A stretch of 64,000 bases of DNA from Guillardia theta CCMP2712 (lineage: Eukaryota > Protista > Cryptophyta): positions 130,973 to 194,972 of the forward strand of contig NW_005434644.1 of assembly GCF_000315625.1 (NCBI RefSeq). The letters run 5' to 3'. A program made the position numbers and the translations under genes. Below are positions 1 to 64,000 of the stretch, piece after piece. The notes below the pieces were generated by a model. That model ran no database searches, was not told the DNA's origin, and was given only the letters and a program-made list of their open reading frames with translations. Within the stretch, counting starts at the first letter, position 1, and the number at the start of each line of letters is the position of its first letter.

Positions 1-40
<40 letters not shown>

Positions 41-133
41 ATTATCATCTGCTCTCCTCTTGACTCTGTTCCTCTCCCTACCCTTCTCGCTACTTCCCCT
101 CTCTCTTCTGTTCTCTCCTCCTTATTCTCCACA

Positions 134-556
134 GGTCGACAGATCAGGACGTGGAGCAGATGATACGAGACGTAAACAGCATCGCGAAAATGTCGACGAT
201 GCGAAACCATCCCCAGGTGATGATGATGATGATGATGATGATGGAGATGATGGAGATGATGATGATGATGGAGATGATGGAGATGATGATGAGAAGGGGG
301 AGGTAGGGATGGAGGGAGGAGCAGGAGGAGGAGGTGGTGGAAGCATAGGATGGTTGACTTCCTATCAGAGCGACGCCTCTCAGTCTTCTACTCAACCATC
401 TCCCAGCAAGGAATCTTCGTCGAAGCGAGTGAGGGGATGGAAGGCGTTTTGTCGTGGCTGACAGTCGTTTACAGCTCAAGAGCTCGAGCAATGTTGCCAA
501 CATCATGCGACTGAGTAGGAGCAGAAGATCCGACAGGTAACAAGCATCAGCAGCAT

Positions 557-588
<32 letters not shown>

Positions 589-2128
589 GGAGGAGGAGGA
601 GGAAGGATGTAGTGGAATTCTTACGGTTCTCGCTTTCATTTCAGGAACATCTCACTGCTGCCGCCCTCCCACCTAGTAGCAGAGGAAGGAAGATCTAATC
701 TGGAGGAGGAACAGGGGAGCGAGTATTATTGCTGCTGGAAGTACCTGCGAACTGATGGGAAAGTTGTGGACGGAATGCAGCACAGGTTGCTTCCTTCTTC
801 CTCTTCCTCTTCCTCTCCCTCTCCCTCTCCCTCTCCCTCTCCCTCTTCCTCTTCCTCTTCCTCTTCCTCTTCCTCTTCCTCTTCATTCCTACTTCGTCCT
901 GCTCTCCGCTCTAAAATGTGCTTTCTTTCTCGATATTTTTCTTTCACCTGTCCTTTACACTCCTTCCCTTATCCTCTCTTCTCCCTCCTCCTTCCTTCCC
1001 CCCTCCTCTTCCCTGCTCCCTGCTCCCTTCCCCGCCCTCCCTTCTCCCTCCTCCTCCCTCCTCCCTCCTCCCTCCTCCCTCCTTCTCACCATCTGCTCTC
1101 TCAGAACTCTTCAACCCTTCCAGTCTCGTTGGCACTCCCTCAGCGTCGAGAGCGACGAGTCCTTTGTCGCTCCGACAGTCTTCGAGAGCAAGACCAACCA
1201 GAAGAACACTCGTCTCAAGATGCTGCGCCGCATGTCCGATCTCGAGAAGTTGAGCAGGAAGGGAGATGGGACCAAGACACGGGATATGAAGATCAAAAGA
1301 AGGGACGCGGAAAGGGATCTGATGAATCTCATAAACGACTACGGCATCGGAACGAGAGGGAAGAAGAAGATGGAGGAGGGAGAGGAGGAGGAGGAGGAGG
1401 AGGAGGTGCTCAGTGGATGGATGGGCAAGCTGAACCAAGGAGCAAAGGGAGACAAGGAGCAGGACTGGAGGGATCGTCTCTTCGTCGTCCATGAGCACAC
1501 GCTCTGCTACGTCTCGGAGAAGTTCAGCGGGACTCTCAACGACGCGCTTGACCTGAAGGAGGCAGAAGAGGTCGAGTTGTGCTCCTTCTCCTTGCCCAAA
1601 AGATCATCATCCTTTACCATTCGCACTTTTGACGGGAAGGACCTTGTGCTGTCGTGCAAGGACGAACAGGACAGGACGAGATGGGTGAAAGGAATTCGGA
1701 CGACGATGAGGACGATAGAGAGCGAGAGGGCGGACAAGACTGAGAAGGAGGAGGAGGAGGAGGAGGAGGAGGAGGAAGAGGAGGAGGAGGAGGAGGGACA
1801 GGGAGAGCGGAAGAAAGAAGAGCCTGGACGACGAGATGAGTCGAGACGATCCGAGAGAGGAATAGTCTTCGCTCACCATCACGAAGAAGTGTCAAAGGAG
1901 GAGGATCAGCAGCAGGAGGAGGAGGAAGAAGAAGAGGAGGACGACGACGACGAAGAGGAGGACATCAAATCCACTTGTGCTGAAGGAGGAGCTGCAAGGC
2001 TGAGAGGGGACGAAGTTGGGGGCGAGAGCAGAAGTCGCTATGCTACAACCTACGAAGGATGCTCCGGTCAAGAGGAAGCTAGTCACGGTGGCAGAGAAGA
2101 GGAGGAAGATGAGACACTCAACCACGAT

Positions 2129-2175
<47 letters not shown>

Positions 2176-2269
2176 AGAGGATGTAATGGACTACCTGCCA
2201 CAGACGGAATGGACAGCAGATCCGAAGCAGGTCAGAGAAGGAGCAGGGGGGGGCCGAAGGGAAGACGTT

Positions 2270-2319
<50 letters not shown>

Positions 2320-3314
2320 AGGGCCAGCAGAGGTGAGGGGAGCAGAGGCGCTGGAGGAAGACAAGGCCGGAGTGAGCTCAGGAGAAGAAGGAGAAGACTA
2401 CGGGGAAGACTTCGACCAGGAGGAGGAGGGGCGGGAGCATCAGGAGCAAGAAGCTGCAGAGATACAGAGTCAGCTTGAGGACACAGAAGTTGAGGAGGAG
2501 GAGGAGGAGGAGGAGGAGGAGGAGAACACTAGGCACCATGTGCAGCGGGGAGCAGGGGAAACAACACCGGGTGAAGAATCTCAACCAGACATGGCAGAAA
2601 GCGGTAAGGAGAGTTATGGCGATGACTGGGACGAAGAGGAGGACAGGATTCCGAATCAGCAAAAGGAAGGAGATCTGTCGGAGGAATCGGAAGAAACAAC
2701 GACGGTCGTGGAGCAGGCGAATGAGGAAGAAGCAGGAGCTGCTAGTACCAGCTCCGGGGGGCACGGGGAGGCGTATGGGGAAGACTTCGACGACGATGAG
2801 GATGAGGATCGTGGGGGGGCAGCAGAGGTGAGGGGAGCAGAGGAGCGGGAGAAAGGCAAGGCCGGAGCGAGCTCAGGAGGAAGAGAAGACTACGGGGAAG
2901 ACTTCGACCAGGAGGAGGAGGAGGAGGAGGAGGAGGAGGAGGAGGAGGAGGAGGAGGAGTCCTCTACACATCCTCCACCACAGCTGAGGGATGGAGGGAG
3001 AGCGGGAGGCAGTGTAGCAGGGGACGCAGAGGGCATCTCTTTCCTCCGACTCGCCTCTCAGAGTACTATGCCTCTCTCGCTCCTCTCCCTTCCTCGCTCC
3101 TGACCTCTTGCCTTTTAGGTGGGGAGGCCTGCAGGGCATGCATGCTCATACAGAGGAACGTCCGATGCCACCTTGCTCGCAGGATGTTTATGGCGGAGCT
3201 CCTCCGGCGGGAGGGTGCTACCGCCGCGGTGGAGGAAGGGGAGGAGGACGAGGACGGTTACAGCGGGGACGTGGACAGGAAGGCAAGGCGGGGGAAGAGG
3301 AAAGCTTGATCTAG
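134..3314 (+). CDS. PH-domain protein with long Glu/Gln-rich acidic tail (multi-exon, probably starts upstream of the window)
   Basis: ORF 755-3103 contains a PH-like segment at ~1405-1720 (VLSGWMGKLNQG...WRDRLFVVHEHTLCYVSEK...FTIRTFDGKDLVLSCKDEQDRTRWVKGIR), followed by poly-E/Q tracts. The N-terminal part of that ORF is a pyrimidine-rich intron. Gene ends are approximate. Confidence 0.7.
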
Positions 3315-4688
3315 CTCCCGTTACTCGATGAAATACCTCAGTACTGCATGTCTCCGATCAGACCATAACGGTCACTAACGGTCTGAGTGCCCGACTGTAG
3401 TAGTACGGTAGTCGGTCACGCCGGGTGCCATCGTGACGGAGACGGCGAGGCGGACCCGAGGGCAGCCAGGCACGGCCCCCGTCATGAGGCGAGCCCGGCA
3501 GGCGCGGGCGGATCCAAAGGTCATTGGGCAGGTAAAAGTAGTTGTTGGTCGGCCTTCTAAAACCTTTTTAACAATAAAGTGACATAAATAGAATCTTAAA
3601 TCGTTTTGTTTGCCTAAAACATTATTGCACCTCCGGCAGGGTTAAATGAGGGCTCACTGATTGGAATTGCCGGCGCTGCGGTCCATACTCTTGGTGTCAC
3701 CAGTTGAGGAGGGTGGGGGTGGTGAAGGGAGGGGTACATCATCCCTTGAAGTGGACTAAACACCACGGGAAGAGACGGGGTCAAGGCTAGATGGGGTGGA
3801 TGGAGGGGGTGGGGGTTGTTTTTTGCCCGGCAGTCGTGGTTTGTCAAGTCACCCTCAGGTCATCTCGGGATGGTACTCGGAAAAGGGGGTAGGGGTCATG
3901 TCAGCGGCTCCCAGACCCGGACTACCATAGTCCCCAAGTACTACAAGTACCCGGTGGTCTAAGTTAGAAAACCAGGTACATCTGTCGGAGGGGTACTTCG
4001 AAAAGAGCTGGTTCAGGTTGGGAGGCTGTCGGTTGGATTTCTGGAGGGGTAAACATCAAGTTCTGGATGACCCCCCTGAGGGAAACAGGGGATATTTAAG
4101 GTATTATGGAGGGGTGAGAAAGTATCATATAATAGCCCCTACCCCCCCATTCGAGGCAACAAGTCAACAAAAAGAGCAGTCCCCTACAAATGACCACCCC
4201 ACCCTTGCTCTTCCACCTACGGTGTGAAGGGAGGGTACATTTACAGCCGTGCGATTACTAAGTGCTAGGGGTAGGGTCAAGCGCTTCGTCTGCGAGAGAA
4301 TGACCGAGGAACGATTGAGGACGGATGAAAGATGGGTGGAGAGAGGAGCGGGAGCGTGAGGAGAGGGGAGAGGGCAGAGGGGAGAGGGGCGGGAGAGGGA
4401 GAGACAAGAGGAAACAAGAGGAAATGGTGTATTTAGTTGAGATGTGAACATGAAAATTAAGTCAGGAGAGCGCAGGTTGTTCAGGAGGCAAGTCTAAATA
4501 CATACAAGAACTGAGTAGCTGAAGAGAAGGAAAGCTTTGTTGACGAGGCCACATGGGCTTCTTTCTGCAACCATTTTGATCTGCCTTCTTTCTCAGTGGG
4601 TGCATGCGTTGTTTGTAGTAGATGAGGGTTTTCTCCGCTGCTTTGCCTGCAACTGCTCTTCATCATTGCTGACATCCCGTGCGGCAGA

Positions 4689-5794
4689 ATGGGAGCAGAT
4701 TTGAGTTGCTGTGAGAGTAGCAAAAGCATGCCAACGCCATGGCCTCTGCACAAAGGAGCGGCGAGAGGCGACATGGCGGGATTGTGGAAGGTTCTCAAGG
4801 AAGAGCCATGGAGAGTCAACGAGCAAGACAACCAGGGGAACACGATGCTGCATTACGCTGCCTGGTACGGGCATCTCAAGACCATCAAGATGCTACTGAA
4901 GCTGGGAGCTCTACCAGACATTGTGAACCGAGAAGGCAGAACGCCACTGCACCTGGCGTACAGCAACAGCGAGATGGAGTGTCATGCTTGTTTGCTCGAG
5001 GCCTCGATCCTCACCAGCGAGAGCAGGAGCACCAAGATCTCAGACATGTCCATGTACTCGTCGACAAGTGAAAAGGGGAAGTCAACAACTGCCAGCTCCC
5101 CGATGATGTCGTTTGTGCCTGCGCAGTATGACTTCACTCCGAGGGATTCGACATTGTTTTCCATCCAGGACACCCGAGCCAGCGACGAGAGCCGATCTAT
5201 GTCGCGATGTGTTTCTTCTGAGGGTCAAGTCAGGAGACCTGAGCAAGACAGCCTTCAAAGTGCCAAGTCTCATGCTCAAGCTCCTGAAGTCGCGCGATTC
5301 TCTTCCGTGCTTCCTGTGGCCACCTGGTATCTGAGAGAGACCTCGACAACGACCACCACCCCTCACTCCACCGTCAGCGACGACCTGAGCTTCCCGTCAA
5401 CAGCAGGTTCTTCCTGTGCGGGCAGTCCTCTTGGTACAAGGGGAAGAAGAAGAAGGTGCCAGCTCCGATGAACAACCTCGAGGCGGCAGTGCACGTGCCC
5501 CAAATGCCGAACCCTCACGAGTTGGACTCGCCAATGGCGCTGAAACCAGAGAAACTCGTCCTGACGCCGGCGAAGCAGCGGCTGATGGACATGGGTCACT
5601 ACATGAACGCTGACGTCCCTCGCGGCCCCGTCAACTCGCAGTGCCAGGACACAATCATGGAAGTGAGCAGCGACGGGCCGGACGGGAAAATCGACCCCAG
5701 GCTTGCAGCCTTCGGTAAGATGAGGAGAGACAGCGGGAAGTGGAGGAGCGGACCCTTCGGTCTCCGCCTGAGAAGAGTAAGCGGGAAGGCTTGA
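4689..5794 (+). CDS. Ankyrin-repeat protein with Ser-rich C-terminus (at least one intron, ~5373-5425)
   Basis: Ankyrin consensus motifs PLHKGAARGD, QDNQGNTMLHYAAWYGHLKTIKMLLKLGA and NREGRTPLHLAY. The N-terminus MGADLSCC resembles a myristoylation/palmitoylation motif (inference). Confidence 0.75.
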
Positions 5795-6104
5795 AGGGGA
5801 GGAGAACTGACTGTGCTTGATGTTTGTAATCTGAGGAATTTGACTGATGGAATTGAATTCAATTGAGTTTGTGGAGTTTCGCTCCACGACGTGTAATCTA
5901 TTAATTAAACTGCTGCAAAGTTAACTAGAGTTGAACAAGTCCTGCATCTCCTGCTGCTGATTAACTGGAGGCGGCAGGAGAGGGATGACAAGCGAGTGTG
6001 TTCAGGGCTGGGTGAGAGGAAGAGAGGAGAGACGGTGAGAGGAGCAGGAGGAGGAGGAGGACCAGCAGCAGCAGCAGCAGAAGGAGAAGGAAGAGGGGAA
6101 GGGC

Positions 6105-6856
6105 TCAGTGGATTGCGATGAGCGTAACTTCGAGGTAGAGCGTCGCATTAGGAGGGATCAGCCCCGGGATCCCTCGCTCTCCATATGCGTAGTCTGCGGC
6201 AACTCCATCAGAACCGTTAGCACCTCCAGCTCTACCCCACCTGCTGTCATCGTGATCCTCGCCTTCTCGCCAAGGCTGAGCTGGGAAACTCCTTCGTCCC
6301 AGCCCTTGACAACCTGCGCCGGCTCAGCTGGGCAAGACGGTGGGGTAGAAGGTGCAGACCTGCCCTGAGTGGATCCTGAACTTGAAGGGCCTGCCTGCTG
6401 GTTTCTTCGTCTTGGGGTCGATGGGCCCTGCAAGGGAGCCGATCACATGGAGGAGAGAAGAGTGGGAGGGAGACGAGGAGGAGCGGAGAATGACGGTAAA
6501 AGGGGAGTGAGGGTCGGGTGAGGAGGAAGAAGATGACATTGGAGTGAAGTGGAGGGGGCGGGGGAGAAGCGGGGAGCAAGATGAGGGAACCTCTGTCCCA
6601 AGTGGAGTCGAACTTGTGCTCTCCTGCGCGGTCTAGGTAGCCTACGTAGTGCAGGGTGACAGTCTGGCGCTTAGATGGGTAGTGCTTCCCGTCCCCTGCC
6701 TGAATACTCTCAACTGTAATCCCCATGTACTGTGAGAGAAGAGTCAGCATTCATGGCGGGAAAGAGGGAAAGAAAAGATGAGCGATCATGCAAGTGAAGA
6801 GGTGGAGGAGGAATAAGATACAGTGCCGTGACCGTCCTTCCGATATTCTTTCCCAT
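6105..6856 (-). CDS. FKBP-type peptidyl-prolyl cis-trans isomerase (FKBP12-like), multi-exon
   Basis: Spliced product MGKNIGRT|YMGITVESIQAGDGKHYPSKRQTVTLHYVGYL...KFDSTWDRG...PFKFRIHSGQ|VVKGWDEGVSQLSLGEKARITMTA|DYAYGERGIPGLIPPNATLYLEVTLIAIH* has the FKBP12 signatures and GT-AG introns. Confidence 0.92.
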
Positions 6857-6898
6857 GCTTCCCTCACACTGTAGATCTCTGCTCTGGGATAATACGAT

Positions 6899-6948
<50 letters not shown>

Positions 6949-6971
6949 ACCTCAGTCTTCAAATCCCTCTC

Positions 6972-7071
6972 NNNNNNNNNNNNNNNNNNNNNNNNNNNNN
7001 NNNNNNNNNNNNNNNNNNNNNNNNNNNNNNNNNNNNNNNNNNNNNNNNNNNNNNNNNNNNNNNNNNNNNNN
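6972..7071. other. Assembly gap (100 N)
   Basis: Run of N flanked by (CCTGCT)n and (CCCT)n microsatellites. Confidence 0.99.
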
Positions 7072-7574
7072 AAGTGAGAGAGTGGAGGAGACGACTCCCT
7101 CCCTCCCTCCCTCCCTCCCTCCCTCCCTCCCTCCCTCCCTCCCTCCCTCCCTCCCTCCCTCCCTGCTCCTCCTGCTCCTCCTGCTCCTCCTGCCTCCCAT
7201 CCCCACCCCTCTCTTGCCGCCTTGCTAGTTTCGCCATCTCTTCGTCGGTTACCCCGAGCGCGCGCCCACCTCGCTTCTAATAGCTACAATATCTATAGGA
7301 CAGCAAAAGTTTATGGACAAGTAAATAGTACGACGGGAGCAGGACAGCAATAATCATACAGCGCGGGTGCGATTCCAGTGCAGAGAGGTTTTTGAGTAAA
7401 GTAGTGTGTGAGTTGTCAGAGCAGGAGCGTGCTGTACGTGTATGCTAGTGAGAGCAGATCTCAACGTGTGTGTTTGCTGCTCCAGTCTCTCGAAGCTTTC
7501 AACGTGTAGCACGATTGGTCAGTTTGTTCAAAGGCCCACAGTATAAGTCTATCAACATCAACATTTCATTGATT

Positions 7575-10500
7575 TCAAGTCTTATACTCCAAGATGTCGC
7601 TACTAGTCATTGTGATGATCCCATTCGTCACTGCGAACTCGACCAGCTGTGAAGTCACAAACTGTCAGTCTAGACCTATTCCTCCTCGCTCCTCGCTCCC
7701 TCGCTCCTCCCTCGCCCTTCCCTGCATCCGTCTATCGCCCTTCCCACCATCTCTTCTCCCACCGCCGCCTCCTTCTCACCTCTCGGCCCTCATTTTCTGC
7801 ATTCTGTCGCTCGAGATGACATCTGTCATCACTGCCACATCCGAAGATCCTGATGCCACAAGCTGCGTCACCTTCCCTCTTCCTCCTCCTCCTTGAAAAC
7901 CTCCACCTCCTGCTCCTGCTCCTTGCACAACCCATCTCTTCCATCCTCCCGCCTCCTCTCGCATGGCACGATAAGGCTTACCTGACAACCTCACGAGCTG
8001 GAGAGCAGCGTGATAGACGGAAGGATTCGAATCGTCTGCCTCCACCTCTGTGGCATCCAGTCAAAAAAGACGACGAGGACAGAGAGAAGCAGAGATGGTG
8101 GTGATGTCAAGATGAGAGGAGGTAAACGACGAATATGAGCAGGAGCAGGAGCAGAAGAAGGAGAAGGAGGAGCAGGAGAAGGAGAAGGAAGAGAAAGCAG
8201 GAGCAAAAGTAGGTGAAGGAGGAGGGGGATGGAGAGGAGGAAGGTGGAGGATGGAGAGGAGAAGGAGAAGTAGGAGAAGCTGGAGGGGGAGGAGAACGAT
8301 GGGGGAGGGGGGGGGGCACATACTTGTTGGGAAGACCCTCCTTGCCATGACTTGTGACAATTGAGCTCGGGAGCCGTTGGAGATCGATCTCAAGATCTCA
8401 ACTCGGCGATCAGCTGAGAAATCATCCAATCTCGGGATGCTGACTAGCCGATCCTCGTAGCCTCCAGCTGGGAAAACTTTGTCGTAGCTCTCGCCCTTGT
8501 GGACAGCAGCGTCAGTGAGGAGGAGGAGGAGGAAAAAGATGGAAGGAGAGAGAAGAAAAGGAGCGAGGGATCCAGAGGGGTAGAGGTGTTCAAGGAGAGG
8601 ACAGAGGAAGAGGAGGGAGGGGAGGAGGGAGAGAGCTGAAAGGAAGCGGAAGCGGAGGAGGGAGGTGACGGACGAGAACGCGGACCATGAGGGCCAGGAG
8701 AACATCTCCGTGCTTGATCATCACTGACAGACTCCGCTCGTCCACGGCAGCAGCAGCAGCGACTAGCACTCCTTCTTTGCTCTCGCGATCCAAGATCTGA
8801 GGAGGTGGAGGAGAGGAGAAGAGGAGGAGAGGAAGGGAAGAGGAGAGGGGGATCAAGCGAGGAGGAGGAGGAGGGGAGGAGGAGGAGAAAAGTTGAGAAG
8901 AGCGTCAACATCACTGGCAAAACTCAGTCCCACTCCCTCACCATCACAGGGGATCCCGAAGACACAGCAGCGATGGCGCGGGTGACAGCCAGCTGGCCAG
9001 CAGCTGAGATGTTCCTGGACGACTCTGCTCTCCTGCTGAACTTGGCGATCTCGGCGTTGGACTCGACAACTGAAGACTCCTGGCGGTTGACGGCGATCAG
9101 GAAAGTTTGACGTTGCTAGTCAAGAACCTTCTCGTCGCTCCGTTGAGCTTCCGATGGCCATTGGTCGAACTCGATCGCGTGTGACATCCTAAGGATCTGC
9201 TCGCTGCGTCACCATGGCGATAGGGCGGAGATCCATAGGCAAGATGAGGACAGTCATCATCATCATCATCATCATCATCATGTGTGTAGCAAACAACAGC
9301 GCCAACACCAAAACACACTGGTGAGAGATCGTAGGGTTTAGGAGTTATCAACGGCATCTTAGCACACCAACAAGACAACTCCCATCCCTCGACATCACCT
9401 TAGCACGGAGATATTTCTCGTTGTAGACGTTGGGCTTGACCACATGGGGCTTGGTCCCTTGCCACAGAACTCAGCCCTTCCACACAACTCCCTCCCCTCC
9501 ACCACCTGCGATGGTCACGCCTAGCTCTGACAGCTGGCGGATCTTGAACGGGTTGTTTGTCATGAGCTGAATGGACTAGCACACGGCGGCTCAGAGCTGG
9601 CAGGAGCGCGCAGACGCTGCGTCACCTTGATACCCATGTCCTCTAGGATGTAAGGGATACACTCGTAGCTCCTCTCATCGTCTCCGAAACCTGCTCGACC
9701 CCGTCATCCAAGTGCACTGCTTCAGACTTCTCCTCCTTCACCCAGCTGTCTGTTGGCATCCACAGTGTCCAGCCCTCCGTCCTGCATCACGTCTCGACAT
9801 CATCGTCTTCGCCACGAGAGAGCAAAGCCGGTGGGGGTAGAGGGAGAGGAAAGGAGAGAACGTGAAAGGGGGAGGTGCGAAGAAGCATCAAGTACCTGGA
9901 GATGGTACGCCGCCACCTTGTTTGCCAATCCGATCCCCCTTCCCTCCTGCAACACTAGTCAGCAACGTCGTTAATCTCAGCAGAACGCCACCTGAGGCAT
10001 GTAGATCAACGCTCCTCCGAACTGATTGATGTAATCCAATGCAAGGTCCAGTTGCTCCTTACAGTCACACCTGCACCGCCGATCATCAGAACAGCTGCCC
10101 CTCCCTCCCTCCTTCCCTCGCTCCCTCCTCTTTTTCCATTTCCACTCCTCTGCCCTTCGACTCCCTCGCTCTCGTCGCATCATCACCTCTTCGACCCTAG
10201 AACCTCAGAGGTGTAACATTGATCGTGCACTCTGACAGCCACAGGATCCTGCACACGCCAGTTTAAAAGGCCGACTGCCAACTCATCAACCGTCTCACCA
10301 CAAACTTCTTCGCTTGTTTGTAGATAACAACAGGCTCCATCTCCGTCCATTCCAACACCCGCTCCCCCTCCCTGATAACGACTTTCGCCCCCTTGTATCG
10401 ATATGCTCTCATGCGGAAAACCCCCCTGGCAAAGAGCAAATCAGCTCGAGCAAGGGAAACAGCAAGATCGCAGGTCGCTATTCACCTGTCTGTTGGCAGC

Positions 10501-10975
10501 TCGCATTCAGCTATGAACTTGGTGGACCCCTCAGGGTAGTGAAACTCATCGTCGCTGCCATCCGTACACACGCCTGCACTCAGATCAGCTCCTCCTTCCT
10601 GCCGAGACGGCAACAACCTCCTGAGATCGTGGACGCGAAGGTTTTCGTCGGCAGCTTCCCGTCCATCCACCTCTTCCCCGAGCTCAGGAACGAACTGATG
10701 TGGCTCAGCTTCGCTCGAACTCTCCTATCAGCATGACGATCCCCCCCGTGTAGCATCTGCCAGCAGGTACTCTCTCGTCCCTTCAGTCCACGGCTCTCCT
10801 TCACCCCCATAGGTATCCCTCGCAACCTATTCCCCTCCAAGAGCGCTGGTCTGAACCAGCAGAAGCACGCGGCTCCCGCCGGCTGCTCCACAGAAAGCGA
10901 CGCCATGGACTCAGTCTGAAGGGAGAACGCGAATCCGAGCAGGAAGGGAAGGAAACGCTTCCAACCTCGATTCAT
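7575..10975 (-). CDS. ribA: GTP cyclohydrolase II (RibA) with N-terminal targeting-like extension and C-terminal degenerate DHBP-synthase (RibB)-like domain
   Basis: Spliced exons give VRVHDQCYTSEVLGSKR|CDCKEQL...IYMPQ|EGRGIGLANKVAAYHLQ|DGGLDTVDANRQLG|FGDDERSY...SIQLMTNNPFK...NVYNEKYLRAK, the GCH II motifs including three Zn-binding Cys. Downstream exons resemble RibB. The last splice junction is unresolved. Confidence 0.88.
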
Positions 10976-12346
10976 CTTCGCAATAAACACAGACCAGGTA
11001 AAATTAGACAATCACAACAGGATGCCCTGTCGTCCCTTACACGTACACTTCGGAGCTATGGCATGCAGGCAGGAAGAAACCATGTCATCGCAAACGAGCC
11101 ATCTGCAACTCATATATCAGTGATTGCAGTCAATCAAGGTCAGAGCGTCAATAGATAATACACAGAAACCAGCTGCTCTTGCGACTGTTTCAAAAGGATT
11201 CAATTTCGTACGGTTTGTGTTGGGGGCGGTGATGGTACAAGAAACGTAGGAGGAGAGGAATTCACACACAAATATAATCAATATCAAATCGCGTGTGGTC
11301 CGTGGGAAAGTAATGCGGCATGCGGCAAGACAAAGAGGTAGCGATACGCGAGCCAACGAGCAAGTTTCGGAGCCTTCTGGCCCCATGATAGGCACACGAT
11401 CAGGACAAGAGCAGCGAATAATGCAGAATGTCAATAGGAGACATCCAGCACATAAGGGAAAAATCAAATTAAGAAGGTGGGAAGCGAACAGCCAAGATCG
11501 CAGGGATCGTTTTCGAGTGCATGAAGGATCCACTTTTAACGGAATGTACATGGCGGTGAAGCGGCGATGAGAAGAAAAGTTGAGGAGAGAGTGGAAAGGG
11601 AGGAAGAGGAGGTTAGCAGTGAGAGGAGGAGGAGGGAAGGATGAGGGAAGCAGGGAGGAGGGAGCTACAGGGAGGAAGGAGGAGGAGGAAGGGAAGGGGG
11701 ATAGAGGCGGCTGAACGTGCATGCCGCTGCTGTCAGCACATAAATTGCTTTGTAAGCTTTTTATGGTTATAAATAATCACAAAAATATATTAAAGAACAA
11801 ATCATTGCAAAAACCTGTCCTTTAACAAAATTAAATATATGTTGATCCATAAAAAGGGATATGATATTCGAAAAGCAATCATATCGTCATTTAAATCGAT
11901 TTATGTTGATGGTTTTTAAATATTTCAGTTTTAGAGCGGAATGTTCCCTGGAATGGGTGATGTAGGATGATGATGTTCAAAGGCTCAATGTGGGTGGGGG
12001 TAGTGCTCAGGTGTGAGAATGAGGGGTTTATGCTGGTTGTAAAGGGGGTGGTGTTAGAAGAAAGTAGGGTAGGGGTACTTGCGCAAACCAGCAAAGTAGA
12101 TTTCATGATGTCCCGAACTGTTTCAAATTATTCGAGTTAATTTGGCCTTTGAAAGATTAAAGTTTGATGAGCTACAAATCTCAATTCCACTCTTTCGTGT
12201 CTTTCGGCGAGGAGCATGGCGATGGCGATGGAAGCGTTCCCTTGTTTGATTCCCTTCCATGCATGAAGGTGGAAAGTGCAGAACGTGCTTAGTTGCTTGC
12301 TCGCAGTTGTGAGCATCGCAGTTGTGAGCATGGTAAGACAGAGAAA

Positions 12347-15300
12347 TCAAGAAGCTTCATAGAAGATGCTGCGATTGTGGATGTACACGTGACCTCCGTT
12401 CTGATGAGGGGGAGAGACCAGGGCAGGTCTCAACTTGGATTCGTCTTGGAGGAAGGACGTCGGGGAAGAGATCGCGGGAGAAGACATGACGGGAGGAGCG
12501 ATCATGGGAGAATAGATCACGGGAGGAGAGAGCGTGGGAGGAGAGAGCGTGGGAGGAAAGAGCATGGGGGCCTTCGGGGGGGCATGCTGTTCCATAGGGG
12601 TCTACACATGGTGTGAGATTCTGGCAAGGGGCACTGAAAAAGGAGAGGAGAGGAGAGGATACCTTGAGTGTCGACACGATCCTGGCGGCGTTTGCCTGCA
12701 TGGAAATGAGCGCATGAGGGAGCAGCGGGAGGATCACTCTCACATATTTGAATCGGCTCTCCAGGTCCTTCTTTTCCCCTTCTGTCTCTTTCATCTGCAC
12801 ATGGAGGAGTGAGGGGCAGCGAGCAGAAGCGAGAGAAACGATCACCACGGTGTTGAGCTGCATCAGGCGCATCTCAATCTCGTGGGGTGAGTCCTGGATG
12901 GGCACGCGCGGCATCTTCCTGCCATGGATGCGTGTAAGATCCGGGGGAGGGGCTCGAGGATACTTCACATCCAATCCTTCATGTCGAAGAGCGCCGTCAA
13001 GTCCTCCTTGCGGAACTTGTTGGAAGGGCTCTTCCCGGTGATACTGGAAGCCTTCTCTGGCGTTCTGGAGGGGTTGAGAGTCAGCACGAGGGCGAGACAG
13101 AGAGGAGTGTAGGGATGACCTTGCGCTGTCCATGGCGAGACTCTCCTGGCTGTGCCTCTTGGGGTTCTCCTCGGCAGGCAACGTGATCTTTTGCGGGGAC
13201 TCACAGCAGTTGAGGTTGGACGGCGGGAGGATGCTGGGAGGTGCCCACCACACAAAGTCGGCCTTTGCTTGGAAACTGCCAGCTGGGCTCTCTGCCGGAG
13301 CCGATGGCACATCTGCAGGAAAGTGTGAGCTGGGAAAGACTCAAGAGGGGTTGCATCGGCATCTGACCTTTGGGGCGAGTCTTGAGGATGCGAGGAGTCG
13401 TGGTGGAGCTGTTGGGACGAGTTGGCAAGGTGTTCTTTACATGGTTTGAGCTGGGCGACAAGTTGACTGAGGAGAACAGCGGGAAGATATGCTTGTCTGA
13501 TCCTTGATCAAGATGGAACGACTGTCGGCGGATCGACTTCTCCTCCACTGAGATGACCCGCTGCCTGAGAAACATCGCTAGTGTCAGTGGCCTCGGACAA
13601 GTCTGAAGGTGCGAGTGAGACTGTACAAGTAAAACTCTTGGATGAGCTTGCTCCTGAGTAGGGTAATGCAGACGCTTGTATGCTCTGCCGAAGTTGTCAA
13701 GTCTCCTTGCACTCTGACATCCTTCCTGCTTCCCACCTGGTCCCAGCATGAGATTTCGTATCTCCTCTAACGAAAGGTCCTGTAAAAGAAGACTCAGCGA
13801 TTGGAACTGGAGGTCTCTGAACAAACGTTGGCCGGAATGCCATCGATGTTCAGCAAGCGATCTGGCAGCACGGAGTAAGCACCTTGCAAGACAAATGAAA
13901 ACGTTTTTGACCTCCTGACATCGCCACAAACCGCCTTCCATCTATTTGGCAAGAACGAGCCGAACTGTTGCCACAGTCAGAAGGAAATCGCAGACAGCGT
14001 CCCAAGTGAACTCGCCTGCCAATGAGATAGTATGGTCTTGTAGCAGAGATCTTCAAACCAACTCCGAACAGATCAGGGCCCTTCATCCTTCCCGCCTCTT
14101 GGTGGTTGCGAGTGATGGTGGGGTCCACGGGATCTGATGAAAGTTATTTACATTTAAGTTTGATCGAACCCTGAGGACTCACTGTTGTTGTCACTTCTCG
14201 GCCAGAGCATTCTTGGTAAATTGGATGGAGGGTTGTTGTCTGAGACAAAGGTCATAATCCGGTAGATCAAGATTCGAGGCGGGAACACAGACCTCGTGCA
14301 AGATCGCGGAGTGTGGGATCCCAAACGACTTCACAACTATCAAAGGAGATGAGCAAGGTGAGCCGATAGAGAGAGCTGGAGGTCACGTGAAAGGGATTTG
14401 GTGGAGATCAACAAACGGAGGCTGTTTGTCGAGCGAAAACATCATGTCAGAACAACATTCTTGCTGCAGACAAACAGCACCTTCCATGCATCCTGCAAGA
14501 AGGTCTTGTGACGCTCGAGGATCTCGCGCGTGTGCTGTTAGACGTCAACTCACAAGGAACAACTTGCAGCGTGTCGGATAACCTGCAAGAGATTTGAGTA
14601 CCTCTCATGCTCAGGCTGAGAAGTTTCTGGAGCTCCTGAACTCCTCCTGCTCTGAGAGCTCTTGCGCGAGGGGCTCGATTTCGGGACTCCAACCTTCCAT
14701 CTCATCAATGAGGAGTGCAGAGAACAGATGCACTCTTGACGATGATACTCACAAATTGAGAAGGCAGCGTGTCGGTCACGGTCAGCACGACACAATACGT
14801 CACATCCACAATCAATCTGAGATCTGACGTTATAACTCTCAGTACAACCTCTTGCGCGATCTGACCTTGCGATGTCGTCCGAGTTTAGGTTGTAGATACT
14901 ACTCCCCTGAACCTCGTGGATGTAGTTTCCACTCTCTAAGATGCCATAAGCAGGGCCCTCGAATCAGCCACGTGTCAGACGCCGGAGCATTTCTCTTCAT
15001 GAGTTTACGTGGGGGTTGACTTGATATACTTGGCATGGACCGTACAGGGAAGATTTGACGAAGGAAAATCCTGCGCTTCCATCCCTCTTGTATATACTCA
15101 CTTGTTTCACGTGTGCACTGTGATTTGTGTGCATTCGTGCTTCATCATTCACAACATGGTTGTGATGTGGCAGGAAGTTCCCCAGCAGCAGGTCGAAGTC
15201 GCTGTGCGTCACTGCAAAGAAGGCCGAGTCAAAGTTCTTCTGGAGTCAGTGGAAGGCAAGAACGCACTCGCTTCAAAATCTGTCAAAGGGTTGAAAGCCC

Positions 15301-15500
15301 ATCCTGCTCGCGCCTGTGACGGTGGCGAACGAGTGAGCAAAATTGGGAGAATACGTGAGCTACAACAGGCTTTGGATTGACAAGGTAAGTTCATGCAAGG
15401 ATGCAATGGTGAATCGGCTGCGACGACTTGAATGATACAAGACACTGGTGAGATTAGTGGGGTCAATCGTGCTGGGCAGTAATGGTTGTCAGGCATCCAT
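12347..15500 (-). CDS. Multi-exon protein with two PDZ-like domains and Pro/Ser-rich C-terminus
   Basis: PDZ-like fragments: IYKRDGSAGFSFVK and GPAYGILESGNYIHEVQGSSIYNLNSDDIA (~14870-15100); DLFGVGLKISATRP, DRLLNIDGIP and EEIRNLMLGPGG (~13730-14080). The start is uncertain. Confidence 0.55.
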
Positions 15501-15637
15501 CAAGTGAATCAGGGAACGTACAGCTACAGATGAAGGGAAGAAGTGGCGCGAAGGAGAGGGGAGGAGAGGAGAGAGAGGAGAGGAGCAGGCTCGATTGCAA
15601 TTGTGCAGCAGAACGAGGAGTAACAGCAAGGGCAAGA

Positions 15638-15750
15638 GCAGCAGCAGGATCATGAACAGCAGGAGCAGGAGCAGCAGCAGGATCATGAACAGCAGGAGCA
15701 GGAGCAGCAGCAGGATCATGAACAGCAGGAGCAGGAGCAGGAGCAGGAGG
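15638..15750 (+). repeat. 30-bp tandem repeat (~3 copies)
   Basis: agcagcaggatcatgaacagcaggagcagg repeated directly. Confidence 0.85.
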
Positions 15751-16307
15751 GCAGCTGTTGCCGCTGCAGAGGGTAAAGCTACATTTCGACGCAGCCTATC
15801 GCATGACCGCAGGCTCTACCCCTCGTAGGTGATCCCCCTCTCTGACTCCACCCACCCACTCTTCTTCCCTTATGATGATGGTAAGGTACGGGTGTATTAA
15901 GCACCCTACCCCCCTGAAAGTCCAAATGTTGACCGGCAGACGATCGTCGGAGTACGGAGCATCCTAATAAGTATTTTAGTCTCGGCTGAAACTCGATTAG
16001 GTAACTCAGTTCTATATTAGGAACCGCACCACATTCATCAGATACCGTACGGCGTGTCACTGAGGCCCGCCGGACTGGACTGGGCCTGAGCCCACTGGCA
16101 GGCTTCGGTGGCACCCGGCGCCGGCCCCTGGCCCGTCCAACCAGTCGGGCGCCGGGCATGTGAACAGTGTCACCGGGACTCACTCCAGTCCTTCAAGAGG
16201 ACACAGTGTAATGAACTTTATACTAGTAAGTTTCAACTTACTGTGACATTGAACTCAGTTCGGAAAACCCTCAGCAACCTGAAAACTAGCCTGGTAGCTA
16301 GCAAACT

Positions 16308-18330
16308 TCAATAATGTATCACGACTCGCAACTCGTCATTTGGCAGTGACTTGAATGAAGCCTTCATCCTCCTGTCAGCGGTGGCCAGTGGCAGCGCTGG
16401 CCTGAGGCTCATCATTGTATGGAGCATGCAGCTCCACACTGAATGGAAGGCTGAGACAAGGAGGCTGAGAGTCAGGTGCCGACGGAATTTCACTTGAAGC
16501 CTCTGTTACCTGTCGAGGCTGAGGGTCTTCTTCAGGTGAGGGCCGGCCGGGAAGGTGTGCAATCTGTCGTGGAAAGTCAAGGAAGTTTGAGAGACGAATA
16601 CAAGGGAAAAGCGAAAAAGACCTAGCAACATGAGGAGAAGCAGCAGGAGCAGGGGCAGGGGCAGGAGCAGGGGCAGGGGCAGGAGCTGGAGCTGGAGCTG
16701 GAGCTGGAGCAGGAGAAGGAGGCGAATAGAGGACGGGTGACTTGCCAGTAGCAGGAGTTCTTTGGCTGTCGGGCGGACTGAAGGCTCCGTATCCCAAGAC
16801 TTGACGATCAGCTCCGCCAGCTCTTTCCACTCAACCTGCAGCATGACAAGGAGGATCAGTCACAGCAGCAAGCAAAGTCCATGAACAGACAAAGGGACCC
16901 ACCCACTCAATGGGAGGCCGGAGAGTCGAGTGACAGGTCCTGGAATGCGTGAGAGGAGTGGACGGAGGGAGCAGGGGCAAGGCTCGTGTCTCACTCTATC
17001 TTCAGCAGGCAGAGCTCCTTGGGTGTCGTGAAGGGCTTCTGCCCCGTGCAGATCTCCCACATGACCTGCAGGACCAACGGTCGGGACGGCGACAAAAACA
17101 TGAGCAACGGGCTCGCACATACCAGCGCACAGCAGTAGATGTCGGCCTTGACCCCATAGTTCCCCTTCAACGTCTTGGTGCTGTAAACCTGACAGGGGCG
17201 GTCACCCCAGCTGGGTGATCAAGTTGGCTGACCTCAGGGGACATGTAGCGAAGAGTTCCAGTGCACATGCTCATCTCACGGCGAATGCCGGCCTTTGCTA
17301 TCGTCCTGCTAACACCGAAGTCGATGAGCTTCAGGGTCCTGAGGTCCTGCAAGCGACCAGCATCACAGCAGAGCGACGAGGGGGAGTGGGGATGTGAAGG
17401 AGGGCAGAACCTCGGAAAGCTGCAGGTTGTCGGGCTTGATATCACGGTGTAAGATCTAGAACAAGACGTCAAGGACTGACAATGCAAGCCGGTCGTCATT
17501 GTCTCACAGGAAAGTCTCTATCGTGAAGATGCCTGTTGGAACGATATGAAGTCAGAATCCTTCTCCTCTCCCTTCTACCCCTCACCTGACAGCATCTAAC
17601 ATGCACGTTATCCACGACACGATCGTCGCTCTCTTGGGTTTCCACGACCCTCGTTTTTCAAACCGACGGAGGAAATCTCCGAGACTCGGGCCATCCAGAA
17701 GCTCGAGCAGGATGATCGGAGCTTCGCCCGGTACGTCCCGCAGGCCGTAGAAGTCCACCACGTTCGGGTGTGGTCCGACGATGGACATGATCTTCGCTTC
17801 AGTCAGGAAATCGTTGTAGCTGTTGGAAGCAGCATCCTCGCAGAACTGCGGCAGAAGACGCTTTGACGCAACTCTTTTGCCTCTCCACTCGGCCTCGAAG
17901 ACCTCGCCCATCTGCGCATGGAATAATCAAACTCGGTCATCTACCACGATGAAAGCATACAGCCCCCTGTCCTAGCTTTCGTAGGTGCAGAATTTGATCC
18001 GTCACAGGAATCAAGATGGGGTCTACTTTGTCATTCTCGGTCTCCTTGGGATCTGCGCGTGGTAAGACCAGCTACCGGCATTATCGTGCAGGAACGGGGA
18101 ATGGGCGATGTAGAGTGGTGACAGGACGGGAAAAAAACATTCATCACCTGCTGCCTTTGGTAAAGGGCAATCTTGAAGTATCACAGTCTTGAACTGCGGA
18201 GAGCAAACGTCATTCCAGCACAAACAGCACACAAGAAACGCACGTCAGTGATATGTGGATGCTTCTCTGCCTCGAGCTCCTCTGGATGGATGGCCGTGGA
18301 ATGGCCGGCGTCAAACTCCAAATGCACCAT
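16308..18330 (-). CDS. Protein kinase, tyrosine-kinase-like (TKL/MAP3K-like) Ser/Thr type
   Basis: Spliced motifs LGQGA|MGEVFEAEWRGKRVASKRL, HPNVVDFYG, ILHRDIKPDNL, LKLIDFG, CTGTLRYMSPE and LIVKSWDTEPSVRPTAKE. The 3' end is approximate. Confidence 0.9.
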
Positions 18331-19301
18331 TCCTGAAACAAACCATCAAAAACCACCATCAGAGATGGCTTCACATCGGGAAAGATCAGGACCAGAGTGT
18401 TGCTAAGAGTCAACTCTAAGCATCCTGGAGTTAACTCCATGAAATGTACCTTCTCCTCTTCTACCCTCGCTCACTCTCTGACCTCTTGCCCTGCTTCCCA
18501 TTCTGATCACAGTCGATTTTCAAGGCATGGGTTCCATTCTGACACCGATCTTCCTCTCGCCGCATCCTCCCTCCCTCCCTCCCTCCCTCGTTCCCCCACT
18601 TCGCCGCTCCCTGCATTCAGGGAGGCCCCGTCCGATTACGTACTTTTGCGCTTTAAAATATTTTTTAGTCGAAACGTTGTGATACTACATATCTTTGGAG
18701 GATAACGGATTTAGAACGACTTGAGGAACAACGGTTTTTAACGATGTTGTAACGGTCAGTTTCCGAAGTTCCTGGCGCCAAAACCAAGGTATGCGTGATT
18801 CGAGATGGGAGGAGGAGGAGGAGGAGAGGGGGAGAGAGCAGGAGGAGGAGCAGGAAGAGGGAGGAGGAGGACGGAGATGGTAAGCGAGATAAATGCGGAG
18901 ATAGATCAAAGATGTGAGAGAGAAACAAGCATGAGCACTGTTATCGTCCTGTTGCTCAATAGACGATGAGCCAGACCAGCAGGGCCGCAGGAATGTTGCG
19001 AGAGAAAGCATGATTTACATGTTAGGTTGTCGATGCGTCGTGTATGCACCTTTGCAAGAAAGAGATCATGTTCGAGAATGTACTGGGGAGTGAAACTGTA
19101 ATGTGAGGATTGAAAATTGGGTTTAAACCTTGTGAGATTACCTTGTGTGGGGGGGGGGATCTCACCATGCATAAACTTGATCTGTGTTTTCGTGTTGGTA
19201 ATTGAATTCGCAGGACATGTCTCGGCGATTTGAAACCCTTTGGTGCAACAAATACTAGTTCTGAAAGTTGCATCTGAAATTTGATCTTGCGCTGCTTCAA
19301 G

Positions 19302-20719
19302 ATGGATTGTGTTGTTTGCACGGAACGATTGAACAATGAGATTGCAGCTCTCATGTGCGGGCATGTGTTTCACATTGAATGCGTCAAGAACTGGTTCCGT
19401 CGTGGCTTGTCGAAACAAGCTTGTCCGATCTGCAAGCAAACATTTGATGTTTCCAACAAGAACAGGTCGGACAAGCGGATGGTGAAGATATATTTGCCCG
19501 ATATTCTTGACCGTCAGCTGCAAATAAACCATATCGACGACGTTGGCGACATGGACCAAAAGGCCCTGGGGGAGAAACTGCTGCAGGAGAGAAATTATTT
19601 TCGAGCCGTTGAGCAGGAGCTAAGGTTGGAGATTCAGGCTCAAAGAGATTCCAACTTGAATCTCAGTACCGAGAAGGCGCAGCTTGAGGACAAAGTAAAG
19701 CAGCTAGCGACACACAGTGAGAGTGAGCATCGTAAAGCATCGCTGCTATGGGAGAAACTGAATGAAACGCAATCGAGTCTTGCTGCATGCAAAACGGAAA
19801 TGAGAAGGAGTTTGGAGAAGGCCACAACAATGGAAACAGAGCTTGTGAAGCTGCGAAGGATGCAGAGTAACTTCAATTGCTATCAGCTTGTTCAACAGGT
19901 ATGCATATCTCGTCAATGCATGCAAACCTGTGAGTTGCAAATGTTGCCAGGGAAACGACGACAAGGCGTTGGAAGATCTGCAGAGGAACAACTCCGGCGA
20001 CACTTTGCTTGTAGAGCTCAAGAAGATCTTGAATTTTCGCCACACCGCCTTCAAGAAGCTGCAGGAAACTTCCAACGACATGCAGAAAGAGATTCAGCGG
20101 CTGCGAGGAGAACGTGAGCACCTCAAAACGTCTGCCTTGACTTGCAGGCTGCTTTCTGACTCCTTTGCCAGTTGAACGCAAGAGGGCCATCGATCACGGA
20201 CCGTCTGCAAGGCTGGCGGACTACAACCGACCAAAGTTTTCGATGGCTAACAGGAAGGTACCAGAGCTGGATCCCCCTGATCGGCCATGCACATCCTCGG
20301 CTCCGGTGGACAATCGAGTTGGGTCTCGGATTGCTGAGGCAGTAGCTGAGAAGCGGCCAGACGCGACCGATGTTGAAGACAAAGAGAATATGCTGAACAG
20401 TGACATTTCAACCACGACCACGAAGATCAAGGGAAAGAGCAAAGGCAGGAGCCTGCTGAGGCCACAGGAAGGGCAGGTGGTCCGTTCCAACGATCCAGAC
20501 AACGGTGGGAGATTCATTCGCAGCGGGCCAGATGGGATGGGAGGGACGATCAACATTCACCCGGTGCACACTGGCTTCAACCCTCCACCCAGAGCGAGCC
20601 TTCACTCCAGCATGACAACGGAGACATCGGACGGCAACAAGATCAACCACAAGCGAAAGATTGTGCAACCGGAGAAACCAACGTCCATCAAGAAGTTCTT
20701 CAGCAACGTCAGTGTGTAA
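19302..20719 (+). CDS. TRAIP: TRAIP/NOPO-like RING E3 ubiquitin ligase (RING, coiled coil, C-terminal PIP-like motif); 2 introns
   Basis: N-terminal RING CVVC...CGHVFHIECVKNW...CPIC; long coiled coil; FIRSGPDGMGG resembling the TRAIP GxDGxGG motif; C-terminal PTSIKKFF. Confidence 0.75.
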
Positions 20720-20816
20720 CGGGCTGGGTTTGGAAACTGTTCAATGAAATAACTGTGTGTGCTAATGTGTTGAACTCTCTAGTGACATATTAAGGCTTGT
20801 GATACTCCTGCAAGAA

Positions 20817-23800
20817 TCACATGCTGATAGCGCTTGGTTTTTGAATGAAGCAGCTCGGGCATTTATCCCATGCCTTATCCACTGGCTCGCCACAGCTCCT
20901 GCACTCCGTCCAATTCCGAAGGTCCAGAGTTGCGTCACCATCATCAATCATGTCTCCGTAGCCTCCGATAGGGACAGTCGGCTCCGACGGGCTCTGCGAG
21001 GATGCGTCTCCCTCTCCTCTCCTGTGTCCCTGGGACGTCGCCGCGTCAGCCTCGTCCTGCTCAGCCTCATCCTCTCCATCTAGATCCTCGTCAGCTCCTT
21101 TCTTCTTCACCACTTTCGATCTAGTCGACTTGAACTTGTTCGACAGGGCATAGATCTCCATGGCCTTCTTGCCAAAACGAACGAAGGATCGCCATGCGTC
21201 GCCCGAGTCGATGAAAGCCGGGCCTGACTTCTCCACGTACTCCTCGAAGTAGATGAACAGGTCCTCGTCGTTGTTCTCAACTAGCTCGCGCAGGCCTGCG
21301 AGGGTATCCTGGGGAATCCGCACGTCCTGATCCTTCAACCTGGACAGCTGGTCCAGGACCACATAGATGTTGTACGAGTAGACGATGTCAGGAGCTTCCA
21401 GGCCATCTTTCTTCAACTTCGCAGCCTGCCAATCATCGTCAGCGACTGTAGGAGGAGGAGAGGTCTTCGCACCGAGTCAGCTGGTGGGAGGTTGCTGCTT
21501 GCATGCCACAGGCCTCCGATCTGCTTCCTCCTTCGGGGGGCAACGTTGCTCTGCTGTGCGATCACTTCAATCGCCTGCAGCACAAGGTCATCCAACACAG
21601 TCAGGTCACGGCAAACCATCCTCGAACCTTCTCTCGTCTCAGTATGTCCACAATGGTCACTGGTCTGGCCTTCTCGTAGATCGACAGGAGCATCACTGCC
21701 ATAGACTTGTATGTGATCACCACGCCGGCTCCTTTCCTCTGCCTCTGCTTCAAACGCGAAATCGCCATCTTGTACTTGTCGACCTCAGCGACTTTGTTGA
21801 AGCCGAGCTTGTTGTTTCTCATCGACAGCAGCTCCAGAAGCGTGTCGAACCTCTCGAAGTTGATTCCCTCATGTCCTTGAGACGCGTCGAGTTTCCAGAT
21901 CTTTTCCCTCGCATTCGTCGTACGGGGAAAGACCATGATAGAGACAGGTGTCACCCCGTTCAGTTCCATGCTGCTGCCTGCTTCGTTCCAGCAATCGCAG
22001 AACACCTCGAGCTCCTCATGCGACAGCAACGAGTAATCACGTAGGTTGGCTTGAAAGTAAGATGCTATGATAGAGGCGATGAAGGTATTCAGGATCAAGT
22101 AGTTGTTGATGAAAACGAATAAGATGAAGAGTGCGTAAGACCCAATCTCAAGACCACAGTCTGTTTGGAGGTTGCCCCACATGTCCTTATTCTTCCACAG
22201 CCCGAAAGTCTCCAAGTTTGCGCTCTGCGTACTTCCGATGAGCGGGGCAGACGCGTTGAGGTCTAGGGGAGCCCAGGGCAAGGGAGTGCAATACGGAGCT
22301 GCGATGGCCGCCTCCTGAAGGACAGCACCCCATGAATCTCCGCTCGAGACCCGAAACAAGGCAACCAGTGCTGAAGGGAAGTCAGCAAAGTTGTTCTGAA
22401 TCGGGTCAAGCTGAGCTCCTTCCTTGAGCACTGAAAACATGTTGGTGGCTATAGCAGCGAAGATGAAGATCATGATGAAGGTCAAGGCCACGGTAGCGAT
22501 GGCTTGTGGGAAGCTGATCAAGATGGTCTGCATGAGTTTCACGAAGGTAGGTGAGTACTGAAAGATTCGAACCAGTCGAAACATTCGCAATGAGCTCAGC
22601 CCGATTTCAACGCCCAGTTTTGGAAAGACAAACAGCTCTAAAGCATTCATGAAGGTCAAGAACGTGTCGAAAAGCCCGGTGAATGATAGCAGATAACCCT
22701 TCATGTCGGCGATGATGTTGATTGTAAACTCCACACAGTACAACACAAAGCATGCGAACCCACCCCAGAACACAAGAATCTCTTGCGACGCACTGACTCC
22801 ATATCTCATCGAGGCGAGGATCGCGATGTTGAATATGATCGTGGCAGTCATCAAGATTCTGTAACGATAACCGTCCCGAATCGAAGAGAACCTTGCCCTG
22901 AGCTTGCTAATGAAGATGAAGAAAGGGTGGGCTTCCAGCTCTTCCTCCTGGTTGCGAGCATACTTGAAAGGATTCGGCATGAACTCGAACGCATCTCTCG
23001 TGGCGGGCCAGACGAGTTGCTCCTTGAGATGAAATGCTAGGCCTGACTTCAGACGCATGTTCGTCAAGAGCAAACCGATTGCTATCTGCGAGACAAAAAC
23101 TCCAACGATGAGCGAGAGGACTATGACGTATATCGCAGCAGAGGCATTGTAGTTTTTGATTTGTGCCAAGTCTCGTCCGGTCACACTCAACAACGCTATG
23201 AGCATCTCCTGGAAGTAACTTCTGTTGATCATACTGTAAATGGTGAACATCGCAGAGTATATACTCTCGAAGTTCAGAGGTGCATTCTGCCATATTCGAG
23301 GGATGAGAATCGTAAAATCGCTGCTGCTAACGCTCTTAAAGTTTGCGATGCTGTATGCCGATGGGACGCTCTCCTTAGTCCCGAAGCAGGCTCTCTTGTT
23401 CATCTTACAGTAAGAGAACAATCCTCCTGCAGTCGCATTGTACGCACACTGCCCCACAAATCCAGGGAAGCATTCGGAATCTTTCGTACACTTTGTTCCA
23501 GTCAGATCGATAACGTCTTCGGTGACGCATCGATAAAGCAGGCCCATGTACTGGTCCATGCCAACTAGAGCGAAAACGAAAGTCAAGATGATGACTGCAC
23601 ATACAAGCACGAATATGCCAGGCATGCTTGCTCCTAACCCTTGCAAGACCAATCTTAGTGGATTGTTGGGCCCTCCGATGTACTGCAACCGAGCCAACAG
23701 CCTGAGGATACGGAGGGATCGAAACCCTTGCAAAATCTTTGTGTTCGATCCAAGGTTTATGACAGATGGGAAGAGAGTAACAATGACATCCAGCGCTTGC

Positions 23801-26800
23801 AAAATGACAATCACAAAGTCAAGGAGACACCACTTCCTCAAAAAGTAACCCAACGGTGCTTTCCCGAAGAATCCATATGCTGTCATCTTGAGAAGCATCT
23901 CCACCACGAAAATTCCGAGAAAGATTAAGCTCAGGAGGTTTGAAAGTCCGCTGACACCAGTTGCTTGATCAATATTCGTGTACACAGCAAAAACCTGCAA
24001 ACATCTTTCAGGAAAATCATATCTGTTTAGAATTGTTTCCTACCACGCTTGCAATTACAATCACAGTGATGGCATAATTGAAGATATCAGACTTCACAGC
24101 TGTTCGGACAGCGGTTCGAATCTTTTCAATGATTGAGACATGGTCATCGTCGAGGTCAAATCCTGCTTCATCCCTTTTCTTATCCTGCGGGTTGATCGAA
24201 AGTCGGAGGTTCACGACCTTGATCTGACGTTTGATCTGCATCATGACAGGTCAAGGAGAGGCTCGCATTGAAGCATTATATCACCAGCTCGACTTCTTCA
24301 ACTTCCTCATCACCCCCTTCCTCCCCATCGCGAATCTCGTCAATGAAGGTCTCTTGGGTCAAGAGCATCTCGTTGTTCTCGTCGAATCCTTTCAGCCTTC
24401 CTTCGGCAAGCTGTTGCTGGTAGCTATTTTGTGTCATCGCATGCCATCAGAATGCAGAGAGAATTGAAACTCACCTGGCAAGTTGCCTAAGGCTAATCTG
24501 AGCACCGCGCAGCAATTCAAAATAATGCCGATTGAAGGAAAACTTGTCAAAGTTTGTGAACTTCTCCTTTTCGGCCTTGGATTTGATGTGTTCGGCTTTT
24601 TCAAATTTATCTTCGAGAATAAATTTCTGTGCCTCTCTCTTCTCTTCCTCATTCAATTCATAATTTTGCACTATGATTGCAATGAAAATTCTGAGAAATT
24701 GAAAGTTGACAACAAAATAAAAGACACAGAAGAAAATAAATCCAGCAGCTCCTAACGCATCTGTTCCAGAAGCTGCATACTCATACCAGCCAGTTCCTAC
24801 AACGATTTGCAAGAGAGGGAGTATGGAAGTTGAAATATCGAGGAAATTATATACAAGATTGAATCGAGCATGCAAGAAGACATAACTGTTCACAAAAATC
24901 AAACAGGAAAGAAAGTTGCAAAATTTTCTTACCCCTCATCGAAAAGTTCTTTGGCCGTTACAGCCGAAACAAATATCATAAAGATAAGGAAAAATATTCC
25001 CAAGAACACTTTCTCGATTCCACGAAAACCACGCAGAATAACAGCTACTGCTGGAATCTCGGAAACCCGAAAGACTCTTATCCCAGCACGAACAACAGTA
25101 GCAAGCCTTAGCAACTTGAATGTCCAGGGATTGCCCGGACTTGCGGGATCAGAGAAAGCCCTTGGGTTGTAGAATGAAATACCTCCCTCGTATACTTGAA
25201 CGGAGAAGTGAGAAAAGTTCACTTCCGTGAGAACAATTCCAGCAACCGTTGCACAGATGCACAATGTGTCCACAATATTCTTGTAATGCGGAGTGAAAGA
25301 ACCTCCATGTGAAGGGTAGAGTTCATACGTAAAAAACCTTCGAAGACCTTGATGTGCTGTGTAACGAACAAGCAGCTCTAGGAGGAAAATGATGGCCCAA
25401 CCATACAGAGCGTAGTGCATGGACTCGCTGAATAGACACCAAAATGTTCGATTGCTATCCCACTGATCCGCAGCAATCTGCTTCACCTTCACCTTGGTTT
25501 TTAACATCTGTTCGAAACGATCGTGTTACTGTCAATAGGAATTAGATGCAGGAGGTACCAGATGATTGCTTCGCGGATTGATGCAAGGATACCCATACAC
25601 AGAGTTCGGGATACACCGACCGAAGATACACGTTTCGTTGTACAATCTTGTAGTCACTCCGCCGATCACAGAGTTGCACTCCTCTGAGGAACAAGATTCA
25701 CTAAAAATTCACAGAGAAAACTTGAAACTTACCAAACGGACCGCACTTTCTATATTGATCGATACTCTGAAGATCATCAATAGATTTGCAACCGCACTTA
25801 AAATTGTCGACTTGAGCATTTTGTAGACTCTGCGTGAGCAGAAGTCCTATCATGCTGATGAAGGAAATGTGCGATAGTATGGATCGTTTTCCTCGCTTAG
25901 GCAAGGGATCTTCATCGTCATCTTCGTTGGTGGCTCGCTTGCTTTCAGATGGAAACGTAACGACTACAGCTGTCTTAAGCAAGCTGTGGCAGCAAACGCG
26001 TATAGACATTCCGCATCTGCAAGTAGCTTAGCGCATCAATTGAAAGAAAACAAGAGGAATTTACATCGATATCAGCTTAGAACATGGTGCCTGAGTGAAC
26101 TTGTAGACGTAAAACAACACTCCGTTCTTGCGAGCTTGGAAAAAAGAATTGATTGCTGTAAAGGTTGACCCAAGACAATGTTCAACGACTAGAAAGCAGT
26201 CGCATCCTCTTCCACAAGTTGGATAATCTTCCTGCTTGAAGTCTTGTAACACCCTTGCAACAAATTTGTAAGCGAAACGAGTGACTAATAAAACTTTGGG
26301 TACCTTTCTCTTGCAAGAACTTGAAATCCTGACAAGTCCTGCTCTTCTTCTTCAACATTTTCTACTGCATCATCTTCGCCATCATCGAATTTAGGTAGCT
26401 CATTTTCAGCAGCACGCTTTGCCGCATCCACCTTTTCTTTCTCTACTGACTCAGAATAATGTGCGCAAGTGATGCTGACCGTGATGTTCAGCAAGTAGTA
26501 GGATGTTGCAAGCATCACGAGGATGAATCCAACGTAAACAGCTTTTCCTCCGACGTCAATCAGAGGAGATATCGAGCCATTCCATGCGTTTCGGTAGAAA
26601 ACTGTGTACATCACAATCGCTGCATGACCAATGTCATTGAAATTTCGAGGATCGTTGTTGTCAAATCCTCTCCAATTGGAAATGTTCGGCGGAATGTAAT
26701 TCGTCATGGGGCCACCACCCAATACTGGACTGACTTGCGGAGGGAACTTGGTCTTATCAAGAGCAAAATAATCTGGCCCGACGCAATAGACCTGTGATCC

Positions 26801-27930
26801 TTGTATGGGGAACCCCTTCGCGCTGATTCCATTGACGTTGAGATTGATCTCTTTGCCTAAAATGTTGGAGTCGAAGAATCCAAATTGACCGCAAGATCCT
26901 CTGTAAAAGACATCAACAAGTGCACATCGATGACATTCAAAACTCACCTGCAACCCCCTCTCTCTGTAAAGTTTGAAATGTAGCGACTTGGAGTAAAGTT
27001 CGTTTGGGTTGCTGCCCAGACATCTCCGTAGCAATGTTTGACATCAACCGAGTACATTTGATCTGTTCTACAAGGAACTTCAGGAATGATGGGCTCGTAT
27101 GTGAAAGTTGCCATATTAGTCCCTCCATTCGACACAAGAGGCACTGCACATCGATTGTAGTTATCTCCTTTCAAGCCAAACAGAGATAGTCCAAGAAGGC
27201 CACAAAACACCTGAAACATTATCGAGTCATTGGTATGATTCAACTTTGAATCTTGTACCATGATGAAGTTCAGAATAAGAAACACGATAACGATCTTGTA
27301 TACCCCGAGGCCAAGGGCCTTCACCTGATTAATGATGAGCCACAACGACCACTTTGTTGTACTCAACATTTACCTGTATACGAGCTATTGCCAAGTATGG
27401 ATGAGTCGACTTTGCCAAAGTCTTGAAGCCAAACAAGACCACCCAAAACATGTAGTTTCCGAAGACGTAGACCGTGTCGCACCATGCTGCAACCACCACA
27501 AGAGCCAAAAGAATACACCACGGATCTTTCAAGAAAGCATTTTCTTTGTAGAATATTCCTTTTGCTATCATGTGCAACACAACTAAAGCGCTGAAAGACA
27601 AGGAGTCAATAGATTTTTGCAATGAATTCATTTGGAGAATACCTGTAAAACCATCTGAAAGCATAATTTGTGCTCATCAGAAGGGTGGCAAACATGGGAC
27701 GATCCGAAAATGGCTTTTCTTCAGTTTGACATCCAGGGAGCAAACAAGTTCTCAATAGACATGTGGTGTTTTGTTTGTCAAAGAGAGTTAATCCCGCTGC
27801 TGATTTGCAGTTGATCCATGCCTTCAAAAGGGAAACAAACGTTAGAGAGTCAAGATTTTACGTATTGGAAGCATGGAACCTTTGCGCAAAGACTGTCGAG
27901 CTCTCCTTTTGCGCCATGGCATGAATTCAT
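20817..27930 (-). CDS. Four-repeat voltage-gated cation channel alpha subunit (Cav/Nav superfamily), divergent
   Basis: Four 6TM repeats. S4-like FRSLRILRLLARL (III), LRMFRLVRIF (IV) and KLLRLATVVRAGIRVFRV (II). Pore helices NFNDIGHA..., NFLDISTS..., NFESIYSA..., NNFADFPSAL..SGDSW. S6 motifs YYLLNITVSITC, FLRIFIAIIVQNY and YLILNTFIASIIASY. The start is approximate. Confidence 0.88.
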
Positions 27931-28489
27931 TGAGATCAATATGCTACGCACACTATTCAGCATGAAGTTTGCACAAAACAAGGCAGCTTACAGATGATAA
28001 AAAGAAAAAAGAAAAATCATTCCATCTGTCTTAGTGTCTTCCAAGATGGAGTTAAGAATGTTAGATCCAGAGATGATTAAATCCTTCATAGTCCAATCTG
28101 CTATATCACAATCGCAAACTGCCTTGGCAATTCACAGCAGCTATAGATCCCAAGAGTCGACCAAAGCTTCCTATTCAGTTTGCCCTAGTCCTGTGCACCC
28201 AGCTTCCTTCCATTGAGCGACGCAACAACGTCGCAGCAGACCGATGTTCAATCTGCCCCTTGCAAGCCACTTGAGATGAGGACCTCAAATCTCACAGAGA
28301 TATTCTGAGCATCATCTTACCATCAACCTGATGAATGTGATCTTCTTGTCTCAACAAGGCTTGCCACAGGCTTCCATCAAGCCATTCCGCATCGCCCTAC
28401 CTCGTCGCTCGCCTGCAGCATGGCGCCTCTTCGTGTGGCAAGGGCAGGAACTTGAACGACCTACCAGAAGCAGCGGCCCTACTCTCGCC

Positions 28490-28995
28490 GATGATCTGGG
28501 CCGCCGGCGGGGCCCGGCGTGGGGCCCCCGGGGGCCCTCCCGGGCCCGGCCCGGCGGTTACCGGCGGGGGCCCCGGCGGCGGCGCCGGCGGGCCGGGCCG
28601 GGCCGGGGGGGGGGGGGGCCGCGGGCGGCGCCGCTCCGACAAGACCGTCGGCAGCACCGAGTCACAGAGTCAGTCAGGGGGAAGTTCGGATACCGTGCTG
28701 CGGCAATCCGACAGGCCCGGCGATTTCAAGCCGCCGTCCGATCGGAGGCCGGGCTGGCCCAGGCGCCAACGCCCGCCGGGGCATGAGTTGCGGCCACTAC
28801 TAAGAGCCGCTCGAGTTGCCGTGCCATGATTCGGTGGGTGGGGGGGGTGGGGGGGCTCGAATTCAGTCACAGAAGTACATGCCGCCGCCGCGTGATGATC
28901 ATGGGGAGGCTGGCTCAGTAGGCCCCCCGACTCTCGGCTGAGGCCGCCACCGTCAGCCGGGCGGGTCACCGGCGGTCACGCGGCGGCCGCGTTGC
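28490..28995. other. Intergenic CCGG/GGCC-rich GC island (one of about nine)
   Basis: Very high GC with dense ccgg/ggcc, between divergent genes. Similar islands lie at ~3400, 16050, 31870, 44920, 47700, 49130, 57780 and 60800. Confidence 0.7.
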
Positions 28996-29248
28996 CGCAG
29001 TGCGCTAAGTCATTAAACCTGCGGTTGCGACGTAAGAGACGAACCGTCCTCTGTGCAAGAAGAGGTTCTCCTTCCCCTCAGTTTGATCCTCCGGCGCAAC
29101 TTGAAGTCAGGCTCGCCTCAATATGTTGGAATATGAAATCTGCTGGACACCAAAAAGCGAGCAAAGGAAAGGCAGGAGACGGACAAGCCGGAGGGACGAG
29201 AGGGAGGGAGGGAGCAATAGAGAGAGGATCACAGAAGAGCAGACGGCA

Positions 29249-29930
29249 ATGGCGAAGGCATGCAGAACCCGCTTGGACGTTGTCGTCTCCGTTTTGGTTG
29301 TTGTGAATGTCATCCATGGTGTCAGCGCTAGCAGCACGATGGCTTTCGGGTCGGTAGGAACCCCGTCTCGTAACAAAGCAAAGAGTGCAGAGAGTCAGTT
29401 GAGCAGCTATGACAGGATGATCCTCGCGCATGGTCCACCGAAAACTTCCTCGAGCAGCAGTGGATACAATCCCCAACCAGGAACGCCGACATATCCCGCC
29501 AACAGCTATCCCACCAACAGCTATCCCACCAACACCTATCCCACCAACACCTATCCCACCAACACCTATCCTGCTTATGGCAGACAAAGTCCGGTCATGT
29601 ATCAGGTAAGTGAGATGAAACAAGTGTTCATGAAATCTCATCTTGTTGTAGAATCCTCCCTCGGCTTATCCTCAAACTCAAGGGGCCTCGAGTTACACCC
29701 CTACCTTATCCCCTCAATGGGCGCAACCCCCTGCCAGCGCGTTTGCAACGAATGCGAATCCGATGGGTAGTCAGGCTCGATTCCATGCTCACCAGGTCAC
29801 CCGGGACAAACTGGTCCCCAGAGTGCAGAGCAGCGTCTCGTTCGAGGGGTCGAAGAGTTCCAAGGAGATGTCGGGCGAGGCGAGAAAGCTTGCCAAGATG
29901 TCAGCGCAGCTCCTCAGGGAATATTCGCGG
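29249..29930 (+). CDS. Putative secreted/membrane protein with (YPTN[S/T]) pentapeptide repeats; continues through introns, end uncertain
   Basis: Hydrophobic N-terminus VVVSVLVVVNVIHGVSA; 15-bp tandem ctatcccaccaacac at ~29490-29572; GT donor at 29606. Confidence 0.5.
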
Positions 29931-30847
29931 TGAGCCTCCCTCTTGCCTCCAGCTCTACGTTGCCCTCAACGCGTACCAGAGCATCAATCTACCGTAACGC
30001 CCTAGCCAAGGAGCAGTCAAGGATCCACAAGGCACGGCAGGTCCGCTTGCTCGGCCATGATGGAGACTGTTTCCCCTCCTCATCAGTCTGAGAAACTTGG
30101 CAGGCAGCCACCATCGGTGGACTGTACAACAATCGCAGGTGAGAGGAAGCTGATCAGAGGGCCGTTGCACTGACTGCCCGTCCGCAGTCTGAGCGGAAAA
30201 CCGGTACTCTCTCATGGAATGACTGTTATCTTCGTTATCTGCACCGTCGGCGCAATCTGTGGAGCTTTGTGGTACATGAAGAGGTTTTTCAAGTCGCTGC
30301 ATTGACGGTCCAATGACGGTGCATACGTGTGTCTTTAGGGACAATGACAAGCTCACCCATCAAAACTTGGAGACCTTGCAGAGTGCTTGATGGCGAAATA
30401 TTTGGTCTGACTGCGCTCAAGACGGATGATGTCTGCCAACATGATTTGATTGTTTGTCTTTACATTAGTGTACACATTTCCTTCAAATCCCAATCTTTCT
30501 CGCTAACGAATCGGATATATCCTCGTAGTTTTCAAGAGGAGCTTGTCCGTCGATCTATAAAACAAGGCTCAATTCCAACATTCGCACCGAAACAAATACC
30601 TCGATCTCTGATGTACCGCATTCCTGTAACACACAGCATTTGTGGTCATTAAATCCAAAGTTTGTGGCTGGCAATCAGTGCATACCTTTGCAAGTTTTGT
30701 CGATATATGCACTATACTATCCCGGTATGCCTTTATCCGCTATCACAAGGCCTCAGCGACATGGTCCATGCCTTGCGGGAGGGCACACCTCTAAAACCTC
30801 CGTTGAGCTCTCTCCCTGCCTCTGCACACAGTGATGGGCTTCTCCCA

Positions 30848-31776
30848 ATGGCGGAGGATCAAGCATGTAATGATAAACTCTTCCTGCCAAGACGGACCAA
30901 CCGCCAAGTCAAGCACCAAGTCGGCAGCTCAGGGCGACCCACCTGTGGGTACATGCAATGTTCTGAAAGTGATTCTATCTTCCACGATTCGATCTGAAAC
31001 TTCGATTCTGATCAGAATTTGAGGAGAACACCCTTCTCTGATCATCCGGTCTGCCTGCTCCACGTTCTGCGGCCAACTGTCGATGATCCACCCCTGCTAG
31101 GACCGTCAAACCCCTCAGCAGGAGAGGGCAACTCAACCTTTTCTTCGCAGGAAGCATCTTTCAACCTCTCGAGGATCAGCTCCTGGAGAGATTCCTGCCC
31201 ATCTCTTATTTGACGACTTTGCTCCTTTCCATTCTGCTTCGCTGTGTCCGAGAATCCCGACGCAATATCCGCAGGGCAGACGTGCTCAAGTCCCAGTCGT
31301 CGCGAAAGCTGCTTTGACATCAATGATGCGCATTATGATCAAGACAAGGTATCACCATCTCGCAGAGAGTTTTTTTCCCCGAGCCGGGGGGGCCGAGGAC
31401 GCAAACTTTCAGAACTTTTCAAAAGCGTGAGGTGGATACAATCAGGCAAGGGAATCCTTGGCGCACCATGCCAGTTTTCAAGAGAGTTGATCATATAGAG
31501 CACGGGATCATCGGGCTGTTTGATCAGCAGGCGATTGAGGAGTTGGCGGAGAGTTGCGCCAACACTTTGCTTGCTCGCGTAGTCCTTGAGGACATCTATT
31601 TCACAATGTCAAAGGTCAGCGATAGGAGCAAGAAGCAGGAGCTACAACTACACATTCACTGGTATGAGGTGAAAGATATTACCAAGATCTCAAGCTTCAT
31701 GTCAGGCCACATTCAAGCATCTCACCAGCTCGCATGGTTTGAAGATCCTCAGCATTGTCTTCTCCTGCGCTCCTGA
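30848..31776 (+). CDS. Hypothetical multi-exon protein
   Basis: Chain of plus-strand ORFs with protein-like composition (e.g. WRTMPVFKRVDHIEHGIIGLFDQQAIEELAESCANTLLARVVLEDIYF) and plausible splice sites. No domain recognised. Confidence 0.35.
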
Positions 31777-32694
31777 ACGCCTCCTCCACCAGCCCCGCCG
31801 CCATAGTTCCAGCTCCCGACAGCGTGGAGCAACGGCCGATGAGTGAAAAACTTTACTCAAAACATGACGCATCCGACCGGGCCCGCCTCCGCCGGGCGGT
31901 GGCCAGTGACTCCTCAGGGCCTAGTGACTGTCGGCAGCCTGGCGGCCGCGCCGCCGGGCCCGGGACCCGGGCCGAGTCGGACTCTGGCATCGGGCGAGTG
32001 AGGGCGACCGTCCGGAGCGGCTCCCGGAGCGGCCTGTCCCTTCTCAGCGGCTCAGTGGCAGGCTTCAAGATTCAGGATCCCGAGTCCCGGTCCGGGATGG
32101 CGGCAGGCACTAACGGTCAGTCACTAGTCGGCAACACCTCGCCTCAGAGGCGCAGAGGCAGGACCGAGGAAAACTAGATTCCCATCATCGAATAACTCCC
32201 TTTCAATTTCATATTTACAATCAGATTTCCAATGAAAAATTTCAAATGTAGGGACACAGAGTCCAATTTCACACGATGATGAGATTGTGACCGAAGAGTC
32301 GATTCATGCGACGGCGCCGAGAGGCCTGGCAATGGAGAGGAGAGGGCAGGAGGGAGGAGGGAGGAGACAAGGAGTGCCTGCGAGCAGGAGACAAGAGATC
32401 AGGAGGAGATTCTAGTGGTTGAAGAGCGAAGTATGTCAACCAGGTTATGAAAGGATTGCAGCAAGGTGGACGATTGTATGCAAGATGGAGGAACGACGAC
32501 GACGACTAGATCTCCGACAATGTCGAGAATAGGGAAAACAGAGATGTTGACTCGTCGATATGTTGGATGACTGTTAGGAGTACGAGGTTGTAAGGGAGGA
32601 CAACTATTCTTAGATTGTTTCAGACACTCAAAAATATCATCTTGTACCCTTTTTCACAAGCTTTCACAGTGGAATAACCTGGTTTCAGGCAATT

Positions 32695-34949
32695 ATGATT
32701 GAGATTGCTGACGCCACTGGCGCTACCAATCATGGCATTGGTGTTGTCCTTGCAAACCAAGAGCTGGAGAATGGCGTTCGAATCACTGCTGTACAACCAG
32801 GGCAGGTAAGACGAGAAAACAAGCTCACAGGGGATGGAAGTAGTCGAATTGTCACCCACATCAAAACATCACCTCTCGAAGGAGACATTTTTCTCTTTGT
32901 CTGTCTGATGCGTAGAGAGGGACAAGCATTCGTGTGAGGGTCTTGTGAGGTGACAGAGTCGTTGCAGGGAGCATGGGCTACCAATGCCTTCGCACCGGGG
33001 GACGTCATTACCAAGATCGGTGACCTCCTTTGTGCCGGCATGAGCATCACTTCGATCGAGAAACTTCTCAGGTTCAGTTCTATTCCTTCCCTTACTCTCC
33101 TTGGATCCCTCCTCCTCTACCTTTCGAGCATCATCATCATGCTGACTGGGCGCTTCGGTCTCCTTACTGGTGTACAGAGGCGTCGCGGGCACTGTGGTCA
33201 AGGTGACGCTGATGAAGAAGGAAGGGACCGAAATCAGTGTGTCTGTCACTCGAGGCTCGTCTGTGTAAGAATTCTTGCCGCGAGGAATTCTGCAAGTTTG
33301 CTGAAAATTTCTCGACAGCTACTGGCAGGGAGCACAAGAGCGTGACGAGCTGAAGAACAAGCTAAATGCTGTCATTGCTGAGATGGAGCACATTCAGAGC
33401 GACAACAAGATGCAAATGGAGAAGCTGAAGCATGAGCTGGAGGCGATGAAGCTTGTCAACAACAAGACGGAGGAGAATCTGAAGAATGAGGTTAACGCTC
33501 ACAGCCAGACCAAGAAAACTCTGGACGATACCCGCGCGTCGATGAGCAAGGCCGAGGGAACCATCAAGGCGCAGGAGGCCATCATTAAGTCAAACGTCAA
33601 GATGTAGTTCTCATCCTCCTTACTCGAGCCCTACCTGATGTCATGTCCAGTCACGAAGATCTGAAGGCAGACTTGATGAAACTGAGAGACGCCAACGATC
33701 TGCTGCAGCAGAAGCTCATCACGCAAGTCAGAGCCCCTGCCTCTTTCTCCACTTTGTGAATTAAAGTCGATCTTCGACCAGGAGAAGTCAAGGGAGCAAG
33801 CTGAGACGAGAGAGAAGAGAGCGCAAGATGCTCTTCTTGCCGAAGTGGAGAAGAGTAAGTGTCAGAGTTTTGTTACCTCTCCTCACAAAGCTTCCAGCCA
33901 AGTCCTTGGAGAAGAGGAGACAGGAGCTGGAGAAGGATGTGAATGACCTTCGAAACAAGTTCAGGTGTGCTGCTCCATTGGTTTCTGTCGCGCTGATTGC
34001 TCCTCCAAGCTCACAGGGAGACCTGATCAAACCCGAGATGGATGCCCTGAAAACGAAGCTGCAAGGTGTGTGCTGCCGTGACACGAAACGATCCACTCCG
34101 CATGACAGCCTCCTGCAGAGAAGGAGAAATCACATGAGAATGCCAAGAAGAACATCGAAGAGCTGCAGAAGGAGCTTAAGGACTTGTCGTCGAAGCTCTC
34201 CTTGAACACGACCGAGTACAAGTCACTGATGGACAAGAACTCGTCCCTCAACGAAGAGATCAGATCTCTCAAGGATTCGGTGCGACCATATCACCCCCTG
34301 CCTCCTCTTCCTTGACATCCTTGCAGCTCGAGAAGTGCAGGAGAGAGCTGAACGAGGTGAAGGAGGTGAAGAGCAAACTTTCGAGCGAGAGAGACATGCT
34401 CAAAGGTGTCTGCTTCTTTCTGCTCCTGTGCGAAGTGACCTGGTGACAACCAACAGCAAAATTGACCTCCAACGAGAGCGAGCTAAAGACGACCAAGGAC
34501 AAGTTTGCAGAGGTGACATTCAGATCATGTTCCGAATCCATCATTGCATCTCCAATCTTTGGACGGGTTTGCTTCAAATGAACCTCTGTTTCAGTTTTTG
34601 TCTCTATCTCAATCTATCTTTGGCAGAATTCCAAGAAATTGCAATCACAGAGCACGTCGCTCCAGGAAACTTCACAGACGTTGACCAAGACGCAAGCAGA
34701 TCTCAAGGCGGCCCAGTCGAGTTTACGTGAGAATTTCATCCGAGCAAGTCAATATTGACGTTCCACGTGGCAGAAACCTGGCAGAAAAAGGCTGAGGATG
34801 CGGAGAAGAAAGTCGTGAAGCTGCAGGTGTGGGTTCAGAGCGCATCGAGCAAGTCAAGTCGCTGACCCTTCTCAAGGCTGACATGCAATCGAAAACGCTG
34901 GAGGCCAACTCCCTTGAAGCTGAGAACAAGGTCCTTTGCGATCTCGAGA

Positions 34950-34984
<35 letters not shown>

Positions 34985-37096
34985 ACTCCCCCCCTTTCCT
35001 CTTCTTGCTTCTGCTCTTATCAACCATCACCACCTTTCCTCGTCTTGCTTTCTTTCACTATGATTGTGTTCAGGAGCTTCGCAAGGTGAAGGAGAAGCAT
35101 GAGGCGGTTCGTCTGATCAGCGTTACCGCCCGCCCGCTGACGCTCCTTCCAGCTCTCCAAGGATGTGTCAAGCATCCGCAGCGACTGCACGAAGGCCAAG
35201 CAACTGCAAGAGGTGAAGAATGAGAGAATGTGTCCATATCGTTGCCCAAAGCCTTGTCGCGTCTCCTGTCTCTTCCTTCCATCCCTTGTTGCCCCTCCCC
35301 GTTCCTCAGCTCACTCGATGGTGGAAGGACGCGGACGTGAAATGCACCAGAGCTCTGGTGAGGCGGAAGAGGCGCAGGAAAGAGGCGTGAGACTTGTCGT
35401 AGGCAACTCACGACAAGCTGAAAGAAGACTTGGAGAAAGTCATTTCGGAGAGGAATGTGAGTTGGATAGCCAAAATGATTCCTGCTGCTGCTACTGCTCC
35501 ACCCTCCACCTTAATCTTGTCGTGAGAGTCGCTCCGCATCGCATGACTTGCCCGACAGGATCTCATGAAGAAGTTCACATCAGTCGAGCAAACCATGACG
35601 AGCAAGATCGCGGAGCTTCTTCGGGACCACAAGGAGAAGGTGAAGAGAGGGCTGACCAGCTCGCCAGTGGGGCTGACGGCCCTGAAGGTGTGGGAGCTGA
35701 ACCAGGTCAACATGTCCTTGGAGGCCGACCTGAAGCGGTGAAGGGAGGCTGGTCATACCGTGAAGTCTCTTACAAGGCCGTCGCAGCTACCTCGCGCTCC
35801 CCGACGAGTGCGGAGTTGGGATGCGCATCGATGAGATCATGAAGTCCTACGTGCCGGGAGGCCCGTCAGTCCGTCAGATTCGGGTCCTGCTCCTCAGTCC
35901 TTTCCCCCATCAGCTTCTCTCCCCTCGCCTCCTCTTTTCCCGCCTGCTCGCTGAAGGACGTTGAACCTTCAGGTGATGGCGCTCACGCCCGGGCTCTCAG
36001 CGGACATGTCAGGTAGCAGAAGCAGAGAGGGCGAAGGCGAGGAAGCAGTGGACGGGTGACTGCGGGAGCGGATGGGAGAGTAGAGCAGTAGAGAGGGAAG
36101 GAGAGTGAGGGAGAGAGGCAGGGTATGATGAGGTGGTCATGCAGGAGCGATCAGAGTTGGCGACATCCTCTTGGAGGTCAACGGAGTGAAGTGCGAAGAT
36201 CAGTCGCTCATTGAGGTCACGATGAAATTTCCCACAGCATGTTCCGCTCCTCCTCGCCCTCCTTGTCTCGTCCTCGTCCTCTCCCTCTTCTCCCTCCTCT
36301 CCCTCCTCCTTCACCTTCCTGTCTGACGATGATCAACGAAAGGTCCGAGAACTCATCATGGGTCCGCGAGGAACGCGGGTATGTCACGTCAGCGCCTGCT
36401 CGCTCTCTGATAGTTTTCTCAGGTGACGTTCAAGATCGAGAGGATCGAAGGGGAAAAGGTCTCCATCTCTGGCAACGAGCTCAACATCGACTTGTAAGTC
36501 CTTCTTAATCCCTCCAGCTCTCTTCTGCCCTCCTCCGCCCCCTCCCTCTGCTCTGCTCTGCTTGCTCTGCTCTGCTTGCTCTGCTCTGCACACCTTCCCC
36601 TTTGATCTCTATCTCACATTCCTTAGCATCACAATTTTCTCATCCTCACCACCCCACAGGGCTGCAGCGGCTCTTCAGAGTGGCATCTCCACGCCTTCCG
36701 AGCTCGCGTCCAAGAGCAACTCCTCTCCCATGAGCCTCCGCGCGGTAGATTCCTCCCCCTCCCCTCCCCCCCCTCTCCCTCGACGTCCTCCCTCCGTCTC
36801 TTCCTTCCTCCCTTCCGCCCCCTCTCCTACTCTCTTCCTCTCCGTGTCAGCTTCTGACATGCTCTCAGCTCATCTTCACCGCCACCCTCAAGCGCGGGGC
36901 CTGGGGCCCCCACCACTCGCGCATAAGCCCCGAGGAGCAGGACGTCATCGCTCGCGGAGGCTGGACTCACTTCCTCGCCCCCGACGGCAGCTCGACGCCA
37001 CTTTACTACAGCGCGCAGGTCGAGCTGGAGACTAACGCCAGCAGAAGCTCGCGAGCTGAGCCTGCGAGCGTCAAGTCCTTGTTCCCCTTCTTCTAG
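32695..37096 (+). CDS. PDZ - long coiled coil - PDZ protein (many exons)
   Basis: N-terminal PDZ (GIGVVL...VRITAVQPG, FAPGDVITKIGD, GVAGTVVKVTL); heptad-rich K/E/L exons 33320-35640; second PDZ (CGVGMRI, IRVGDILLEVNG, VRELIMGPRGT). A plausible last exon ends ...KSLFPFF*. Confidence 0.7.
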
Positions 37097-37213
37097 CGCC
37101 AGCACAGCTGCCCGGGTAGGCGCGATGCCCCAGTGATTCTTTAATGCTGCTCGTATATAATGACGGCAACCCTCTAATCATCGACTCCCGGGATGTCATC
37201 CATGGGTACATCC

Positions 37214-37349
37214 TCACTGTCCGATAACCGCCTGATTTCTGTACATGGCTGCTACCTGTCGGCATGCTCAGCCTGTCCTCCTCCTCCTTTTCTCCTCCTC
37301 CTTTTCTCCTCCTCCTCCTCCTTCTCCTCCTCCTCCTCCTCCTCCTCTT

Positions 37350-37394
<45 letters not shown>

Positions 37395-40300
37395 GTACAA
37401 CCCACCGCCTCCCCCTCCTCCCCCTCCTCCCCCTGTTCTTCACCTGTGTCGATGAGGTTGCCTGCTCGGGGCCCTTGTCGTCTCTCACTCTCACCAGCCG
37501 AGGAAAGCGCAACGCGATCCCCCTGGACTCATCGACGAGGCCGATGGCCGCCTTGTGCTTGGGAGAGATGGACAGGTCTGCTGCTGCCACCTCCCACACG
37601 ATCTTGGGCTCGAACCAGACGTTGGGAAGGAGGCCGGGAGAGTCGTCGTACTGAGGAAGGAGCATCACCGAAGTGCAAGGAGCGGAAGGGGTTCGAAGTA
37701 AGAGGCGTGAGGAGGAGGAGAAGGAGGAGGAGGAGAAGGAGGAGGAGGAGGAGGAGGAGGAGGAGGAGGGATATGATAGTGGCGGAAGAGGTGGAGGCGG
37801 AAGAGGTTGAGGCGGCAGATGCTGGTGGTGGTGGTGATGGTGGTGGTTATGGTGATGGTGATAGTGATGGTGATGATGATAGGAAGGAGAAGGAGGGGGT
37901 GGTGATGATGGTGGTGTTGGTGTTTGTGGTGATGATAGGAAGGATAAGGAGAAGGTGGTGGTGATGGTGTTGGTGGTGTTGGTGTAGACCTGGTAGTAAG
38001 ACTTGGGCTCTGAGATAATGATCGGTTCAAAAGCATCATAAAATTCCTTGAGCTGAGTGTCGCTGATGCCTGTTCCGATCTTACAGATAGCTTCAAAGTC
38101 CTCCTGGCAAGACCCACCAAGTCAGCTCCACCAGGTTCCGCACCTCAACTGCTCCCTACCGTCTCCTCGTTGTAGCATGCGAGGAGGAAGGCGCCGTACA
38201 CTCCCGTCCTCTTCCCCTTCCCAAAGAAAGCTCCGATGGGAACCAGGTCCAGAGAGTCCGTCATGCCATCGATGTAGTCCTTCTTCACCTGTCCACTCGT
38301 CAGCTCTCGCCCACAGCACGGAATCCTGCTCGTCGACCTTGAGCCACTTGTGGCTGCGCTGCGCCGGTTCGTAGGTCGAGCTGTCGCCGAAGAGAGTCTT
38401 CACCATGAGGCCCTCGCAGCTGTCCGCCACCTGCGCTGAGTTTGACAAGCAACCCTCACCATCATCACAAGTTCGAACCGCGTCGTTGAGAAACGCCAGG
38501 ATCTCTTCCGTGTCCGAGGCGTCTCGGGATTTGGCAAAGGCAAAGGATCCCTCGACCTCGCTGTGATCCAAGTCAGTTGGCACATGGGAGGAGGGAGGGA
38601 ATTCACGTGAAGGTGCTCTTGAGAAGCTCTCTCCTCTCGTGGAACGATCTCTTGATGAGCGGGTCCCCGTTGTAGTACAAGATGTCGAAGGCGAACAGGC
38701 AGACCTGACCACACGAGCCTGTCAAGTTGCCTGCTGGCTGCAGGACTGGAACACTGATGTACCTGGACAGTGATGGTGTCTTCGTTGGCATCTTTTCTCT
38801 TTCGTGTGCTGAGGACCTGAAAGCCGTCAGGAGGCAACGGCGAGCAAGCAAGAAAGGTAGGACAACGGCAAGCAAGCAAGAAAGGTGGGACAACGGCGAG
38901 CAAGCAAGAAAGGTAGGACAACAGCGAGCAAGCTCCTCTCTCACCTGGAAAGGTAGGATCTTCTTCGTCTCCCTGTCGTAGGCGACGACCTCTGCGTCCA
39001 AGATGAACGACTTGGTCTGTTCCTTGATGACCTGCAAGAATTTTGTGTTGAGCATCCTCTCTCGTGGACCTCGCGCGCTGCTGCAGACCTTCGGCATGAG
39101 GGCGATGAGGTCAGGGTACTTGGAGGTGTTGTCCTCGGAGTTCCTGCTGAAGATTCGAACCGTTCCGTCCGGGGTCATGTGGATTTGTCCGCGTTCACCA
39201 TCATATTTGTACTCGCAGGTGAAGGTCTGATCCGCAAAGCTGCGGACGGGGACGTCGGGCATCAGCTCAACCCTCCAAGAACTTCAAGAATGTTCACCGG
39301 TCGAGAACCTCTGAGACCCCCTTGGTCGGGTGCGCGAGCATGGGATGAACTGGGATGCCTGGCTGAAGGTAGCAGCTGCAAGGAAGTGTGAGCGGATCTT
39401 TTCGCATCGGTTGCTTGGTGGGCTGACTTGAGCGGCAAGTTGTTGATGGGCTCCTTCAGCAGGACAGGAACGATCTTGTCGTAACAAGGGAGTTGACTGT
39501 AGACTTCCCTCAAAGTCTCTGCCGCCTGGAGAGAATCGATCAACTGGTTGAGGAAACATGGGCAGGACACCTTCTCCAGTATCTGCTTGTTGGGCTTCGT
39601 CCCTTGTGGGACGCTCAAGGCTATGGAGTGAGCAAGTGCGACGAGAACCTTATCACTTCTTCACACCAGCACGAACATCTCGATCTCAAGCATCACCGTC
39701 TGCTCAGCAAGGCCAATCCTCATCTTGCCTTGAAGGTGCCGTACAATGAACTGCGTCTCTATACCCTTGGCAGCGACCAGAAGGGACTTGATCTGACACA
39801 TCACTTCTCAACGCGATCACGAGGAGCTTCACAGGGCTCACCTTGTCCTTCTTCAAAGTCCCTGAATCTTTCCCCGTCATCTTGGCGATTTGCAGCAGAC
39901 TTTTGTGTAACGTTTGTACCGTCAGCGACTTCGCTGCAAACATGACCCGCTGTGTGCTCCTCGATTTCATCGCAACAGTTCCAAGATCTCCTACCTGCTC
40001 GCCACATCACATCCCAGCACGGGGCAACGAAGCATTCGAACCTTGTCATAATCGCTCTGGATGTCTTTGACCTGCCGGCCAGTTGCCTCAGCAAGCGCCT
40101 TCTTCAAGATCATGTCTCCGATGCCCAACTCCACCCCCTCATGTGCGGGAGCAAGCTTGTTCACACACAAGTAAACGCAGAACAGAAGGTCTTCAGGAGT
40201 TGTCTCGATGACTGATCGCAGACAGTCCGTCACCAGTGAGATGATTTCCAGCCGCTTCGACTCCTTCTCGACCTTTTCAAACATGGTGGCAAGATGAGAG

Positions 40301-40902
40301 TATGGAACGGGTTGCCCTGGCTTCCAAGAGAGTTTTCCAGTGTCAAGCATGGAAGAGCGTTTAAGAATCTCCTCCTTAACTTCCTCGTCGTCTTCATCTT
40401 GCCCGTTATCGTTCTGGTCGTCGTCAGATGCAGCTTCCTGCTCTCGTGCTGCAGGTTTTGTTTCAGACTTGTCGTTGCTCGCCTTTGCATGGCTCTGAAC
40501 ACGATCAGCTCCTTCCTCTTTCTTGGCTCCTTCCCCTTTCTTGGCAGCTTTCATTGTAACCTCGAACTTCTCATCCTTGGGCTTCCTCGAACTTTCTGGC
40601 TGTTCACATCTTTCTTTCTCCAGAACTTCTTCCGCCGGCACAGCGACTGATGAGCTAGACTCTGCCTCGTCCTTCTTGGACGATGGCCCCCCCACCGTCT
40701 TCGCCTTATCGGCATCCTCATCGTCGCTGTCTACCTGTCTCAATCTTTTCCGAGTTGGAGGCGTGGCTCGTTCCTCCGTGGTCTTGAGCTTTGCCGGGCT
40801 ATCGGCTGAGTCTTCTTCATCCTTCTCTTCACACTTCTTGGCCTCCTCAGGGGGCTGAGTCTTGGGCTTGAAGAAAAATTCTATTGTAGATTTCGACGGC
40901 AT
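37214..40902 (-). CDS. LIG1: DNA ligase I (ATP-dependent)
   Basis: N-terminal PIP-like KSTIEFFF; DNA-binding domain WKPGQPVPY...[14 protein letters not shown]; motif [13 protein letters not shown]; [10 protein letters not shown]; [12 protein letters not shown]; CEGLMVKTL; RSHKWLK; [19 protein letters not shown]; [16 protein letters not shown]. Confidence 0.97.
38835..38933 (+). repeat. ~28-bp minisatellite (~3.5 copies) inside a LIG1 intron
   Basis: Unit caacggcgagcaagcaagaaaggtagga with small variations. Confidence 0.8.
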
Positions 40903-42405
40903 CTAGCGAAGTGAAAAGGATTAAGCGGTATATCAAAGCAGGGCACATCAGCAGAAATCCATGAAGATTTTGTTTCCAATGCTTGCTCATTCGATTCTAA
41001 TCCGTCTCGAATCAGCCTCCACCCTAGTGACTTCCTTTGTCTGGAGGGGTAGAGGACCGAAAGATTCTCTCATACCCGTGCATTTCACTGAATCACGGTA
41101 CCCCTATGTCTCGCGTCATCAACGCAAACCTAATGTATCTGCTCCTGCTTTTCTTCTCATCGTCATGAGCGGGCAGCTGTGCCTAGCTTGTATTCATTTT
41201 AACAACACCCACACGCTCACCCGTTGAATCTCAAACGCACCACCACCACTTACTCCTCCTCTACTTCCTCCTAATCGCCTCCTCCTCCTGCTCCTGCTCC
41301 TGCTCCTCCTGCTCCTCCTGCTCCACTTCCTCAAAATCTCCTCTACTTCGTCATCTTCTGCTCCTCCTCCTGTATTTCCTCCTAATTTCCTCTTCCTTCT
41401 CTACTTGCTCCTCACCTTCTCCTTCTTATCTCCTCCTCCTTATCTCCTCCTCCTTATCTCTCCTCCTCCTCTTCCTCCTTCCGATCTCCGCGCTCCCCTC
41501 CCCTCTCCCCTGTTGACAGCAGCACTGGCAATCGTCATTTTTCCCTCCAAAACTTCCGAACTACCCCTTTCCTACCCCTACCTTACCACCCCTATTATGA
41601 TTTCACCACCCCCATTCCTCACAAATGTACCCCTACTTGCCTCTGTCCTCATCCACCCCCGAGGGACACTTCCTACCAGCCCGTCTTTATTGGGCCCGCC
41701 TCAATTAGAAATTTGTTTTCTTCGTGTAAAAGAAAAAAAGAATAAGTACCCCTCCGTTTTCGTGAAATTAGCCCCGTACCTTGCCAATCCATCCCACCCC
41801 CCCAACCCCCGAGAATTCAGACCCCTCATTTTCGACTCAAATTCACCGGTGATGGAACTTTACAATCATTCGAGAAAAACTAAAAAGCCATTTTTGTAAA
41901 CAAGTAGTTTTAGTTTTTGGTACCACATAACTCTCCCAAGTTGGTACTGACAGTCGACGTATCTCCATCTTAAAATTACTTTTCTATGCATGTAGAGGAA
42001 CGACAAAGAGCAGTACGTAGTTTATAACTTTGTATAACAGTTGTTAGTAAATATGTATTATAATTACCAGGATCCCCTACAATTCACACTCCAAATTGTT
42101 TTAGTAAACCTTCCTTCGACACAGATGTATTGCGGTGTGCCGTACAAATTAAAATATATTTGTAAAATTGTATTCAATAGAATTTTACAGTCAAAGGCGG
42201 TACAACAGGTTGAAACGTCGTACCTCCTGTTACTACGGGGCGCAAAAAAGAGGAACCTACAAGTAGTAACCGTGCACACAGAGGCATCAGTGTCAGTAAC
42301 AAAGACAGCAGCAGCTGTGGTGGTGTTAGTGCAGTAGCAGCAGTAGCAAACACCTGCAGGTCTGTCGCAGGGGAGCAGAAGCGACTTTGGAGGCTGTAGC
42401 TGAAA

Positions 42406-43270
42406 ATGGTTGGCGCCATGCGCAAGGCGAGCGCTTGCCTCTTGTTTATATCATCTCTTGTTCATAGTTGTACATGTTTCATTGGGGTCGAGACCAAACC
42501 TCTCCTGGAGAGAAAAGTTTCATCAAGGCTGTTGCATGATCGCCGCGGCATGTCGTCGCAGAAGCAGCCTCTGACATTGTGCCGGAAGAGCATCAAAGAG
42601 TTATTAGAGGAGAATGATGACGCCTTGCCCAATCAGCCGTTGAAACCGAAGAACTGCAGCCCCGAGCATGAGTTCGAACTCAACAGGGGGCTAGCTGTGG
42701 ACACTTTGCTCAGCGATTACCCTTACCTCCTGGAAAGAGCCCCAGATTTCTCCATCTTCCGCAAAGACATTATTCTCACAGACGCTCAGGGCTTCAGCAT
42801 CTCAGGGCTTCAGGCTTATCAGCTGTTCTTCGGGATCCTCAGGAGGCTTGCGTTTGTGCTGCATTCACAAGCTGTCGTTTACGTCATGCTCATGGACAAG
42901 TACGCTACCGACAAGAGCAAGATTCGTCTGAGGTGGAAGATCGAACTCAATGGAAGGTCGCATGCAACTACGAGCAGAGACCGTGAGGCCATGCTGCGCA
43001 ACCTCGGGTTTGAGCAGGAGCTGGGATGTCGGTTTGCTTCGTCCGAGGACAGCGCGTTTGTGCTTGAAGGGATTTCTGTATACAAGGTATGCTTGTGACA
43101 TGCATCTCGACGTGCAGTGATGAATCGTTGCAGCTTGATACCAAGGGAATGATCAACTCTCATACCATCGAGATCACAGAGCCGACAGTCATGGCACCGC
43201 TGGCGGCATTGCAGCGTCTGATCCCAAGTTCGTTGCCGGCGTCGTTTGTTCCAGATATCATTCCGTCATG
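42406..43270 (+). CDS. DUF2358-like (SnoaL/NTF2-like) protein with signal and transit-like presequence, probably plastid-targeted; 1 intron
   Basis: NRGLAVDTLLSDYPYLLERAPDFSIFRKDIILTD...GLQAYQLFF..LR, IRLRWKI and EGISVYK|LDTKGMINSH resemble DUF2358. The presequence ASACLLFISSLVHSCTC-F is followed by an R/K/S-rich stretch. Confidence 0.7.
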
Positions 43271-43451
43271 AGGAGCGGCTCTAGGATGTCACAAAGAAAT
43301 CCTGTGAATTCTCATATACAAGTGGTTTGTGAGTTCAGGATTTAACTTGTTTGTAATGTACAAGATGATGTATGATATACGGCAGCTCAGGAGAAAGACT
43401 CGGGCTGGGTATTGCGGCATGTTGAATTCCGGGCTAAGCCAGTGCCCTCAT

Positions 43452-44443
43452 CTACTGATCAGCTTGAGGAACATGTTCGTCGTCGAATGCTGGATAGCCT
43501 CCCCTTGATATTCTTCGCGAACCTAACCAGTACACAGCATCACTTCTTCCATTTGAACCAAGTTATCACCTTCATCAGTAATTGCCGACCAAACTGGCCA
43601 TTGTGTCCAATCAGGAACCGTTCCAGACAGCATTTGTGTAGATTTTTGATCCTTCATCCTTCGAACGGAAGTCACAAAACTACATCATAGATTTTTTCCG
43701 TACCCGCTCATGCCTCTGTCCATTGGAAAATCTGCTGTTGAAAGAAACATCAGCCGCAACAACTTACTGCAATATCATCGATGTACCATAGTATCCTCGT
43801 CTGAATGGCCCAATGCTTGACAAGATCCCATCACCTGCAAGGGTACCGCGTCCTGCCAACAGCCCATGACCTGCCATGCCCCCATCGCCAGCCAGAGCTC
43901 CATTTCCAGCAAGGCTGCCATCGCCAGCAGTGCTGCTGCTGTCGTCAGCTTGTAACGCTCCTCCTGCCATTGACGAAAGTCCAGCCATGGATGCTTGCGA
44001 TGCCATGGATCCACGACCTGCCATCATTCTATCTTTCGCGAGCAGCTGCTGCGTCCGTAGTGACTGCTTCCTTGCCCAATGCACGGCCGAGAGTGGACGA
44101 GGGTTGCCTGCTCTTTATCTCACACCCCGCACGAAAGAGCATCGATGGATCGTACCTGCAATGAAATCCGCGTGCGTTATTCCTGCAGACTCACATCAGC
44201 AGCACCATGGCACAGATCTTGCGACATACCTGGATACACCTGATTGACGGCTGAAGGATAACCCCGATAAGCCCAATCGTCGTTGACTTGTAGAGCCAAA
44301 AACTGTGCCTGACGCCCTTGATATCTTCCCACCAGAGCAGACTTTTTTGGAATCGATTGGTTGTAGGCAAAGAAGGCGCATGTTGTACAGAGTAGCAATG
44401 CAGTCACGGGTAAGACACCGGAAGATGCTGCATTTCTGCACAT
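43452..44443 (-). CDS. Small multi-exon protein with N-terminal hydrophobic anchor and AGxGx(L/M) hexapeptide repeats
   Basis: VLPVTALLLCTTCAFFAY hydrophobic segment; exon ~43790-44070 encodes AGDGSL AGNGAL AGDGGM AGHGLL AGRGTL AGDGIL. The 3' end is uncertain. Confidence 0.5.
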
Positions 44444-46514
44444 TTTGTTTGCCTAGAAAGATTCATTACTTCAAGCTCAGCAACGTGTTCACGACAAGCT
44501 CAATGCCATCAAGACAGATTACGGATTAGCTTCTGAATGATTTTTGTTCCTTTCAATTCGAATATTCGTCTACGTTTTATCTCCTTCACGTTATACCCAA
44601 AGTTTTCCCCTAGCATCGAATTGCGCCACCTTCTTGTCTCTCTAGATTCAATTCATAGATCTCCATGCCTTCTTTTCAACCTGATCCTTCTACCATGACT
44701 TCCGGTCTTACCGTCACCTTCCTATTCTCCTCGTTCTTCATCGCGCCACTTCACTCTCATGCCCAGTCGCTGCCCATTCTTGCTGGGTGACTTCTACCTA
44801 TTTACCCTCTTCTGTCTCTCTATTTACTTAGTTCAAGATTTAGTCAAGTTTATTTACCTAACTATTCACTGCAGTCGTACTGATTTTTAACTTAACTTTG
44901 AGTAAACGAAAGATTTGCAGGCCGGCCTGGGCCCGTACCGCCGGTGCCGGGCATTTCATCCGGCGGCCCGGCGGCCCGGCGGCATATCAGTCTAAACCCA
45001 GAATCCTCTGAGGGGAGCCTGTACAGGCTCCTTCCTCCCGTCACGGCAGATCCGACCTGCAATTGACCATCTGCCGACGAAGTGACACCCCACCCCCATG
45101 TCTATCTATTCCAGCTATGAACAGGCATTGAAGGGTGGGTGGGTACTAAAAATTGTATCATCCCTTTCCGGTGCAATTCTACCCACCCGTTTTTATTAGT
45201 TGTCGGTCCCTTGAAGGGTGGGGTACTCTACATATCTGCAGATCTCAAGGTATCCGAGACCGGGAGTAGACTTGTACCCTGCTTAAAAGGGGCATAGTAA
45301 CTTTTCTATGTCATTCTGATCGTGGTAGTCATCATTTGTACACGTTGCATCCAGATTCTGTACCATGGGTCAGTACAGAGTGGGGACTTCGGTACCTACA
45401 ATGTATCTGTACCGGATTGGTGAGGGTACAAATATGGGCTACCGGATTCAAGACTTGACTTATTATAAAACAGATCTGTGGGCCATAGAGCGTGGTGACA
45501 CTACCAAAACACTTGTATACAAGAAAGCGTTCTAAATTTATCAGCAAATGGGGACCAATTATCATTAAAAATTGATTTTGATGCTTACCGCTGAGAACAT
45601 GGTACAACAACATCACGTACCACTAGTACTGTCATATCGGTACAAGTAATTGTAGCAGAGTTAGAGGAACAGTTCAAGGGTATACATCCCCGTGACCGGC
45701 TCGGAGGTTGGAAGAAGTCAGTCATCACCCCAAAATACCCCAGTTCAACAAGGTAAATCAGGGGGTGGTATTTGCAGCGGGATGTCCGATATCATTCTTG
45801 CCGGCAGGAGCTAAAGAAATGTCCATGAGCTGTAGTAAACTGTACCTATCCTCGTGATTTCTGTGGAGTGTTGTGAGAGACCGAGGGTGGGATCTGAGTA
45901 ATCTTTTGCTATTGTCTCCCAGCATAAATCACACCTCTCTAGGGGCCAGGAAAAAGATTACAGCTCGGACGGATGTGTAAGCCAGGAGGGTCTTGGCAGG
46001 AGCAAAGACCGGATAAGGAACTCGTCTCGAAAAGACTCGTTTTCGAATGAAGGATGCGAAAAGAACGATGCATACGAATCAGGGTCCGAAAATCTACGTT
46101 TTGAAAGCGTTAGCAAATTTACTACAGGACCACCACCCATGTCGACATCCCCCGAGACAACCGAACGAAGATATGCTTCTCTGTACCCCTCCTTTTGACC
46201 TCCCAGATCCCAGGCAAATCCGCAGTAAACGCACAACCGTTCACCACCCTACCCCCTTTTCTAGACCCGAAAAAGGATATCCACCACCCCGCCCGACCTT
46301 CGGAAGGGGGTACAGTCTGGCCCCTTGTGATTGTGTACTTGATTCCGTCGGGTCCATCCGGTTTCCGCTCGTTCCTCCATCTTCGCTAGTAGCACGTGGC
46401 GCAACTTGCTACTTGGTGTTCCATCACTCGTATCTTCGTCTGTTCCTACATCTCTTCTTCACCAAACACCTGCGTCACTGCACCATTTGGTCTTCCAAAA
46501 TAGATTCGAAAGCC

Positions 46515-46982
46515 ATGACAAATTCAATGAGGAAGCACAGACCTCCTGCTCTGGCCGGGCACATGCCAGCTAATGCTCCTACTATGAGAGAGGACTTGGC
46601 ATTAGGCTACAGCGGCAACGTCGAACAACGCAGGCAAGAGTCAGAGGCCTGGACGAACTTTAACGGACTTCATTCGTACTGCACAAGAAGGCACAGCGAG
46701 GGGTTGATGAAAATGGGTCAACTTTCGAACTCATTTAAGAATCTGCTCAAGCTTAAAGATGACACTCCTCGAGCCGAGACGATTGATGAGGAAGCTTCAT
46801 CTGAAAGCCCACACGCAAGGACAATAGATTCAGTTGGAAATGTAATTAGAAGTCGCAGGGGTAGCTATTGCTGTATGATGGAAATGGGATCTAAAAGTCC
46901 GCATGGAGGACTGATCGACAAGTTTGGAAACTTCAACCAAACTAATCGTGATCGTACCGAGTTAATCTTTCGAAACTTGTGA
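46515..46982 (+). CDS. Hypothetical intronless protein (~155 aa)
   Basis: 3' half of ORF 46047-46982, from MTNSMRKHRPPALAG. Followed by an AT-rich region with aataaa near 46999. Confidence 0.45.
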   Translation: MTNSMRKHRPPALAGHMPANAPTMREDLALGYSGNVEQRRQESEAWTNFNGLHSYCTRRHSEGLMKMGQLSNSFKNLLKLKDDTPRAETIDEEASSESPHARTIDSVGNVIRSRRGSYCCMMEMGSKSPHGGLIDKFGNFNQTNRDRTELIFRNL

Positions 46983-48083
46983 TATTATTTTGAATATGAA
47001 TAAAGTGAATCCATACTGAACGGCTTTGGTCTCAACTTTGGAACTATCTGTTTCGTGACCCGACAGTGGTGTAGTTGATTGGATTCCAGTTAATCAGTCC
47101 CGCAACACACATTGAATTCTACTGTCGTGTTTCGATTATTCTATGGTCACTGACAATCCGTCTCTGCCACTGTCAGGCTTCTATCGCTGTGGAGTTCACA
47201 GTTTGTAAATGAGTTCATTAGGTCGCGGCCGGCAAAACTCCGCTCAATGCACTGCCTTGCCAGTTTCGAGTATTCGTTATGACAACTGGGGGCATCATCA
47301 TCTCAGAATCGTCGTCCGTACAGCTCGGCCCGCATCAAAAGTGTCTCAGCAACGTGTCAGTGCTAACTGACTGCAAGACGGTACTAAGGTAACGAGCTGA
47401 TGATCCGATGGCATGGCATCCCTCCCGAGTCTGGACGAGGCCCAGAGTCATTCAGTTGCCAAGTTTCACAGACGGTCATGTGCAAGGCCGGGTCTGCAGT
47501 GCCGAGGCTCTCCTGATTGTCTTCGTACTGATCTTTGACTTAACGCCGTCAGGCTGTCAGTGAGGGCCTTAATATAAAGGTGCCTAGGCTACGGTGTTCC
47601 CCTGGCAAGGACCATGATCCCGGGATTGAAATTCGGGAGCATGCAGTGTGCCGCTGCCATGATGGTGTCGATTCAACTTTGTTTATCATACTGTTGCGCC
47701 GCGCCATGCGGCAAGTTGGCCTTGCACGCGGCAAGTCACTGCCGTCACAGTGACCGACTCTGAGCCGGAAGTGCCTCCGTTTCGAGTTCCGAAGTTCAGC
47801 GAAGTTCAGTTTCCGCCGAGCTCAGTGACGGACGGCGGGCCAACTTGCCGTTGACGGTGATCGGACCGCCGCCGCGGGCCGCCCGGCCATGTCGGACCCG
47901 GCCCAGTTGAGTCGATGTGACTGGGCCCATGATGCGGCGCCCGGGCCGGGCCCCGCCCGCGGCCGCCCAAGTTCACAGGCTGCGGCGGCCGGCGGCGGCC
48001 GGCCGCCGCGGCTTCACTGCGTGACTTCGTAGGTTGATACGGTAAGTTCTCAGTCCGACTCCCGGCTCGGAAGTTTGGCTCAA

Positions 48084-48121
48084 AGTTTGATAGTTTGATA
48101 GTTTGAGAGTTTGATAGTTTG
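48084..48121 (+). repeat. 8-bp tandem repeat (AGTTTGAT) x~4.7
   Basis: agtttgat agtttgat agtttgag agtttgat agtttg at the edge of a GC-rich island. Confidence 0.85.
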
Positions 48122-48259
48122 CAAGCCTCCATGCAGGGGGTCCCAGCAGCGGCGGGAGAGCTCGGGAAGTGCGAGGAGTGAAATTCTCTTCTCCTGCACA
48201 CCTTCTGACTACATTTCTACGTCACCCCCCCCCTTCCTCCTCCTCCCCTTCAGTTCACC

Positions 48260-48709
48260 ATGGTCGCGGGATACTCGCGGAAAGTCTGTGATGTGGAGAT
48301 TCGACAACTGTGCATGGAAGACCTGGACGACGTGATGGTACTACAGCAGGAGAACTATGCGCCAGAGCTGCTGGAAGGACGCGAGGTCTTTGAGAGCATC
48401 ATCAGGTATCAAGCTCAGTTCTGCCGTGCGATTGTGCATGCAGAGAGTATTGTTGGCTATCTCTTTGCTCACTTGCACGCACGCGATGGCCCGCCTCCAG
48501 CGTTGGCAGTGGCTCTACATGAGCAGAGCTTCCCGTCAGATGGTCTAGTCTTCATCCATGATGCATGCATCTCCAAGAAGTTCCAGGGCCGCGGGCTCCT
48601 GCGCTTGATGTTGAGCACCATTGATCAGCGTGAAGGCATGGCGTGTGTGGCTGTGCAAGGGGCGGAGGTTGTGTGGAAGAAGTTGGGCTTCTTAGCAGTG
48701 CGAAGGTGA
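48260..48709 (+). CDS. GNAT-family N-acetyltransferase, intronless
   Basis: VEIRQLCMEDLDDVMVLQQENYAPELLEGREVF, IVGYLFAH, FIHDACISKKFQGRGL (acetyl-CoA motif A), VAVQGAEVVWKKLGF. Confidence 0.85.
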   Translation: MVAGYSRKVCDVEIRQLCMEDLDDVMVLQQENYAPELLEGREVFESIIRYQAQFCRAIVHAESIVGYLFAHLHARDGPPPALAVALHEQSFPSDGLVFIHDACISKKFQGRGLLRLMLSTIDQREGMACVAVQGAEVVWKKLGFLAVRR

Positions 48710-49852
48710 AAAGTCTCCGCCTCTTTCTCGGTGCTGATGTTTCCTTGCAGCGCCGGCGACTGCGGCTACGGAGATGGTTCCTTGTTGATGATTCGGGACT
48801 CCCCTCGTGTGGAGGAGGAGGGTGTGCTCCTGAGCGATGCTCAGCGGCCTCTCTCTCGACCCATCGCTGTGAGGTCATGAGCAAGAGCAAGTGCCCAACC
48901 AAGGGAGGCTTCATAACTCTGCGATAAACCAGACTGAAAGATCTGCCAAACTGAGTTTCGAGGCCTAGTTGATTGACGCAGCTAACCTTGCACTACTTTG
49001 GCATGACCGGGTACAAGTCACAGTTAACAAACTTGTACGTCACTAGTACTCAACTGAATCCTACCGTGACCGGCGTGACCTCACATGTTTTGGATAATGA
49101 TGGAACTTAACTTCAACGTGATTCAAAGTACGGTAGGTGCCGCTGCCGCGTACGGCCACGGTAGTACACACTGACGGTCGGTCGGAGTCTCTCCGCCCGG
49201 GAGTGTCCCTCAGCCTTGCCAGTGACGGCGTCCCTAACTAGTAACTAGTAAGTTGTTTCCCGTCCGACGGCGATCCGCCGGAGACCCGCGGCCAGGCTCT
49301 GAAAGCGGCTGAGCGTTGCCAGTTGAAGTTCACGACGGTCAGGCCCGGGCCCGGGGGCCGACTCCGAGGCCTCCGGGCCGGCCGAGTCCGTGACCGTTCG
49401 ACACTGCGGCCGCAACTTGAACACGGCGTCTCGGATCGGACCGCACAGCGGCATCGGGCTCAGAGTCCATACCGAGCGGCCCCGGCCGGCCCGTACTATC
49501 AGCGCCGTGGTGTGACCGCCGGCCCGGCCGCCGGCGGAAGTTTGGCCCGGCGGGCGGCGGGCCGGCGAGCCACTGAGGTCCGGGCATGAGTCTGCTGAGC
49601 ACTGGCATGCACCTGCTGTCTTTCAATCCCATATACCCCTATAGCAAAGCGATATTATAAGTGAGTCATTAAGATCAAATCCCATACCTCCTACCCTTCA
49701 GCCACCAGTGCGGAGGTAGTGCTTCCTCCCCTCCCCCTCCTTGGTCCCCCCTGCCCCTACTCTTCCCTTCCTCTCCTCCGACCTCACCCACTGCACCAGC
49801 CTCTCTCTCTCTTCCTACGCAGCACACCGCGTTGTCTTCCTGCCCTGCCGCC

Positions 49853-51143
49853 ATGGGATCCTACTACATACCCCCTGTCAACTTCGGGCTGGTCGAAGAC
49901 AACCTGTGAGTAGCGAGGATAGGAACCAGGAAGATGAAAGGGAAAAAGAGCGGAGAAGAGACACTGGCAGGACGAGGCGGGGGAAGGGCGTGACAAAGGG
50001 TGCATGGGAGGGTTCTTATAGTGCCAGGGACACATGGAGGATGGAGGGAGCAGGAAAGAGGATGGGAGCAGGGAAGAGGATAAGCGGAGAAGAGGTTCAC
50101 ATCAAACCAGGTACAGGAGCGGACAGCCTAATGAGCTGAACTATCCCTTCCTCGAGAAGCTGTACGTGTTTATGCAGTCTCCCTGCATGCCTTCCCAGGA
50201 CCTTTGCTGTGCGGTTCTCGTGCTCTACACCTCCCTTCCCTCTTTCCTTACCCCTCTGGTCGTCTCGTTTATTCTCCTCTGCTCTCTCCACCCCATTCCT
50301 TCTAACATGCCCAACAGGCACTTGAAGAAGATCTTGTACCTCTCTCCTGACGCTCCCCCTCCTTCCTTCCAAACCTTTGTCAACGATCAGGGCATTGACC
50401 TGCAGCAACTCGGTAAGCACTGCGGCAGATGCGCTTCCCTGCCTTCTCACGCATCATCAGGATCTGCGGGGGAGGACAGGCAGTCAGCCATGTGGAGCCC
50501 CTTGAGCGAGGAGATCGTCCTACAAGCCCTCCAGCAGATCCTTGATGTACAACCTCCTGCCCCTGCCCCTGCCCCTGCCCCTGCCCCTGCCCCTGCCCTG
50601 CCCCTGCCCCTCCCCCTGCAACCCCGTTCCTTCTCTGGTTGACCAACTTTCCTTACCCTTCTCCCTTCCTTTGCAGACGGAGAGGCACTATCCGCTGTGC
50701 CTGATGGACAGCGTAGGAAGAAACAGAGTAGGGATCGTTGTTGGATGCCTCAGAAAGTTGCAGGCAACGTGCGACGTGCTCCTCCTCCGCTTCCTGACGC
50801 TGTCGCAGAGGTGGAACTTGACTTCGATCTTCGAGGAGTACAGGCGGTACGCAGGGAGCAAGGTGATGCTGTTGTGGAGGGGAGGATGGGGAGGAGCAGC
50901 GCAGAGAGAGCAAAGCGGATCGAGGATAGAGATTGATGTGGCCATGTTTGAGATGGAGGTGAAAGGAGATGGTGAGCATGGATGTTGAAGTCTTGAGTTG
51001 ATCCAACAGCGGATAGGAGGAGTCATCTCAAGGTTGATCTGCTCATGTCTGCTCAGGTTCGCGTTCTCAACGAGCAATTCATCGAGCTCTTTGACACTGA
51101 CCTCGTCACCTACGATCACGCAAGGAAACCTGTCTGGTTGTAA
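49853..51143 (+). CDS. OCA1/Siw14-family (PFA-DSP) tyrosine-phosphatase-like protein, catalytic Cys replaced by Asp
   Basis: Spliced MGSYYIPPVNFGLVEDNL|YRSGQPNELNYPFLEKL|HLKKILYLS...YPLCLMDSVGRNRVGIVVGCLRKLQ|RWNLTSIFEEYRRYAGSK|VRVLNEQFIELFDTDLV...*. Confidence 0.88.
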
Positions 51144-51271
51144 TGCTTTTCCTCTTTCTCCCTTTCCCAACCTCCCCCCTCCTCCTCCTCTTCATGTCCT
51201 TGCATGAGCCTGTATTGCGCCTGATGAGTTCATTGTACATACTTGTCCGACATCATAGCACATTTTCATTC

Positions 51272-54200
51272 TCATGCCGCCAGCACGCCGATGGGTTGGA
51301 AGTCAGCCAGCATCTCGTCGGTGTGGATCGCCTTGAAGATCTCCGTCCCATCCTGCGCAGAGAGGAGGCTCGTCAAAGAGGGAGGACAGGAGGATGAGGC
51401 TGAAAGCAGGGGGGAGAGGAGGAAGGAGGAGGGGGAAAAGATGAAGAAAGGGGGAGAAGAGAGTAATGTCCCCGACGAAGGCGAAGAAAAAGAGGTGGGG
51501 GAAGGAGGAGATACGGAGGGATGTGCGGTGGTGGAGGGGGAGAGGACAGAGGAAAGCTGGAAGGGGGGAGGGGGAAGAGGGAGCGAACTTGCTAGCAGAG
51601 GGCACACACCTTTCCTCCGTACTTGAGGATCGCTTCAGCTCCTGCTGGATGCTCGTCCAGGAAGTCTGTAAAATCGTACACCTGGGATGTTCTAGTCACT
51701 TCACCACTATAATCACCAGCTCCAGCTCCAGCTCCAGCTCCAGCTCCTCCTCACCTTCCCCTCGATGGAAACCCAGCAGCTGTCTTTAGTCTGGTGCTTT
51801 GCCAACTCCTCTTGGCTGATGGTCTTGCTAGCTGGAGACGGCGAAGGAGGAAGGGCTCCCTTTGTTTCCTGCAAGGATGCCTGCTCCTCCTCCTCCGTGT
51901 TTGCGATCGGAAGAGACTGGCCGAGCAATCTTCCGAAGACGACACACTCGCTGCACACAATGTCAGTCAGCCTCGTCTTTCTCCTGTACTTTCCTATGTG
52001 CCCCTTCTGTATCCACTTTGCCCTCCTACCCACTCCCTCCCTCACACCCTGACATGGTGTCCTTACTGGTGCTGCTGCTGCTGCTCCTCCTCCTCCTCAC
52101 CTGAGAGCGTTTCCTCCGAGTCTGTTCTTCCCATGAAGACCTCCTATCACCTCCCCTGCCGCGTACAGTCCACGGACGACGGACCCGTCCTCCCGCAGGA
52201 CAGCCCCATGAGCGTTGATGGCGATACCCCCCATGCAGTAGTGGATAACTGGGGTGACGATGCCCGCGTAGTAGGGTCCTCCTCCAGAAAAGGGGAGGTT
52301 GTGAAAGTATTTCTTTCCCCACTCGTCGATGCCCTGAAAGCAGCAGGAAGAGAACAACGGGGAGAAGAAGGAGGGAGGGAGAGAGAGGAGGAGGAGGAGG
52401 AAGAGGAAGAAGTTTCAGTGTTTTGCCCGACCTGTAAGGTATCTCCAACTTCTGAGCTCTGCAACCCCTCTATCCCCCCACCTATCAGCATACCTTGGCT
52501 CCATCCTCGTCATACTTCTTCATGGTTTGCTGCAGCATCTCCTGGTTCACTTTGCCTTCCCAGAAACTCCAAGCTGCACATCAGGTGATGAGCACGAAGA
52601 AACGAGAATGAGCGATGAGCGATGCGCAGCAAGAGAGAGCAGGGCACTGAGCCAGAAAAAGAGAACAAGGAAAAGGATGAGCAGGAGGTGAGGAGGAGAC
52701 AGAAGGATGCAGGACAAGGGCAAGAGCAGGAGGAGCACTTCACCTGCAAGTTGTTCGAGCGTATCGAACTTGACAAGTAGCTCCTTCCTCGTGTACAGCT
52801 CGATGTGCTTTTTGGCCTTGATCGCTCCCTGTGCGACGAGTCAGACCAGCATGAAAAGAGTCGTAGCCATGTGAGAAGAAACATGAAGAAACATCAGGGG
52901 TAGCGGCTTGTGAGGGGTTTTGATAGCAGAGGATAAAGGGCCAGGGGAGAGATAGATATGAAAGAGAAAGTGGTGGTAGTGGTACCGAGGGATGATGATG
53001 ATCATCATGATGATGATACAAGGAGGTGGGGGGGAAGGTGGTGGTGGTGGTGGAGGAGGAGGAGGAGGAGGAGGAGGAGGAGGAGGAGGAGTGCTTCATG
53101 CTAGGTCACAACCTTCCCGTTGACGACCAGGGCGAACTTGAGATTTTCCCCGTCTACCTCAAGCATTCTTCCTGTCACGTAGTCGCGGGTTCCAAGCTCG
53201 TCGGCGAATCGTTTTCCAGCTGGAGGAAGGGATCAGAGGAACACACGAGACAAGGGAGGAGACAGAGGCGGAGGAGGCGGAGGAGGAAAAGGTACGTCGG
53301 TGGAAGTGAGGAACGAGAAATTCTCTGCTTACTTCGATCCAACAGGATTCCTCCTTCTCCTCGTAGAATTTCCGCGCAGAGAGTCTTCACCTTGTTGTGC
53401 GGATCTGCGGGGTTGTGGAAGCCGGTGGGGTGAACCTGCAGGAAAGTGAGCGAAAGTGCAGACAATGGGTAGAGAAGCATGCAGCAGGGAGGGAACGAGG
53501 ATCGAAGAGGAAGAGGATGTAGTTTGCAGAAAGGGAAGGGAGGCAAATCAGAAATCATGAGCTCGATATCTGTATTCCTGACCTGCACATCGTTGAGGTC
53601 TACAGTCTTCGCCTTGATCGCCATGGCAAGTTTATGTCCGTCCCCAGTGGTTCCCTTGTTGTTGGTGGTAGCATATCTGACGAGGAGTGAGACGATGCGG
53701 GGGAGAAGAAGTGAGAAAACGAAGAATGAAGGAGAGGGGGGGGGGGGAGGGGGGGGGGAGCCGCCACTGAGGCTGCACATAACTCGCGAACAGCGTGAGG
53801 GAGAGAAAGAGGGGGGGAGAGGGAGAGGGAGGGAGGGAGGGAGGGAGGGAGGGAGGGGGAGAGTAAAAGAGAGGAGAGGAGGAGGGAGAGGAGGCAACGC
53901 CAAAAACTCACTTGAGAAGGTCAGGGCGATATTGCTTCAGCAGAGAAGTGTTGGTGTAGTCGCTCGCGTAACCCCCTGTTGCGATGATGACGTTGCGGGA
54001 GTAGAGCTTGCCCTTGCTGCCCTTCTCCTCCTTCCCTCCCACCACCTCGTACTCCACACCCACGACAGCAGCTCCGTCCTCCTCCGTGATAAGCTTCGTT
54101 GCGCTCGTCCACTTCATCAGCCGGAACCTCCCGCTGCCGTCCTCAAGGTACTTCTCCAGCTGCTTCTGGATGGCGAAGATGATGGCACTTCCAGCTAGAC

Positions 54201-56784
54201 CCGAGGAGGGGCGGTGAGTCCTCGGCTTCGAATGCCCTCCCATCTGCCCCACCAGGTCGAGGTTGAGGTGCTCCTTCAGCCGGTACCGCAGCCATGCGAG
54301 CGAGTCCACACTTCCCTCTGTGAGAACGGGGATCAATGGGTTGTCTCCTCGCCCTGCCGCCTTCACCACGTCCTGAGTGAAGAGCTCCACACTGTCCCCG
54401 CTCTTGGTGTCGTTCACGTCAACCGCGTTCACTCCCGAGGAGGCCCAGGCGCTGTTCCCGCCAAGATGCCCCTGCTTCTCCAGCACCACTACGCTTCCTC
54501 CTCGATCCAGCAGCGTCAGAGCCGCCGACAACCCGGCCAGACCTCCTCCGATCACAATCGCGTCGACTGCATCAGAGACAGCAGCACGGACCTCGCTGCC
54601 CATCAGTGCCGCTTCCTTGGAGTAACGTGCCGCGTGCTCCAGGAAGCGCTGGCTGTTGAAGGAGGCGTAGTGCTTGGCAAGCAGGAGCAGAGATTCGTCC
54701 TTGACCAGCAACCTGTCGATCACCGCGTCCTCAGTGCGCGAGTCAATCGCTCCTTTCCTCGCCTGGGAGGCGACAGCAGACAGCGCGAGGTCCAAGAGGT
54801 TGTACGATTCTTGAGGTGGGATGGAACTTACGGTCGAACTTCTTGTTGGCGCCCCAGAGCGAGCTGGCGCAGGAGCAGGAGGGGACGGGGGGGAGGGGAC
54901 TTGCGCAGGGGGAGCAGGCTGGTTCATGACCTTCTCGTCGAGCACATCTCCCTTGTAGAGCAGCTGATGCTCATAGAACTTGGTGGTAAGGCGAGGGACC
55001 GCAATGATCGCGTGCGAGAACTTGTGCAGGGTGTTGAAGAGCGCGACGAGCTCCGGCCGGGAGAGCGAGGTCGAGATGAGCTGCTCAGGGATGAGGAGGA
55101 TCTTGAGGGCAGTCCCCAGCCCCAGCAGCTGGAGCTTCCCATGCAGCTTGCACTTCTGGCACGAGATGCAGTCCATGACCTCGGAGATATTGTGGAACAC
55201 TCCCTTGAACTGGCTCTTGAGGGACTTCTGGACCTCTGACTCCTCCCCGTCAGACTTGAACATGATCTGCTCGTCGAAGGCCTCGAACACGTGCGAGCAG
55301 GAGGCCAGCAGGTGGGAGTCTAGAAGCCTCTGCACGAGGAGGGAGGTCCTTTTGTCTTCTGCAATCTCCCCGACGGAGAAGGGGAAGTTGTAGAGGTAGG
55401 GAGCAGCCTTCCTCAGCGCCCGCAGCAGCACCACGAACGCGAAGTGAAGGTTCTTGAGCCTCTCCGGGTTGGCTCCGTAGTGGTTCATGAAGCGATCAAG
55501 GTTCGGCTCCCACTTGTCCCTCTTCCCCTTCACTGGGGGATAGTACTGCTCCGAGATGTGGATGTTGATGGACGCGTGCATCCCCGAGAGCATACGGTAC
55601 AGGACTCGCTCCTCGTAGCACATCTCGTGCAACGACCCGAGCTTGTCGAAGCAGTTCTCATCATAGATCGCGTTCCACACGTGGGATCCGTTGTATCCCG
55701 TCCACCGCTCCGGGTTCAGCTGGAGATTCACGTACTCTGATGCGAGACTCGGTCATCGACATCCTCCCACGGAACTCTCGCATCACCTGTGCTGTTCGTC
55801 GGGATCTTGTGGCAGATGTCGAGCCAGTACTCGGGGAGGGCAGGGTCGTCGCAGACCTTGCTCTCACCATCCAACAGCTTCTTCTCGTCGTTGGAGATCG
55901 TCTTATCCACTAGGTTAGTGATGGGGGGCATGAAACCTCCGAAGAGTCCCTGAAGCACCAAGTCACTAATCTCACGCCTTGCACACTCCAGCACTTGACC
56001 GGGGGTGGAGCATTGAACCCAATCTTCTTCTCCCCGACCTGTCCCATCGTTCATAGCTCGCCTCCCAACGCACCAACTGTTTACCTTCCCTCCTCCAGAC
56101 AGATCTAGATCGCACTGCTTCTTTCCCTTGGGCTTCACTCCTTCCACCTCTTCCCCGGCTCCAGCAGCCGCCTCACCAGTTGCAGAGGAGTTGCACTTGG
56201 CTTCTGAAACAGCCTGCAAACAGGGTGTCAACTATCATGTTGTCCCAGTGGTGTCGAAACACAAGAAAGGGAACTATTCTCCTTTATTGAGACGAACCTT
56301 GGTCCAAAACTTGCACTTTCCTTCCAAGTTTATCTGGAGAAGACGAAAATAGGTTGTATTGACAAGCTGCCAAAGCAAACAATCAACACGACAATGACCA
56401 GGATGAGGTGAAACTAGTGCAATGCACCTCAGAGAGAATCGAATGCAGCTGCTGCGAGTTTGCCTTCTCAACCGCTTCAACGTCGCACTGAGCATCATCG
56501 ACAGGTCCTGTTGCTAACAGTCACTGCGAGGCATGTCAGGGCTCAAAGAGTTTGCCTGAAGGCACGCATCCGAACTCGTGTTTCACCGCCCATGTTGGGA
56601 CTTTCTGAGGGCCCCAGGTCAAAAGAACGCGTCTGCGAGCATTGAAACATCTTACTGTGGATGAAACTTCAGCCTCGGCTACTGCTAGCACAAGGAGCAA
56701 ACAGGCAAGGCCTGCCAAACGGCATCAGACAAGATCAGCACGAGATTACTGGCTCTGCTTACCACAACAGGCTTTCATGGCCAT
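51272..56784 (-). CDS. Fusion protein: signal peptide + Ero1 + FAD-dependent fumarate reductase (Osm1/Frd1/flavocytochrome c type) + cytochrome b5
   Basis: Ero1 motifs: YFRLLQINLEGKCKFW, LNPERWTGY, YRMLSGMHASINIH, MDCISCQKCKLHGKLQLLGLGTALKIL. Reductase motifs: VIGGGLAG, GGNSAWASSG, GGHSKPRTHR, IATGGY, QVHPTG, AEILRGEGG, ELGTRDYV, HYCMGG, GLYAAGE..GGLHGKNRLGGN. Cyt b5 motifs: [31 protein letters not shown]...DGTEIFKAIH. Confidence 0.92.
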
Positions 56785-57779
56785 AGTGTGTGAGCCTTGT
56801 AATCCACACGTTATGCCAACTGATGACAAAAATGTAAGAGGGAACATTGTCAGGCTCTATCAATGGGCGGGAAAAATAATCGAGTGCACACGAACAACTC
56901 CTGATTTGAATTCAACGAAAACGATTTGAAAGGTCCAAACATGTATGTCATGTAAGGTCCCAGATCACTATGTTCCCGTATCCGAGAATCGCAGCTCATG
57001 AACACATGCGAATCTCTTTGCTGCACGTGTCAGATCTCTATCTCTCTCCGCTTCTCCGCTACTTACTGGGTCCGCCAAACTCTATGGCAACGATGCAATG
57101 TGCACCACAAATCACATCGTGTGCTCCAACAGGCAATCATCTTCCCCGCGAGCATTAAGTCTGATCGATTCTACCTCTCGAACCCTCTCCGTCCTCCTCC
57201 CGTCTCTCCTCCCCTTCCCCCTTCCTCTCCTCCTCTTCTTTCTCCTCCTTGCCCTGCCATGTCTTCCATCCCACCAAGCCACATGGCCTCATCAAACTTG
57301 GAGTACCCCACCCCAGTTCTGTATCACCACCTACCCTCCTCCATTCCCAGCCTCACAAGTACCCCGTTTAGAATCTAACTACCCACCCCGTGCTTTTACA
57401 CTTCAAATGCACCTTCAATCAAGTTCTACCTACCTTTCATCAATATTGTATGAGAATACTACCGGTGCGCATTTAATTATCTACCACCCCACCCACTCTA
57501 GGATGTCTTGACACATAAAACATCTTCTCTCTACCCGGTCTGGTTTTTCCTACTACCCACCCCCCTTTTCCCTACTACCCACCCCCTATTCACCCCCTGG
57601 CATGTCCAAACAACTCATAATAAAACCTTGACTTGAAATACCCCTTCTATTCTCATTTGATTGAGGGGTGGAGGTACTCAAACTTGAGAGAACTTCTAGC
57701 TCATCGTACTGATTTTTAACTTATCTTTGAGTAAAGATTCTAGCTCGGGATGGTGCGGCTTGAAGGTGGGGTGGGTGAC

Positions 57780-58640
57780 GTGGAACTTGGAACCCGGGCC
57801 TCCGACTCGGAAGCCCGGCGACCGTATGCCGGACCATCGGACGGACTCCCCGAGTCCGGGAGTTGGCAAGCCCGGTGAAGGCCGGGCCTGCGCGGCCGGG
57901 TAACTTAAGTTCCGTGACGCCGCCGCCCGGCGCTGTGAGTCCGATCACTGTCAGTGACCTTCCGGCCGGGGGGCCTTCGCGGCCGCCGGGCCGCCCGGCG
58001 GCCACGGCCCCGCCGGCTCAACTTTCGAAGTCAGTTCGGAAGGGCCTTTCGCCGACGGTCAAGACTCACTGGCCAGTGAGTGATGGCACTAAGCAAGTTT
58101 CTTTACTCAAAGTTCAAGCCGCTGGAAGTTTGGAGAAAATTGAACTCGGCGCCGTCCCGGTCCCCCGCCGGAACTCAAAGCTTGAAGGGCCGACGGTTCA
58201 GTGAACAGGCTTGAAGTTCGGCCAGCCTCCCTGCCGGCCGGGCACTGCACCGGGCTGCGGCAGGCCATGAAAGTTGGCAACCGTTGCCAACTTGACGGCC
58301 GGTGACCGCCGCCAGCCTGCCAGCGCCGCCGCCGGGGCTGACAGTGCCAACTCTGGCAGTGAGCCCGGCGAGTCACGCGGCCCCGGCCCGCCGGAGTGCC
58401 AGGGCGGCACAGGCCCCCGAACTTACCGTAGCCTTAGCGGCCGCCCGGCCGAGAGTCAGACTGCTCGGAGGCTCACCGTCACTGCCGTAGTGCGGCCGCC
58501 GCGCGCGGAGCCTCAGGGAGCCCGCGGCACTGTACGGTCAGGCTGGCCCGGCCGGGCGGCCGCGATGATAAGCCTTGCCGCAGTGCCGCCGGCTCAGCTA
58601 CCCGGCTGTTGGTACGGTGGCCGGCCAGTACTACTCAGCC
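57780..58640. other. Intergenic CCGG/GGCC-rich GC island preceded by a conserved 32-bp motif
   Basis: Dense ccgg/ggcc, aagtt/aactt and gtcac/gtgac words; motif tcgtactgatttttaacttatctttgagtaaa at 57704-57735. Confidence 0.7.
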
Positions 58641-59463
58641 TGGCAGTGAGGCTACCGTACCGTAAGTCGATAGGACTCTCGTGCAATGAGGTCGGACCAA
58701 GTTTTGAATTTTCATACTGATATGGCACTCAGGCGGCTCCGAGTGCAGTGAGCGCCGGGCTGGCGAGTCTTGATGCCGCGCTGAAACAAATCTGTTCATA
58801 TCGTTGATCATTTTTAGTCATGATTATTCAAGCATTCTATGTCAGGAACTCAGTGAGATACAACGGTGATCATCGGATTTCACTTCCGAATGTACTCTAA
58901 CACTGCCAGTCGACGGCCAGTGACCGATGGTGAACGTGTATGAATACTACTATTTCAACAGCGGCGGGAACTTCCGAAGGTTGACGTGGAGCGCAAGTCT
59001 GAATCAGCTTCACTCAGATAACAATACCGTTACGGCAAGTATCATAGTAAGGAATCATTGCCGTAGGACCGTTGCTTGCTCCGAGCCTCGGACTGCACCG
59101 TATCAAACTCAGCCGCCTTAAGTTGGCAACCCCAGTACCAAGAATTAGGGGCACAGTAATGAAAGTCGGCTTCGCAACAAACAGGAATGGTCTTGGTGTC
59201 ATTGCAATTTATTCTTTTGCGGCCTGATCTGACTTCAAACTCCGTGTGCCTGCGGCGATGGGCACTTTACGACTCATCCACGACTGATTTTCCTTCATTT
59301 CCCTAACTTGACAATGGCAGGACCAAACACATAACACATTACTCGTATCATAATTTTCGAGGGAAGCACAAGAGAACCATAACTTTGAAGAGCACATCTC
59401 GAAATCATTGGAAAAGAATAATTTATTACAAATGCAGAAAGAATCTATTGTACACAAGTGAGG

Positions 59464-59808
59464 TTATCTGAGCACGGTGTGAGCTGCATCAGTGAAGAGC
59501 AGTCCAGCTTCACTTCCAAGCTCATCAACGATCTCCTTCATCCTCTTGTGGGACATTTCTCCTTCGCAGATTGAGTGCCGTGATCTCAAGATATCGTGCG
59601 ATCCGTGAAACGAGCATTCCGAGGTTGGAGTTTCTGGTCTAGATTCTTCGCATGACATTCTTGAAGCACATCTTGAGGAGTCTCTTGAGCTGTGGTTCGA
59701 TGCCAACCAGTTGTTGGCCTCGTCGCGTCCACAGGTGCGCATAAGTTCTTCAAAGAAGTAGAGCTCAACCAGGCTGGTTGTAGAATCGTGGGATCTTCGC
59801 TGAGGCAT
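59464..59808 (-). CDS. Hypothetical small intronless protein (~114 aa)
   Basis: ORF from MPQRRSHDSTTSLVELYFFEELMRTCG. No domain recognised. Confidence 0.4.
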   Translation of the reverse strand: MPQRRSHDSTTSLVELYFFEELMRTCGRDEANNWLASNHSSRDSSRCASRMSCEESRPETPTSECSFHGSHDILRSRHSICEGEMSHKRMKEIVDELGSEAGLLFTDAAHTVLR

Positions 59809-61361
59809 CAAGATAACTGGCGGTAAGGAAGTGGATAGAGCGAGCAAGAAGGCAAGGGGCTGGGTCAGGTCAGGTCTTTCAAGGCACCGAGCGTGGCTGG
59901 GTGGCGGTGGAGAGAAGCGATGATTTGTTGCAAGGAGGTAGTGGATTTATAGGAGAAGGCTGACACCACCCACCCATAAATTCCATCATTTTACAACACA
60001 TGTAGATTGGGTCATGGAGTACGTGCTGACAATCAGTCCGTGCCTCAGCCATGAATCATCGCTACCACCCCCACCCCACACAACACCCCAAATAAATATA
60101 GTCAGAGGTCTTTAAATGCAAGGGGTGCACTTCGAGAAATATCGGCGGACGATCATTTCGGAGAAACTGAGGGTAAATTTAGGTGCAAGGGGTCCGAGCA
60201 ACGACGAAAAAGATTTATTTCGATACTAGAGTTATTTTGTACAGGGGTAGGGTGTTGCAGTGCAAGCCACGGATGGGGGATCAGAGGATACCCTCCTAGT
60301 CTTATTGATCTATTTGAACATGATGTTATGAAAGGAACGAAAGACGTAGATGATAAAAAGGGCAATGCTCATGAGGGGGTGGGTGGTCAAAGTTGCTGAC
60401 ACATCAATGCATTCGATCACGTCGTGGAGTTGCAGGAGCACCTCTAGACCAGGGCCAAAAGTACCCCTGCCTCTCCTGCTTATCTCCTCGTAAAAGGCAC
60501 GGGTCATTGCTGACACAGCTATGTGGTAAGGATGACCGAGCCCATAAAACCACCGAAACCATAAATTCAAATATCTTTATGAACTTTGAACTCTTATTTG
60601 AAAGTTTCAAATCAGTTTTGATACTGAAATCGGGAGTTAAAGTGGCATTGCAGATAGAGTCATGAGCTCAAGGAGGTAACGTGACTGTGGACATGTGCGG
60701 ATCCTCTAAAGCTGAGCCACTACTGCTGCCCCATAAAACTCTTCGAAATCACTTCTAGCGCCCAAGGTAAATCTTATTCGGCTGCCCTCCAGAAGATCGG
60801 ACTCCAGGTGGCAACGCCCGGCGGCCCCCGGGCCAACAAGTTGGGGCGCGGCCGGGCGCCGGGCCGGGCCGGGCAACTTGCGGCAGTGCCAAGTTGGCCC
60901 ACACTGCCGCCGCGTGTTCAGGTCACGCGGGCGATACGGCACGCCCGCGGCATGATCACCGTCACTGCACTAGCAGGCGATACTCACGCCGGGTGCCGCA
61001 GTGCGGCCGCCGGGGCCCGGCGCCGGGCCCCGGCGGGGCAACCGTCCGAGTCGGCCCCGCGCAGCCCAACTTTTGCCCGGGTCACCGGGTGGCGGCCGCA
61101 GCCGCCTCAGCCTGCGCCCCGGACGCTCCGAGGCTCCTCGGCGCCGCTGCCAATGCGCCGCGCGGCACAGTGACGGTAAGTAACTTTAAGTTCAGGCCAC
61201 GGTTCAACCGTTCAATCATTCATTAGACGGTCCGACCGTACGGCCCGCCGGTGACCGTCACGCCACGGTGGCCGGGGCGTCAGTGTACAAGGCTCCCCGG
61301 CAGAGCTAACTTAATTACACCCAACTTGGCAAGCTGAGGAGGGAAGCGAACTGAAGAAATA

Positions 61362-62945
61362 TCATTGCCTTTCCTGGAAGAAATCATCAGAATGCGTAAA
61401 TGCCTGCGACGTGCCGTAGAGAGGCTGCACATGACAAGCAGGGAAACATCCGTAGTCGTTGGGCACTTGACTATCAACACCGGGCAACGTGTATAGACCC
61501 TCGGCAATAGCTCGGTCCACGATCGGTCGAAATTTCAAATCGAGAATATCGCACAATGTGTTGAGCTGACTCATCCCCTTGTCAGTAGAGACCATGTTAA
61601 TGATGCTCTCCTCTTGGATGAGCTCCCGCTGAACTAACTCCTTCCCGCTCTTCACACCAACCACTGCCATCGCAAGAGCCTCACACGCACTTGGGTCGTT
61701 TCGCAGAGCCGCATCGTACTCTTCCTCCGAGATCACCACTTGAGTTCGAGTTATCCCGCACAGGAAACCATTTTCGTCAGTGTGAACAGTGAGGCAAGCT
61801 CTCATCAAGACGCCTTCAGGGCAGGGATCCTTGGCGAAATTCTTGTTCCATCGAGAGACCCAATACCGCTTGTCACCCTCTTTCAGGCAGAAAGGATCAA
61901 AGATCAGCTTCGAGAGCTCCAAGAGGCCAGACAAGTGAGCGCAGAACTGACGGAGCTCAGTTGACGGCAGCTGCATCTCTTGATTCGCCATCCTCGCAAG
62001 CATCTCCTCTCGATGAACGCCAGCAAACTCCGACAGCCACTCGTTTACAGCACAAGTAGCCCACCTGTTGGTGCAAGGGTCCAGAGTGATGGACTGAAAC
62101 CCGCACCTCGCCGACTGCTGCCAACTTCTGAGAGCCCTTGAGTCCATGGCGGCTATTTGATAACTTCGAGCTCGTGCATTCAGGAGCCGTTCGAGCGCTG
62201 TCAAGGATCTCGCAAGCGTGTCCTTCAAGCGCAGGGGTAAAATACCGTAAATGTTTCGAATTCCAGAGATTGAAACCCCTTGATTCTCCCAGAAAGTCCT
62301 CAACAAGAATGGGACATCATGAGAGGAAGACTGATCCGATCTCCTTGAGTGGGCGAGACAATGTGCCGGGAAGGCTATTGGCCTATCAACAGGCATGTTC
62401 AAGAAGTCAAATTCCTGATTCACATTGTTTGACATGTCGTAAGAGGAAAAATCAGGATGTGCAGAAAACCCAGGCACAACTTCTGTAGTATTCCAAAGCT
62501 GCGCCAGTTGATCTTCGCTCGACGTGTCAGATAGAGGAGAGCTACGATTTGACATAATACTGTTATACTCCACTTGGCTCATGCAATCATTCTCGCTCCC
62601 TCGAGAGATACAGCGGCCACAAGGGCGACAGCCATCGCACTTGACTTTGCTCTTGTTGCACCTAATGCAAGCTTGGTCCCTCTTCAATGCCTTTCGGGGA
62701 AACCCAAGAGGACTTTTCTTTCTGTTCAGGTTTGATTCTGAGTTCTTTGGAACTTGATCAACACACATGTCGGTCTTGCCTTTGAAGATACAACTCCTGC
62801 ACGGCCTCTCACCGTCGCATTTAATCTTGCTCTTGTTGCATGCCTGGCATGCTCTGTCGCGTTTCAACTGTTCCTTCATGCTCGTTTGAGTCTTGACGTC
62901 AACTTCCATATCCGCCCTTGCATCATTCAGAGCCGCCGGGAACAT
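61362..62945 (-). CDS. Zn(II)2Cys6 transcription factor with two tandem binuclear clusters, intronless
   Basis: ACQACNKSKIKCDGERPCRSCIFKGKTDMC and ACIRCNKSKVKCDGCRPCGRCISRGSENDC both fit C-x2-C-x6-C-x5-C-x2-C-x8-C. Confidence 0.9.
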   Translation of the reverse strand: MFPAALNDARADMEVDVKTQTSMKEQLKRDRACQACNKSKIKCDGERPCRSCIFKGKTDMCVDQVPKNSESNLNRKKSPLGFPRKALKRDQACIRCNKSKVKCDGCRPCGRCISRGSENDCMSQVEYNSIMSNRSSPLSDTSSEDQLAQLWNTTEVVPGFSAHPDFSSYDMSNNVNQEFDFLNMPVDRPIAFPAHCLAHSRRSDQSSSHDVPFLLRTFWENQGVSISGIRNIYGILPLRLKDTLARSLTALERLLNARARSYQIAAMDSRALRSWQQSARCGFQSITLDPCTNRWATCAVNEWLSEFAGVHREEMLARMANQEMQLPSTELRQFCAHLSGLLELSKLIFDPFCLKEGDKRYWVSRWNKNFAKDPCPEGVLMRACLTVHTDENGFLCGITRTQVVISEEEYDAALRNDPSACEALAMAVVGVKSGKELVQRELIQEESIINMVSTDKGMSQLNTLCDILDLKFRPIVDRAIAEGLYTLPGVDSQVPNDYGCFPACHVQPLYGTSQAFTHSDDFFQERQ

Positions 62946-64000
62946 TTGAAATGGATGACTCTCAATTATATGGATCGTCTAAGAAGTTCACCAAAAAGAC
63001 ATGTCGTAATTAGAGGCTCGCATCCACATCCTGAAGAGCGAAAATGTCACTGTTACAAGTGATCAAACCATGTTACAACGTTCAGAGGGTTACTTTGTGA
63101 AGTGGCATTTCAAATGGTTTACCAATTTTGGCATTTTCTATCAATTATCTTGATTCACGTGGTCTATTGCATTTCAAATCTCTAGCCTCTTGTGTGTTAC
63201 AATGGCAGCATTCCTATTTGATATCCTATCACATAAAACAGATTCAAAACAGATAAACTCGAAGCCCAGTTCTGAATCGATGCATGTTTGTTAAACACAT
63301 GCCCCTTCTTTCATCTGGGGGAGCCTTTTACATTCATCTCCATCTAATCTCCCTTGATCTTGCCTGATCATCGTTTCCACTGTCCTTTCTTTATCTCTCC
63401 CTCCCTCCCTCCCTCCCTCCCTCCCTCCCTCCCTGCATCTCCATCGCCGGCCAACCCTGAAAATGGAACCAATTCTTTTTTCCCAAACTACCCCCAACCT
63501 AGATACCCCTCTTCTTCCCCTCAAGTACCCCCACCTGATTACGGATTGGGAACGTACTGCCACCAATCTTGTGGCTGACACGGCTCGTTGATATGCTATT
63601 ACCACCCACCCCCTCGTAATAGTAAAATTCTGCACCTGAGGTACTTGACTACCCAGTAAACGACTTGAAATGTACGGGTGATTGGAGGACACGCTGACCT
63701 AGCTAGTGAGCAATAGATAACTGCACCTTTCAATGAATGCCACGATGGAGAGGGCCGACGATGATGCTTCAAGCGCATGTACCGCTGCTTCTGATCAGCC
63801 TGGAGGGTTTCTCGCTGTAGTGTTGCCCTGAAGTGAACACAGTTGACAGCGCGAGCACACGCGATTGTCTGCCATGCTCATACGCAAGACTGCAGCGGGC
63901 AACCCCACTGTCACAGCGCGGAAATTCTCACTCTAGATCGTCGTTCATAGCCGTGAAGAAGAGTACTCGGTCCTGCTCACAACTCCCGATGGAGAACTCT

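Follow-up and report, generated by a model that had tools for sequence, protein, structure and literature searches.

In Ero1, the passage of electrons from the shuttle cysteines to the inner cysteine pair and on to FAD is established chemistry. An open question is by which route disulfides arise in eukaryotes when oxygen is absent, and how electrons leave the Ero1 FAD for an alternative acceptor. In yeast, Ero1 and Osm1 are separate proteins (Kd about 150-200 uM) that together generate disulfides under anaerobic conditions (Kim et al., 2018; PMC6242907). In that pair Ero1 binds Osm1 at the place where Shewanella flavocytochrome c3 (Fcc3/FccA) carries its heme domain, and the step between both enzymes was left unexplained because their FADs dock more than 20 A apart (Kim et al., 2018; PMC6242907). 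Osm1 itself lacks a heme domain and relies on another pocket for a second flavin. Fcc3 is a soluble fumarate reductase with non-covalent FAD that is fed by a tethered heme domain of four N-terminal c-hemes in the periplasm. Bacteria also couple O2-independent disulfide formation to fumarate through DsbB, menaquinone and fumarate reductase (PMC2672033). In plants, no oxygen-independent disulfide system is known (Ugalde et al., 2022; PMC9516139).

In this study, we report a gene of Guillardia theta that joins Ero1, an Osm1-type fumarate reductase and cytochrome b5 in one chain. The window, that is, the whole stretch of DNA analysed, is 64,000 nucleotides long. The protein shares with the yeast pair the two enzymes, their compartment as predicted and the six Osm1 catalytic residues, but the yeast proteins are separate, and b5, a four-helix domain and the long shuttle loop are found in the fusion only. 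It resembles Fcc3 in its soluble reductase with a tethered heme domain (Z 41-44), but carries a single C-terminal b-heme and has protein thiols as would-be electron source. Unlike the bacterial DsbB route, which is multi-protein, membrane- and quinone-based and of unrelated folds (PMC2672033), everything lies on one chain. We favour, with moderate confidence, the reading that it is an ER-lumen single-chain protein-dithiol:fumarate oxidoreductase in which a heme bridges two FADs. A search of the openly readable literature gave no paper describing an Ero1-fumarate reductase fusion, and no PDB chain spans both domains, in agreement with the sequence-only reading, which knew of no characterised example.

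Gene structure and domain order

The gene (GUITHDRAFT_162941, protein XP_005833402) lies on the minus strand, as do all features given below, and consists of 18 exons encoding 1160 amino acids. Its coding span (51272..56784; scaffold JH992994.1) was defined by RNA joints, a phase check and the exon-by-exon match to the MMETSP transcript protein P0145, which gave zero mismatches. Exons were searched singly, and whole-protein analyses were performed on P0145, which equals the exons. Exons 1-9 are located at 56784-56763, 56711-56656, 56604-56556, 56507-56428, 56366-56298, 56213-56085, 56038-56000, 55949-55787 and 55736-53912, and exons 10-18 at 53676-53583, 53435-53333, 53219-53113, 52828-52744, 52573-52494, 52333-52101, 51950-51755, 51681-51610 and 51352-51272. 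RNA joints revealed two small exons, one of 49 nt with a GC donor (56604-56556) and one of 39 nt (56038-56000). In total, 15 of the 17 introns were present in the joint table, and those separating Ero1, reductase and b5 were matched by RNA joints. A spliced transcript contig of 4005 nt begins at the 5' end and covers the gene up to and including the reductase. The connection between the reductase and the final b5 exon is given by a contig of a second RNA run. The 3' UTR (51215..51271), with a poly(A) site at 51215, was placed by poly(T) loose ends in the raw RNA reads of run X24.

All three expected Pfam domains (ERO1, FAD_binding_2 and Cyt-b5) were matched. ERO1 (E 3e-84) and the N-terminal half of FAD_binding_2 (E 7e-28) fall within a single stop-free exon of 607 codons (55736-53912), so the earlier claim that Ero1 and the FAD-binding motif share one stop-free frame (53908-55731) holds. 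It was considered whether the fusion could be an artefact of misassembly or of read-through of two neighbouring genes. This was ruled out, its probability being negligible, given the one-exon junction, the transcript contigs crossing the domains and 174 three-domain homologues, some of them intronless genomic ORFs.

The order of the domains is a signal-peptide-like N-terminus, Ero1, a Pro-rich tether, an unnamed four-helix domain, the Osm1-type fumarate reductase and a bis-His cytochrome b5. The N-terminus (residues ~1-21; 56671..56784) is a hydrophobic stretch in exons 1 and 2, split by intron 1, where a signal peptide had been proposed. Among the 93 relatives whose N-terminus is complete, a crude hydropathy test detected a signal-like one in 85. 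KDEL-like ends occur in four divergent fusion members, and the G. theta protein has no retention signal. The signal-like N-termini, the KDEL-like ends and the conserved sequons given below make the ER lumen the putative location of the fusion proteins.

The Pro-rich/helical linker of the sequence-only reading was confirmed in its first part, a disordered tether (residues 464-506; 54826..54954; pLDDT<50) whose length varies among fusions, with a median of ~32 aa over this interval. Its helical part is instead a conserved domain predicted to fold into four helices (residues 510-579; 54607..54816; pLDDT 92-97). Word-index searches placed this domain in 225 of 225 Ero1-plus-reductase proteins, although it went undetected in a few divergent ones, and it had no match in Pfam, PDB sequences or the ESM-Atlas. 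This fourth domain and the remodelled shuttle loop described below are features of the fusion subfamily absent from the earlier reading, as is the pan-eukaryotic and apparently ancient character of this subfamily.

The Ero1 domain and its shuttle loop

The Ero1 domain (residues ~44-458; 54970..56507) was assigned from Pfam PF04137, PDB alignments, conservation and structural similarity to human Ero1a (3ahq; Z 33.3 over 316 residues). With canonical Ero1 (3ahq; yeast 1rp4/3m31) it shares the fold, the inner CxxCxxC site, the FAD-site residues (R213, T215, W223, H256 and R295) and an N-glycosylation site adjoining the inner site. The inner site is formed by C392, C395 and C398 (55170-55150), as had been read from the sequence. 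These three cysteines and H256 are invariant in 123 of 123 relatives, W223 is present in 122 and T215 in 121, and CxxCxxC is kept in all 174 three-domain proteins. The sequons at N218 (120/121) and N385 (119/123) are likewise kept in relatives.

Unlike canonical Ero1, however, the fusion domains form a separate clade, on one side of a branch with 100% SH-aLRT support, and carry extra invariant cysteines (C181 and C349), C-terminal electron-sink domains and a different shuttle. Alignment to human Ero1a identified the shuttle (outer) cysteines as C99 and C126 (56112..56195), spaced CX26C. In 109 of 109 fusions the spacer had 10-44 residues and CX4C was found in none, whereas the stand-alone Ero1 controls mostly had CX4C. 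The long spacer is disordered in the predicted model.

Since the loop is remodelled, oxidation of PDI cannot be taken for granted. The domain could have ceased to oxidise PDI and serve, with its long loop, another thiol donor (glutathione or a special PDI/thioredoxin) or redox sensing, so that it would not be a general folding oxidase. The disordered spacer, the extra invariant cysteines and the variation of R295, which is present in G. theta but is R, H or Y across the family, are compatible with this. Nevertheless, the inner site and the FAD residues W223, H256 and T215 are intact, neither shuttle cysteine has been lost and the surroundings of the second (C-S/A-L/V) are those of canonical Ero1, and we consider such a loss of function very improbable. 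With both shuttle cysteines kept, an Ero1-like way of working is expected from the sequence, though not that of a canonical Ero1.

The fumarate reductase and cytochrome b5 domains

Residues 592-1061 (51902..54570) correspond to a soluble fumarate reductase of Osm1/Fcc3 type according to profile, Osm1 match, structure model and invariant residues. The profile TIGR01813 scored 357 bits against a cut-off of 285, as measured on the Hanusia orthologue P0121 (87-89% identical), and 333-381 bits for four other full-length relatives. The same orthologue matched Osm1 with an E value of 5e-77, and the G. theta model matched 5glg with Z 47.6, an rmsd of 2.3 A and 37% identity. Succinate dehydrogenase and L-aspartate oxidase were rejected as identities because they remained below the NCBIfam cut-offs, only TIGR01813 being passed. 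The motifs QVHPTG, ELGTRD, HYCMGG and NRLGGN, listed earlier as substrate-site motifs, are all present. FAD would be bound non-covalently, given that the invariant A634-S635-S636-G637 aligns with Osm1 and replaces the covalent-His motif of SdhA/FrdA.

The catalytic H844, E864, R867, R888, H998 and R1038 are invariant in 123 of 123 relatives and correspond to H281, E301, R304, R326, H435 and R477 of Osm1. Both the dicarboxylate-binding set (H844/H998/R1038) and the proton path (E864/R867/R888) are therefore complete, which suggests that this domain reduces fumarate. It must also be considered that the fusion may have a mainly aerobic job, in which the reductase and b5 sink curbs Ero1 H2O2 or passes electrons to a different acceptor in the lumen (metal ions, another enoate or, through the heme, O2), fumarate not being the physiological one. 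We regard this as quite unlikely: the carriers include aerobic phytoplankton (Ostreococcus, diatoms and Emiliania), FAD_binding_2 comprises other enoate reductases (UrdA, Z 42) and Thr377 of Fcc3 is replaced by Ala or Gly in fusions, but Osm1, the best match in sequence and structure, has Ala at this position too, and both catalytic sets are complete.

The cytochrome b5 domain (residues 1086-1158; 51281..51829) was recognized by Pfam PF00173 (exons 16-17) and by PDB b5/b2 matches (E 5e-16). The two heme histidines predicted from the letters are H1121 (51651) and H1144 (51325), invariant in 123 of 123 relatives. An AlphaFold model of the helical domain, reductase and b5 gave a pTM of 0.84, against ~0.72 expected for the reductase alone. 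The full-length model reached 0.58, against ~0.86 if all domains were fixed, and the placement of Ero1 against the reductase is loose. When the part from residue 592 to 1160 was superposed on an independent model of a fungal reductase-b5 protein, 543 residues matched at 2.7 A, and the b5 docking site is therefore predicted to be conserved.

Stand-alone reductase-cytochrome b5 proteins (Rhizoctonia, Lentinus and Cladochytrium; UniRef 'fumarate reductase (NADH)') have the same domain order and predicted b5 docking as the fusion. In contrast to it, they form their own clade, have no Ero1 or helical domain, mostly have no signal peptide and start directly at the FAD motif. That fungi and other organisms have this unit as a cytosolic protein lacking Ero1 weighs against our preferred reading, as b5 may then serve the reductase by another route.

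The same dithiol-to-fumarate reaction could also proceed through free FAD/FMN or, in the manner suggested for yeast, through direct contact of the two FADs, with b5 as passenger of an older reductase-b5 unit, electron buffer or side exit. Yeast Osm1 supports Ero1 through free flavin without any b5 (PMC6242907), and reductase-b5 stands alone in many eukaryotes. However, of the Osm1 free-flavin pocket (S78, P162, W295, F297, F362 and Y363) only the Ser and the Tyr are kept; the aromatic W295 and F297 are replaced by V858 and T860 in G. theta and are variable or T/I/V in the family. In addition, more than 100 divergent fusions all keep the heme ligands, and yeast Ero1 directly reduces cytochrome b5 anaerobically in vitro, according to Gross (2006) as cited in PMC2672033. 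We thus judge the free-flavin route unlikely.

Family spread and proposed mechanism

The proteome search suggested earlier for this architecture yielded 174 three-domain fusion proteins, spread over most lineages of unicellular eukaryotes: stramenopiles, alveolates, rhizarians, cryptophytes, green algae, diplonemids, amoebozoans and one choanoflagellate, together with a haptophyte fusion that was only partial. Many carriers are aerobic surface plankton, a point against our preferred reading. With two exceptions, b5 is present in every Ero1-plus-reductase protein with a complete reductase. A separate class without b5 was discarded, as nearly all of its 86 proteins are truncated inside the reductase. 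Stand-alone Ero1 proteins within the fusion clade are also improbable, as the short members checked look fragment-like, most of them breaking off inside Ero1 or the helical domain or shortly behind either. Perkinsus P0264, apparently an Ero1-b5 protein with half a reductase, proved to be a gene-model error, its locus being an uninterrupted ORF of 1083 codons with reductase motifs.

In the single-chain dithiol:fumarate reading, an electron pair would move from reduced PDI to the shuttle cysteines of Ero1, then to the inner pair C395-C398 and the Ero1 FAD. The resulting FADH2 would hand electrons one at a time to the b5 heme, instead of or besides reducing O2 to H2O2. The flexibly tethered Ero1 domain, or that of a neighbouring subunit, would swing onto the reductase-b5 unit, whose docked heme would feed the reductase FAD for the reduction of fumarate to succinate. 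The transfer from heme to reductase FAD may be an uphill step, and to our knowledge no supply of fumarate to the ER lumen is described in the fusion-carrying organisms. The gene, its expression, the integrity of its domains, their conservation and the predicted b5 docking are directly supported. The hard-wired path from Ero1 to fumarate proposed in the sequence-only reading is partly supported, by architecture, intact catalytic residues, ER-lumen signals and wide conservation, and published yeast data agree with each half-step (PMC6242907; Gross, 2006, as cited in PMC2672033). The ER location, the electron flow, the heme as bridge, fumarate as acceptor and the purpose, hypoxic or peroxide-avoiding, are what we infer. 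The physiological role would be oxygen-independent, peroxide-free disulfide formation, and the fusion would probably allow proteins to be folded when neither oxygen nor peroxide is involved.

As the donor, the heme and the acceptor enzyme sit on one chain, a single purified protein and its point mutants suffice for testing the entire path, and genetic tests are possible in tractable carriers such as Ostreococcus, diatoms and Diplonema papillatum. A peroxide-free, O2-independent source of disulfides would suit protein production in hypoxic cultures. The spread over Diaphoretickes, Discoba and Amorphea bears on the early secretory pathway in low oxygen. We tentatively suggest, as a possibility short of an even chance, that the fusions represent a second Ero1 subfamily of great age, so far undescribed, which may already have existed in the last eukaryotic common ancestor or close to it. 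It would be a self-contained O2-independent disulfide generator (thiol to FAD to heme to FAD to fumarate), retained by protists of these three groups, while animals, fungi and land plants would have lost it or split it up, with yeast Ero1-Osm1 as its unfused counterpart.

Gene structure and transcript support

The gene encoding the Ero1-fumarate reductase-cytochrome b5 fusion (51272-56784, minus strand) is GUITHDRAFT_162941, the window lying on Guillardia theta CCMP2712 scaffold JH992994.1, and its product XP_005833402 is a 'hypothetical protein' in the database. Four public runs were placed on this region, and the 15 splice joints listed were the same in two independent RNA-type studies wherever both give coverage. 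These joints added two small exons, of 49 nt (with a GC donor) and 39 nt. The 18 exons were consistent in phase, had no stops and encoded 1160 amino acids; the reference annotation takes an ATG further upstream, which adds 29 amino acids. The transcript-derived database protein P0145, to which residue numbers refer, showed zero mismatches in an exon-by-exon comparison. Whole-protein analyses were based on P0145 and genomic searches were done exon by exon.

A spliced 4005-nt contig from run X4 began in the 5' UTR, covered Ero1 and the reductase and, judged from its length, should end in the b5 exons. A contig from run X12 ran from within the reductase to the last b5 exon, and raw reads showed the final intron as well as polyadenylation at 51215. 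Transcripts bear out the joining of the domains proposed in the sequence-only reading. Intron 3 (56555-56508, minus strand), a 48-nt GC-AG intron directly after the 49-nt exon, is supported together with that exon by contigs of two RNA runs, and both escape a gene model built on GT-AG sites. On the plus strand, a convergent gene of the Y_phosphatase2 family (PF03162, Siw14/Oca-like; approximately 49850-51150) ends about 130 nt from the fusion stop codon, and RNA contigs suggest that the two 3' ends abut or overlap.

Domains and conserved residues

Domain searches matched ERO1, FAD_binding_2 and b5, the last at the C-terminus, and among NCBIfam models the full-length relatives passed only TIGR01813 (flavocytochrome c). 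ERO1 (E 3e-84) and the N-terminal half of FAD_binding_2 (E 7e-28) both lie within the single exon 9, so the junction does not depend on splicing, as the stop-free frame had indicated. The nearest solved structures were human and yeast Ero1 and the yeast soluble fumarate reductase Osm1; the AlphaFold model (mean pLDDT 81.8) matched Osm1 (5glg) with Z 47.6 over 455 residues at 2.3 A and human Ero1 (3ahq) with Z 33.3. The stretch first read as a Pro-rich/helical linker was so only in part: a disordered Pro-rich tether (residues 464-506) is followed, before the reductase, by a confidently predicted four-helix domain (510-579, pLDDT 92-97). This domain was detected in each of the 225 Ero1+reductase proteins that the first two homologue searches gave, went undetected in a few very divergent ones and had no match among Pfam families, PDB sequences or Atlas clusters.

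When 123 full-length relatives (identity to P0145 42-89%) were aligned, the inner CxxCxxC cysteines C392/C395/C398 and both heme ligands (H1121 and H1144), in agreement with the motifs originally noticed, and also the FAD-site H256 were invariant. Equally invariant were reductase H844, E864, R867, R888, H998 and R1038, equivalent to Osm1 H281, E301, R304, R326, H435 and R477, which are required for Osm1 activity (Kim et al., PMC6242907), while the aromatics of the Osm1 free-flavin pocket (W295, F297) were not conserved. The shuttle cysteines were kept 10-44 residues apart in 109/109 fusions, none with CX4C, in contrast to the mostly C-x8-C-x4-C pattern of stand-alone Ero1s that the same search gave. 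No b5 domain was found on the stand-alone Ero1s retrieved. P0327 (999 aa) joins a canonical-type Ero1 to an HD-domain region, which may be a gene-model merge. C181, C194 (C181-x12-C194 being a loop) and C349 were nearly invariant across the family and may take part in structural or regulatory disulfides specific to it.

Marks expected of luminal proteins appear throughout the family: a hydrophobic N-terminus (85 of 93 members), sequons at N218 (120/121) and N385 (119/123), and KDEL-like ends in four divergent fusions. The G. theta sequence had neither a retention signal nor an internal transmembrane helix.

Distribution and phylogeny

The architecture recurs widely in protists: three homologue searches and one representative search gave a redundant set of at least 174 proteins with all three domains. 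Named carriers were cryptophytes (Guillardia, Hanusia), diatoms (Thalassiosira, Skeletonema, Cyclotella, Leptocylindrus, Stephanodiscus, Mediolabrus), labyrinthulomycetes (Hondaea, Mucochytrium, Aplanochytrium), Incisomonas, alveolates (Polarella, Amoebophrya, Perkinsus), rhizarians (Paulinella, Norrisiella), green algae (Prasinococcus, Mesostigma and a cluster containing Ostreococcus lucimarinus XP_001420806), four diplonemids, two amoebozoans (Pyxidicula, Copromyxa) and the choanoflagellate Savillea, with a partial protein in Emiliania; no animal, fungus or land plant was among these named matches, which are not a census. In Perkinsus chesapeaki (KAF4678287; L006:2001-5252) the public 864-aa model lacks half of the reductase because of false introns; the locus itself reads without interruption over 1083 codons and ends in an ADEL signal.

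In an unrooted, quick-method tree of 148 Ero1 domains, all 68 fusions and 12 short rows, which look like fragments, were separated from all 60 CX4C-type stand-alone Ero1s by a branch with 100% SH-aLRT support. Diatoms, cryptophytes, thraustochytrids, most diplonemids and a four-member group around Savillea formed separate clusters, which counts against contamination; deeper nodes of this side were poorly separated. In the reductase tree (also unrooted and quick), cytosolic reductase-b5 proteins formed their own 100% group, and reductase-b5 proteins that lack Ero1 but have an N-terminal membrane anchor, including several diatom paralogues, were interspersed with the fusion reductases, a pattern suggestive of later fission with secretory targeting retained. 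Six of them from the diatom group (P0428, P0431, P0434 (Cylindrotheca), P0424, P0429 and P0408) grouped with diatom fusions (98% SH-aLRT) and are likely fission products remaining in the secretory pathway. A single origin of the fusion has good support; its present range may reflect either ancient vertical inheritance or spread by transfer or endosymbiosis. A signal-anchored fumarate reductase-b5 (P0449, L007:1001-2761; also P0458 and P0476) lies on a gene-dense, intronless contig of 25% GC beside a restriction-enzyme-like gene and looks like a giant-virus gene.

Proposed electron path and novelty

Ero1 receives electrons from PDI and passes them to O2, producing H2O2. The overall reaction from PDI (about -180 mV) to fumarate (about +30 mV) is downhill, though within it electron transfer from heme to the FAD of the reductase could be uphill. 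Under anaerobic conditions yeast Ero1 reduces free flavins, cytochrome c, cytochrome b5 and azurin, according to the account of Gross 2006 in PMC2672033. In the fusion, electrons would pass from thiol to the shuttle cysteines (C99/C126), C395/C398, the Ero1 FAD, the b5 heme (which would close a gap that the yeast system leaves), the reductase FAD and fumarate. A model of the helical domain, reductase and b5 reached pTM 0.84 (the rough expectation being 0.72 for a lone reductase and 0.81 once one domain is docked), and 543 residues of the reductase-b5 part were superposed at 2.7 A on an independent fungal reductase-b5 model, so the b5 seat is predicted to be conserved. The full chain gave pTM 0.58 against about 0.86 expected were all domains fixed; Ero1 placement is thus not confident, and Ero1 is probably mobile on its tether. 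This complete path is rather probable, and thiol-to-fumarate coupling by some route more so.

The component enzymes are known, as is their coupling in yeast. In the open full-text literature no paper described the fusion, and none contained all three of Ero1, fumarate reductase and cytochrome b5. Members are labeled 'hypothetical protein', 'flavocytochrome c', 'fumarate reductase' or 'cytochrome b5 heme-binding domain-containing protein', and one automatic name mentions an ERO1/FAD-binding domain; the architecture is visible to automatic annotation yet seems undescribed. The reading of an Ero1 hard-wired to fumarate is plausible and well supported by comparative evidence, and the family is a distinct subfamily of Ero1, which carries an electron sink of its own and an unnamed domain and has a remodelled shuttle loop.
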